Positions 1 to 64,000 of a stretch of 64,000 nucleotides of DNA are shown piece by piece. Below the pieces are notes generated by a model. That model saw nothing but the letters and a program-made list of their open reading frames with translations, was not told the origin of the DNA and searched no databases. A program made the translations under genes and the position numbers. Position 1 is the stretch's first letter, and each line of letters starts with the position of its first letter. Origin of the DNA: Emiliania huxleyi CCMP1516 (lineage: Eukaryota); the NCBI RefSeq assembly GCF_000372725.1, contig NW_005201412.1, positions 124,001 to 188,000 of the forward strand, given 5' to 3'.

Positions 1-1966
1 CGCGGAAGCGAGCCGAGCACGCGGAGCAGAGCGTCTTTGGCCCGTTCGGGCCGGGGCCCTTGCCGGAGCACTCGGTGGCGAGCACCTCACACCAGCCGCA
101 CCGCCACGTGCCCCCGTCGCAGAAGCGCTTGTGCCCGCCGAGCGCGCCGATGGTCTCGAACTGCCGCGAGCAGAGGTCGCACACAAACTTGCCCGCCTGG
201 TTCACCTCGGGCGGGCCGGTGTGCCCGTTCTTGTGCCGGCTGCTGCACGCCGAGCAGAGCGTCTTGGGCCCGTCCGGCCCCGGCCCCTTGCCCGAGCACT
301 CCGAGTGCTTGCACGCGCACCAGCCGCACCGCCACGTGCCCGCGTCGCAGAAGCGCTTGTGCCCGCCGAGCGCGCCGATCGAGTCAAACTGGCGCTGGCA
401 GGCCTCGCAGACAAACTTGCCGCTCTCGCTGATCTCGGGCGGCCCCGTGCTGCCGTTCTTGTAGCGGCTGCTGCACGCCGAGCAGAGCGTCTTGGGCCCG
501 TCCGGCCCCGGCCCCTTGCCCGAGCACTCCGAGTGCTTGCACGCGCACCAGCCGCACCGCCACGTGCCCGCGTCGCAGAAGCGCTTGTGCCCGCCGAGCG
601 CGCCGATGGTGGAGAAGGCGCGCTTGCAGTCGCCGCAGAGGAACTGGCCATCCTCCGTTTTCTCCGGCATGCTGGTGTGGCCGGCGCGGAAGCGCGAGCC
701 GCACGCGTTGCAGAGCGTCTTTGCGCCCGACGGGCCCATCGCCCTTGACGGCGTGTCGCTCTCTTTGCACTCGCACCACTCGCACCGCCAAGTGCCGCCC
801 GAGCAGAAGCGCGTGTGGCCGGAGAGGGCCTATGCGGGGGTAGGGGCGGGTGAGTGAGGCGAGGCGGCGCGCGGAGGCGGCCGCGCGGAGAGGCGCGCCG
901 CGCGCGAGTCGAACCGCTTGCCGCACTGCGGGCACGGGTAGACGGGCGTCACGCCGTCCTCGGCCATGACTGGCGCGACGGGCTCCTTCTTGGCCCGCTT
1001 GCGCGGCTCGCCGTCGGTGCGGCGCTGCCGCGGCTTCTTGGCGGGCGCGGCAGCGCCAACGACGGCGGAGCCCGCGCCCGCGCCTGCGAGGGCGCCGCCC
1101 CCACCAGCGGCGGCAGAGGCGGCGCAGCAGGCGTTGACGGCGTGACGGCCGTCCACCGCCGCCGGCGCGAGGAGGGCGTGATGCATCGCCCTCCCCGGCG
1201 GGAGGACGGTGCCCGCCATCTGCTGCACGACCGCCTGCACCTGCTGGTGCGCGGCAGGGCCCAAGCTCGGCGGCTGCGCCGCCTGCATCTGCTGCGCCAC
1301 CGCCCGCGCCGACACATCGGACGTGCGCTGCTGCTGCTGCTGCCGCTGCTGCTGCGCCAGCTGCTGCTGCGCCAGCTGCGTCATCTGCGGCGTCATCTGC
1401 GGTGACGGCAGGTGCGGCTGCGTGTTGGGCGCGCACGCCGACCGCGAGCCGTGCGCGAGCGGCGGGTAGGAGCCCGGCTGCTGGTAGTTTTGCACAGTCG
1501 CGTAGACCAGCGCCGGCCGTGCCGCCATGTGCAGCTGAGGCGGCGTCGCCATGTGCTGGTGCGCGAGCTGCGCGTAGTGCATGCCGTGCTGCGGCTGGCC
1601 GAGCGCCGGCTGCGACGAGAAGTCCATCGGCTGCAGGCCGCTCGTGAAGCAGGCTCCATGAGCGGAGGAGCAGCCGCCCGCCGCCGCGCAGAGCGCAGGA
1701 GGCTGGGCTGCCAGGGCCGTTCCGCCGGCCGGCGCGTGGGCGAAGTGGTGCTGCGGGTGCTGCTGCTGCGCCAGCTGCATCCGAGCCTCCGGGCTCAGGC
1801 CCTGCATCTGTGGCTGGGGGGGGAAACCGGCCTGCGCAGCGTGCATCATCATCGCCGGCGCCGGGCCGTGCTGGCCGGGGTGAGGCTGGAAGGCGTGGGA
1901 GCCGTAGAGCGCCGCCGCGCCGACCGACTCCTGCGCCTGCGCCTGATGCGGCTGCGCCGCGCTCAT
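1..1966 (-). CDS. Q/A-rich transcription factor-like protein with alternating C2HC and GATA-type zinc fingers (3'-partial, runs off the window start)
   Basis: Exon 1 1966-899 (ORF 830..1966). GC-AG intron 898-830 joins YPCPQCGKRFDSRA to ALSGHTRFC. Exon 2 has 76-aa repeats: CxxC-x12-H-x3-C then CxxC-x20-CxxC with GPxGPKTLC(N/S)AC. Confidence 0.85.
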
Positions 1967-2394
1967 GCTGTAAGGGAGCGCTCAACCCACAAAGTAGATG
2001 TTGTTCTGCCAGGTTGTGTTTGGCGTCGGCTTGCTCTCGCGCGTGAAGGTGGGAATGAAGAAAACCGTCCTATCCGCGCTCCCCCGCCGTTCTCGTCCTT
2101 CTGCTAGCGGCGCATCCCGTCTTCTTGTCCGTCTCAGCAGCGCTCTCTGTGGTTAGAGAGAGTGACAGATTGAGAGGGTCGTACTGCAGCCAAAGTTCGC
2201 TGTTAGATAGATCACAAGATCAACACACGGTTTGCTTCAATCAAGCTTCATGCCACCTCGCGTTCTTTCCACTCTCGAGTCTCGTCGTTCTCTCTCCTGC
2301 TGTTTCATCCTCTGACTCATCGCCCCCTCGACCTCGTTCTGAGACGCCGCCGCCGCTGGTTTTCTTGAACTGAGCACTTGATATCCTAATGTGC

Positions 2395-2622
2395 ACTTGG
2401 AGCACTTGGAGTGCAGTCGGTAACCTCACATCCAGGGCCGGGGAGCTGAGAAGCGCACCCAGCGGGCCGGATGATCGGTATCGGGTTACGGGCAAGAGAG
2501 CCCTAGCCCTGGGGGGTGCGCGTTCGCAGGGAAAGGGCCATAAAGTAAACACAGGTCTCCGAGGGTTGGTTCTGCGCTTTGGGTGTCCCCTAGCGGCGGA
2601 ACGCCCCCTCTACTCGGAGCTA
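2395..2622 (+). repeat. Interspersed repeat ending in a hairpin plus CTAG (possible Helitron 3' end)
   Basis: Similar to 5091-5285. CTCCGAG...CTCGGAG inverted pair directly followed by CTAG|T at 2619-2623. Confidence 0.45.
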
Positions 2623-3235
2623 GTAAACACCAGACACGAGCATGACGTACGCTCTCACCCGACATCGCCACTCAGGGCTCCTCCGGCCGATCCCCCCACC
2701 CCCCATCCGAGGGGGCTCCCCTCTCCTCCCGGTCCTCCCTCCGCCTGTTCGCTTTCCGATGGTCCGGCGTCGGCTGCGGAGCCCGCCTTCCCCTCTTATA
2801 CTTCTTCGACCGCGGCCTCGCCGCCGTCTCGCCTTCTCTGTCTGATCTTGTTGACTCCGCGGGTGGCGATCCCGTGCCCGACTCCCCGGGCGAGGGTGGC
2901 GGCGTTGGGTTATATCGCCTCCCCTCCCCGGGGCGCGGGAGGTGGTTAATTCTTCTTTACAGTCTCGTGCCCAGTGTAAAGAAAGAAAGAAACAAAACAG
3001 ACAACCCAAGGGAGGGAGCGGCCGTGCCCAGTTTCGTGCCAGGCAGGTAATAAATAAATAAATACAACGGACACGCCAAACGAGGGGTGGGAGAAGGACA
3101 GGGTCCCCACCTGCACAAGCAGGATCTTGTAGGACGATCGGGGACACAGGGGAACGGGAGCGGGGAGCGCATCGCGACACGGAGGGGGGCTGGGCAGGGG
3201 GTTCACCCTCACGACAGGAATCCCATCTCTCGTAT

Positions 3236-3555
3236 AGGACAGGTTGCACCCGGCGGCACGGGGGCAAGCGCGGGCCTCCTACTGGTTGCGCTCTCCTAGT
3301 TCTCCTGCTCCTGACAAGGGACAGCGACAGGCTCGCAGCACGGTGGACTCCCTATCCACTGGCGATCTCTCTCGACTAGCGACCTTCCTCCGACGTCTCA
3401 CCGGCAGTCTCTTCTACCACAGGCAGACTGACACGTGGGTGGCAGTGGCGGTGATAGGAGTCTCCCACTCTGTGGGCCTCGCTAGAAGTGCGACCCCTGC
3501 GCGTGTCCTCGCCCTTGAGGAAGGGGAAGGGGCTGTGTGTCTGTGCATGTGTACA

Positions 3556-3636
<81 letters not shown>

Positions 3637-3670
3637 CGCTCGCTCGCTCGCTCGCTCGCTCGCTCGCTCG
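3236..3670 (+). repeat. Interspersed repeat ending in (TG)n, then (GCTC)n
   Basis: Aligns by eye with 19429-19900 (tctcctgctcctgacaagggaca...gaaggggctgtgtgtctgtg), both ending in long (TG)n. Confidence 0.75.
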
Positions 3671-4115
3671 CGTGCGTGCTCGCATGCGCGCGCGCGTGCG
3701 CGGTCGCGCGCGCGCTGCGCGAGCCGCCCTGCCCGCTGCGCTGCTAGGGTTGCGCTGCGGGAAGGGCTCGGCGGCCGTTCCTAGAAATCCTCGTCGCTCC
3801 CCTCGTAGAGGGAGGGCTCGTTGGACTCGAGGAGTGGGCCGCCGTCGGAGGAGGAGCGGGCGGCTCCGCGGGCGACGCTCGCCCAGTTCTTCTTGTTGCT
3901 CTTGACCTCGCCGCCGCCGCCGCCGCCGCCGCGGCCGCCGCGCCCGCGCCGCCCGCGGCTTGTGCCCAGCCTGACCGCGCTCGGCAGGTGGTTGTAACAT
4001 TCTTGTTTACAAAATTCTTCTTTACATCTCGGCCGGTTCTCGGGATCGAACGAATCCCGTGTCACACGTCGCCTCCCTCGAGCTGCTCGCACGCCGCGGC
4101 CCTAGCCAAACGACC

Positions 4116-4580
4116 ATGCCCTGTGGGCTTGCGTACCTGGTGCTCAGCCAAATTTCCGACCCACTGCTCTCGGCATCCGCACCGCCATCACAGCCGCCGC
4201 AGCCGCCCGTGGTGACTCCGCAGAGCGCGCCTGTGGTGACTCCGCAAATGGCGCCGCCATCTTTGCCTCCATGCGTGGAGAGGCGTGGACGTGTGATGCG
4301 CTATTGCTCGCCGGCGTTCAGCCAAACTTCGTACCAGCCACAGACAATCGTCATCGGCATTTCCGGCCTCGTCTTTATCATCCTCGGCATGTCTATCTTT
4401 TCTGCGAGATGGCGCCGGAACCTGCCGAGCAGCAAATCCACCACGCCCGAGCAGACGACGCCTGACGTGTTGACGGTCGACATTGATGACGTCTCGGCTG
4501 ACCGCAATGGATTGTGGGTTGTGCACACGGAGGCGGGTGACGTCTGTGTCGTGTATAGTCCGACGGGCCTTGCCGCGTAG
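4116..4580 (+). CDS. Hypothetical small single-pass membrane protein
   Basis: ATG-started ORF with Pro-rich region, hydrophobic IVIGISGLVFIILGMSIFS and basic RWRR after it; no family recognised. Confidence 0.4.
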   Translation: MPCGLAYLVLSQISDPLLSASAPPSQPPQPPVVTPQSAPVVTPQMAPPSLPPCVERRGRVMRYCSPAFSQTSYQPQTIVIGISGLVFIILGMSIFSARWRRNLPSSKSTTPEQTTPDVLTVDIDDVSADRNGLWVVHTEAGDVCVVYSPTGLAA

Positions 4581-4681
4581 CCGTGTAGTTAGTCACGCGT
4601 GTCAGCGCGTAGCGCTCGGTCTTGGTGGAACGGCACGCTCTCCGTACTCCGTGCGTCCCCTTTACATAGAGAGGACCACTT

Positions 4682-5012
4682 TCATCGCCGGCGCCGGGCC
4701 GTGCTGGCCGGGGTGAGGCTGGAAGGCGTGGGAGCCGTAGAGCGCCGCCGCGCCGACCGACTCCTGCGCCTGCGCCTGATGCGGCTGCGCCGCGCTCATG
4801 CTGTAAGGGAGCGCTCAACCCACAAAGTAGATGTTGTTCTGCCAGGTTGTGTTTGGCGTCGGCTTGCTCTCGCGCGTGAAGGTGGGAATGAAGAAAACCG
4901 TCCTATCCGCGCTCCCCCGCCGTTCTCGTCCTTCTGCTAGCGGCGCATCCCGTCTTCTTGTCCGTCTCAGCAGCGCTCTCTGTGGTTAGAGAGAGTGACA
5001 GATTGAGAGGGT
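4682..5012 (-). repeat. Near-identical duplicate of 1847-2180 (upstream region, start codon and first ~39 codons of the zinc-finger gene)
   Basis: Direct sequence identity; the ORF track shows identical peptides from both copies. Confidence 0.9.
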
Positions 5013-5564
5013 CGGTTCATTCACTACAGCCGATGTAGTTAGATCAACAACTATTCTTCGTCATGCGGGGCACTTGGAGCACTTGGAGTGCGGTCGTTAA
5101 CCTCACATCCAGGGCCGGGGAGCTAAGAAGCGCACCCACACCGGGCCGGATGCTCGGCATCGGGCTGCGCGGGCTGAGAGCCCTGGGGGTGCGCGGTCGC
5201 AGGGCCATAACACGGGTCTCCGAGGGTTGGTACCGTGTACCGGGTTTCCCCTTAACTGCAGAACGTCCCCTCTACTCGGAGCTTGAGCACTTGAGCACCG
5301 GATAGGGCCGATTCCGCATGGTACGGGACCCCTCGATCGTCTCGCCCACCCTCACTGGTGTGTTCATCGGGGGGGGTCATAACAAACACGGTCACTCGGA
5401 GCTAGGTAGGTCTCCGAGGGTTAGCTCCGCGCTTTGGGTTTCCCCTAGCGACATAAATGAATTGATAAAACCGACATCCCAAGCTAGCTAGGGCTGGGGC
5501 GAGGACAGTCACGTCCCCACCTACCTTTGCAGGATTTTCAGTGTACGTACTTTTAGCTTACTTA

Positions 5565-6036
5565 CCGTCGGGTCTCTATTTTAAGATGAGGTAAACAGCA
5601 ATAGATCCGGCCCTCAAGCGGCCTAATCGATACCCAGCCCTCACGGAATTGGTCCCTCGTTGTACAGCAATCGATCCTTCACAGTGCCCGTCCTGCCAAC
5701 TTGCCGAGAATCGGTCCCCCAGGTCACCTGTGGCGCGAAGCTGATGTCTCCCGCCCTCTGCGCGCCCAACGCGCAGCGGCGGCAGACCACCCTCCGGTTC
5801 GAGGGGCGCCTGGGGCTGAGCGGGCTGCCTCCGCCAGAGTTTGGCTCGCCCACCGGCGGGCTGTCACCCTGCCACGGGTCGCAAGCCCTCTGCCGGCCGG
5901 AGCGCAGGCTGCGCGGGCTTCCAGCAATTGGTCCCTTGGCAAGCGCGAATCGGTCCCCCTGGCTCCAGGAATTGATCCGGCACTACACCCGGATCTATTG
6001 CTGTTTAAACCTCATCTTAAAATAGAGACCCGACGG
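5565..6036. mobile_element. MITE of Tc1/mariner (pogo-like) type
   Basis: ~46-bp TIRs (ccgtcgggtctctattttaagatgaggt...gatccgg at 5565-5610; inverse at 5989-6036) and TA on both flanks (5563-64, 6037-38); no transposase motif seen inside. Confidence 0.85.
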
Positions 6037-6334
6037 TACTGGCTGGGAGAAAATGGAGAGGGGGTTGTGTATGTATTGTTAGACCTAAAGGTCGGCGCTT
6101 CGACCAACTAGGCCGTCATGGGCGCCGTCATGGGCGCTTCGACCAACCAACGGCGCCGTCATGGGCGCGCGCGGGGTAGCGGGGCGGCGGGGACACGGGT
6201 GACTTCTTCCTGAACGGGTTGCCACACCTCGACTCACGGCCGACCGGCGTCAGCTAGGGCTCCGTCTCGACCGACCCGGCGTCAGCTAGGGCCGACCGAC
6301 CCGGCGTAAGCTAGGAAAGCGCTAGGAAAGCGCA

Positions 6335-7021
6335 ATGGTCGGAGTGGGATACGGCAAGGGCGCCACACTCCCGGACGAGGAGGTGCGGTGGCTCACGCCC
6401 GAGCAGGTCGACGGCCTGCGGGCGGGGGAGGGCGTCCGGCTCCTCGACGCGCGCGACGCCCCGGAGTTTCAGAAGGCCTCGTTGCCGGGCGCGGAGTCTC
6501 TGCCGCAGTCGACGCTCATGTTCAGCCGCGGCAAGGTCCAGGCGCTCGTCGACGAGTTGGTTGGCTCGCAGGCAGGCGAGCTCTGCTTCTTTGCAAACAC
6601 TGCCGGGCCCAACGCAGGCATAACGGCGGGCCGCGAGGTGTATGTGATGGCCTTCCTGCTCGAGCTGGGCCTGCCCTTGACTCGGATGGCGCGGCTCCGA
6701 GGCGGGCTCAACGGGTGGGTCGAGTCGGGCAGGCCGGCGCCACCGGCTGGTCGGGAGGTGGCGCCGCAGCTGCCGGCTGTCAGCGGAGGACTGCGCGGGC
6801 TCTGCGAAGGCGCGGGCCTCGGGCACCTCGCGGCGGCGCTGCCTCCCTCGCTCACCCTCGAGGCGGCCGCAGCCGCGGCGACCTCCTCGAGGCAGAGCTT
6901 CCTCGCCTCGCTGCGGGACGAGCACGGTGTGAGCAGGCTGGCAGACAGGCAGGCGCTGTGCAACGCGCTCAGCAAGGCCGTGAGGGAGGGGCGGGTGCCG
7001 GGCCGCGCCGAGGAGGGATAG
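6335..7021 (+). CDS. Rhodanese-like domain protein with a C-terminal SAM-like helical region
   Basis: LLDARDAPEF...LPGA and LRGGLNGW are rhodanese signatures; no Cys at the usual active-loop position. Confidence 0.75.
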   Translation: MVGVGYGKGATLPDEEVRWLTPEQVDGLRAGEGVRLLDARDAPEFQKASLPGAESLPQSTLMFSRGKVQALVDELVGSQAGELCFFANTAGPNAGITAGREVYVMAFLLELGLPLTRMARLRGGLNGWVESGRPAPPAGREVAPQLPAVSGGLRGLCEGAGLGHLAAALPPSLTLEAAAAAATSSRQSFLASLRDEHGVSRLADRQALCNALSKAVREGRVPGRAEEG

Positions 7022-7198
7022 CCGGTGTGCGGTGATGAATATGTCTCTTGTCCGGCGGCCCCTCCCGCGGCCCTCGAGGAAATATATTCTTCGGATGGAA
7101 TGTAGATGCACTAGAGCAATCGTTAGGCAAACCCTCCCAGAGGAAAACGTGGTGTGCTTAGGCGCGCTCACAACAATCATATCGTGAATCTCGGAATG

Positions 7199-7720
7199 CT
7201 AGCCTGACGGGCGGCTGATGCCATCTGGGTCAGCCACAGCCTGTCTTGGGCGCCGCGCCGCGCGTGGCAGCAACACGCGCGCATCGCCCGAGATTACGAG
7301 CTCGCCGTGCTGGTTGGCGGCGGTCGTCTCAAAGTCGAGCAGCCGTCCGCCGCCCCCCGAGCGGCGCAACGTCAGCGTTGCCGTCACCGCGTCGCCGAGA
7401 AAGACGGGCCGTCTGAATGAGAGGCTCTGCGAGATATAGACGCTGCCCGGATAGCGGACGCCGACGATGGCGCCAAACATGGACGCGTAGAGCATCCCAT
7501 GCACCACGCGCGCGCCGTACCGCTCCGAAGAGGCGAACGACACATCCGCGTGTAGCGGGTTGTCGTCGCCTGTCAGCCGCGCAAACGCGGTGACGTCTTC
7601 AGCGGTGAATACTCTGGTCTCGCTCAGGACAGCCGGCTCGTCGCTCGTGATCGTGGTGCTACACCGGCGGCCAGCACTCGGGCATCGCAGGCGGAGCCGT
7701 CGGCCTGCGGCCGCAAGCAT
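7199..7720 (-). CDS. MaoC-like hot-dog dehydratase / (R)-enoyl-CoA hydratase, probably mitochondrial
   Basis: FARLTGDDNPLH, VVHGML, YPGSVYISQSLSFRRPV motifs; Arg-rich N-terminus MLAAAGRRLRLR. Confidence 0.9.
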   Translation of the reverse strand: MLAAAGRRLRLRCPSAGRRCSTTITSDEPAVLSETRVFTAEDVTAFARLTGDDNPLHADVSFASSERYGARVVHGMLYASMFGAIVGVRYPGSVYISQSLSFRRPVFLGDAVTATLTLRRSGGGGRLLDFETTAANQHGELVISGDARVLLPRAARRPRQAVADPDGISRPSG

Positions 7721-8075
7721 ACACACAACGTGGTGGGTGGAGAAGAAGAAGAAAACGGAAATGCACATCACTCCAGAGCGAGTTGGCATGAGGGTTGCAG
7801 CGAGAATCGNNNNNNNNNNNNNNNNNNNNNNNNNNNNNNNNNNNNNNNNNNNNNNNNNNNNNNNNNNNNNNNNNNNNNNNNNNNNNNNNNNNNNNNNNNN
7901 NNNNNNNNNAGGGTGGAAACCCATCCCTTCGGATGCAGCGGCATTGTGCGGGAAGGGGGCGAGGAGCTTCGGGTTGCCGGGCGGACCAGCGGGACGGTGA
8001 ACCAAACTACCCCTTAAAAGGTGAATGGCGCTTCTCCATGGGGCGGAACAACACCCCCTTCCTCAACTGCCCCAC

Positions 8076-8685
8076 ATGATGGTGGTGGAGGAGGAGGAGG
8101 AGGGGATCGACAACGAGGAGGAGGCACCGAGACGGTCGGCGAGCTCGTCGGCGAGCTCAGAGCTGCGGTGGAAGGTCCCTCCCGGCGGATCGCTGCTCCT
8201 CGAGTCCGTCTACAGCCGCGAGCCGTACCCGTCCGCGCCTACTCGCGCCTCGCTGGCGGAGCAGCTGCAGACGACTCCCCGGCGAGTGTCGACCTGGTTT
8301 CAAAGTGAGTCGCTGCGGGGCGAGGAGTCCCCACCTCTTGCCCCCACCCACTCCTCGCCCGCACCGCGCAGACAAGCGCTCGCGCGACGACCCGTGGGCA
8401 CTCAAGCGGCACCAGGAGCGCTTCGAGCGGAGCAAGGAGGAGGAGGTGGAGGAGGAGGAGGGGAGCGGCGGCGAAGAGGCCCCGCGCGTGATCCTCAAGC
8501 TGGCGGGTTTCGAGGCGTGGGAGGCGGAGCAGGCGGCAGCGCTTGCTCCACCCCTGCGGCCTATCAAAGGGATGGTTCAAGAGATCAATGGATTGATCAA
8601 TAGGCAGCGCGTGAGCCGTGGAGCAAGGAGGAAGACGAGAAGATCCTGGCGCTGGTGCGCACACACGGCCGCAGGTGGCGGCTGA
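8076..8685 (+). CDS. Homeodomain protein (3' end uncertain)
   Basis: LLESVYSREPYPSAPTRASLAEQLQTTPRRVSTWFQ|NKRSR after removing GT-AG intron 8305-8371. Confidence 0.85.
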
Positions 8686-9211
8686 CCGGCGCGGAGGAGG
8701 CTTCCGGCGTGGCAGTGAGCGCCGCGCCGGAAGCTGCGCCGCCGCCCCCCTCCCGCAAGCGCAAGCGCGTGCGCGCGAACCCAAAGATGGCCGCCGAGAC
8801 AAAGAACGAGCACCGAGAGAACACTTGCCCGCCACTGGACACGCGCTCGCGCGCGAGATTTTTTTGCTTTCTCTCTTCTTCTGCGTTGCCGTTGGCCGGC
8901 AGCGCAGGGGGCCAGTTCTCTTTTTTTGAAGGGTGACGGTGCATTCTTTCAATGACTAGAAGGCCTACCCCTTTTCCTCGCTTAAAGATATTGTGTTGTG
9001 CGGGGCCGCGGGGGCAGGCCGGAGGCCGCCGGCAGACGAGAGCCAGTCTAACGAGGCGGACTGTAGGCACAAGCGGCAAAGCAAGGGCATCCGAATCAGA
9101 AGACACGACAGGAGTGGCTTTGCGTCATGTCCGTCCTGTCATCGGCGAAGCTTGGGCAACGGCAATGTCGTGGGGATGGGCGGTGCTGCAACCGGCCTTG
9201 GAGCCCTCGTC

Positions 9212-9544
9212 TCATGTCGAGAGCTGATCGTCAGACACAGTGGAGGCTCCGCCGAGTTCAACGAGTTGGTCATCAATCAAGCGGCCCTTGATGCGCCCTG
9301 GCCCCCTCCATCTCATGTGCGCCATGCAAGCAGCGATCACTGCAACGCTCGCCAAAGCAATCCCAACAATCGGCAGCAGTGCCTGCGGCAAAGGTTCGCT
9401 TTCCAACGGGACGCCGTCGCCTGAGCCAGCCTCGCCAGAGCCTAGGTCGGCATCGCCGTGGAGATCAGACATGTGGCTCTCGGCGGCGGCGGCAGGGAGG
9501 CGGCGGTATGAAGTAGCGAAGGCAAGGCGAAGGACCAGCAACAA
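9212..9544 (-). CDS. Hypothetical small membrane protein
   Basis: 110-aa ORF with hydrophobic LLPIVGIALASVAVIAACM and a basic flank; weak support only. Confidence 0.3.
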   Translation of the reverse strand: MLLVLRLAFATSYRRLPAAAAESHMSDLHGDADLGSGEAGSGDGVPLESEPLPQALLPIVGIALASVAVIAACMAHMRWRGPGRIKGRLIDDQLVELGGASTVSDDQLST

Positions 9545-9691
9545 TCACGACGACTGGACACCGTGAATATCACGTCTTTTTTTTGTTTTGTTATTTACGC
9601 TTTTTTTTCAATTCTTTCGGCCTCGCGAGCGTGACCGCCGTGACCTCGCGGCCTTCGACAAAGTGACTACTCGCGAGCTTCTCTACCAGGT

Positions 9692-10933
9692 ATGGCGGAC
9701 ACTGATCTCCTCGAGCAGTCCGCAGGGGTCGTGCATGCGGCCCAGAGCGGCGACGAGGCGGCCGTGCGTGCGTGGGTCGCCGGCGGCGGCGACGTCAACG
9801 AGACGCTGGAAGTGTTTGGCGCCGAGTACCGTCTGCTGGCGTGTGCCGCGGAAGGCGGCCACGAAGACGTGGTTGACCTGTTGCTGCAGCTCGGCGCGGA
9901 GGTAAACTGGCAGTGCGGCGTCGGCGGCGCGTCAGCGCTGCTAGCCGCAGCCGAATACGGCCGCCCCGCCGTCGTGCTGCGCCTGCTGCGGGCGGGCGCA
10001 GACATGGCGATGCGAAATGATTCTGGACAGACGGCGCTGCAGCTGGCGAAACGAAGCGGCAATGCCGCGTGCGTCGACGCCTTTCGGAGGTACCTCGAGG
10101 AGATGAGGGACCAACGCCAGGCAGCGGGCGGGGCGGGCGACGCTTCCTCGGCCGATGCGGCTGCGCCGTCGCCGCAGGGAGGCGGAGAGGGCCGCGCGCT
10201 TCCTGGCGAGGCTGTGAAGGCGGCGCTTCGAGAAGGCAACGAGCCGGCACTGTTGGCGTGGCTCGGCGGCGGCGGGCGGGTCAACGCGACGTACGATGAC
10301 GACGCCACGCTGCTGATGAACGCCGCCTCGTTCGGCCGCGATCACGTAGTCGAGTTGCTGCTGGGGGCCGGCGCGGAGATCGACCTTCAGGACAACAACG
10401 GCTGGACCGCGCTGATGTACGCCGCCCTCGACGGCCAATCCACCGTCGCATATAATCTCTGGAGGCACGGAGCGGACATCGACCTGCAAGACAGTGAGGG
10501 CTTGACCGCGCTGATGCACGCCGCCCGCGCGGGCCATCCCGCTGTCGTATCCCAACTGTTGCGGGCGGGCGCAGACATGACAGCACGCGATGAGTTTGGC
10601 ACGACGGCGCTGGAGATGGCCAAGGAGAAGGGCCACGCCGAGTGCGTGCGCGCCCTCGAGGAGCATGCAGAGGCGGCGATGTCTGCACCCACCCGCCCAG
10701 TCTCGCCTGCGTTGGCGGTGGAGGAGGGCGGCGCGGTGCTTCCTCCCGAGGTTGTGTCGGCGGTTGCAGATGGCGAAGAGCCGGCGCTGTTGGAGTGGCT
10801 CGGCGGCGGCGGGCGGGTCAACGCGACGTACGAGGAGGGTGATGCGACCGGCCTCACGTTGCTGATGACAGCCGCCACCTACGGCGACGAGTGGCTTGGG
10901 GGGAGAGGTCTTGGGGGGAGAGGGAGGGGCTAG
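9692..10933 (+). CDS. Ankyrin repeat protein (appears 3'-truncated near 10890)
   Basis: Multiple ANK consensus repeats (GWTALMYAALDG, GLTALMHAARAGH) and a thrice-repeated W(L/V)xGGGxVNxT module. Confidence 0.9.
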   Translation: MADTDLLEQSAGVVHAAQSGDEAAVRAWVAGGGDVNETLEVFGAEYRLLACAAEGGHEDVVDLLLQLGAEVNWQCGVGGASALLAAAEYGRPAVVLRLLRAGADMAMRNDSGQTALQLAKRSGNAACVDAFRRYLEEMRDQRQAAGGAGDASSADAAAPSPQGGGEGRALPGEAVKAALREGNEPALLAWLGGGGRVNATYDDDATLLMNAASFGRDHVVELLLGAGAEIDLQDNNGWTALMYAALDGQSTVAYNLWRHGADIDLQDSEGLTALMHAARAGHPAVVSQLLRAGADMTARDEFGTTALEMAKEKGHAECVRALEEHAEAAMSAPTRPVSPALAVEEGGAVLPPEVVSAVADGEEPALLEWLGGGGRVNATYEEGDATGLTLLMTAATYGDEWLGGRGLGGRGRG

Positions 10934-11693
10934 GGGAGGTGGTGCCGCAGGTCTGCGTAGTCGAGAATTGCGCCGGTGAAGTCTGCGCGGTCGAGTCGCG
11001 CCCCTACCCGAAGCACGGCAGAAGGGACGTGTCCGGGACGTGCCCGGGACGTGTCCCCGAGGCGGTCGAGTCGCGCGCCTTGAAGGTCTGCGCCGCGCAA
11101 GTCTGCTCGCTGGAGGAAGAGGCAGCGCTCCATCTCGCGGTACGTGCCGGCCGGCTGGAGGTGAGTGCCTACGCGGCGAAGCAAGCCGTGGCGGGTGAGT
11201 CGTTCAGTCACCACTCCGCCGGCTGGAGGTGCAATGCATGCCGGGGTAAATCTCGAACAGGCATCGGTTGGGAGGAGGAGAGGGCGAGGGCGGCGGCGGC
11301 GACGGCGGTGGCGACGGCGGCATGGGGGGCGCCGACGGCGGCGGTGAAGGGGGGGGTGAGGGGGGCGGCGACGGCGGCGGCGGCGGCGGTGGCGACGACG
11401 GGGGCGGAGAGGGGGGCGGTGACGGGGGCGGAGAGGGGGGTGGCGAGGGCGGCGGCGAGGGCGGGAGCGGCGGCGGCGGCGAGGGCGGCGGCGAAAGCGG
11501 CGGCGAGGGCGGCGGCAACGGCGACGGCGGCGACGGTGGCGGCGGCGACGGCGGCGGCAGCGTGGGTGGCGGCGGGAGCGGCGGCGGTGGCGTCGGCGGC
11601 GGTGAGGGCGGCGGAGAAGGTGGCGGCGGTGAAGGTGGCGGCGGCGAGGGCGGCGGCGGGCGCGCGGGTGGCGGTGACGGTGGGGGCGGTGAG

Positions 11694-11724
<31 letters not shown>

Positions 11725-12472
11725 GCGGAAGAGGAGGCGGCGGCAGCGGCGGCGGCGGCGGCGCCGAGGGCGGTGGCTCTTCTGGGCACGGTGGCATATC
11801 TCTGCCGCCGCAGTAGCGGCAGGCGGGATGGACGGACCCGGCGTTGCATCCCAGGCCTTTATGCGCGTCTCTCCACGGCGTGTAGCATGCCTCGTCCCTG
11901 TAGCAGGCGAGGCCGCCGCCGCACGTCGCCCGCGGCACCACGCTGCATGGCAGCGGAGGGCTGGGAGGCGGACTCGGAGGGCGAGGAGGCGGAGTGGGCG
12001 GGCGCGGCGGCGGCGGCGGCGGAGAGGGCGGCGGCGGCTGCGCGGGTGGCGGTAAAGGCGATGGCGGTGGCGCCCACCGCACGCCTTGCGGCAGGGCGAA
12101 GGGCAGGGGTGGCGGCGGCGGTGGGGAGGCGGCGGGCAGCCGGACGTTTCTCACCTTTATCTTGCAGACGGCGTCAAAGGCGGTCGCCGGCACGGCCTGC
12201 TTGATGGGGAGCCGCTGCAGGATGCAGCGCGTGCGGCCGCGCGGTCGGGTAAAGATCTGGTATTCGTATCCAGTGCACCACTTCAGCCCGAGGCACTGCT
12301 CCTGGCAGGCGGCCTCGCTCGCGTCCCAGGTGACGTCGCTGGGGAGGGCGGCCCGAGTGCGGCCTCCCGCCTTGACGTTAACGCAGGACCCGCTGGCGCG
12401 ACCCGCCGGCGCGATAAACGAGGTGAGGGACATCGCAGGCATCGTGCAGCGAAGAGGTGTGTCCACGCACAC
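10930..12472 (-). CDS. Mosaic protein: PAN/apple-like domain, SPPP extensin-like tracts, Cys-rich GLGCNAG..CRYC module and pentapeptide repeats (spliced, 3' end unclear)
   Basis: ACQEQC...CTGYEY...RCIL; long PPPSP arrays; downstream exons read ADLRGADLQGARLDRADFTGAILDYADLR. Confidence 0.7.
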
Positions 12473-12542
12473 AGCCGCTGAGTCAACACGCCGTGCAGCG
12501 TTTTCTTATGTTGTGACGGAGGAGGGAGGCAGGGAGGGAGGT

Positions 12543-12656
<114 letters not shown>

Positions 12657-12762
12657 GATAGCAAACAAGAACACAACGCACTATGACAAGGAAGCGATCC
12701 CACGACAGCGATTGTGGGGACTACATGAACATGAACATGATCCGTACGTGAAGGGAGAGAGA

Positions 12763-13797
12763 GATTTTTAGCAGCAAATACCAAACAACTCTAACACTCA
12801 CACGTCATTTGTCGTGAAGGGTGGAGGGGCCCGTCCGCGGAGCTAGGCGGCGCGGGCACCCTCCACTGGGGCCGGACAAGAGGCCGTTTGCCGCTTGCTT
12901 GTTCTTGATCCAGTTGGTGCGCATCTTGCGCGCCTGCTTGTTGATGTTTTCGGCGTCGCCCGCCACCGCCGCCATGGAGATCTGCTGCGTGTGGTGGACG
13001 ACGAAGGAGGAGGCGCTCGCCGACGCCGCCCCGTACACCGTCCGGTCCGTGTTGGTGCCCGCCGCTTCCTTGGCGAACACGTGGAGGAACTGCCTGGTGG
13101 GCGGCGCAATGCCACCCAAAGTTTCCACGAGCACCAGCCGCGTTATGGCTTTCTTGACCCACTTCGCGTCGTAGCTGCGTCGTAGTACTGCGCCCCATCC
13201 ACTTCCAGCCTGCATGCATTCTTCCTGAGCATTCTTCTAGACCGTCACCCGTGGTCTTTGACCCATCCCTTTCCAGTCGAGTGGTCGAGCGGTCCGTCCA
13301 CCTGACGGCCACGCTCCTTGCACCCCACGACCCCCCCGTCAACGCCTTGTCCAGCGTGTTTCCAAACCCGTAGAGGTGGCCCACCGACGCCACATTGCCA
13401 CCATTGTCCCACGAGCCCCTCCCCGCCGTCGTCGACTTGATGAGCGGGTTCCAGCACTTGACCTCGTAATCCACGTCCCGCATCGTGGCGAAGTCGCCGC
13501 CGAGCTCGCAGATGTCAGTCACGGACGTGTCGTTGAGGTGCCGCGTCACCTCGGGCTTCTCCTTGTCCCCGAGGATGATGCTGCCAACCGAGCGTGCCCG
13601 GATGGCATTCTGGGCGGCCCTTAGCACCCCGTTGTGCTTGGAGGTGCGGTCGCCTTTGTTGGAGTTGGCGAGGGAGTCGCCCTTGGCCTTGCACTCTCCC
13701 AGACGTGCACGCCCGCGGCGGCCTTCTCGACGAAAGTGGGCGCAATCACCGACAAGTATAGCCCGTGCCTGCGCTGTATCGCCGTCAGGAACATCGC
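12763..13797 (-). mobile_element. 5'-truncated, frameshifted non-LTR retrotransposon, CRE/R2-group (restriction-like endonuclease C-terminus)
   Basis: Across frames: AIQRRHGL...GDRTSKHNGVL...DYEVK...VETLGG...QQISMAAVAGDAENI, resembling the CRE-type RLE end. (GA)n lies on both flanks; second copy at 59072-59500. Confidence 0.7.
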
Positions 13798-13943
13798 GAG
13801 AGAGAGAGAAGAATTCTTAGAATACAACTGTCTCACAGCACAGGCGCTGGGCGCGGACAGAGAGGGAAAAAAGAGAGACTGGCGCTCGCTTTTCCCGCAC
13901 GCTTTTGCCAACCACCGTGCTGCTTCCAACCGAGCGTCACAAA

Positions 13944-15050
13944 ATGAATGTGCTCCTCGCCACTGCCTGCACCAGTATGTGCCGCATCAAGCACGGCCCC
14001 GCCCCATCCGCCCACTGCTCGCCGCGCAAGCACATCGCGATCCACCACCTGCACATGCGAAAAGCGGGGGGCACATCCGTCCGGGAAAACATACGCGCAG
14101 CCTGCGATGGAAACGGTCAATTCGACAGCTTCAAGGAGACCGAGTGGGGTGCCTACAACTGGACCCAGTCCGCAGCGCACGTGGCCCGCCGCACACGGTC
14201 CGCCGGCTCTGCCGCCCAGTCGCCGCCGCCGCCCGACAGCGCTCTCATCACGTCTCTGCGGCCGCCCCTCGACCGGCTGCTCTCCTCGTACCTCTTCGAA
14301 GGAGGCGTGCCAGAGCAGTGCTGGGCGTACGCGCACGAGTACGAGGGCGACATTGACCTCACCGGCGATGCGCCGTCGCCCCACTGGAGCGCAATGAACT
14401 GGACCTTTATCCAGCGCTGCTTTGCCAATCACGCTCACCTGGAGCCGTTCGACGCCTTCATGGCGCGGCACCACCCCCACACGTATGGCGCATTCGAGGA
14501 ACTCGGATACCGCAAGTACTACGGGCCCAACTACTATCTGCGAAAGGTGCTGGCTGGTGCAAAGGGCAACAACCCGTGCGGCGACATCGACGCCGCGCCA
14601 CAGAACTGGACCTGCATGGTTGAGTTTGCGACGCGGCTGATGCTCGAGTCGTTCGAGGTGATCGTCCTCCACCACAGTGGCGGCCCGCTGGTCCTGCGAA
14701 ACGCGCGCCGCCACGGCGCCGTGCCCTGCTGCCTCGATGGCGTGGACTGGACGAACCTGACGAAGTTCAGCGCCGAGGTCCCTCACCGCCGCCTCTCTCC
14801 CCACCGCCCCAGCCTCTCTCCTCCCTGCGCACCACTCTCTTCTCACCGCGGCCTGCGCCGCTGCCAGGGCAACATCCACCGCGCCGGATGGATCGACAAG
14901 CGGCTCTCCAGCATCTCCAAGCTGATGGAGGGCCAGATCCCTTTGGTCTACCCGGCGCTGTGGCGGGAGCTGACGCTCGCCCACGCGCCCGACCAAGCGC
15001 TGTACGACGCGCTAGTGGCGCACGCGAGCCAAGCGGCGAGCTGTGACTGA
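13944..15050 (+). CDS. Golgi-type sulfotransferase
   Basis: 5'-PSB motif HMRKAGGTS and 3'-PB motif LRPPLDRLLSSY; probable in-frame intron near 14778-14867. Confidence 0.8.
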   Translation: MNVLLATACTSMCRIKHGPAPSAHCSPRKHIAIHHLHMRKAGGTSVRENIRAACDGNGQFDSFKETEWGAYNWTQSAAHVARRTRSAGSAAQSPPPPDSALITSLRPPLDRLLSSYLFEGGVPEQCWAYAHEYEGDIDLTGDAPSPHWSAMNWTFIQRCFANHAHLEPFDAFMARHHPHTYGAFEELGYRKYYGPNYYLRKVLAGAKGNNPCGDIDAAPQNWTCMVEFATRLMLESFEVIVLHHSGGPLVLRNARRHGAVPCCLDGVDWTNLTKFSAEVPHRRLSPHRPSLSPPCAPLSSHRGLRRCQGNIHRAGWIDKRLSSISKLMEGQIPLVYPALWRELTLAHAPDQALYDALVAHASQAASCD

Positions 15051-15492
15051 CGACAAAGTGTATGCTTTGGTTGGAGACAAGTGCCATGTAAGAGTGAACC
15101 CACTAGGCACTAACCCATTGCCAGGCGACGCAGGGCAGGCGATGGGAGAGAGGTCCAGAACAGATGCGTAGAGCCCAAACACGTGCGACTGGCCGACTCG
15201 CAGGCTCCGGCGGCCCAGGCCTCAAGTTCTATATACGTAGGGGGGGTGTGCGTTTTCACTTCGAGAGATGCGATGAAATTGACTTCCTGCTGTCAAAGAA
15301 TTAATTGAAGAAAGACGGTCGGGGATCACGGAGCTACGTGAGTGGGAGTTGTAGGATTCCCCCTCGTCGTGCAAACGAACCAGCACCATCCAATCACTCA
15401 GAGAAGGAACTAAATGAGCGCCCGCCCCGCACCGCTTTCCAGCGCCCGGGCCGCCGGGCCGCCGTGCTATGGTGCTACAGGCGACGACTGCC

Positions 15493-16335
15493 TCATGTAA
15501 CTACGTTGGACGGCTCGCGGGCCACGGCCGCAGGACGGGTCGGCGCGGCATCGTTCGGTGGGATGCGATCCAACTCGGCGAGGGCGGAGCATGCACTGCA
15601 CACCACCATGGCCTCGTCTTCGATGCAGAACGTCGACGAGGTTAGCGGGCAGACCAGCGGGTCGGCGCAGACGAAGCACTCCCCCATTGGTAGCGGAGGC
15701 GCAGGCACGAGCTGCTTCATGCTGTCGTCATCCGCCGCCGTTGCGCCGCCGCCGACGGGGATGTGCGGCTCGACCTCGGCCGTGGCGCCGCTGCAGTTGG
15801 GCTGCATCACCGTGTGGTTGATTTTGAGCTGCAGCTTGCATCCGTCGCGCAGCAATTTCTTGAGCACGGAGTGGACGGTCTGGTCGATGATCGTGCTCAA
15901 CTGAAAGCGGAGGCGCGGAGGCCCTGGGGGCTACGTGCATATGGACATGGACATGGACATGGACATGCACATGCACATGCACATGCACATGCACATGTGC
16001 ATGCACATGTACATGACATGTGGAGGGGCTGTGCGAGCATGTGGGCCGCTCACCAGTTCTCGGCGGTGCACGAAGAGCTTGTCGAAGCCGGGCTTGGACA
16101 GGATGATTTGCACTTCGAGCGAGATTTTATACCGGCACTCGAACTCGTGGTTGAAGCTGCGGCACGTCGTCTGCTTCCCAAATGCGATGCGGACCCCGTG
16201 CGGGGCTGCGAATGCAAATGTGCCGCGGAGCTGCTGGAGGAGGTAAGAACGGACCGCGCTGCCCTTCTGCTGGATTGGCTGCTTGTGGATCGGCGGCACT
16301 CGCCGTGCGGCGTGGGCGCAGAGGAAGTCAGCCAT
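15493..16335 (-). CDS. Hypothetical two-exon protein
   Basis: Exon 16335-16054 and exon 15900-15493 join in phase 0 across a GT-AG intron containing (CACATG)n. Confidence 0.5.
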
Positions 16336-16589
16336 GTTGCGGCTGTCGCAAACGCGCGTCCTTGGCGATCGATTGTGCTCTCTTTCCCCGCCTTCGGCCC
16401 AAAATTGGCTCATCGATAAAGGCGAGCGGTCAAGTGCTCCAAGGTCGCATAGAAAAGTTGGCACCAGTTGCACACCTGCAAAAAACAAATCTCGCTCCCC
16501 CTCTCGCCTCCGGAGGCGGACGACCGACTCTCTCTCTCTCGTCATTCATCAATCCATCAATCAATCACATCTCCTGGTCTGCTTTACCC

Positions 16590-17110
16590 GCCCATGAAGC
16601 GCGCCTTCTTTCTCGATCGCGCGGCACGCCTCGTCGAGCACCTCCCTTGGCGGCAGGGAGCACTCGCGCGGGCCACCGGCGCCGCCCCCCCGATGTCATA
16701 CACCCTAGCGCGGCTCGCCTGCGCGCGGCGGAAGCGCTTCGGCAGCGCCTTGCCCTCCTCCTCCGCCTGCCCCTTCCGCGGCTGTCAGGTGCGCCAGCAC
16801 CGTCATCGCAGTCCCCTGCTCAAAGATGCACCAGCCGCGGCCTCCATCGCCCTCGTACTGCTGAATGACGGAGGTGCCTGTGACGCTGGCGTAGAAGTTC
16901 CCCATTATTCCCTCATCCAGGACGCTCTTGAACATCGCCGCGTCCGAGGTAGCGGCGGACGGCGGCAAGAGTTGTGCCATGAGGGTCTGGGTGAAGCGCT
17001 GTGAGCCAGCCGTGCGAGAGCGGCGCGAGGATCGAGCGGTCACCTCGCTTGAGCATCGCCACCGCCTCGTCGCACGGGACAAAAGCTTCTGTCGGCAGGT
17101 CCTGCCTCCT
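16590..17110 (-). pseudogene. Frameshifted fragment of a HET-like domain gene
   Basis: LSHGWLTALHPDP and RGWCIFE motifs lie in different frames. Confidence 0.55.
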
Positions 17111-17247
17111 CTTCCGCCCCCCCGTGCGACGTCGAAGGCGTGTCGGGCTCGATTGTGGCCCGCACCATCGTAGATTCCGCTGCCGAGTTGAAGAAGAAGC
17201 TCGCCACGCTCGACAAGAAGATTGAAACGAAGCTGGGGGGGGAGCGT

Positions 17248-18150
17248 TCAGCGGCGGAGTAGGGGGGGCGAGTGTGATGCCAAGCGCAAGCCCCAAGCGC
17301 GGAGTCCGGAGAAGCGGGAGTGACGAACGGGACGAAGAGAGTGACGAAGAGAGTGGCGAAGATAGTGAAGAGAGTGTCGAGAGCAGCGATTGAAAGACGA
17401 GGATAGTGGGCGATTGGTGGAATTGAGAATGGGTATAAAACAAATCTGAGTCCGTGGCGACGCCCTCCGTGCGCCTCCGCGACGCGGAGGGGGGAGACAT
17501 AACACCTCACTTTTTTTTCCCGACCCCTCCCGACTCCTAACGAGAGACGGATCACGCAAGTCGCGACCGTCGTGGGCGCGGGCGAGGAGGCGGAACCGCT
17601 TTCGCTTGACGTGCCGGTTCCCGGTGACGTGCCAGAACGGGGCCGTCGACGCGTTCGGACCGAGTCCGTACGAGACAAAGGACGCCGGAAAGAGACTTGG
17701 CGTGCCGCCCCGCTCCCGGTAGTGGGCTTTGAGCGCGCTTTGCGTGGGCGTCCCGGAGGTCGCAAAGGAGTGGCGCCTTCGAAGCACGTCCGCAAAGACG
17801 GGAATGGCGTCGCGGCGGGCGAGGAAGAGGCCGGTGTTGGTGCCGTGCGGGTCGACGGAGAAGCGAATTGGTGCGGTGACGACAGGCAGAGCGACGCACC
17901 GCCGCTGTGCCACGACGTCTGCGTCGAGCCAGAGCACCGCGTCGCAGTCTTTCTCCAAGAGCCGCATCGTGAGGGCGAGCTTGTCCCACTTCGCGTCGCT
18001 CGTGTCGTTTACCTGCCGCTCGGAGACGCAGTGTGTCTTCCACCCGCTCGCCTCCCCGACGCGGCGCCGCGCGCCGCAGACGGCGCTCCACAATGGCAAA
18101 AACGAGCCGCTCACGCTCGTCGCGATGCAATTCTGCTCCAGCTGCTCCAT
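17248..18150 (-). CDS. Glycosyltransferase family 34 (GMA12/MNN10-like); 3' end uncertain
   Basis: KWDK...VLWLDAD...GTNTGLFLAR...QSAL motif order. Confidence 0.75.
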   Translation of the reverse strand: MEQLEQNCIATSVSGSFLPLWSAVCGARRRVGEASGWKTHCVSERQVNDTSDAKWDKLALTMRLLEKDCDAVLWLDADVVAQRRCVALPVVTAPIRFSVDPHGTNTGLFLARRDAIPVFADVLRRRHSFATSGTPTQSALKAHYRERGGTPSLFPASFVSYGLGPNASTAPFWHVTGNRHVKRKRFRLLARAHDGRDLRDPSLVRSREGSGKKSEVLCLPPPRRGGARRASPRTQICFIPILNSTNRPLSSSFNRCSRHSLHYLRHSLRHSLRPVRHSRFSGLRAWGLRLASHSPPLLRR

Positions 18151-18269
18151 GACAGCGTGTACGGCGGCTGGCGAACATTTGGCATGTCGCTGCCTACTCC
18201 GACGCTCTGGATCGACGCTGTCTGCCCCACGCGCTCATCGCGAGGCTGCAGGGCTTTGGCTCGCGCGAC

Positions 18270-19368
18270 GCCGCAGGGCAGCGACCGCGGTCACATACCC
18301 GGCGGACCCGCACAAGAGCGGCACTGGGCTCGGTAGTCGGTGGCACGCGCTGCTGCAGGCTCTCGAGTGGGCGGCTCTGCAGCGCGATAGCCGCGTCGTC
18401 CTGTCTGAGGTCGGGGAGAAGGGCGTGCCCTACCTGGCGCGGCGAGGCTGCGCCGTCTCCTCAGAACGCTGCTTCTTCCAGGACCTCGACACCTGCGACT
18501 CCGTCACCGCGTGCTCGGCCACGCGGGTCGTCGGCACCGTCGGCTGGGGCTTCCCTCAGAACGTGACGCGGCAGCGCATGGGTCGGCGACGGTGGAAGGC
18601 GGTCTGGGAGGCGCCTGTGCCCGCCGTCTTCAAGGGCCGCCGCAGCCTGCTGTGGTGGCAGTCGCAGCTCGCCCTTTTCGCGCTACAGCCAGCGCCCTCG
18701 ACGCTGGCCATGCTCGACGCCGAGTGGGTGCGGGGGCGCGGCCGGACGGGCAACAAGCCGGCGAGGAGGCGGCGCTACCGGAGCTGGGAAGAGCTCCACC
18801 CGTACGTCAGCATGCACGTGCGGTGGGGCGACAAGTGCTGGAGGGAGGCGACCTGCCGCAGCGCACGGGACTACGCGAAGGCGGCCGAATCGCTGCGGAG
18901 GCGGTTTGGCGTCTCTCGCCTCGCGCTGTCGTCCGAGGACCCCGAGGCGATCAGCCTGATCCCCGAGGCGCTGGGCGACGACTGCGGACTGGGAGGTTTT
19001 CGGCGGGCAAACGGTTCGGCCAGGCCCTCAAGGCAAACCTGCCCGCCTTTGACGCGGGGAAGGCTGCGGCGGACCTCGCGGCGCACAGCAAGCCACAGAG
19101 CAGCCTGCGGTGGCCTGGGGAGTCCCCGCGGCCGCAGGCGCAGCCGCCCGGCGAGGCGGAGGCTGGCCCGAGCGAGGCGACCAGGCAGCTCGCCGCGCTC
19201 AACGTCTCGTCGCAGTCGATCGTCAACCTGCTCGTCTCCGCCGCAGCAGACTACATCGTGTGCACCACCTCGTCCAACTGGTGCCGCGTCGTCGTCAAGC
19301 TGGGGTGCGCGCTGCAGGGGCGCTGCCCACGCGCCGCGTCTTCATGGACGAGTGGGACTGGGACTTAA
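18270..19368 (+). pseudogene. Alpha-1,6-fucosyltransferase-like (GT23/FUT8 motifs) with a frame break near 18985
   Basis: GLGSRWH, MHVRWGDK, LSSED in one frame; DYIVCTTSSNWCR in another; no clear intron at the switch. Start unresolved. Confidence 0.65.
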
Positions 19369-19428
19369 CCATGAGCGCGGGACGGCGATGCGGGAGCCGA
19401 GCTTTCGCTCGTTCTCGCAGATCCCGCG

Positions 19429-19900
<472 letters not shown>

Positions 19901-20130
19901 TGCGAGCCGCCCTGAACGCCACGAGCGCGCCGCGAGCGCCGTAGCGCCGGCGAGCGCCGTCGGCAGCGCGCGACCGCCACCCAAAAGTGGAGGTACCGGC
20001 CTGCTCTATCAACCCCGCAGCCGCGGTGGCGCGACCGGTTCAAACAGTCGGAGTCGAGTTTCTTTTCTGAGTGAGTGCACAACGCAGCCTCGAACCGCAC
20101 ACAGCTCCACGCCCCCGCTGCACTGTCCCG

Positions 20131-21011
20131 ATGAGCGCAGCGAGCCACCTCTACTGGTCACGCGCGCCCACGAACCCCGAGGGATCCGTCGCTCCGAAGA
20201 AGATCAGCACCAACACCAGTTCGCCGGCGGCGGCGGTGGACGCAGACAAACCCTGGTGTCCCATCTTTAAGTGGGGGCAGCGTGGCGGAACCGTCTACCT
20301 CACCATCTTTGTGCCGTGCCTCAAGGGCACGGACGACGTCAGTATCGACATCACCGATCGCGCCGTCGAATTTCGAGCCGAACGGGTCGCGGAGTTTGCG
20401 GGCGGACGCTCGGCGGCGAGATCGTACCGGCTGCAGCTGCAGCTCTTTGCAGAGGTTGACGCCTCCCGGTGCGTGCACCACTTGCGGCACGACCACGTGC
20501 GCGTCGAGCTGGCCAAGCGGCGCAACCAGCCGTGGCGATCGCTCCAGGCCCGCAAGCAGCGCCACGACTGCAGCCACTCGTCACCACCCCGTCTCCCGCC
20601 TGCAGCCACTGCCTCCTAGCACCTCTCACGCCGCACCCTCGCCTACCTCGCCCTCCCGCAGGCGCCCGGTGTCCCCAAGAACCCAAACGAGCGGCCCGAC
20701 TTCGACCACGTGCGCATGCCCCTCCACTCGACTTCCTCTCCCCGCCTTTCTCCGGCTGCCGCCGCCGCCGCCGCCGCCAATGCCATCGCCTCTGCCACCG
20801 CCTCCACCGCCGCCAACAGCCGCCCCCCTCCCCCCCACAGGTCGATTCGGACGACTCGGACTCTGACTCGCAGCCCACGCCCAGACCCCGCCGCGCCACC
20901 CCACCGGATCGGGCGAGCGGCGGGCGAGGCGGCAGGGGAGGCGTGGTGGCGCTTCTCTCAGGCTGCGTTGAGGCAGCCTCGGGCGCGCTTCGCGGCCTCA
21001 CCGCGGCGGAG
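20131..21011 (+). CDS. CS/p23-domain exons, probably spliced onto ALG12
   Basis: PIFKWGQR...VYLTI...Y.LQLQLFAEV...VELAK...W..L...PDFD. Introns ~20548-20661 (GC-AG) and 20710-20840 (GT-AG). Confidence 0.8.
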
Positions 21012-21121
21012 GCGCGGCGAGGGTGAAAGAACGGGGGGGGGGGGGGGGGGGGGGGATCCAACCGCAACGGGGGAGGGGGGGAGGGGTTCGAGAGCCCTGC
21101 CCGCCCGCCGCCCCCGCCAAG

Positions 21122-23329
21122 GTTGCGCTGGTGCTGCTCGTCGCGGCGCACGTGCTTGCTTGCCCCTTCACAAAGGTCGAGGAGAGCTTCAACCTCCAGG
21201 CTCCCCACACCGACCCACACCGACCCACACCGACCCAGATTGCCCCACACCGCCCCAGATCGCCCCAGATCGGACTGCAGCCCTTGCGGCTCAGGCCCGA
21301 GAGCGGGAGGCGGCAACCAGCAGCGGCTGACGACTCGCAAACCTCACAATGTTCCGAGCCTGGGCCTTGCCTAGTGCGGACACCTCACCCCTCTGACGCT
21401 GTCTCGCCGAGCGTCTCCCGGCAGTGGCACGCTGCTGCCCGCCCACACCTCTCTTCTCCCTCTCCCCCTCCCTCTCCCCCTCCCTCTCCCCCTCCCTCTC
21501 CCCCTCCCTCTCCCCCTCCCTCTCCCCCTTCCTCTCCCCTCCCGCAGGCTGTCCACGACCTCCTCTTCCACCGCACCGACATCGCCCAGTACGACCACCA
21601 CGCCTTCCCGGGTGACTTCCTAGACACCTCCGAGACACTTCCCGTCCCACCCCCGGGCCACGCAGGCGTCGTGCCTAGACACTTCCGAGACACTTCCGAG
21701 ACGCCTCCCCTCCCACGCCACCCGCGGGCCACACAGGCGTCGTGCCGCGCACATTCGTCGGCGCGCTCCTGCTCGCCGCCGCCTCTGCGCCGGCCGTGCT
21801 CGCGCTGCAGCTCGCCGAAGCGCCGAAGCTGTACGCGCAGGTCGCCGTCCGCGTCACTCTCGGGCTCGCATCCGCCGCCGCGACGGCGCGAGTACACCGG
21901 GCTGTGGCGCGCCGCTTCGGTCGGCAGAGCGGGCTCGCCTTCCTCACGCTGTCGCTGGTGCAGTTCCACCCTCTCTTTTACGGCTCGCGCACGCTGCCAA
22001 ACACGTTTGGCGTCCTCGCCTCGTCGCTCGCCACCGCGGCGTGGCTCGAGGGGCGGCACCAGGCCGCACTCTCCACCCTGACGGTCCGCAGAGCCCCTCC
22101 CCCCGCCGAGCCCCTCCCGAGCCGCCAAGGCCTCGAGCCGCCAAGGCCTCGAGCCTCCAAGGGCGCCTCCTCTCCACACGCCGCGCCGCCTGCTCAGGTC
22201 GGCACCGTCATCTTCCGCTTCGACTTGCTGCTGCTGCTCGCGCCGCTCACCCTCCTCGTCGCCGCGCGGAGGCAGCTGCCGCTCGCCACCATCGCCGCCA
22301 CAGGCATCGGCTCGGGCGCCGCCGCGCTGCTGCCCACTCTGCTGCTCGACTCGCTCCTGTGGCGCCGCCCGCTCTGGCCGGAGGGGGAGGTGCTGCTTGC
22401 AAACACGGTCGGCAACATGAGCGCGAACTACGGCACATCGCCCGCCGGGTGGTACTTCTACTCGGCGCTGCCGCGCGCACTCTCGCTCGCCTACCCGCTC
22501 GCGCTCGCCTCCCTGCCGCTCGTGCCGCGCGCGCGCGAGTACGTCGGCGTCGCTCTGTGCTTCGTCGCGCTCTACTCGCTGCTGCCGCACAAGGCGATTC
22601 TGATAGTCATCACCTGTGTGACTTCACTGCCACTGTTCGGATCCCTGCTCTCTGCTGCCGCACAAGGAGCTCCGCTTCATCCTCTACGCGGCGCCGCTCC
22701 TCAACGCGGGCGCCGCCGCCGCCCTCGCGCACCTCGTCGCGCGCCTCCCGCCGCGGAACGCAAAGACGGCTGGCCGCCGCACCGCCGCCGTGCTCGGCCG
22801 CGCCGCCATCGCCGCGAGCCTCGCGGGCAGCCTTGCGCTCGCGTGCTGCTTCACCGCTGCGGCGCGGCTCAACTACCCCGGCGCCCACGCCCTGCTCGCT
22901 CTCCACGCGTCGTCGCCTCCCCGCGGGACGCGCGGGCCTCGCGTGCACGTCGGTGTCGAGGCGGCCATCTCCGGCGTCTCGCGCTTCCTCGAGCTGCCTC
23001 CTCCGTGGCAGTACTCGAAGGCCGAGGGGCTCGCCCCGGCGCAGCTCACCCGCTTCTCGCACCTGCTCACTGGCGCCAACGACGACGCCACGCGCGACCT
23101 GCCAGGCCCCCGCCCCACGGCCGCGCCTCTCCCGGCCCTGCCGCCCCTCTCACTTGCTCGCCTTGGAGTAGGCTTCGAGCTCGCACACGTCGAGAGAGGC
23201 TTCACGCGCGTGGCGATGCGGCCGCCTTTCCTGCTCACCGAGCCGAAGATCAACGTGCTGCGCCGCCGCAAGGAGGGGGCGGTGGGGCGCGCCGCCGCCG
23301 CCGCCACCGAAGGCGACTATTTCCTGTGA
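21122..23329 (+). CDS. ALG12: Dol-P-Man-dependent alpha-1,6-mannosyltransferase (GT22), multi-exon
   Basis: PFTKVEESFNLQ|AVHD, YDHHAFPG|VVPRTFVG, FYGSRTLPNTF, WPEGEV, LYSLLPHK|ELRF, NYPG, GVSRFL. Confidence 0.92.
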
Positions 23330-23785
23330 GCGAGAGGACTCCTGCGTGGCGAACAGTGAGGGATTGAGCACGACGTGTGTCCTTGCCAGACGCGCGCCTC
23401 GTTCGTAGTTTATATCTGACGACTTCTGACTCGCGCGCTTTTTTGGGTTTATTGTGGCGGCGTAGGGGCGTAGGCCGTGTTGTGGGTGTGCGCGCGCGCC
23501 CGCGCAGCTGGAGCGTAGCGTTGAGATATATGATACAATCGAAGGGTCGCGCGCGCGAGTCACACCTCCCCGTCCGCCCTGATAACGTATGACCGCGTGG
23601 CGCGTGGGTATAATGGAGAGCGCGTAGTTCGTACCGAGAATCAAAGAGTCACGACCGTACCGCGCGGGCGCCCGCAACACTTCCCGCAACGTACCACGCA
23701 CATAGACATACCGCGGGCCGGCTGCCCGAACGCCGAAGGGGAGATTGCAGCGCTCGGCTGCGCTCTGGCACGGAGCGCAGCAAGT

Positions 23786-25835
23786 TCACGCCCTCACGTC
23801 ACCGTGAGCACGCCACTCCCACTCCCCGAAGCCCCCTCGCCCGCTGAAGATGCGGCCGGCGGACGTCGCCAGGCGGACCAGGAAGAAAAGGAGGATGCAG
23901 ATCCAGACGGAGGACACGTCCGGGCGGAGCGAGAGGGCGATCCCGGTCAGCCAGCCGATGGCTACGTGCACAGGAGAGGGCTGGGGTGAGGAGGCGTGGT
24001 AAAAGGTGGGAGCGACGGGTGAGAAGGCGCCACCGATCGCGGTGGAGAGCGTCGCGAGCGCGAGGTACTTGTACGACAGCCCGGCCCCGAGCAGGACGGC
24101 CTCGCAGAGCGCGTTCGGTGCGACGAGCGGCGTGCAGAGCGCGGCCCAGCCGAAGAGGCGGCGCGCGCTCTCTCGCGTGGCCGGGTCGGACGGGATGAGG
24201 AAAGAGGACGCAGGGCCGGCCAGCGAGAGCAGCAGGAGCGCGGTCGCGCCGCCGAGTACGCCGGCACGGCGCAGCAGCCGCAGCAGCAGCGCGCGTGCGC
24301 CGTGCAAGTCGCCGCGCGAGATGCGGCGCGAGCAGAGGACCTGCCCGGCGACGGCGGGCGCCTCAGCCGCGAGGACGAGGAGGAGCCACGCCTGCGGCGG
24401 CTCTCGGCACGGACGCGTCATGGACGTGTCGCGTGTCCCGCGAGGCGGCGAGGGAGAGGCGCCTTGAGCGCCACCACGAGCCGTGAGGAGGTGTCCAGGA
24501 GGTGTCCAGAAAGTGTCCAGAAAGTGTCCAGACAGTGCCCAGGAGGTGTCCAGGAGGTGTCTAGGAAGGCGCCTTGAGCGCCACCCCGTGCGCGGCGATG
24601 GCGGACGGCCCGAGCCGCCGTGCGACCGTCGACGCGATATAAACCCAGCAGCCAAGGACGGCGCTGGTGCGGGTCAGAGTCGCCGCGCTCGTGCCCGCCA
24701 GCCGGCGCCGCGCCGCCGCCTCCTCCTCCGCCGCCTCCTCCGCCGCCTCCTCGCCGCCAGGGCTCCCCGCGGCCGGCGCTAGTGCAGAGGCGGCGGCAGC
24801 GGCGGCCGCGGCGGGAACGGCGGAGGCGGGGTCGGAGGCGGCGGCGGAGGGAGGGCGCGAGAAGAGCTGGCGGTGGAGGGAGCGGAGCAGCAGGCAGCAG
24901 GCGACGACCTGGGATGCGCCCGTGGCGGTGGCGGCGCCGGTGACGCCGAGTCGCGCCGGCCAAATCATCAGTCCTGGGTCGAGCAGCAGGTTTGCGAGCG
25001 AGGCGACCAGCCCCGCCCGCAGAGGCGCGCTCGTGTCGCCCATTCCCCGGAAGATGCCCTCGCTCGCAGACAGGGCGAGCGCCGCCGGGAGGGCGAGCGC
25101 GCGCATGCGAGCGTACGCGAGGGCATCCGGGTGCAGCGGCGAGCCCACCGGAGCGCCCATCAGCCCGACGCACCACGGCGCCGCAGGCCCCGCCAGTAGC
25201 AGAGTGAGGAAGGCGCCGACGAGAACTGCGAGCTGCAGCGTCCGCCGCGCGAACGCCACGGCCGCCGGCCGACGCCCCTGCGCGAAGAGCCTGACGAGAG
25301 TGGACGAGGCGCTCTCCCGCAGCGCGAGCGAGGCGGCGATGCAGAGCGTGAAAATCTCGCTGCTCGCCGCCACCGCGCCCAGCGCTACCGAGGAGCACGT
25401 TCGGCCGACGAAGAGCGTGTCAACGACGCCAAGGAATGGGTCCATGAGCGTATTTAGCAGCGCAGGCACGGCGATGGCGAGGATCTCCGCGTTCTCGGCC
25501 GCCCGCGCGGCGGCTCTCGCCGCGAGGGAAGCCTCCTCCGGAGCTTCTTCCGTCAGGCTGGGCGCAGTGGCGCAGCAACGGACGCCCCCCGCTCTCGGTG
25601 GCCGCTCGGGAGGCGGCCCTTGCCAGCGACGGAAGGCGCAGCAGCCGCCTCCAGCACGAGCGGTGGCCTCCAGCGCGAGAACAGGAGGGCGACCGAGAGC
25701 GGGAGGCGTCCGTTGCCAACACTGGAGACCGCACAGCAATGGAGCGGAAGATGCCGCTGTGAGCCGGCTGCTGCTGAGGCCTAGGCTGCCACCAGCAAGT
25801 AACAGCACCAGACGAGCAGGAACCAGATTGTACAT
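23786..25835 (-). CDS. MATE (DinF-like) efflux transporter with a targeting leader, multi-exon
   Basis: EILAIAVPA...MDPFLGVVDTLFVG, EGIFRGMGDT.APL, NLLLDP...GVTGAATAT, AIAAHGV. Confidence 0.88.
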
Positions 25836-27440
25836 CAACCCTGTTGCGACCAGAGGGCCGACCGATGCGAGCCCGCCGTTATTTTTTTGCTTTTTGGCCC
25901 TCACCCACGGGGTAGGTAGGGTAGGTCTGGGCCCTCCCGTCGGGTTTTCCCCTCTCTTCACGCTGGAATTTTCACAGCAGAAAAAGAAATTTTCCGCGCA
26001 ATCCGGTCCCCTTCACGCTCCGCACACTGTCGACACTGACGCCGCCGTATCACCTTAGGTTATGTATGGGCACGACTACCCGCCTGGAAGGCGCTCTCAT
26101 CAGCAAGTCATCCAGTCACCAACTCCTGCGCGTTTACGCTTGACTACGATCTACGTGGAAACCATGCAGTGGATGCAGCTCGATCAAAACGGCGACGCCA
26201 ACAGCTGGTCCCTGGGCCGAGGATGAGGTGCGAGCCATGGATGCTCGACCCAAGCGTGCACCAAGTCGCTCACATTCCGTGAGTTCGTCAACGGGCCGAA
26301 CGTCTCCAAGTCGACTGCGATCTCGAACTCCGACAACTCAGCTCACACCCTAAATCTATCTGCCTTCGGCACTGAGCCAACGGAGCCATCGCGCACGCCC
26401 GCATCGCGTGCGGCTCCGAGGTCTCCCGCCGAGACCGGCTCGGCGCGGCTTTGACTGACGTGACTGACTGATGAGTGCTTGCGAGAGAGAGATTTTTAGC
26501 AATGCTTGCGATGGATGATCTCCAAAACCAAAATGCAAATGCGGAGTGGCCCCACTTTGGCGTGCAGATCCTGCGTCTCTCACTGTGCCCGAACAAAGAG
26601 GCGGGTACCGCTGCAGGTCCCCCACTAGTACTGTCGAGGACTAAAGTCTGGGCAGGTTGTCGGGGACGACACGATCCCGGCATGAACACGCCGATCTGGC
26701 AAAATCCCGAGTGCCTACCGCACGCGCCGCGTCGCGGCGCGTGCGGTAGGCTTTGTTTGAAGTTAAAAGTCGAATCAGGGCGCCGTCGGCGTTGTCCCCC
26801 GATTTTGTCCCACGCTGCGCTAGGTCCCACGGACCGCCCGTCCGGCACCGCTCCGGGACGCACGCCGGCGTGAACCATCAAGCTTGCTGTACGGCCCCGG
26901 CATCGCCTCCCCTGGCTTAGCTAGACTGAGAGATATTGTGCACATGGTTGGTCTCTACAATATATACCACTGACACTTTACCTCTCCCAGAGGCCAGAGC
27001 TCGTCCCGGTCCGACACGGCCATCCTCGGCCTCCGGAGGGCCCCCGGCCGCGGCGCGAATTCCGCGGCGCGGTGCGGCGGCGTCACAAATCCGACCACCC
27101 ACAGAGCACCGGGACGCGGTCGGGTGATCTGAAGCACAACTAGGCGTATGCATTGCCCATCCAGGGCTATCACCTGGACCTATCAACAGGCGCCTGTGGC
27201 GCCGTGGTCAGGAGCTGCTCTCCAACCTTTAAACACTTTCGGCACAGTAGAAGAAACACGCGGCGCCGCTGTAGACTGTTGCCTGCAGCCTGGCTGTACA
27301 TAGGTACCCGGGTACCGAGCTCGTTCGCGCGCCCCCCAACACTAAGCTCCCTAGCCAGCCACGCTGTCTAAGGCTCTAAGCTAGGCTCCTGGCCAGGAGG
27401 AGCAACAGTTGCTTGACGCCGCTGCCTCCAACACCGACAT

Positions 27441-28587
27441 ATGCTCCGCACTGCCGCCATCGCCGCTGCCGGCGCCGCCGTGGCGGCATGCTTGTACGCC
27501 TTGACGCGCCGGCCGCGGCTCGCCTTCGACCTGCCCGGGACGATGTCCGCCATCGTCGCCAGAGACGCCGCGTGCACCGTCGTCACCGTGCCGACGCCGC
27601 AGCCGGCGGCAGGCGAGGTGCTCATCCAGGTCAGAGCGACCGCAATCAACCGGTTGGATGTGATGCAGCGGCGTGGCAAGAGTCCCGTCCCGAAGGGTGT
27701 GACAGAGGTTCTCGGTCTCGAGGCGGCGGGCATAGTCGTGGCGACCAGCTCAGCGGCCTTTGAGGTCGGTGACGAGGTGCTCGCGCTGGTGCCGGGCGGA
27801 AGCTACGCCGAGTACGTCGCGGTCGACGCGACCACCGTCATGCGCAAGCCGCGATCGATGTCGTGGGCCGAGGCCGCCTCGGTGCCGGAGGCCTGGCTGA
27901 CGGCGTCGCTCAACCTGCGGCTCGCAAACGTGTCGCCTGGAGAGACCGTCCTCATCCACGCGGCCGCGTCGGGCGTCGGTGTCGCCTCGGTCCAGCTTGC
28001 GCGGGCGGCGGGCGCGCGCGTGCTTGTGACTGTGGGATCCGCGGCGAAGCTCGAGCTCGCGCAGTCGCTCGGCGCGAGCGGCGGCGCTCTGCGGCACGAC
28101 GGGCCGTGGATAGAGGCGGTCCGTGCGGCAGCGCCGGGCGGCAAGGTGGACGCGGTGCTCGACTGCGTCGCCGGCGCGTACGCGGAGCAGAACGTCGAGG
28201 CCCTCGGCGTCGACGGGAGGTTGGTCTCTGGACTCTCTTCTCTGAACCGCTCCCGCTCCCCGACTCTCTCTCTCTCCTGCTAGGTGGGTGCTCTACAGCC
28301 TCCTCTCGGGCCCAGAGATGCCCGAGGGGCTCGCCAAGGGCTTCTTGGCGACCCTGATGAAGAAGCGCGTCCAGCTTCTCGCCACCACGCTCCGCACGCG
28401 CAGCAGGCCCTTCAAGAAGGAGCTCGTCGACGCCTTCGCTGCGCAGGTGCTGCCGCACATCGGCTCGCGCTTCCGTCACGTCATCGACAAGGAGTTCGAC
28501 GGCCTCGCCTCGGCCCAAGCCGCGCACGACTACCTCGAGAGCAACGCAAATGCGGGCAAGGTGGTCCTGAAAGTCAGCCAGCTCTAA
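27441..28587 (+). CDS. NADPH:quinone oxidoreductase, PIG3/TP53I3 family
   Basis: GEVLIQV...NRLDVMQRRG, GLEAAG, PEAWLTA, LIHAAASGVG, NAGKVVL; intron ~28220-28283. Confidence 0.92.
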
Positions 28588-28800
28588 GAGTAGCTGGGAA
28601 GCTGAGCCACTAGCTCGGCAACGAGGGACAGCGGACGACGAGCGTTTGTGTGTCTATTTTGGCCATACCCATAGAGCAAAGTACCGCGAGCGAGACGTAA
28701 GAACCGAGATACGCTACACGAACCACTGCACGCACGACCACGCGACGCCCCCCCTCTCGAGCGCGCTCACATATTCATGTGTGCATGCACTCTTTGTGTG

Positions 28801-31800
28801 TCACTGCTTTTGCGCCACCGGGATGCACTCGCGCGCGTGCGTGGGCCAGTGGGCGTGCTGGCAAGCCACGCCGCAATAGGCCGTCACTTGGCAGCGGCCG
28901 CAGACGTTGAGCTGCACGAGGGTGCCTTTGCAGTTGGCGCAAACCTTCACCGCCTGATGCTGCGCCTGCTGCTGCGCAAGCTGCTGCGCCTGCTGCTGCG
29001 CCTGCTGCTGCTGCCGCGCCTGCTGCTGCTGCCGCGCCAGCTGCTGCTGCCGCGCCAGCTGCTGCGCGCTCTCCGCCAGCTGCTGCGCGCTCTCCGCCAG
29101 CTGTGCCGACTGCTGCTCCGTGGGCGGACCCTGTCCGCCCTGCGGCCGCGGCACACCCTGCATCTGCGCTGCAATCATCTGGAGGGTGGGGGCCGGCGGG
29201 GGTTAGAAAGGGGGAGGGGTGGGTCAAAGGGGAGTCGCGAGACCGGCAGCGCCTGCTGCGCCCCTTGCTGCCCGTGCTGCATCTGCTGGGCAATCACGCT
29301 CGCGTCTGGCATCGGCACGCTCCCTGCGGAGGACCCCAACCCCGGTGCCACCGGCATCGGCATCGGCGGCCACGGCACCTGGACTTGGGCCTGGCTGGGC
29401 GCCCAAGCAGAGTACGGCGCTGCCGACGCGGCGGTGGGTGGGGGAGCGGGCGGCGTGGCGGCGGGCGGCGCGGCGGGCGGCGCCGGGCGGTTGGCGGCGG
29501 CCGTGGCGCGTCGCTCAACTGCGGCGATGCCAGCCTCGGCCGCCGCCTTTGCCACGCCGATCGCCTCCAGCAGCTGGGCGAGGGCAGCCTCCCGGTGCGG
29601 GTCTGCGGGCGGCTGGCTCGCCGCCGCCGGAGCCGCGGCCGGCGCGCTCTCGCCGCCCGCCGCCGCGAGGAAGTCGGAGGATGACCCGGCCGCCGGGGGG
29701 GCACCGGCGGCGGCGGGCGCGGCGGCGGGCGCGGCGGCGGGCGCGGCGGCGGTGGCGGACGCAGCGGCCGGTGCAGCGGCGCCAATCGGCTTCCATCCGT
29801 CTCTGAGCTCGAGGAAGAGCCGGTCGAGCGCCTATCTCTGGCGATCTCGGGTGATCTCGGGTGATCTCGAGCTCGAGGAAGGGGCATGCCGAGCGCCTGG
29901 TGCTGCTTCGCGAGCAGCGCGCGCGCGTCGGCGTGCTGCTTGGCGGCGAGCTCCTCGCGCATCTTGCCGACCGTCGCCTCGAGCTGCGCCACCTCGGCGA
30001 GATGCGCCTCCCCCAACGAGCGCCGCTCGCTCGTCTGCTCGCGCCCGAGCGTCTGCACGCGCCGCACCATCGCCGTCCCCTGCATCGCGCGCTCCTTCTC
30101 GATCCGCTTCCGCTCGCGCGCCGCCGCGCGCTGCGCCTCGTCGGCGCGCTTCCGCTCGCGCTCCTCGTCGCGCGTGCGCGCCTTCTCGACCGCCTCGCGC
30201 CGCTGCCGCTCCTTCTCGAGCCGCGCCTACCGGGCACGTGCCGCGGACGCGTCCCGGACATGTCCCGGGCCTGACCCTCGCTCTCCCCGCCGGGCCGCGC
30301 CTCGGCGCGCCGGCGCTCCTCCTCCTCGAGCCTGCGCTTGGCCGTCTCCTTCTCGTCGGCGCAGTCGCCGCACACGAAGAGAGTGGCGTTCTTGGACGGG
30401 TCGAAGCCGCGCGAGATCATCGGCTCGAGCAGCTGCGGCGTGGGGTCGACGCGGGCGAGTCCCTGCGGCCAGCAGTCGAAGCAGTACGCGGTGGGGCAGT
30501 CGGTGCAGCGGAAGAGCATGCCTCCGGCGGTGGAGACGGTGCGGCCGCACTCGAGGCACGAGTGCCACGGGCAAGTCCACTGCCCCTTGGGCAGCTTGGT
30601 CAGGCTCAGGCACTCGAGGTGGTACACGCGCGGGCACAGGCTGCACTCGAGCAGCTCGCCGCCGTCGGCGCAGTGGAAACACGTGTCCTCGTGGCGCAGC
30701 GGCTGCTTCCGACGCTGCCCGCGCGGCAAAGTCGGCTCGTACCGCCCCGCCTGCTCGCGCCGCCGCTTCGGCCGACGCAACGCCGCCGGCAGATTCTCCT
30801 CGTGGTCGTCGCCTCCCTCGCCGCCACCGCCGTCGCCGCCGTCGCCCCCATTTGGGGCGGCGGCGTCCGCGCTCGCACCACCGGCGTCAGTCGCACCGCC
30901 GGCGCCGCTGCTGGCGCCTCCGCCGCCTCCCTCACCGCCGTCCTCGAGGGCCCGCCCCGCAGCTGTCGCCTCCGCCGCCGCCTCCGCCGCCTCTGCCGGC
31001 GCGGGAGGAGCGGGCGGCGCAAGCGGCAGCTGCGGCGCGGGCGGCGGCTGCGGCTTGGGCGGGGCCGGTGGGGGCGAGGGCGGGTCGGGCAGCTCGTAGG
31101 AGGGGAGGTCGGGGCCTCCGTCCTCGAGGGGCGGCAGCTTGGCGTCCGCCAGCGCGCGGCCGAGGATGGCGCGGACCTCGCCGTCGGAGAAGCCCGCGCC
31201 CCGCTGCAGCGCGGACTCGCCCTCGTCCTCGGCCGCCAGCGCGCGAGAGGCGCTCTGCAACATCTCGAAGAGCTCCGACTTCGCCACCTTCTCCTCGGCG
31301 CCCGCCTGCGCCTCGGGATCGTCGCGCGCGGGCTCGTTGTCGCGGTTGACTGCCTGGCCGAGCGCCTAGGGAAGGTTCCAAGAAGGTTCCGAGAAGGCTC
31401 CTAGAGCAGGTTTGACTGCCTGGCCGAACGCCTGCTTCTGGCGCGCGCGCAGCAGGATCTTCTCCTCGACCGACGCCTTTGTGACGAAGCGGAAAACGCG
31501 GACCGGCCTCGTCTGGCCGAGCCGGTGCGCGCGGTCGGTCGCCTGCAGGTCACCGAGTCCGGAAGTGTCTAGGGAGGGTCTAGGAAGGGTCTAGGAAGGG
31601 TCTGGGAAGTGCGCGGTCGGTCGCCTGCAGGTCGATCTGCGGGTTCCAGTCCGGCTCGAAGAGGACGACCGCGTCCGCCGTCGCGAGGTTGATGCCGACG
31701 CCGCCGGCGCGGGTCGAGATCAGGTACGCGAAGTGGGGCGAGCCGGGCGCGTTGAACTCGCGCATGTCGAGCTCGCGCTGGATGCGGTTGGTCGAACCGT

Positions 31801-34600
31801 CCATCCGCAGGTGCGGCCCGAAGGCGCGCCAGCGCAGGAAGTCCTCGAGCAGGTCGAGCGTCTGCGTGAAGGAGGAGAAGAGGAGCACGCGAGAGCCGTT
31901 CGCCTTGAGCCGGTGCAGCAGGCTGTCGAGGACGGCGAGCTTGCCTACAGGGAAGGGTCTCGGAAAGGGTCCGAAAAGGCGCCCCGCTCCCGCCCATGCC
32001 CAGGCCGCCGAGCGATGCCCGAGGAGGCGACCAGCGCCAAGCCGGAGAGAGCGCGAAGCTCCGCCTGCGCCTCGCGCGCGCGCCGCAGCCGCTCCTCCTC
32101 CCTCGCCTCCTCGTCCTCGTCGCTCGACTCGTCGCCGCCCCCGCGCTCCCCAAAGTCCACGAAAGGAATCTCGGCAGGCGCAAGCCCGCCGCCGCCGCTT
32201 CCGTCGCCGCCGCGGCCGCGGCTGCCATTGGAGGAGCCGGGCACGCGCGGCAGCAGGATGCGCGGGTGGTTGCACACCTTGCGCAGCTGCGTGATGATGA
32301 TCTGCAGCTGCGAGGTGGAGAGAAGAGACTGCGACTCGAGGTCGCGGTCAAGCAGCCGCGCGTACCAGCGAGCCTACACGCGGAAAGGCGATGCGACGTC
32401 ACCCTCACCTGCCGCGGACCTGCGCCGCTCGCCTCCCGCGGGCGGGCCTGCAGGCTGCTCATCGGGCACGACACGTCCGCCTCGTGCTTGGGCGGCAGCG
32501 TCACCTGCAGCAGGGGTGCGGGGAGGAGGGGGGGAGGGGGGGGGGGGGGGGGCCAATTGGGGTGCGGGAAAAGGCCTTGCAAGCGGCTCGTGTTTGGGTT
32601 ACGGCAGGGTCCCCCCGTTTGCCCTGAGCCACTTCCTAGACACTTCCTAGACACTTCCTAGACACTTCCTAGACACTTCCTAGACACTTCCTAGACACTT
32701 CTAGGAGCGTCACCACGTCTGCCTTGAGCCGGCGCAGCATGAAGGGCGCGAGCAAGTCGCGCGCCTTGCAGAGGGACGGAGGAGTTAAGCGCAACTATGA
32801 TTTGACACCGTGATTGACGGAAGAAGGTCTCGCGCCTTTGCGATGAGGTCCGTGTCTGCGACCAGCTTGCCGGTGTCGAAGCCCGCGTCGAACTGGTCCG
32901 AGGTGGTGAAGAGGGAGGGGAGGAGGAAGCGGAGCAGCGCCCAGAGCTCGTGGAGGTTGTTTTGGAGCGGCGTGCCCGTGATGAGCAGCCGGAAGTTTGC
33001 GCGCACGCGAGAGAGGCCGATGTGCAGCTTGGAGGCCTTGGTGGGGAGGGGGGGAGGGGAGGGAGGGGGGGAGGGGGGGGGGGGGCACCAAGCGGCGGGT
33101 GAGGGCCTCCGGCCCACGCTCTGCCTCGTTCTTGAGGTTGGCAAGAAGTGTCCAGGAAGTGTCTAGGAAGTGTCTCGCCTCGTTCTTGAGGTTGTGTCGA
33201 GGAGGTGTCTAGGAAGTGTCTAGGAAGTTGTCTCGCCTCGTTCTTGAGGTTGTGCGCCTCGTCGACGATGAGAGCCGACCAGCAAGAGACGTCCTCCGTG
33301 AAGAAGCCCTCGGCAGCCTGTGGAGCAGCGGCGCGGCTGTGCAGGTGCGGCTGTGAAGGTGCGGCGGCCTTCTCTTACTCCGGGGCCGAGAAGGGCTGGG
33401 GTCAGGGGTCCGGAGAGAGACTCGCCTTGAAGGCCTCGTACGTGCCGGGAGGTATCTAGATAGTGTCTAGGAAGTGTCTAGGAAGTGTCTAGGAGGTGTC
33501 TAGGAAGTGTCTAGGAGGTGTCTAGGAGTGGTCGCCTTGAAGGTCTCGTACGTGGTGATGAAGAGGTCGTACTCTGCGTACACCACGTCCGCCCGCTCGA
33601 GAAGCGCGTTCCGCTCGTGCGCAGAGCCGTGCAGCTTGAAGAAGGTTAGCTCGGGCGTGAAGCGCTTGCACTCGTTTGCCCAGTTCTGATACACGGCGAG
33701 CGGCGCGACGACGAGGGCGGGGCCCGTGAGGCCCCGCACCTGGAGGAGGGGCGGCGGCGGGGCGCGTGGCAAGAGAGGCGGCGGGGCGCGCGGCAAGAGA
33801 GGCGGCGGGGCGCGCGGTGGGGGGGAGGAGGGCGCCGCTTGCCTTCTTGAGGAAGGCGAGCATCGTCAGGGTCTGCAGCGTCTTGCCGAGCCCCATCTCG
33901 TCGCCGAGGATGCCTCCGATCCCTGACTCGCGCGCCTCGACCAGCCAGTTCACTCCCTCGACCTGCAGACAGCGGCCGCGAGTCGAGAGGCTGGCCACGT
34001 TGGTGGATCGCCGACGCCACCGGGAGGCCCACACCCCGCACTCGCGCCCGCTACCCGTGCCCCCCCCCCCCCCCCTTTTAGCCCCCCCCCCCCCCCCGCC
34101 AGCCGCCCCGCCCCTCAGGGCAGGTGCCGCCGCGCGCGCGCCTGGTAGTCTCTCAGCGTCGCCGTCACAAATGAGGGCTGGGTGTCGACGAGCCGCTCTT
34201 CCTGTTTGGGCGAGTCATTCGAGGCGCGCGAGCCCGCCCCGCCCCGCCCCTTGCCCTTCTCCTTGCCTCGCGCCGCGCGCCGCACCTCCTCCAGCTTCGC
34301 GGCGGGCACAAATGGCTCGAGCAGCGCCGCTTTCGCGAGTAGTGTGGTGCTGCGCCGGTTGGCGAGGGCGCGTCCGTCGGCCGAGAGGGCCTTCTGGGAT
34401 GCCACGAAAGCGTCGTGCCGCTCCCGCTCCTCCCCTTCGAGCTCCTCTAGGGCGAGGCACGACTCGCATCGCCAGTCAACCGGCAGCGCTTGCTGCGAGC
34501 TGAGGCCGAGGCACTGCTTGTGGAAACGTCTGCCGCATGGAGAGCAGCGCACCTCGAGGTCGTCCTCGCCACGGCAGATTGAGCACCACGCAGCCGGCAT
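28801..34600 (-). CDS. SNF2-family (ISWI/CHD-like) chromatin remodeller with PHD fingers and a C-terminal MYND finger, many introns
   Basis: N-terminal [73 protein letters not shown] plus C5HCH-like (HEDTCFHC...CPWHSC...CPTAYC); MYND CANC...CGRC..YC...CQ..HW..H...C. Confidence 0.93.
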
Positions 34601-35691
34601 GGCTGGAGCGGTGAGTCCACGAGCGTGACAACAGGTAGGCCAGGACGGGGGAGAGAAATGCGCCGCCCAGCCAGCAACAAGGCAAACTGTTGGCAAATCG
34701 AGAAACGTCGAACGCGTCTCGTTTGCTCGGTTTGGGCTTTGGGGGGAGGGCGCCCGGCGCGGTTTCTGCGCAGTAAGCACGCCGACGTTCACACCTCAGC
34801 GAGGGTGTAGTGGATGGTCGCGGGTCGGGAAAACTCGGGATGGCCGCCGGGGCTGGAGGGCGAGGCCGGCCCGGGGGGGGGGGGCGTCGGGGTGGATATG
34901 GGCGACGGACAAGAAGGGCTGACGAGAGTGGCACGGTGCACGGGCTTTCCTTTTGAGCTCTCCGATTGCATATAGCTCAGCTAACATAATGAGATATGAG
35001 TAAAGAAACCCAAGCATGCTCGATGCTCGAGGGCACGCAGAGGCACAAGGAGATGCTTGTCTTCCACACGGGCCCCATCGACTAGTCGACCGCCACCATC
35101 CGCCTCCGGACAAACTTCGGACCCCCACGACGCGCCCAGGCCACGACGCTCACTCCACCGCTCCGGCTTGCACTTGGACCCCGGAAGGAGACCAGCCCGA
35201 GCCCGTCCGCTCGCCTCGCCCGGTGCGCAGCGCTCTCGCTTTTGCTCGCGCCGCAACCTCGCTCCCAGCGCCCGCCGCCTCCGCCTCCGCCGCGGCACTG
35301 CTGCGCGCGGCTCGCCGCTTCGCCTCGTGCGTCAGCCAGCCGATCGAGGGACGCCTTGGTCTCGGCATACTCGATGGGGTTGGGGAGTGAGACGCGGCGC
35401 AGCTGGGTGAGGGCGGTGTCCACCGGCACCGCCGAGACACGCTTCTTGTCTGCCAGCAGGAACTCTTGCAGCCCTCGCAGTGTCTTATCCGCCCAGCAAC
35501 TTGAGAGTGGTCCGCGTATATACTCTCTCGCGCTGCACAGCCTGACGATGTAGACAGACTGCGTACCGTAGTCGGCCAGGCGGCACGGCGGCAGATCGCG
35601 ACTATACTTTTCACACAAAAACACAACCCCGGACCCAAGACGCACAAGCACAGATAGTCAAGAAGGGAGAGACAGCAACGACAGTCAGAAG

Positions 35692-36357
35692 TCAGCGCGG
35701 TTTTAGCGCTGGTTTTTCATACGCGGATCTCCGAGTAAACTGAAGATTCGCCGCGAGCTGCTCGCGTTCCTTAGTGTGCTCGGCGCGCACTCTCTGGGCG
35801 GAGGCGTCCCCGAGCGCTCGCGTCGGCTTGGCTGGAGGGTCGCCACGTTCCTCTCCCGTCATGACTCGCCTCCATTGTTGAGTCCGCTCGACCAACTCCG
35901 TGCGATTGGAGGGGATGGAGTAGCGGAGCGCGAGCGCCGGCATCGGTGGCGACGTCACGCTGCACGATACCGCACAGCGGCAGTATCCGCTCAACTTTGA
36001 CGCGAGTGCACCCTCCATCTCTGCCGCCACGGGTCCCTCGGCTCCCGGCTCCGCGCACAGCCCGTCGACGACGCCGACGCAGACGACCTCCTCGCTGGCG
36101 CTGAGGGCAAGGCGCAGCCCCTCGAGCGTCTCCGTTGCGGCCTTCTGGCCGCCCTCGCTCCCCTCGGCGCCCGTCGGCAGGGGGAGGACCAGCGCAGAGA
36201 GGCTGCGGCCGTTGTCCGGGTTGATTGCGGTGCTCGCGAGGGGCGGCTGGCCGTCCTCCCGGCCGAGGAGGGAGAGGACGAGCGTGCGGCCAGCGGCCTG
36301 CTCGGCGAGGCCGTCCGCGCGGACCCGCAGGTCGGTGACGACCAGGCGGAGCGCCAT
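35692..36357 (-). CDS. Hypothetical protein
   Basis: ATG-started ORF of ~221 aa with protein-like composition; no family recognised. Confidence 0.5.
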   Translation of the reverse strand: MALRLVVTDLRVRADGLAEQAAGRTLVLSLLGREDGQPPLASTAINPDNGRSLSALVLPLPTGAEGSEGGQKAATETLEGLRLALSASEEVVCVGVVDGLCAEPGAEGPVAAEMEGALASKLSGYCRCAVSCSVTSPPMPALALRYSIPSNRTELVERTQQWRRVMTGEERGDPPAKPTRALGDASAQRVRAEHTKEREQLAANLQFTRRSAYEKPALKPR

Positions 36358-36684
36358 ATGTGCGTGTGTGTGTGTGTCGTGCGTGCACGTGAACGTTTCG
36401 CGCAAGACTCGTGCGTCCCACTCTGTGATCTGTGAGGGTCCACCCGTGGGCGCATTTTGTATACCGAGGCGGTGCCCGGTGCCGAACCTGTCGGACCTTT
36501 AGACAGCATTGTAGATCCCTGGGCGAGGGTGATGGAGAGGGCGGTCTGTCGGCGCCAAACCACCTCCCGCCGAGGCGGGCAGGTTCGCACGCGTTCCTTG
36601 TTTGTAGGTGCCCCTCACGCCGGGTGCGTTCGGCCGGGGCGTCCTGGGCGGGCAAACGCCCGCCCCGGCGGCCGACTCTGGGAT

Positions 36685-37750
36685 TGTAGGTCGAGTCTTG
36701 GTGGTACGGAGACGGTCACGAGACGGGACGGCCGGGACCTCCGGACTCTAGGACGACGCCACGGGACTCTAGGAGAGAGAGAGTGTGAAGGGAGTCTGGG
36801 CGGGGCTTCGGCCCGACGCCCCCCCCCTCGACGAGTCGACGTACGGCTCTAGTCGAGTAACCGTAACTCGCTTTGTCAATCACAATCTCTTCGGACCTTT
36901 GATGTGAGTCAGGTCGGAGTCCATCGGCGGAGTCGTTGACATTGTGGTCGACGGGGTGCGAACCGATAGCGCAGTGGCGTGTGTCGGCGAGCGAGCCGCA
37001 AGCGCGCGCAAGAGAGAAATCCCTCGATGGATTGGTCGACATTGTGGTCGAGGGTATGCGAACCAATTGCGTAGCGGCGTGTGTCGGCGAGAACCCGTCC
37101 GGGTCCAAAATCCCCCCCTTCAATGTAGTCGCGAAGTTCTGGAGGAGATCGACTGGTCGCAGCTGCGGGTGACTGGCTGACTGATCGCCTTCTGGACTCT
37201 TCATGCAAGTTACATTGGAGCCCATCTGCGGAGCGTTGGAAGTGGCCGAGGTGTCTGACCGGGGTAGGTCGGTGGCGTAGCTTCGGCACCCGGTGTGGCC
37301 GTATGGTAGGCTGGCGTCGTTGCCCTTGGTGGCGCGCGAGTTGGCGGAACGGAACAAAAGGGGCATGACGTGGGTGGCCATACGTGGGCCGCAACTGGAG
37401 GTGGAGCACGGCAAAGTGATGCACGGCTGATGGAAGCGGGGCCGAGCATCGAGTGCGGTTGGAATTTGGCGAGAGAATGGATTGACTTCCCTGTGGGCGA
37501 TTTGTCGGGCCTTGGCGTGTGTAATATAGCACCATTCGGGGCTGGCCCCGGCGCACTCCTCCATGGTGCACTCGCCATGGATGGAGCGCTCGACAAAGCG
37601 TGAATCGTCAGCTTTGCCGCTGTGGTCGCCGGGTTCTTTGAGCTCAGCGGTGAACCAGGATGCGTCGCCTGGTTGTTCGTCCTGTCGCATGGCCTGCGCG
37701 TGGCCGGATGGATCGCAGCGTGGTCCGGCGGAGTCGAGTGCAGCCAAGAT
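36685..37750 (-). mobile_element. Decayed LTR retrotransposon 3' part (Copia-like): polypurine tract plus LTR 37110-36685
   Basis: Minus strand TTGAAGGGGGGGA, then T(T)TTGG...CCTACA (one change from TGTTGG); internal ~55-bp duplication; no partner LTR found. Confidence 0.5.
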
Positions 37751-38135
37751 GTGGAGCCCGGGTCGGGGGTGCCCAAATTTGACGATGGCACCGGAGGCAG
37801 GTGTGAGAGGCCTCTGCTGAGTGTGGGCACCCTAGCAGGCGGCGAGTCGGGCGAGAGGAGCGGGACCGCTGCGGCGGCCCACCGTCGCCGCGCGCGGAGA
37901 GGGCTTCCCTATCGACCTTGCCACCCGTGTCGCCGCCCGACCGAGCGAGGAGCAGGAAGATGACCAGAGACATGCTGTCTTGAGCGTTGAGGGGGGGGGG
38001 GGGGGTTTCGTCTCAGTGACGTAACTCTACGTTTCTCTATTTTTCGGCATCTTCCAAGACGTCGCCTTTGCAGTGCCACACCACTCCCGTAAACGTCGAA
38101 ATTCTTTTCTGGCGCGGTAACTTCACAGCAATAGC

Positions 38136-38950
38136 ATGCTCGCGCTTTCGGTCGCGGTGTGCTCGTTCGTGGCGCCGGCGGGCACCGCCTCGCGCGGCTC
38201 CGTCGCCGCCGCCACCGCCGCTGCGCCCGTCGCTCCGCATGTGCGGATGATGAACCTCTTCGGCCGCACTGGTGCGCCGCAGCCGCGCCACCGACTGCAC
38301 CTCTGTGGCACCGCTGCGCGCTCTGACCTCTGCGCTGCCCCCGCGCGCGTCGCGCCGTAGAGGAGAGCAAGAAGCAGCGTGAGTTCCTCTCCCTGCGCGA
38401 CGCTCCATCGGGGTCCACGCGCGTGCAGTTCCGCAAGCCCAACCAGGCCACGACGGGGCTGACGCTCGGGCTCAAGTTCCGCGAGTCCTTTGGCAAGGCG
38501 GTCTACATCGACCAGATCCTGCCAAACACCGAGGCGTCCCGCCTGGAGAAGTCTGGCAAGATCCAAAAGGGCGACGAGGCGCGCGCTCTCGCTCTCAGCG
38601 TCCTGCCGTGCCCTCTCCCCCCGCCCGCTGGCGCGCTGCAGGGCTGCTCTGAGCGCCCGCTCTGTCCGCGGCCGCAGATTGTCATGGTCTCGGCGACGTT
38701 TGGCGGTGAGATGTGGTCGGCGAAGGGGATCGGTAAGATGCGTCTCGAGAAGAGCATCGCGGTGCGGCAGGGTATGACGATTGACTTTGTGGTGGAGCGG
38801 TCCGGCGAAAAGGACAAGAAGGCGAAGCAAAAGGCGTCGGAGGCGGCCAAGAAGGAGGCGGATAAGATGTCGCGGCTGCAGGCACAGCTCACCAGGGAGG
38901 TCAAGGAGGACAAGCAGGAGTTCTCTCAGAATCCCTTCAAGTTCTGGTGA
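38136..38950 (+). CDS. Plastid-targeted PDZ-domain protein (MET1/ZKT-like PDZ)
   Basis: Signal plus transit-like leader; LGLKF...VYIDQI...IQKGDE|IVMVSATFGGEMW; introns ~38272-38360 and ~38579-38678. Confidence 0.75.
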
Positions 38951-39391
38951 CTTTGAGCGATGCGTGTAATTATGTGGAATGTGCGCCCGTGAGGAGCGGG
39001 TGAGCGTAGTCCGTAGAGTAGAGTTAACCCCCGCATCGTTTTCTTTCAAGAACAGCGCAAGACCAAGAGGCAACGGCCTCTAACTTACGCTCGGCCCCGG
39101 TGCGCGGTGGGGGGTTGGTGCCGCGTGCGACGTGGTCGTGCCGGCCCGCACCGCCTCTACGCTCTGCGGACGGGCCCTCCACCCTTCACGTACGGATGTC
39201 CCCACAATCGCTGTGGGATCGCTTTTCTAAATGCGCTTTGGCACCCTTTTCTCTTTCCTGGACGCTGGTGGCTCGCTCACGGCCCTCTGGTGCTCGGCCC
39301 TCCGCTCACGCGTCTCGCGCTCACGACGCTCGACAGCATCGCCCGTCCAGGAGGTCGATTAGTGACAGCCTGCCGAGGCTTCGTGCTACCG

Positions 39392-41413
39392 ATGCCTGCG
39401 CCAGTCGCGAGACGCGTGGTGGTAGTCGCCGGGCCGACCGCAGTGGGCAAGTCGGCGCTCGGCATGCGACTGTGTGAGGCGCTCCCGGGCGAGCTGGTCT
39501 CTGTCGACTCGGTGCAGGTGAGAGCGACGGCGGACGCCGGCTTACACGTGGGTGCACAGCACTCGGGTCACACATGCACGAGAACGCGACAGCACTCAAA
39601 ATGCCCGTCGCCACACACACCAGCCGGCATGGTGGCACCCTGGGCTCAGGTGTACCGCGGTCTTCAGATCGGCGCCAACAAGCCGTCGGCGGTGGAGCGG
39701 GCGCGCACGGCGCACCACCTCATCGACGTCGCCGAGCTGAGCGACGACTACACCGCCGGCACCTTCTACGCCGACGCACTCACCGCTGTCGACGAGGTCG
39801 TGGGCTGTGGCAGGGGCGGAGCGGAGCCAACAGGCCGAGCGCGAGATTCGAGGCCCGCCAACCCCCGGCCGCAGGTCCTCTCGCGCGGCAAGACGCCCGT
39901 CCTCGTCGGAGGGACGAGCATGTACCTCCGGTGGCTCGTGCACGGCCGCCCGACAGCGCCTCGATCCGACCCAGCGGTCGCCGCGGCGGCGCGCGACGCG
40001 CTGCAGCCATACCAGGAGGCGGCAGACTGGGAAGGCGGGCTTGCGCTGCTGCGCGCGCTCGACGGCCCTCGCGCCGCTCAGCTGTCGGTCCGAGTCTCTC
40101 TCCTCGCCTGCGCGCCTTCCGGGCCGAGGCTCGGCCGCCAGCCGCAGCTCTCGCGTCGCTAGGCAAACGACTGGTACCGCCTGCACCGCGCGCTCGTGGT
40201 GGCGATGCAGACGCGCTCGCAGGCGGCAGCGCTGCCCCCGCCTCCCGACGACTCTGGGCTCGACGCGCTGTGAGCCCCCCGCCCCCGGGAGGCGGGGGCA
40301 GCGCTGCGCTCCGGCGAGCAGAAGGCGCGCCAGCGCCGCCCGTCGAACGAGTGGTAGAGCATCCGCCACGGGCCGCCCGTCAGCGCCGGAGGGAGCACCC
40401 GCGGCCAGGAAGCAAACAGGCCTTCCGCCGCGTCGGCGCTGACGACGGGCTCGGGCTCGCGCGCCCAGCTCAGCCCGCCGTCCTCGCTCGTCGCGCGCCC
40501 GATTCGCATCCGGATGCCGGNNNNNNNNNNNNNNNNNNNNNNNNNNNNNNNNNNNNNNNNNNNNNNNNNNNNNNNNNNNNNNNNNNNNNNNNNNNNNNNN
40601 NNNNNNNNNNNNNNNNNNNNAAAGAAGGGAGGTAGACGACCGCACTCCAAGTACTCCAAATGCCCGGCATGACGAAGAATAGTTGATGATCTAACTACAT
40701 GGCCGGTAGTGAATGAACAGACCATGTGAATGAGTAAATTGCCCCCATCCCCTCCCGCTCCCCCCATCCCCTCCCGCCCCCCATCCCAGGCGCTCGAGTA
40801 CCTGCTGCGGCCCTGCTACGCGCCCCGCGACGCCGACGCCCTCTCCTCCTTCGTCCACGCCTTCGCCGCCGCCTCGCGCCGGTACAGCAGCAGTCGAACT
40901 GGTCCCTGACCTGTCCCTGACACGTCCCTGACACGTCCCGATAGGTACGCGCAGCAGCAGACAAAGTGGTTCCGCTCCGAGCCCTCCTTCGAGTGGGTCG
41001 ACGTCGACTGGTCCGCCCCCGAGGCTGCGGCGGAGCGCGTGCTCGCCTCGGTGCGCAAGCCGCGGCTCGAGCACGAGGACGACCTCGCGGCGCCGCGCCA
41101 GGCGGAGATGCGCGCCGTCAAGCCAGACGAGGGCAAGGCGATGAAGCGGTACGTCGAGCGGCACGACGCGCTCGAAGACTCGGCGGTGTGCGAGGCGCTG
41201 CTGCGCGAGGCGGACGCATGCTGCGAGGCGCTGCAGCACGCGCGTGCCGACCTGCTCGCCGCCGACGAGGCGCTCGCCGAGCGCTACCCGTGGCACGCCG
41301 CGGACGCCGGCGGCGAGGGCGGGACGGGGAGTGCGGCACGCGCAGCTCAAAGAATGTCCGGCTGGAGTGCGGCACGCGGAGCCGAGGCCAGGGAGCCCGG
41401 CGGTGCTTCGTGA
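39392..41413 (+). CDS. miaA: tRNA dimethylallyltransferase (isopentenyltransferase), multi-exon, spans an N gap
   Basis: AGPTAVGKS, VSVDSVQ|VYRGLQIGANKP, HHLID, VGGTSMYL, NDWYRL.RAL, RYAQQQTKWFR. Confidence 0.9.
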
Positions 41414-41987
41414 GTGCGAGACCGCGAGTCTCTTGTGTGGACAGTATGTGGGGAGGGTGGACCGGAGGGGGTGGGAGAAGTTTCCTTTTTTGTGTGCACA
41501 ACCATACGAATAGAACGAAACGCGGACGAGCACGAGGCACGAGCGCACGTACCGCCGCGACGAACACACACTACGACCAGTACGTAACTAGACTCAAGAC
41601 TGGGTCCCCCGCGCCCCGGGTCCGCTGTGCTGTGAGCGCCGGCTGCGCGCGCATCGCGCCATCGGAGATAAAGCCGTAGCTGTGAGAACTGAGAAGTGAC
41701 TGTAGTGTTCGAGAGAGTGCGCGCACCGCATAGAGAGAGGGATCAGTGTTGTGTCCGGAGTGCGGAGAGGAGGGAAGATGCCTAAGCCAGAGTACTGGCT
41801 GCTGCACAAACGCTGTAGACTTGAGGCAGAGTGAGATGCACTCTCTGCAAGGCTAGTAAGAGAGGCCTAGGAGTAATAGTCATGCATCATGCGCAAGGGC
41901 ATTTTGTGGAGGGCGGCTAGAGCCACGCGCCACTGTCGTACTTGGATCGCCTCTCCGCGCAGCGTGCGAGGACGCCGATGCGCGGCC

Positions 41988-43034
41988 TCACGACGGCGCG
42001 GGAGAGGCGGGCGTGAAGAGGCGGAACGCCTCGGCGCGAACGGCGACGTCAAGCGGCGTGAAGCCGATGATGTCGCCGTCCACCATCAGCCGCGCGGGTG
42101 TGTCCGTCTCGAGCCGCACACGGCTCGCCTGCTGCACGTTGAGCAGACTGGTGGCGTGGACGTGCTTGCCGCCGCCCTTGATCATCTCGTCCACCTTGGC
42201 GGCGGTGGCGATCGAGCGGAGCGGCCGCGTGGTGTAGGCGAGGTCGAGCAGGCCGTCGTCGAGCTGCGCGTACGGTGCGAGGCGGTGCCGGACGCCGGTG
42301 TGCTTGTTGACGAAGCAGGAGAAGAGGAAGAGGTCCTCCATCTCTTGCGGCGAGCCTCCGTCCACGCTGAGCGAGCAGGGCAGCTTCTTGCGCCACGGCA
42401 ACTTGAGGATCTCCGTCTTAATGCTCACAGAGTAGCGCATCGAGCCGAGCCAGCGCCGGCGCTCGGCCACCGCGTTGGCATCCGGTCCGAACCCTGCCAT
42501 GACGGTGTTGATGCTGCAGCGTCGGAGCGGCTTCCCGTCAAGGCCAGTCATGTCCAGCTGCTGGCAGTCGACGGCGCGAGAGCGGCCGCCGACGATGGCT
42601 TCGACGGCGGCATGGACGGCAGCGCCGACCGCGGCGCCCGACGCTGGCACCCCGAGCACCTCGCGCATATACGAGTTGCCCGTGCCCGCAGGGATGAATC
42701 CAACTGTGGTCCTCGCGGCCGCGCCGTCGTCGCGAGAGAGAAACCCATCGAGGACCTCGCCAAGGGTACCGTCGCCACCCATGACAAGAAGGGCGTCTAC
42801 GGAGGAGAGGTCCAAAGTCCGCCCAAGCTCCACGCCGTGGCCTGCGTGCTTTGTCGTCTCCACCGTCACCGCGATTCCGGCCTGCTTGAGCAGTGGAAGC
42901 ACGATGGTGTCGGCCAGCTTCGCAGCCCGCTTCTTGCCGCCAGCGGGGTTGTAGACGAGGAGCGCGGATGTGGGCGGGTTTGGCTCAGAGGCCGGCTTTT
43001 TGAAGGGATCGAGGAGCGGAGGGGCCTTCGGCAT
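41988..43034 (-). CDS. Diacylglycerol/sphingosine kinase-family lipid kinase (intronless)
   Basis: YNPAGGK, MGGDGTLGEV, IPAGTGN, APYAQLDDGLLD, VDGD. Confidence 0.92.
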   Translation of the reverse strand: MPKAPPLLDPFKKPASEPNPPTSALLVYNPAGGKKRAAKLADTIVLPLLKQAGIAVTVETTKHAGHGVELGRTLDLSSVDALLVMGGDGTLGEVLDGFLSRDDGAAARTTVGFIPAGTGNSYMREVLGVPASGAAVGAAVHAAVEAIVGGRSRAVDCQQLDMTGLDGKPLRRCSINTVMAGFGPDANAVAERRRWLGSMRYSVSIKTEILKLPWRKKLPCSLSVDGGSPQEMEDLFLFSCFVNKHTGVRHRLAPYAQLDDGLLDLAYTTRPLRSIATAAKVDEMIKGGGKHVHATSLLNVQQASRVRLETDTPARLMVDGDIIGFTPLDVAVRAEAFRLFTPASPAPS

Positions 43035-43257
43035 GTACCGAGCGTACCGCGTACACAGCCGATTCGTGGCAAGGAGAGTCCAAAAGAATTTTAGTATCAA
43101 ACTCCCTCCCACAACACTGGACGGCTAGCGCACCACACTCCTCTCCTTAAAATCCCTGTGTGGTGGCGGCGTGCCGTTCTCCCATCCCTCCCTTGGGGTG
43201 TGTGTTTTCTTTCTTTCTTTTACACTGGGCAAAAGAAAAAACGCACCTCGGAGCGCG

Positions 43258-44310
43258 GCAAGCGGCGTGGCGTGGAGCGGTTGAGCATCCCTCCGGGGGC
43301 CCCTCTGCGCCGGGGAGGCGTTGTTGGAGGCTAGGACGCAAGCGTCCGTCGCCCTTTTCAAACTCGGGGCCCACTCCGCTACGCTCCGACCCGAATTTGG
43401 AGGGCCTAAAAGTTTAAGGTGTTGCTGCGCAAAAGGGGTCGGACACAGGGCGCAGCTCATGCCCCAAGAGCTAGAAGGGGAGCTCGAGAGAACGACTACC
43501 CTGTCCCGTTATTGCGTACACCAACACCACAAAAGCTCTCTCTCTCCTGTCTCCTCACTCAGGGGGGTCACAACTACCGAGTCCCGCGACTAGCTGCCAC
43601 GTTGCCGACCGAGAGCGGATCTCCTCCTGCTCCGCAAGGAGGGTGGCCAAGGCCAAAGTCTTGCCGGAGCCGCCGGGCGCGTTGACGACTTGGAGAAGGT
43701 CGCCCTTGCACTTGTACTTGTAGAGATGCTCGAGGGGGTGCTTTGTGGGGCGGTGCGCAGCCAGGCCAGCAGTGAGGGGAGGCGCACCCTCACTCTCCTC
43801 GGTTGCAGAGCTCGTCGGAGGCTGCGGCACGACGGGAGGGTCGCGATAGCAGTCCTCGGGCGAGCCGACGCGCATGTCCAAAACCAGCGCTGGGACTCGT
43901 TGTGACGGCAGACGCCGGCTGCCTCTCCAACCGCTTCTGCAGCGTCCTTCTTTGCCCGGTGCATGGGCTCGATCCGATTCCGCAGCGTGTCGTCCCCAGC
44001 GGCGGTGCTGCGCGGGAGGCGGCCGCGGGCACGCTGGGCTCGATCAGGAGCTTTCCCTCAGTTGCTCCGAAAGCACGGAATTGGCGGACGTTCTTGGCTT
44101 CAATTTTACGAATCTTGTCAACACAATCGAATGTCTGGCACCAGCTGAAGGATTGCACGGCTCACATCACGCAGTTTGTGCACGGTATTCGGATTTTGCT
44201 ATTTGTTCGTGTGGGGGTATATTGCAGATTTGTCAATGGTACCGCGTCTGCGACGCGGGCGCCTTGCGGGCAGAGCCCTTAGCCACCCTTTATATCTTGC
44301 GCGATCAAAA
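43258..44310 (-). mobile_element. Decayed Helitron-like element carrying a PIF1 helicase motif I remnant (copy A)
   Basis: NAPGGSGKTLALATLLAE...IRS; related copies at 45308-45650, 46005-46640 and inverted at 61645-62435. Confidence 0.55.
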
Positions 44311-45294
44311 TTAAATGATAAAGCAGCAGGGAGAACGACGAGAGTGGGACGACCGCGAGGTGGCATGAAAAGGTTGCAGCGAGAATCGGCGAGGGATTGC
44401 GCGGAAGAGAGATAGGAAGAGGCGGGCGCCGCCCAACCCCAAGCGCCAAGGCGCCTCTGGGGGGAGGCGGGGGCCCCCGGAGGCACCGTGCGCCGCGCAG
44501 CAGTGCGGAAACGGGGCTGCCTCCGGCGCTCATACACATACTCGCTCATACTACCGACTTCCCGATTAAGTACGGTTAAGTAGAGGGCAGATTTGGAGAG
44601 ATCTTGAGGAGTACATACAGATAGACCCTCCAATCATGAGAAACCTCCAACCTGATCGGTCGTACTGACCGCCGACAGATCACTCCAGACAGCAGACAGG
44701 CCGACGTCTGCACGCGGCCGGCCGGGCGAGAGGCTTGACACGATCCGACCCTGCGATCCTGATGCTGCTGCTCTAGCTATCAGACATGCACTGCTGACTG
44801 CTGCCACAATGTGCGACCTGTCCCACTTGGCGGCCTTCCCGGTCAGTGGTGAGGCGCAGTTCAGAGCTGTCGATGGCGCGACGCCGCACTGGTCCCACAT
44901 TGGTGACATGAGACACCACGTTTGCCGGAGGGTCCAAGAGAGAGGCACTGGCGCTGTCCTGAGAAGGTACATGGTCCCTCTTGACTGCCCATGCGCGCGA
45001 GGCTGTGTAGGCATAGCCTCGAGAGTGCCAGCAGCCAATCCGAGGCAGTTTGTGACGCGCATTGCGTCAGAAGCGTGCACGCGATGGAAGGACACCTTCC
45101 TACTGGCCGTACGCATCAGGTCGTCACTGAATGCTGGATACTAAGGCCGCGAGCTATGCAGGTGGTCAATTGTGCAGCAGGGCACGGTCAGCAGCGCCGA
45201 CAGGCTGTCGCAAGGCGTGATAGCATGGCCGCAAGTACGGTACGGCGAATTCCCACGAAACAAGTAAAATAAAGCCAACACCCTCAGCGGAGCT

Positions 45295-46640
45295 GGGAAG
45301 AGGACCGCCGCAAGCGGCGTGGCGTGGAGCGGTTGTGCATCCCTCCGGGGGCCCCTCTGCGCCGGGGAGGCGTTGTTGGAGGCTAGGACGCAAGCGTCCG
45401 TCGCCCTTTTCAAACTCGGGGCCCACTCCGCTACGCTCCGACCCGAATTTGGAGGGCCTAAAAGTTTAAGGTGTTGCTGCGCAAAAGGGGTCGGACACCG
45501 GGCGCAGCTCATGCTAAGAGCTAGAAGAGGAGATAGAGAGAACAACCACCCTGTCCCGTTATTGCGTACACCAACACCACAAAACGCTCTCTCTCTCCTG
45601 TCCTCACTCAGGGGGGTCACAACTACCAAGTCCCTCGACTAGCTGCCACAGGGCGCAGCTGCCACAGGGCGCAGCTGGAGACGCTCCCCCTCAATCGGCA
45701 TCCACCCCCACCCGCTCCAGCCCCACTTCTGCTGCCGAGAGAGCTGAATCGAAGCAAGCGAGCCATTGCATCTTGGCGTGCTCCTGGAGCGCGGCTTTCT
45801 GCTTGGCGGCCACGAGCACGGCGGAGTCGGCGTCGTAGCGCGCAATCGTTCCCGCTCATCGCCCATTCCTCCCACGTGACGTGTGTCGGCCGCGATTCGA
45901 TGTCGCCACCTTCATCGCCAACGAGGACTCCCTCGACTGCAGGGGGGCTCCGGCGCGGGGAGGGACTCCGCCTGCTGCGCTGGCCGACTGCGCCCTCCTC
46001 CTCCATGGGCTCGATCCGATTCCGCAGCGGCGGTGCTGCGCGGGAGGCGGCCGTGCGCCGCGGGCACGTCAGCGGCTTCCCCTCAAGTGGGCGAAAGCAC
46101 CGGACGTTCAGCTTTCAACTTTACGGATGTCTTGGCACCAGCTGAAGGCTTGCACGGCGCAGATCACATGGTTTCTGCACGGTATTCGGATTTTCAGTGT
46201 ATGTAGCTCTTACGAACATACCCGTAGGTGAACTGCTGACAGGGTTTGCGATGAGGAGCGATCCGAACATGGTATTCGGGTGATTAGATCACTACCGCCG
46301 AAGCGCAAGCGCTTGGAGCAAGGGAACTGCCACGTATGGGTCCCAGACTAGCACCCCACCTCGCGGGCCGACGTTCTGGCCCAGCGAGGCTGCTGCGGAG
46401 CACTCGGGGCCGATGTTCTGGCCCAGCGAGGCCGCTGCGGGGCACCCGGCGGCTCGGTTCGCTCATCAGCGCAAACTCGGTCGAGCAGAAAGTAAGGTGT
46501 GTGTGCAAAGGCGGCGCGGCACGGTAATTTTGCTATTTGTTCGTGTGGGGGTATATTGCAGATTTGTCAATGGTACCGCGTCTGCGACGCGGGCGCCTTG
46601 CGTGCAGAGCCCTTAGCCACCCTTTATCTTGCGCGGTCAA
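45295..46640 (-). repeat. Rearranged copy B of the 43258-44310 family
   Basis: Blocks match 43258-43600, 43960-44195 and 44195-44310. Confidence 0.8.
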
Positions 46641-47280
46641 AATCGAGCAAGGAAAAAAACGGGGAAAAATCGGGGTGGGGGCTGGGGGCGTGGGGGGGCT
46701 GGGCGACGCCGACGGCTATACTGGGCTGGGTTTTTAGGCATTGTGGGGTTGGCACTCCCATCGACCCTCATGACCTCCTGCGGTCTCTGAGATGGACACC
46801 AGTGGGTGTGGGACCACAGCCAGGATACACTCGAAGGCTGGGTAAGCAGTAGAGGTCGATACTCGACGCGTACCACATGGTCTGTGTCGCTGTCGGCACG
46901 CTGTCAACAGGACGTCGAGCGACACCGGTGGCAGTGCCACCCAGGAGTGGTCGGGCGGTCTCCCGTCATGAAAGAGCCACAATGTGATCCGTATGATGAT
47001 TCCTGACAACCGCCTCAGTCAACTTTTGTCACAGTTCCCGCTCTGAGAGGAGCTGCGGGTCAGTTCGACAGCTGGAGCTGTGTCGCCGGCGTGCGGCGGC
47101 CTGCCTCCGGAGGTGCCTCTGAGGCGGACATTTTTTGGTCACCGTGAGAGCGAACGCGTTCGAATTTTCACTCCGGAACTTCAACTCTGCACGCACACCG
47201 GCCAGGGCTACAATAGTGCCAGTGAGGCGGAGGCGCGAGTCGGAAGGCCGCGACCGTCAAGTGTTCCCTTCATTTTCCTA

Positions 47281-49938
47281 CTAGAGTGAGGCCCTTGACG
47301 GGCCCCGCCCCCAATGGGGCGGGGTTGAATGGGCTAGCGCTGGCGTGGCGTTGACATGAGCACAAAGTTGCTAATGTGCGTAGACGAACAAACACAGAGT
47401 AGGGTTGAAATCGTCCACGTAAGGCTTAGGGAGTGCTTGGGGTGGCCTCAGGCATCCCCAAGGGAGTCGCAGCGGTGCCCCATAAGCAGCTTAGCGATTG
47501 TCGAACCTCGAAGCGCGTTCGTTTGAAGAAAGGCACACGGTACTATCGGGCCACCGGAGAGTCACCGGTAAACTTCGACACTTAGAGGGGTGAGAGCATG
47601 CATTATTGTGGCATATCATGTCACATAAGGTCGAGCTTGACCGCAGAAGCATCAAGAAGCGGATACTCCAACTCGACTGTGCCGGCAAACTGCCTCCTCA
47701 CGCCGGCCGGCTGCCAGCAGCCGTCGCGGCCCGTGGCGTGCACCAGAGAGGGAGAGAGGTCGAGTCCGCATGGCTCAGGCCGGCCAGAAGGTGTGTGGCG
47801 ACATCACCGTGGCAGGAGTGCGGAGAAGATCTCGCCGAACGCGAGCAGCGGAAGGCCGAAGTGTGCCAGCGCAAGAGCCTCGCGAACGGGTGCAGAAGGA
47901 GCTCGCCGTGACACGATGCCGGGCGGTGGTGGTGCTCTGGCGGCTGTGCACAGTGGGAAAGGTCAGGCTGCAACAGTGTAGCACGATGGTAGTGCCCCGC
48001 TGCAGCCTGGCCTGACATGCACAGGGCGAACAGAGACCTTGCTATCGCCTGGCGCTCGTCTGGGCAAACTTTGACCGCCGCCCGGCTCGCCACGAGCACG
48101 CAGCGACAAAATGATGACCGTGTCGAAGTTGAGGCTGGTCGAGAGGAAGAGGCTGCCGTGCGAGCCGGCAACTGGCTGGCTCGGCGTGAACGGCCGGCGG
48201 CGACTTTTTGCCGAAGAGCGTGCCTGCCGAAGAGCGAGTCTGACTCAAAGTGCACGGAGTGGGTGCCGCCGACCGTCGGGAAGAGTCCGATGGGTGCCAG
48301 GAGGATCCAGAGAGCGATGAAGGCGCAAATTGCGCCGCCGAAAGCGGCGGTAGAGGCCAGGACGTGCGCGTGGGCCGGTCGGGCCACGTCCCGGGGCGAG
48401 CGATCGAGGGCCGCGGGGCTCGCCCCGCCGGCCGAGCGGTGCGAACGGCCGGTCGCCCGCTTCGGGTTGGACCCGCCGGGCGGTCCGGCGGCGGATGGCA
48501 CGGCCGGGCGGGCCCCGGGAGGCAGGCGGGGCCGCGACAGGCGGCAGGGCAGAAAATCCCATTTCGGAGAGTGGTTGGACAGACCCGGTTGCTACTTTCA
48601 ATGATAGGACTAGAGTGAGGCCCTTGACGGGCCCCGCCCCCAATGGGGCGGGGTTGAATGGGCTAGCGCTGGCGTGGCGTTGACATGAGCACAAAGTTGC
48701 TAATGTGCGTAGACGAACAAACACAGAGTAGGGTTGAAATCGTCCACGTAAGGCTTAGGGAGTGCTTGGGGTGGCCTCAGGCATCCCCAAGGGAGTCGCA
48801 GCGGTGCCCCATAAGCAGCTTAGCGATTGTCGAACCTCGAAGCGCGTTCGTTTGAAGAAAGGCACACGGTACTATCGGGCCACCGGAGAGTCACCGGTAA
48901 ACTTCGACACTTTGAGGGGTGAGAGCATGCATTATTGTGGCATATCATGTCACATAAGGTCGAGCTTGACCGCAGAAGCATCAAGAAGCGGATACTCCAG
49001 CTCGACTGTGCCGGCAAACTGCCTCCTCACGCCGGCCGGCTGCCAGCAGCCGTCGCGGCCCGTGGCGTGCTCCAGAGAGGGAGAGAGGTCGAGTCCGCAT
49101 GGCTCAGGCCGGCCAGAAGGTGTGTGGCGACGGCACCGTGGCAGGAGTGCGGAGAAGAGCTCGCCGAACGCGAGCAGCGGAAGGCCGAAGTGTGCCAGCG
49201 CAAGAGCCTCGCGAACGGGTGCAGAAGGAGCTCGCCGTGACACGATGCCGGGCGGTGGTGGTGCTCTGGCGGCTGTGCACAGTGGGAAAGGTCAGGCTGC
49301 AACAGCGTAGCACGATGGTAGTGCCCCGCTGCAGCCTGGCCTGACATGCACAGGGCGAACAGAGACCTTGCTATCGCCTGGCGCTCGTCTGGGCAAACTT
49401 TGACCGCCGCCCGGCTCGCCACGAGCACGCAGCGACAAAATGATGACCGTGTCGAAGTTGAGGCTGGTCGAGAGGAAGAGGCTGCCGTGCGAGCCGGCAA
49501 CTGGCTGGCTCGGCGTGAACGGCCGGCGGCGACTTTTTGCCGAAGAGCGTGCCTGCCGAAGAGCGAGTCTGACTCAAAGTGCACGGAGTGGGTGCCTCCG
49601 ACCGTCGGGAAGAGTCCGATGGGTGCCAGGAGGATCCAGAGAGCGATGAAGGCGCAAATTGCGCCGCCGAAAGCGGCGGTAGAGGCCAGGACGTGCGCGT
49701 GGGCCGGTCGGGCCACGTCCCGGGGCGAGCGATCGAGGGCCGCGGGGCTCGCCCCGCCGGCCGAGCGGTGCGAACGGCCGGTCGCCCGCTTCGGGTTGGA
49801 CCCGCCGGGCGGTCCGGCGGCGGATGGCACGGCCGGGCGGGCCCCGGGAGGCAGGCGGGGCCGCGACAGGCGGTAGGGCAGAAAATCCCATTCGGAGAGC
49901 GTGTGGTCCGACCCGTCTGCTTCTTTCAATGATAGGGA
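47281..49938 (-). mobile_element. Two head-to-tail 1329-bp non-autonomous Helitron-like units (47281-48609, 48610-49938)
   Basis: On the minus strand each unit starts TCC(C)TATCATTGAAAG and ends with hairpin CCCCGCCCC-ATTG-GGGGCGGGG, 18 nt, then CTAG; junction CTAG|TC. Confidence 0.75.
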
Positions 49939-49953
49939 CTATCCCTCGAGACC

Positions 49954-50703
49954 ATGCTCCTCGGCAACCAACCCGTCCCCGCACCCTCCAACGAGGTCAG
50001 CATCGTCGGCGAGGTCACCAACGGCATCATCATCGCCGCGAAAGCTGCCGTAAACACGCTCTTTTTGTCGCAGCGGCGCGGCGCGCTGATGGCTCTCCAG
50101 ATAAAGAACCTGAAGAAGGCTGCGCTGGCGTACCTTGTGTGGGACCTACGCGGCGAGCTGGCGGGCGCGCGACTCGAGCAGGCGGTCGTGTACGGCAAGA
50201 GGCTCGAGACGCACGCGAGCGGCGTGGACAAGGAGTTGGGCAAGTGCAAGCGGCGGCAGGCGGGCGCGGAGGCGCTTCTCGCTGTCGTTCCAGAAACGTT
50301 GCAGGACGTGCCCACGCCAGAGGAGCCCGCGGTCGAGGAGGAGCCGGCGGTCGAGGACCTGCCGGCCAGCGACTCCCGTCCCGACGACGCGTCTTCGGAC
50401 AGCGATCGGGAAAGCGTCTTCGAACGTCGGGTGACCCGTCGGATGATCGACGCGGGCCTGAACGAGGCGCAATTCGATGATATGCGGAACGTTTACGGGA
50501 TTCAGCTCGCCCACGAGGACAAGTGCCACGAGTGTGCCAAGCTGCAGGCTCGGGCAGTGAAACTGTATGATATGCTCCTCCCGTACCTCGAGCGCGACTG
50601 GGTGCCACTGGAGGAGGCATTCCAGCGGCTCGACCTTATAGCTGCTCGGGAGCGCTCGGGTACCCTGGGTCGTGGGTATGATAGTGACACAACATATGTG
50701 TGA
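49954..50703 (+). CDS. Intronless hypothetical protein (249 aa) between Helitron-like units
   Basis: ATG-started ORF with GC-rich third positions and an acidic EEPAV repeat; no family recognised. Confidence 0.5.
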   Translation: MLLGNQPVPAPSNEVSIVGEVTNGIIIAAKAAVNTLFLSQRRGALMALQIKNLKKAALAYLVWDLRGELAGARLEQAVVYGKRLETHASGVDKELGKCKRRQAGAEALLAVVPETLQDVPTPEEPAVEEEPAVEDLPASDSRPDDASSDSDRESVFERRVTRRMIDAGLNEAQFDDMRNVYGIQLAHEDKCHECAKLQARAVKLYDMLLPYLERDWVPLEEAFQRLDLIAARERSGTLGRGYDSDTTYV

Positions 50704-50828
50704 TACACTACCAAAACAGGGCCGCGGGGGGGCGTTGGGGGCCGCTGGAGGGCCGCTAGACCCTTCCCGGGCCCCTCCGGGTGGGTCCGGGTGCACCCGG
50801 ACATCTCTGCTGTGTTAGGATCATCAGA

Positions 50829-51073
50829 GGTGTCGAGCGGTGTCGAGCGGTGTCGAGCGGTGTCGAGGGGTGTCGAGCGGTGTCGAGGGGTGTCGAGGGG
50901 TGTCGAGGTGTCGAGTTTGGCACCTTGACACGGTCGAGCATGGTTTCAGCCTAGGGGGTGTCGAGGGGTGTCGAGGGGTGTCGAGGGGTGTCGAGTTGGT
51001 CGAGTTGGCATGGGGTGTCGAGGTGTCGAGTTGGTGTCGAGTTGGTGTCGAGGTTTGGTGTCGAGGTGTCGAG
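50829..51073. repeat. (GGTGTCGAGN)n 10-bp minisatellite in two blocks
   Basis: Direct observation. Confidence 0.9.
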
Positions 51074-52420
51074 GCCAGGGCTCAGGGTCGGCGTTGAACG
51101 CGGCCGCATCTGCGTACGGCTTGCCCGGCCCGATTTCCTCCTCGTGTGGTTCGGCCCGCAGCTTCTTGGGCAGAGCGCGGCGGCACGTGGACGGTCGAGG
51201 CGCCGGCCCCGGCCATGCGGCGGCTCGATCCACCTTGCGATCGACTTTGGCAAAGCGATTGCAGCACGGCCAAGAAGAAAACTCGAAGAAGAAGAAAATG
51301 CGTGTACTAACTCATCTGCAGAACCTCGGCGCACGAGCAGCATGTTCCACACTTGCAGCGTCACACCCAAGACCAAGAGACAACAAACTATCTCTCTCTC
51401 CCAAGAGGGAGGATCTACGCCACAAACACACATACTCGACACAGACCCTCTCTCTGACTGTCGACGGGCGCCAACCCGACACCACTACCCGGCGCCAGGC
51501 GCCGGCAGTGATAGTCGCCACTCACGCGACGCAGCTTTCCTCGCGGCACGTGATGCAGTGGTGTGGCGCTGTCGGTGGCAGCACGTGACTGGTGCGCTTG
51601 GCGCCTGGACGCAGCGCGACGGCCGTGTGCGCTGACGAGCGCCAGCGGCGCATTGCCAGCACGATCACGACGCACCGTGGAGTGAGCTTGGGCCGGGCCG
51701 AAAGCGGGGAATGTGTGGGAGTGAGGCGTGTGGGCCCACCGAGAGGCGCCGCACCGCGGCTTCAAAGGGACATGCGCCAGCGAGGGAACTGGAGCGAGGG
51801 AACTGGAGCGCACCGCTCGCCACAAAGCGCAGCCCGGCGCGCCGACACAGCGAGAAGGCGCGCGCCGCCGACCAGCGGCGCCTCGCAACAGTACATTCCG
51901 CCCACGGGCAGCAGAACGCTGGGTAGTCCTGAATCAGAGTCTGATTGCATCTCCGACGCGTGGCTCAGACGCGTGCGCGACGCCGCTGGGTCCGTCCGTG
52001 CGCCTGGGAGTGTGTGGACCGGCAGGTGAAGCTGTGGCGGCTGGCTCACCGGCGACTCGCTCGACGCTCGCAGCACCCGGCACCGAGGAAACGGCGCAGC
52101 CGGTTCGCATCGCAAGCCACCGCTCAGGCCTGCTGGCAGGCTGCTGCGGACCCTGCGGCATCCGCCGGCCAAGCGTGGAGCCGCCAGGGGGGCCAGGGGC
52201 CGACCAAAACGATCGTGCCTGGGCAAATTTTCGGGGCGGACAGAAATCGCGGGAGATGGCTCTCCTTCTTAGTTCTTTCAATGATAGGGACAATCGCTGT
52301 GAACCCAGCCACGTATAGCAACACACCCCTGTTCCTTCCAGTGAAATGTAATCCCTGTGTGGTGGCGGCGTGCCGTCCTCCCATCTCCCTCTTTTGGGTT
52401 GTATGAAATCATAGTTATGT

Positions 52421-55400
52421 TAGGGGCAAACACTGAAAACGTAACTTGATCGGGGCGCGGTTTTTTTTGGACTAGACTGCTCGGGGGAGGTGGGCGAGTG
52501 ATTGGGTAGCTTTGGGGCCACCGAAAATAATGAGAACCGCCCCCTATATCTCGCCAAATCTCGATTTTTCGCGGGAATGGGCGCTTCTCAGCCCCGCGCG
52601 AGCTACAGTGACTCCCCAGGGCTTGTCCCGTGGCCCAAAGTGGTACCCCGAGCTCCGCCACGAGCGTGGGCAATCAGGAGACACCCACAGTCACGGCGGG
52701 CGAGGAGTTGGGTGACGGCCAACTGTCGATTACGGCGCCTCTGGAGCCTCCTGTATCGTCGGTTCGGCTCGAAGATCGTGCCGCATCCGCATGTAAACCA
52801 CCTCCGCGCCCCCGCTGGCACATGTCCGCATTGCCCGAGCCTGGGAGAAGTTCCCAGTGCCCGGAGGCTGCACAGGTCCGCGAAACGCTGGCGCTGCAGC
52901 TCCCGGCGCGCACCCCAGATTCGCGAGGAAAACAGCCGAAAACGGGTCGCGCCGCGATCGACCCTCAGCGAGCCCAGGCGAGCCTGGTAATCCCACCCGG
53001 TGGTAAGCGCACGTCCTCCGCGTAATCTAGCGCGCTGTGCAGCCCGCCAGTGCATGGCGCCGACCTGGGCCGCGACTGGTCGATCTCGCCGCGATCTCGC
53101 CATCCAATTCTCGGTCAGGTGTAGTGGATCACCTTAAAATCCTGGATTAATTCCTGAGCCCACCTGGCCCCACCAGACGGGTAGCACGAGGCGCCCGGGC
53201 CACTTTTTAGCGCCTCCCGAGCCTCCCGGCGCCTCCTGTGGCCTCCTGAACCCTCTCCCCCTCAGCCTCTCTCGGCGACGTGGGGAGCGGCTGCCGTCCA
53301 CGGCTCGCACCGGCTCTTCCAGCGGCTCCACGCTTGCCGCCTGTGACGCCCGCGCCACGCACTGCCACGCGGCCGCTCGAGAGAGCGGTCGACGCCCATA
53401 CTGCTGGGCGTGGCGCTCTATCGGTCGACGCTTCGGCGTCGCTGCTTGGTTGGGGACCCGTGCCTCGACGCGGCGGCGCGGCCGAGTACGGCTCGGTGGC
53501 ACAGCGCGTCGCCACGGATAAGATGCGGCCACAAGCGGCTGGGGAAGCTCCAAGAATGTTTCGTTCTACTTGCAGGAGAGGTCCAAGCAATTCGAGTGAC
53601 TGCATGGCTCTTCGCGTCGAGGGATGCGTCCAAGATCGGATTGGCTTTTTTGAAAGCGCCGTGTCTTGCGGCATATTCCGGGTCATCGATCCACGTGATG
53701 TGACAAACTAGCCGCTAGTAATGAATATGGGAATGTCATCTAGTTCAGGCAACCCGAGCGACAACTTCACGCGCTTGGCGTGTGTGTCGTGTGTGCCTGC
53801 TGCTCAAGCGGATCATATATCCTATCCCCTCCGTTTTGTGGTAACGCGGATATGAGCATATACACAACACACATACCACGGTCCGTCTGCATCCTCGGCC
53901 ATCTACCGCCGTGCCGCATCACCCTATGTCGCCGCGCGGCGGCCGCCGACGCGTCGGCGCTCGCCTGCAGCTCGGTGTACGAAGGCGCCGCCTCGGGCTC
54001 CTCCCGCGTGCGGTGCAGCGCCGAGAGCACCTTCAGGAGCGAGGCGACGGGCACCGCCGCGGCGATGTGCCGGTGTAGCGTGTGGGAGCCGTTGGCCGGG
54101 TTGTACGACGGGCCCGAGATGCCCTTGGACTTGGCGAGGCAGTTCTTCAGATAGTTCGAGAGCGCGGTCTGCCCGACGTCGTGGTCGATGACCTCGAGCT
54201 GCACCAGCGTGCGCGTGGTGTGGGCGAGCGGCTCCGCCGCCCGAGCGGCGGCTTGACTGAGCAAGGACGGGACGAGGCCCTTGGCGAGAGCCAAGTTACG
54301 CCACTGCGGATCGTCGGTCGGAGGCTGCCATCGCTCGCGCAACTGCGCACAACACGCACACACGGCTCAGGCAGCAAGGCCGAGATAGAGCCGAGATATA
54401 GCCGAGATACAGCCGAGATATAGCCGAGGTGTAGCAGCCGCGGCGGCGGCTCAGGGGGCGGTGGGAGAGCAGGGCGGGCGCCTGCTCGTAGCGGCTCGAC
54501 TGCAGCAGCACGACGTTCATCCACTGGTCGACGAGCGTCGGGACGGCGACCCACGAGCCGTCCGCGCCGCGGCCATGTAGCAGCACGAGCAGCGCCCATG
54601 CGTGCACCTCCGCCTCGCTGGGCAACGCCTTGCCCGAGGCGCACAAGATCGAGTTCCTGCGGCGCGCGCGCGGCAAGAGCTCGCCAAGGCGGGGCGAGCG
54701 CGGCCACGGCGAGGGCGGGCACGCACCGCTTCGATTCGGGCGCCCCGCGCTGCAGCGCCGCGCGCCGCTCAAGCTCGGCCTGCACGTTATGGAGGATCTA
54801 CTGGAGCTCCTCGGTCGTGACATCTGCGGCACACACGCGCAAACCTGAGACCCCCACGGGCCCGGCGGCGGCGCGGCGAGCGGGGCGCGCGCAGGGGCAC
54901 ACACGGGCGTCGCAAACGCGCGGGCGCAGCGCGCCTGGAGCACCAGGAAGGGTGCCACCGCCGGCGCCGTGCTCCGCGTGATCACCTGCACGCACAGGCA
55001 TCGCAGATCGTCAATGTCCCGCTGTGTCCCGAGCTTGGGGCTCGCGCTCCGGCGCCACGGGCTCGACGCGAGGACTCTGGAGAGAATGTCAGAGTGAGAG
55101 TGGATGAGGTTGGAGTGGAGGCGGCAATCGCCGTGCGGGCGCGCCGGGGGCTGCAGACTCCTCCAAAGCAGCGGGACGGGGCGCGCGCGCGACCGCGGGC
55201 CGGATTTTGCGGGGGAACTCGGGGGGAGGGCGCCCCGGACACGCCCTGCACGCGGCGCGGGCTGGCGCTCACCAGGAGCGGCAGCATTTGCGGTTTTCGA
55301 CTTTGGTTTTTCTTTGCACGCCATCATTCTTTTCCCTTTCAGCGGCCTCACTTGTCGCATTTGCGAGGAAAGCAAGCGCGAGCGCTGCGGCGCCGGAGTC

Positions 55401-55536
55401 TTTCGGTCACCATTCTGGACCATCTTAATATTTTTCAATGATTTTTGCAGGGTCTGAAAGCTGAGACTCAGCTCTTCACGCTCGGTATGAAAGCAAGGTC
55501 CGTCCGGGGGGTCCCATTTTTCAGTATTTCCCCCTA
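52421..55536. mobile_element. 3.1-kb TIR DNA transposon with TAGGG termini and a 7-bp TSD (GTTATGT)
   Basis: TIR taggggcaaacactgaaaa / ttttcagtatttcccccta (17/19); TSD at 52414-52420 and 55537-55543; joined flanks resemble 43150-43225. Confidence 0.8.
53767..55100 (-). CDS. Spliced hypothetical gene or pseudogene inside the TIR element
   Basis: Protein-like exons (...VLLQSSRYEQ, LRERWQPPTDDPQWRN...SYTELQ) separated by GC-donor intron-like sequence with (GCCGAGATATA)n; no DDE motif recognised. Confidence 0.45.
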
Positions 55537-55920
55537 GTTATGTGTTTTCTTTCTTTCTTTTTTACGAGGTGACAGGCGTACGCGAGAGTGTGCGCTGCAT
55601 CCTGCAAGCAAGAGAGCAAGAGAAGAACAGCTCGCTCGCCCACGCGCGCCGCGCGCGTCTGCAGCGCGCCGCGAGCGCGCCACACCACCACGCCGCACGC
55701 CGACGACGATCCACCAATCTCCCGCCGCTGGCCTCTGCGCTCTGGCCTGGTGCGACTAGACCCAGCGGAGGCCCCGCACGCTCACCCGCCGCCATCGCCC
55801 GAGCGGGGGGGGGGGGGGGGGGACCCGCCGTGTTTCCTCCTTTTTCCGCCCCCCGCCCTCCCAGCTCCCCGCCCTCCGGGATCTACTCCGACTAACGTGG
55901 TGCCCTGCCGGCCCGCCGGC

Positions 55921-58518
55921 TCAGATGGAGGACATGGCCTGCTTGCGCACCTCCCGCGCCGCCCCCTCGCGCGCCAGCCCCGCCGCCTTGGCCGCCACCC
56001 GCCGCGTGGCCGCCTCGGACGGCACCTCGCCCATCAGCGAGCGGGCCCACCCCTCGAGCAGCAGCACGCGCGCCTCTGCGCGGCCGAGCCCGCGCGCCTG
56101 CAGTAGAACAGACCACCTCCCACATCTCCCTCTATCTCCCCATATCTCGAGGAGGGGAGGCGCCTGCAGGTAGAAGACCATCTCGTCGTCGAGGTCGGCG
56201 ACGGTGGCCCCGTGCGTGCACACGACGTCGTCCGTCAGGATCTCGAGGTTGGGCGAGATGTCGACGCGCGCCGAATCTGAGAGGAGCAGCGAGCGGCAGA
56301 GCTGGTTGGCGGTGGTGTTGTCCGACCCGTGCGGCACCTGCACCGCCCCGCGAAACACAACCTGCGAGCGGCGGGGGACGGGGCGGGTGGTGGGGGGGGA
56401 GAGGGCTCGCAAGCGGCTGCACCGCGGGGCGGAGGGATCCCTCGCGCGGCCGGCGAGGGCGTTGCGCTGCTCCTGCTCGGAGGAGCCTGCAGGCCGACAT
56501 GGAGGGCGTGAGAGGGGTGCGCTGGTGCGCTGGGTCGGCTGTTGCGCTGCGGATCAGAGTTGCAGTCGGGAGAGACGTGCCGCACGGCGGAGTGGAGGTC
56601 GAGCAGCTGCGACTCGGAGCCGAGGGCGATCCCGTTGAGGGAGGCGTGCGAGTGCCTCCCCTCGAGCCGCACCGCGAGGTTGACGCGAGAGAGGCGCCTG
56701 GCGCATACGGTATGGGTTAGGGTATGGGTTAGGGTTAGGGTCAGGGTTAGGGTTAGGGTCAGGGTCAGGGTTAGGGTTAGGGTTAGGGTTAGGGTATGGG
56801 TTAGGGTTGACGCGAGAGAGGCGCCTGGCGCAGGACGCACAGCCGCAATCACAGTGTGTGTGTGTGTGCAAGGGGAACAAGAGCCGAGGTCTGCGCGGGA
56901 GAGGGGCGCCCTCCTGGAGATATGGGGAGATATGGGGAGATATGTGGAGATATGGGGAGATATGGGGAGATATGGGGAGAGGGGCGCCCTCCCGACTGGA
57001 CGATGTTCGCGTCGTAGCGAGCGCCGGCCGCGAGGGTTGCGAGCACCTGGCGGGCGGGGCCGAGGGGCGGGGTGGAGGGGCGGGGCCGAGGGGCGGGGTC
57101 GAGGGGCGGGGTCGAGGGGCGGGGCCGAGGGGCGGGTCGTCGGCCGGCGGCCTTGGAGCGTGCCGGGCGGGCTGGCGCGAGCAGCGAGTGTGTGGGGGGC
57201 GTGAAGGGGTGCGAGGGGGTGCGAGGGGGTGCGAGGGGGCGGGAGGGGGTGCGAGCAGCGCCGAATCGACGTGGACAGCGCCGTCGGACTGCTCCTGCGG
57301 GCCGAGGCGCGGCGACGCGTCAGGGGCTGCGGTGCGGGGCTTGGGGCTGCGGTGTTCGAGGCGGGCAGCTGGTGCGTGGTGTCTCGGCGACCTCTCGGCG
57401 ATCTCTCGGCGCTATCGCGGCTCCACCTCGGCGGGCAGCTCCTGCAAGCACGCATACTATCCCGGCAACCTCTCGGGGGTCTCTCTGCAGCTGCCTGCAG
57501 GTATGCGTGCGTGAGCGAGGCATTCTCGCCGAGGCGCAGCCGCGAGAGGCCGTTGCAGAAATAGGCGCCGCGGCCGGCGTACTGCTGGAGCAGCGAGAGG
57601 GAGGCGCCGTCGCCGAGCCAGAGGGAGAGGTTGGGGTGGCTGGCGGCGAGCTGCGGCGAGGCGCCGGCCTCGGCGCCGGAGTCGGGGTAGGAGGGTGTGG
57701 AGAGGAGGATGAGGCGGAGCGTGTCTACAGCGACGCCGCTCGGCACCTGGCGGGGAGGAGGGGCGGGGTTGGGGGGGGGGGGGGGGCCAGGGGGGGTGAC
57801 GGGCGGGCAGGGCGGGAGGGCGGGGGAAAGGCGGGAGGAGGCGGGAGGGGGCCGGAGGAGGCCGAAGAAAGGGCGGGAGGAGGCGGAGGCGCACATAGAC
57901 GCACGCAACGTCGGAGAGGGCCGCCTGGTTGAGCGCGGCAAAGGTGTGGCAGCCGAGCTCCGTGCGCGGGTCCGCCTCCCGCTCCGGGATCTCCCGCAGC
58001 GACTCCAGCACCGCCTCCCTCACCTCCGGCGGCACCTGCTCGAGCGGGCCTGCGTACGCGCCGCCGCCGAGGGAAGAGGTGTCGCTGAGGTCGGCGCTGT
58101 AGACGCCGTCGACAAAGACCAGCCGCGGCCGCGCCGCCGCCGCCGCCTCCTCCTCCTCCTCCACGTACCCCGCCACGAGCTCGCCCACCCGGCCCGACGG
58201 GGCACCGAGTGTCGCGCCATAGAGCAGAGAGAGGTCGGTGCGGCGCCACGCCTCCTGCTTGCGCCCCGGGCGCCGCGCCGCGAGCACAACGTCGGTCGCC
58301 TCCGACCGCACCTCATCCAGCAGACCTGACGCCACAGAGCCACGCGCCGCCACCGCCGATCCAAGCCAGTCGTCCACCGCAGATTGAGTGAGCGTGCCGG
58401 CCTCGGCGCAGCGCACCGCGGCGCGGCCACGCGCAGACCCGCACAAGGGCGCCCCTGGCGCCGGCCGCTGCGAAGGCAGGTACGCGGCGCCGACAGAGGC
58501 GATGCAGGCTGTCAGCAT
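55921..58518 (-). CDS. sufD: Plastid Fe-S cluster assembly protein SufD, multi-exon
   Basis: EAWRRTDL, LVFVDG, FAALN, RLSRVNL, VVFRG, QLCRSLLLS, PNLEILTDDVVCTHGATVADLDDEMVFYLQ|ARG. Confidence 0.93.
56706..56804 (+). repeat. Interstitial telomere-like (TTAGGG)n with variants inside a sufD intron
   Basis: TTAGGG/TCAGGG/TATGGG hexamers flanked by an exact 28-bp direct repeat. Confidence 0.92.
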
Positions 58519-59071
58519 CGCCTGCGATTGCCCTGGCCGGCCCCGTGCTTTTTCGGGAGATGTGCAGCCAGGTTCGTTGTGAAGACTGGGGCGCGCCACC
58601 CAAGAGCCTATAGGTAGGTGCGGATCGGCAAGAGCGCAATCGATCTTTTTGCCCTCTAACACCTTGGGTTGTAAGAACTTGAAACACACCACGCAGGGGC
58701 ACAGCAAGCACGGATAGCCGCACTATCTTAGAGGAATACGCATTTCTGCGGCGAATACAAACGCGAGTACGCGCACCGGCGCGGACACACTGGGATTTGT
58801 CTGGCGGTGCTGCCCGCGCGGTCGGTACCGCCCTCTCGGCCACCCAAGCAGGTGGATAGGTGAGGAGACGCGCAGAACGGCGGCCGCGAGGCAGCCGGCG
58901 CGGTGCTCCCTCGGCGCGGTTCGCCGGAGCAGACTTTTGCTTACGGTTTGAGCCGCGGCCCGGTAGGTTGACTGAGCGGCTGGTGCGTGTGAGGCGGTGC
59001 TGGGCGGGGTTGGGTCGCCACTGCGCGATCCGGCCCCAGTCTCGGTTACGTAGACGCCTAGTCAGCACGTA

Positions 59072-59500
59072 GGATGATGCTGCCAACCCGAGCGCGCCCG
59101 GATGGCATTTCGGGCGGCCCTTAGCACCCCATTTTGTGCTTGGAGGTGCGGTCGCCTTTGTTGGAGTTGGCGAGGGAGTCGCCCTTGTACTCTCCCACCG
59201 TGACGTGCACGCCCGCGGCGGCCTGCTCGACGAGAGTGGGCGCAATCACCGACAAGTATAGCCCGTGCCTGCGCTGTATCGCCGTCAGGAACATCGCCGA
59301 CACCATCTTCGTGTGGTGGAGTCCATCACAGGGCGCATGTCGAGCCACCCAGCGGCGCCGAACTGGGAGATCGAGATGTAGCGAGTCGCCTCCCTGGACT
59401 TAATCGCCTCCGACTGCGGCGTGTTTTTGTCAATCTCCTCGCACGCCGCCAGGCACGCGATCCACGCTTCGTGGGCCCCGACAGCAGCGAGCGTGCCCTG
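59072..59500 (-). mobile_element. Second fragment of the CRE-like non-LTR retrotransposon
   Basis: 59072-59297 closely matches 13572-13797 and extends 5' to SQFGAAGWLD. Confidence 0.75.
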
Positions 59501-59524
59501 TTTCGGGACTGGAGAGGTGCTCTG

Positions 59525-60003
59525 TTGGCCAGTAGCAGGTTTGCCTCTCGCACCCCGTCTGTTTTCTTTCCTTTTTTCTCTACAGCACCCTCTCTTTTCC
59601 TCTCTATTTTCCCGGGAAAACTGCGTGGAAATCGTCAAATTTTGGGCTCTGAGCCGAGCCTGAGGCTGGTTTGGGCCCAAAATCAGCCAAATTTTAGGCC
59701 AAATCGGCAAAATGCCGGGAATTTCGCGGAGAGGAACCCGTGTATACCTGGAAATTACCCTGCGACCGCCTGGGTATTTTGTCGATTCCTCAATTTTGCC
59801 TCAGATTTTGCCCCAGACGCCAGACCAGCTCTCAGACTCAGGGAAACTCGCGAGTTTCCAGAATGACAAAACTCCAGAATGGAGCACCAAACACAACCAA
59901 CAACACAAACACCCTCTGTTTTCCCTGGAAATTTCCGGAAACGCAAAGTGCTGGGGACCCTCTGTTTTCCTTTTTGTTTGCCGGAAAACCTGCTACAGGC
60001 CAA
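59525..60003. mobile_element. AT-rich MITE-like element
   Basis: 18-bp TIR ttggccagtagcaggttt / aaacctgctacaggccaa (1 mismatch); no clear TSD. Confidence 0.55.
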
Positions 60004-60078
60004 GCAAGTGCTCACGCGCAAAGAAAAGAGACGACGCATAAAAAAGAAAATGAAATCCGAGCTAATCATCTTCGATCG

Positions 60079-60681
60079 ATGTCGGCACTTCTGTTCATCG
60101 CCAGTGCCGGCCTCGTGCTGCCCGCGCCTCCGCAGCGCGCGCACGCCGCGCGTCGCGCCGCGCCGACCACGATGCTAGACATCCCTCGCATCACGCTGCC
60201 GGCCGCCGTCGCGGACCCCATCAAGGACCTCGACCTCAAGAGCCCAAACGACCTCTCGCAAGCAGAGTACAATTCGTACTCCGCGGCTGCCATCGGAGGC
60301 ACGCTCATCTTCTTCATCCTGCCCCTCTTTGACATCCTCGGCTTCTTTGGCGACTTCGTGTTCTCGGCGCTCGTCGGCGGCGGCGTCGGCGCCTATGCAT
60401 CGCTTCGCAAGGTGTGCCCGGCCGGAGCCCTCACGCTCCCCCCTCACCGCTCGGTCCGCCATCCAATTCTCACGCCCGACCCGCTCCGAGGCTCTACGTG
60501 CAGCCCTGCGCGCAGCTCCTCCCGCCTCCCTCACTTTCCTCTCCCTTCCCCTAAGGATTCGGTGGGCGAGTATGCGAACAAGTTTGGCGGCGCGCTGCTG
60601 ACTGCGGCCGACAAGGCAGCGGCGGAGGCGCCGGGCCTGAAAGACAAGCTGCAGAAGCTCGTCGACGACATCAAGAGCTAG
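60079..60681 (+). CDS. Small, probably plastid-targeted membrane protein
   Basis: Signal plus transit-like leader, hydrophobic hairpin; GT-AG intron 60412-60556. Confidence 0.7.
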   Translation: MSALLFIASAGLVLPAPPQRAHAARRAAPTTMLDIPRITLPAAVADPIKDLDLKSPNDLSQAEYNSYSAAAIGGTLIFFILPLFDILGFFGDFVFSALVGGGVGAYASLRKVCPAGALTLPPHRSVRHPILTPDPLRGSTCSPARSSSRLPHFPLPSPKDSVGEYANKFGGALLTAADKAAAEAPGLKDKLQKLVDDIKS

Positions 60682-61644
60682 AGCGCCGCTTGCGGCCGGC
60701 CCCTACCGTGGGAATGGGAATGATCTCTCGCTCAGAGGCGCTTGCCAGCATGAGCGCAGTCCTCCGAATGGCGGCCCGTGCCGCGCGGCGTTCTGCGGGC
60801 CCATATACGTTTTGCGACACTGCATGGACATGGCGGCCTGCCGCGAGGGCCGAGCACGCGTCGACGACCGTAGACCGAGAGCGAGCGCGCCCTGCACGGG
60901 AGGCGCCCGCCTCGGCCTCGCGCAACCCTGTGGCCTGTGCGCTGCCCGACCAGGCACCGTCGCCATGTCACCCCCCCCGTATGTCGCCATGTCACCCCCC
61001 GTTGTCGTGGAGCCCCCACCATGCTACGAATTGTTATTTTAAATATGGGGCACATCAGACATCCCATACTCGTTCGCTTTCGCATGCATCACGATGCCAG
61101 AAAAAAGAAAACGAGGGAGAGTGATCGCGAGAAGGACAGAGTCAGAGACTCCTCCCAGGAGGGGATTTGCAGTAAAGAATCCTACGAATACAAGCCCCTC
61201 TCACAGCGGACTGCAGGACGTTGCGGAGATCAGCAGGAGGATGTACGAAAAGATTCTAGCATCTAGGAGCAGCAGGGACCAATGGTTGGGTAGTAGGGGT
61301 AGAGCTAGAGGGTTGCCCAAAACTTAGACCTGCTCGCAGGCGAGCGCTGAACTAAGCCCCCGGAAGGAGGCGGGCTCTCAAACTTAGACGCTGTGGTGAT
61401 CGGACTCACGTGTCACGAACTTAGATGACACGAGGTCGGCCAGTTCCGGGTCTCTGCAGGAGCCCCCCCCCCCCCCCCGGGCTCCCAGCCACAGCCCAGC
61501 CAGGCCGCCGCCCCGGTCCGGCCCGCGGTCTGCTAAATAAAAAGTGTAAACCCTGCATATTTTGCACGACCCCATGGGTCAAAAAGCTACCAGCGCCGTC
61601 GCGCACGCCCTCCTCTCAGCCTCCGTGCGCAAGTTGCGACGGCG

Positions 61645-62435
61645 CAGTGCCCGCGGCCGCCTCCCGCGCAGCACCGCCGCTGGGGACGACACGCTGCGGA
61701 ATCGGATCGAGCCCATGCACCGGGCAAAGAAGGACGCTGCAGAAGCGGTTGGAGAGGCAGCCGGCGTCTGCCGTCACAACGAGTCCCAGCGCTGGTTTTG
61801 GACATGCGCGTCGGCTCGCCCGAGGACTGCTGTCGCGACCCTCCCGTCGTGACGCAGCCTCCGACGAGCTCTGCAACCGAGGAGAGTGAGGGTGCCTCCC
61901 CTCACTGCTGGCCTGGCTGCGCACCGCCCCACAAAGCACCCCCTCGAGCATCTCTACAAGTACAAGTACAAGGGCGACCTTCTCCAAGTCGTCAACACGC
62001 CCGGCGGCTCCGGCAAGACTTTAGCCTTGGCCAGCCTCCTTGCGGAGCAGGAGGAGATCCGCTCTCGGTCGGCAACGTGGCAGCTAGTCGCGGGACTCGG
62101 TAGTTGTGACCCCCCTGAGTGAGGAGACAGGAGAGAGAGAGCTTTTGTGGTGTTGGTGTACGCAATAACGGGACAGGGTAGTCGTTCTCTCGAGCTCCCC
62201 TTCTAGCTCTTAGCATGAGCTGCGCCCTGTGTCCGACCCCTTTTGCGCAGCAACACCTTACACTTTTAGGCTGCCCTCCAAATTCGGGTCGGAGCGTAGC
62301 GGAGTGGGCCCCGAGTTTGAAAAGGGCGACGGACGCTTGCGTCCTAGCCTCCAACAACGCCTGCCCGGCGCAGAGGGGCCCCCGGAGGGATGCTCAACCG
62401 CTCCACGCCACGCCGCTTGCGGCGGTCCTATTCCC
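61645..62435 (+). mobile_element. Copy C (inverted) of the Helitron-helicase remnant family
   Basis: Reverse complement of ~43258-44030; NTPGGSGKTLALASLLAE. Confidence 0.65.
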
Positions 62436-62518
62436 GGCCGCCGCGTTTTTAGAGAGAGAGATTTTTAGTTGTTTGCGTTTTTATCACAGCGGAGCAAAAC
62501 AACCCGACAACCCGCGCC

Positions 62519-63490
62519 ATGCTCGACGGCGACAACAACGGCGACGGTCTCGTCGCGGTGTGCTCGCTGCCGCATGCGGGCGGCGTCGCGCGCTTCAGCC
62601 CGGACGGCAAGCACCTCGCTCTCGGAGCCGATGACGGCACCGTCCGCGTCGCCGCCACGGGCGCCGCGCGCGAGCACCGGACGCTCGAGCAGCTCTCGGT
62701 GGTCCCGGGCGCGACCCGCACCTACTCGGACCACGCCAAGGCGATCAACGACGTCGACTTCCACCCTCGCTCGCCGGTGCTCGTCTCTGCGTCTGCAGAC
62801 TGCACGATGCGCTTCTTCGACTACGCCTCGGGCGCGCCGCGCGCCTCGCGCCAGTGCACCGACACGCACGCGGTGCACGCGGTCGCCTTCCACCCGTCGG
62901 GCGACCACCTGCTCGCCGCCACAGAGCACCACGCCATCCACCTGTACGACGCGGCAACCTTCCGCTGCTACCTCGCGCCGCAGCCGAGCGACCACCACCT
63001 AGCGCCCGTCGCGGACGCTCACTGGTCGGCGGACGGCTCGCTCTTCGCCTCGTGCGGCGGCGACGCCATCAAGGTGTGGGACGGCGTGACGAACCGCTGC
63101 GTCCGCACGATCGCCTCGGCGCACCTGGGCGCGCCGGTCAACACGCTCTGCTTTGGGGGCGGGGGGAGGACGCTGCTCTCGTGCGGCGCCGACTCGTGTG
63201 TGCGGCAGTGGGACGTGGGCAGCGGCAAGCTGCTCCGCGTCTTTGAGGGCGCGCAGCAGACGCGACGGACGGCCTGCTGCTTCTCGCACGATGAGGCCCT
63301 CGTGCTCTCGTCGGACGAGAAGACGGGGGAGCTGGTGGCGTGGGAGGCGAGCACGGGCGCGCAGCAGGCGCGCTACGCCGCGCACTCGATGCCGGTGCGG
63401 TGGCTCGCGCACTCGCCCGTGGAGGCGGTCGCGGTGAGCTGCGGCGACGACGGACTCGTCCACCTTTGGGCGAGCGCGTACCTGCTCTAG
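62519..63490 (+). CDS. CSTF1: WD40 protein, cleavage stimulation factor 50-kDa subunit-like
   Basis: RTYSDH...FHP...FFDY...FHPSGD...LYDAATFRCY...VWDGVTNRC...AH.GAPV...FSHDE...DE follows the CstF-50 motif order. Confidence 0.8.
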   Translation: MLDGDNNGDGLVAVCSLPHAGGVARFSPDGKHLALGADDGTVRVAATGAAREHRTLEQLSVVPGATRTYSDHAKAINDVDFHPRSPVLVSASADCTMRFFDYASGAPRASRQCTDTHAVHAVAFHPSGDHLLAATEHHAIHLYDAATFRCYLAPQPSDHHLAPVADAHWSADGSLFASCGGDAIKVWDGVTNRCVRTIASAHLGAPVNTLCFGGGGRTLLSCGADSCVRQWDVGSGKLLRVFEGAQQTRRTACCFSHDEALVLSSDEKTGELVAWEASTGAQQARYAAHSMPVRWLAHSPVEAVAVSCGDDGLVHLWASAYLL

Positions 63491-63745
63491 CGCCACAGGG
63501 GGCCGCTAGTCGGTCGTTTACGCATTACGGGGAATAAAACGGTCTGGAAAAAGAGAGAAGATTGGAGGAGGGGGCTCTCGGCGGTCGAAGGGGGAAAAAG
63601 AAAAACGAGCAAAGGCAGCGTATTGCTTTCCCCGGAGGCCGAGGTGGCCGTGGCGGACGCCCTTCGACCAAGGTGCCCACGACCAATTCGACCATCCGAC
63701 CTGAGTCCTGACCCTCCTAGTCAACAGTCAACCCTCAACCTGACA

Positions 63746-64000
63746 ATGCCGCAGTGGTACGCGGCACTCATCGATCACGGCTCTGGTTCCGGCGAACAAA
63801 CACCGCACGCCGTCTTCGTCCGGTTCCGAGTCCATCACGTGAGCTCCGTGTCCTCAGACTCGTGGACTGGAGAATTCCAGGTGCGCGGGCGGTGGAAGCA
63901 CTCGCTCGCCGGCGGCGCCACTGATGCGGTCCCGACGCAGCGAGACTGCGACAGCCTCGCCCAGCGCTTTGATTCGGAGGTGCCTCCGTCCTTCGCCGCG
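63746..64000 (+). CDS. Hypothetical protein, 5' part (runs off the window end)
   Basis: ATG-started open frame MPQWYAALID...VFVRFRVHHVSSV...FQVRGRW; faint ligand-gated-channel-like pattern only. Confidence 0.3.
   Translation, partial: MPQWYAALIDHGSGSGEQTPHAVFVRFRVHHVSSVSSDSWTGEFQVRGRWKHSLAGGATDAVPTQRDCDSLAQRFDSEVPPSFAA

What the first reader, a model, noticed from the sequence alone, without database searches (positions are those of the whole stretch)
56678..56832. Telomere-type (TTAGGG)n inserted at a sufD splice acceptor with an exact 28-bp duplication
Seen: GGTTGACGCGAGAGAGGCGCCTGGCGCA occurs twice around ~100 bp of TTAGGG and variants, and the tract ends in GGTT shared with the second copy. 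The duplicate contains CAG|GC on the sense strand, so the insert can be spliced out. Established: interstitial telomeric tracts with TSDs are attributed to telomerase acting at breaks. Inference: telomerase-like healing produced intronic sequence in an essential gene, the clearest mechanistic clue for the wider pattern.
Basis: partly seen in the sequence, partly recalled or inferred. Interest (0 to 1): 0.75.

Follow-up and report, generated by a model that had tools for sequence, protein, structure and literature searches.

The report
Telomere-repeat patch inside algal intron
In the alga Emiliania huxleyi, 99 bases of chromosome-end repeat sit between two copies of a 28-base splice junction inside an intron of an iron-sulfur assembly gene; this is likely the scar of a break patched by telomerase, and look-alike patches in other marine DNA likely make whole new introns.

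Summary
In detail: an exact 28-bp duplication (56678-56705, 56805-56832) surrounds TAC plus exactly 16 GGTNNG units, inside intron 4 of an E. huxleyi-type sufD. TTAGGG is this species' telomere repeat. Contigs enter the tract in 3 of 4 DNA runs. One run also holds the 32-nt contig predicted for an empty allele, and an RNA run shows tract-copy-tract. All 3 RNA runs show the clean splice junction. Here the insert lengthened an existing intron; it did not create one. The anatomy is general. In GC-rich marine contigs 34 of 152 tracts have a flanking duplication of 15 bp or more (control 1 of 760). Tracts start at GG|TTAG in 18 of 24 cases (17% expected), and facing tracts run G-then-C 18 to 1. In one dynein gene, seven such inserts behave as precise introns; L076 is a second E. 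huxleyi-type case. Telomerase addition at a staggered break fits best (0.55). Against it: 6 of 16 units are variants, the priming end is out of register, and non-telomeric 10-11-mers share the anatomy. This scan found telomere-repeat introns before on other marine DNA. My paper searches found no description for haptophytes.

The parts
55921..58518 (-). sufD-like gene (SufBD core), 8 exons, 7 introns, 507 aa; N-terminal extension probably a plastid-targeting sequence (inference)
   Evidence: gene model and identity to P0074 and P0002; Pfam PF01458
56698..56987 (-). intron 4, 290 nt, GC...AG; holds the telomere-type insert at its 3' end and a 10-mer insert at its 5' end
   Evidence: RNA contigs of X13, X11, X15 stop at 56698 and continue with the upstream exon; frame check
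56678..56705 (+). 28-bp copy 1 (downstream copy on the sense strand): last 8 nt of the intron with the acceptor that adjoins exon 5, plus the first 20 nt of exon 5
56706..56804 (+). 99-bp insert: TAC plus 16 GGTNNG units; G-rich on +, C-rich on the sense strand, where it gives branch-point-like CTAAC/CTGAC words (nearest A at -20 and -32 from the acceptor)
   Evidence: junctions in DNA contigs
56805..56832 (+). 28-bp copy 2 (upstream copy on the sense strand) with a second AG at 56825-56826; its use would shift the frame by 127 nt; first 4 nt (GGTT) continue the repeat
56897..56992 (+). second insert of the same anatomy at the donor of the same intron: 18-bp duplication (56897-56914, 56975-56992) around 60 bp of a GGAGATATGG 10-mer, 6-nt overlap at the right junction
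56098..56163 (-). intron 7, 66 nt: degenerate 10-mer tract between two worn copies of a CAG|GC exon stretch; candidate intron born by the same process
   Evidence: local alignment of the two ends, boundaries; not checked against RNA

Best explanation
The element is a 99-base run of telomere-type repeats between two exact copies of a 28-base splice junction, lying inside an intron of sufD, and it is likely the scar of a staggered break whose G-strand end was extended by telomerase and then rejoined. Shown: the duplication, the tract, its GGTNNG register at both ends, the clean mRNA junction, and the same anatomy at many other loci. Inferred steps: (1) a break with cuts about 28 nt apart at the acceptor of intron 4; (2) the 3' end of the + strand was extended by 16 repeat cycles, starting at GG and ending at TTAG; (3) the new end annealed through GGTT to the other overhang and fill-in duplicated the 28 bp; (4) the allele survived because the C-rich strand is intronic and supplies branch-point words just before the downstream AG; (5) recombination between the copies gives one-copy and three-copy alleles. 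Where the duplicated target is exon sequence holding AG|GT or AG|GC, the same event would create a new intron without changing the protein.
For: Telomere repeat: TTAGGG in G. huxleyi; telomerase activity making it in the haptophyte Pavlova; one TERT-annotated gene for G. huxleyi in a supplementary table. Polymorphism: X8 holds a 63-nt contig entering the tract (depth 3.7) and a 32-nt contig of 2 flank bases + the copy + 2 unshown letters (depth 3.2), with neighbours ending at 56705 and starting at 56805, the pattern I noted as an empty-allele bubble before the call. Generality: 34 of 152 internal tracts in 40 of 44 non-redundant GC-rich loci have an exact flanking duplication of at least 15 bp versus 1 of 760 swapped flanks; 23 of 152 versus 0 of 760 at 20 bp; 4 of the 34 are themselves repeat-like. 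Start register: 18 of 24 inserts whose first unit lies within 6 nt of the left copy have exactly GG before it and none has GGG; uniform phase predicts 17% and 43% (P 5e-10); after CT it is 12 of 12, though four phases would give a usable AG. End at TAG in 11 of 23 versus 26% (P 0.02). Adjacent opposite tracts are G-then-C 18 times and C-then-G once, as expected if both broken ends were extended. L076, whose exon is 100% identical to a protein clustering with E. huxleyi AMP deaminase, has a 22-bp acceptor duplication around a 47-bp tract ending TTAG. In L067 removing 7 tract-plus-copy units, 5 of them not multiples of 3, restores one dynein reading frame.
Against: At this locus the left copy ends GCA and 3 non-repeat bases follow, so there is no in-register priming end, the test used for mammalian cases. 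6 of 16 units are variants beside a flawless duplication, and only 693 of 1227 units in the metagenome tracts are canonical (loci were selected on one variant). In the window 7 of the 8 clean repeat-filled duplications listed (leaving out one GGC-rich coding repeat) carry 10-11-mers, not TTAGGG. Splice selection could contribute to both the CTGG start and the G-then-C order. The statistics are post hoc, on loci picked by one pattern, several per contig and mostly of unidentified species. No haptophyte telomerase RNA template was found, so the match of GGTTAG to the enzyme's cycle rests on the recalled human enzyme. The empty allele could be a later deletion between the copies.
Confidence: 0.55

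Rival explanations
1. General break repair with copied filler: the 3' overhang invades an existing repeat array (subtelomere, another intronic tract, or a 10-11-mer array), copies part of it and rejoins by microhomology. Telomerase is not involved; TTAGGG is one of several abundant donors.
For: One mechanism covers TTAGGG and the 10-11-mer inserts, which share duplication length (median 16 bp in both classes) and often a right-junction overlap. It explains variant units as copied from worn donors. Interstitial tracts are abundant in haptophytes. Telomere capture is a recognised alternative.
Against: Copying from a random point of an array does not predict a fixed GG start without primer homology (18 of 24, none GGG), nor G-then-C order 18 to 1.
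Confidence: 0.25
2. Target-primed reverse transcription of C-rich intron RNA by a retroelement enzyme: an excised intron ending ...CUAACCAG pairs with a nicked target ending CT and is copied, giving a CTGGTTAG start and a variable-length duplication, so the introns propagate themselves.
For: 12 of 12 starts after CT read CTGG; in a few the T is not in the target copy (L043, L067, L071). Variable duplication lengths resemble non-LTR insertion (recalled). It would carry variants along.
Against: 6 further GG starts follow A, G or T rather than CT; the focal insert starts TAC-GG, not CTGG; no shared non-repeat sequence among inserts was apparent by eye; two-sided G-then-C inserts need two events.
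Confidence: 0.12
3. A plain tandem duplication of the junction came first and the repeat grew in place by slippage from the GGTT seed.
For: The second copy begins GGTT; three-copy arrays show that these sites are unstable (9 of 42 curated inserts; window 33123-33254).
Against: Four bases cannot seed a six-base unit, and the same telomere hexamer would have to arise independently at dozens of unrelated targets.
Confidence: 0.05
4. Assembly artefact joining telomeric reads into the gene.
For: The tool masks the tract, so no listed contig spans it.
Against: Independent runs from different studies enter the tract at the same base; the same anatomy occurs in independent assemblies.
Confidence: 0.03

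Closest known systems
Short interstitial telomeric sequences inserted at repaired double-strand breaks in rodents and primates (Nergadze et al. 2007, PMC2246262; passages read)
   Same: Short TTAGGG tract at an internal site, empty allele elsewhere, duplication of the target in some cases, attributed to telomerase.
   Different: There duplication is a minority outcome (6 of 130 rodent, 4 of 25 primate loci) and priming ends are usually in register; here long duplications are common, this priming end is not in register, inserts sit at splice sites and form or extend introns, and non-telomeric repeats share the anatomy.
Intron gain by tandem genomic duplication of AGGT and by double-strand-break repair (review PMC3443670, passages read; Daphnia paper PMC4202315, search listing only)
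   Same: A duplicated AG|GY supplies donor and acceptor, so the intron is precise; direct repeats flank the new intron.
   Different: The filler here is a telomere-type or 10-11-mer repeat with fixed polarity that also supplies branch-point words; 'telomer' does not occur in that review.
Pervasive interstitial TTAGGG tracts of Calcidiscus leptoporus (PMC13518057; passages and supplement passages read)
   Same: Same repeat, same phylum, frequent internal tracts.
   Different: In the passages seen they are described as an assembly obstacle and possible rearrangement scars, with no link to introns, duplications or a mechanism.
Introners and introner-like elements (PMC3443670 passage; otherwise recalled)
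   Same: Many introns of similar make-up in one lineage, some with target duplication.
   Different: No shared element sequence or inverted termini seen; lengths of tract and duplication vary from insert to insert.

Membership tests
Telomerase-inserted short interstitial telomeric sequence | Tract is the organism's telomere repeat | tested here: met
   10 of 16 units canonical; TTAGGG reported for G. huxleyi; chromosome ends not examined by me
Telomerase-inserted short interstitial telomeric sequence | Empty orthologous or allelic site exists | tested here: met
   32-nt contig and neighbouring contig ends in X8; the two deciding letters are not shown and the state may be a reversion
Telomerase-inserted short interstitial telomeric sequence | 3' end of the break in register with the repeat | tested here: not met
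   left copy ends GCA, then TAC, then GG-TATG; homology 0 nt. Across 47 telomere-type rows 22 have at least 1 nt
Telomerase-inserted short interstitial telomeric sequence | Young tracts are nearly pure | tested here: not met
   6 of 16 units are variants although the duplication is exact
Telomerase-inserted short interstitial telomeric sequence | Dependence on TERT, or co-inserted telomerase RNA sequence | not testable with these tools
   no genome held; no haptophyte telomerase RNA found in the paper checked
Intron gain by duplication or break repair | New intron at a previously continuous exon position | tested here: not met
   at this locus the insert extends an existing intron. In L067 removal of 7 units restores a continuous frame against homologues, which fits gain, without RNA or an outgroup gene
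Intron gain by duplication or break repair | Duplicated target holds a proto-splice site | tested here: met
   CAG|GC in both copies; 29 of 42 curated targets versus 255 of 860 random windows
Introner / introner-like element | Family of near-identical intron sequences with shared ends and fixed short target duplication | tested here: not met
   exact duplications of about 11-49 bp, tracts of varying length and unit make-up; judged from listings, no dedicated alignment

The most novel reading that the evidence does not exclude
In haptophytes telomerase is a routine break-repair polymerase and a main source of new introns: it writes GGTTAG cycles onto staggered breaks, the duplicated AG|GY gives the splice sites and the C-rich strand gives the branch point; the 10-11-base intron repeats of Emiliania are the output of the same enzyme or a relative with a second RNA template.
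Probability: 0.25. Interest if true: 0.9.

Novelty: new variant of a known kind. Interest (0 to 1): 0.68.

Why it matters
How new spliceosomal introns arise is a long-standing question, because most gained introns show no source. Here the source sequence, the duplicated target, the strand polarity and a start register are all readable, in a cultured model alga with one-copy, two-copy and probably three-copy alleles of one site in public data. That makes the question testable by a genome census and by breaks induced with and without TERT. It would also explain why haptophyte genomes are full of internal telomere tracts and intronic repeats. The single locus alone is a modest finding: an insert that lengthened an existing intron.

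Tried and rejected
Viral-contig scans: one pattern gave two loci of one unrelated record, left out of all counts; the 10-mer pattern gave nothing. 56 of 111 metagenome loci with GC under 0.55 were dropped before the counts; one search looked at them only coarsely. De-duplication missed L070/L103, counted twice; one of the 18 G-then-C rows (L106) is separated by a target copy. Generic left-versus-right junction homology showed no asymmetry for telomere-type rows (means 1.1 and 1.0 nt), so right-junction microhomology is not a general feature of that class. The first gene model had four wrong intron ends, fixed; the end-to-end alignments used the uncorrected ends and did not separate most sufD introns from controls, so old duplications at every intron are not claimed. 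The length column is a script slip and was ignored. A fixed start phase for the 11-mer inserts was considered and dropped: the six printed are mixed. Missing cover of 56780-56867 in X6 and of the intron in the RNA runs is not used. RNA contigs cannot tell a filled allele using the downstream AG from an empty allele. Read et al. 2013 is not held; a guessed DOI gave an unrelated paper. Passages of PMC4580454, PMC11347835, PMC2784329 and PMC12480563 held nothing on telomere-type introns.

Full report
Observation. The 28-mer occurs at 56678-56705 and 56805-56832 only, with no extension on either side, around 99 bp. The spacer is TAC plus exactly 16 units in GGTNNG register: 10 GGTTAG, 3 GGTCAG, 3 GGTATG; the second copy starts GGTT. 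Chance expectation is about 8e-9. It is the only TTAGGG tract in the 64 kb.

Gene and organism. The first exon finds an MMETSP protein (98%) and an E. huxleyi CCMP1516 protein (100% over 38% of the query), both PF01458. An 8-exon model gives 507 aa, 494 of 508 columns identical to a G. oceanica transcript protein. The insert lies in intron 4 (56698-56987, GC-AG). Each copy holds the last 8 nt of the intron and the first 20 nt of exon 5. Use of the upstream AG would add 127 nt and shift the frame, with no stop before the normal end. The C-rich sense strand of the tract has 13 CTAAC or CTGAC words, the nearest A at -20 and -32 from the downstream AG, while the 76 nt ending at the upstream AG have none. 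TTAGGG is reported as the telomere repeat of G. huxleyi (10.1101/2024.05.26.595999, passages), of P. globosa (PMC11347835, passages) and as the telomerase product of Pavlova (PMC3622300, passages).

Public runs. 16 of 20 listed runs hold the gene; I laid 7 of them. Of four DNA runs, X1 and X6 have a contig running 30 letters past 56708 into the masked tract, X1 also has 32 letters before 56811, X5's contig ends at 56707 and X8's at 56705; no joint skipping the insert was listed (table cut). I noted X8's ends as a bubble of filled and empty alleles. The narrower laying then showed in X8 a 63-nt contig into the tract (depth 3.7) and a 32-nt contig covering 56676-56705 plus two unshown letters (depth 3.2), which is what a one-copy allele gives with 31-letter words. 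Only X8 among the DNA runs was seen at this resolution. In 3 of 3 RNA runs a contig stops at 56698 and continues with exon 4. These contigs do not show the allele they came from; X13 shares the 56597 T variant with the filled contig of X6, a weak link. X11 also has a 103-nt contig reading repeat, copy, TAC and 53 masked letters: a three-copy allele, a circle or a template switch. X5's end at 56707 is where such a junction would break a contig (inference). Three-copy arrays are common elsewhere (9 of 42), so the empty path may also be a reversion.

The window. The same anatomy, a duplication around a G-rich repeat, recurs with 10-11-mers at 21663, 24457, 31529, 33123, 33171, 33422 and at 56897, the donor of the same intron. 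TTAGGG is therefore the minority filler here.

Other DNA. 55 of 111 loci have GC of at least 0.55, 44 after de-duplication. They hold 152 internal tracts in 40 loci; exact flanking duplications of at least 15 bp occur in 34 of 152 versus 1 of 760 swapped flanks, and of at least 20 bp in 23 of 152 versus 0 of 760. Four of the 34 are repeat-like; the other 30 lie in 16 loci. 29 of 42 curated targets hold AG|GY on one strand versus 255 of 860 random windows. In L067, a dynein heavy chain gene, removing 7 tract-plus-copy units (6 telomere-type, 1 10-11-mer; 5 not multiples of 3) gives one frame against homologues, and each has AG|GC or AG|GT at its downstream copy. L076 is E. huxleyi-type: its exon is identical to P0077, whose cluster holds the CCMP1516 AMP deaminase; it has a 22-bp acceptor duplication around a 47-bp tract ending TTAG. 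The hosts of the other loci are not identified.

Mechanistic signatures. Of 33 single-unit curated inserts, 24 have their first repeat unit within 6 nt of the left copy; 18 of these have exactly GG before it and none GGG, against 17% and 43% for a uniform phase. After CT it is 12 of 12, although four phases would give a usable AG. The focal insert also starts GG after 3 nt and ends TTAG. Ends at TAG are 11 of 23 versus 26% (P 0.02). Neighbouring opposite tracts within 30 nt are G-then-C 18 times and C-then-G once (two rows are one locus). A fixed start without primer homology and head-to-head order are what addition of G-strand repeats to broken 3' ends predicts. That human telomerase adds GGTTAG per cycle is recalled; PMC3136441 (passages) only uses GGTTAG as the healed hexamer, and no haptophyte template was found (PMC8287931, passages). 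A supplementary table lists one TERT for G. huxleyi (PMC12480563; files 4, 13 and 14 were not searched). Against telomerase: no in-register priming end here, 6 of 16 variant units, 693 of 1227 canonical units overall, the 10-11-mer inserts, no general right-junction overlap in the telomere class, possible splice selection, and post hoc tests on pattern-selected loci.

Comparison. Closest are mammalian interstitial tracts at repaired breaks (PMC2246262, passages) and intron gain by AGGT duplication or break repair (PMC3443670, passages). It works like the first but fails two of its tests at this locus, so I do not file it as a plain member. Pervasive internal tracts are reported for C. leptoporus without a link to introns in the passages seen. 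Ten full-text searches found no paper on telomere-repeat introns with duplications in haptophytes; subscription papers, Read et al. 2013 and bioRxiv supplements were not seen. From memory, Read et al. noted 10-11-bp repeats in E. huxleyi introns. This scan has earlier AI notes of telomere-repeat introns in unidentified marine microbes, a fungus and a rotifer and of a duplication-flanked haptophyte intron; these are not independent support.

Verdict. A real, polymorphic, intronic telomere-type insert with target duplication, one case of a wide process. Telomerase addition at a staggered break is the best explanation (0.55), copied filler the main rival (0.25). New variant of a known kind; interest 0.68.

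Noticed in passing
window 24457-24585, 31529-31633, 33123-33254, 33422-33543, 21663-21746, 29805-29881: Duplication-flanked inserts of 10-11-mers (GGAAGTGTCTA, GGAGGTGTCCA and others); 33123-33254 has three target copies and two tracts. Source of these repeats unknown.
   Followed up: partly
window 56362-56439 (minus): Intron 6 of the model needs a GA donor (GA...AG, 78 nt, in frame without stop) to match P0074; not checked against RNA.
   Followed up: no
window 56487-56563 (minus): 77-nt GC-AG intron 5 is spliced in all three RNA runs, but X13 also has a contig across it unspliced (depth 233 versus 632), and MMETSP protein P0001 has an insertion of about 26 aa here: retention or alternative splicing.
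   Followed up: no
window 56885-56914 versus 56672-56705: The older 5' end of intron 4 resembles the start of exon 5, so the intron itself may have been born by an older duplication before receiving two further inserts.
   Followed up: partly
run X11, record 3 (window 56678-56708): Repeat-copy-repeat junction in an RNA library at depth 11, without a listed exon-to-tract or copy-to-intron contig; three-copy allele, excised circle or template switch.
   Followed up: partly
L003, L029, L067, L068, L070: GC-rich marine contigs with 7-15 telomere-type tracts in 2-6 kb, nearly every apparent intron built from them, with homogeneous runs of variants such as GGGCTA, GGGTTC, GGGTGA.
   Followed up: partly
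L076:1565-1620: A 12-bp duplication around a (GAGAA)n tract in the same E. huxleyi-type gene, suggesting still other fillers.
   Followed up: no
L026:2535-2571: A low-GC (0.45) locus with a 56-bp duplication around a telomere-type tract; host unknown.
   Followed up: no
window 7810-7909 and 40521-40620: Two 100-base N gaps: the window is a gapped scaffold.
   Followed up: no
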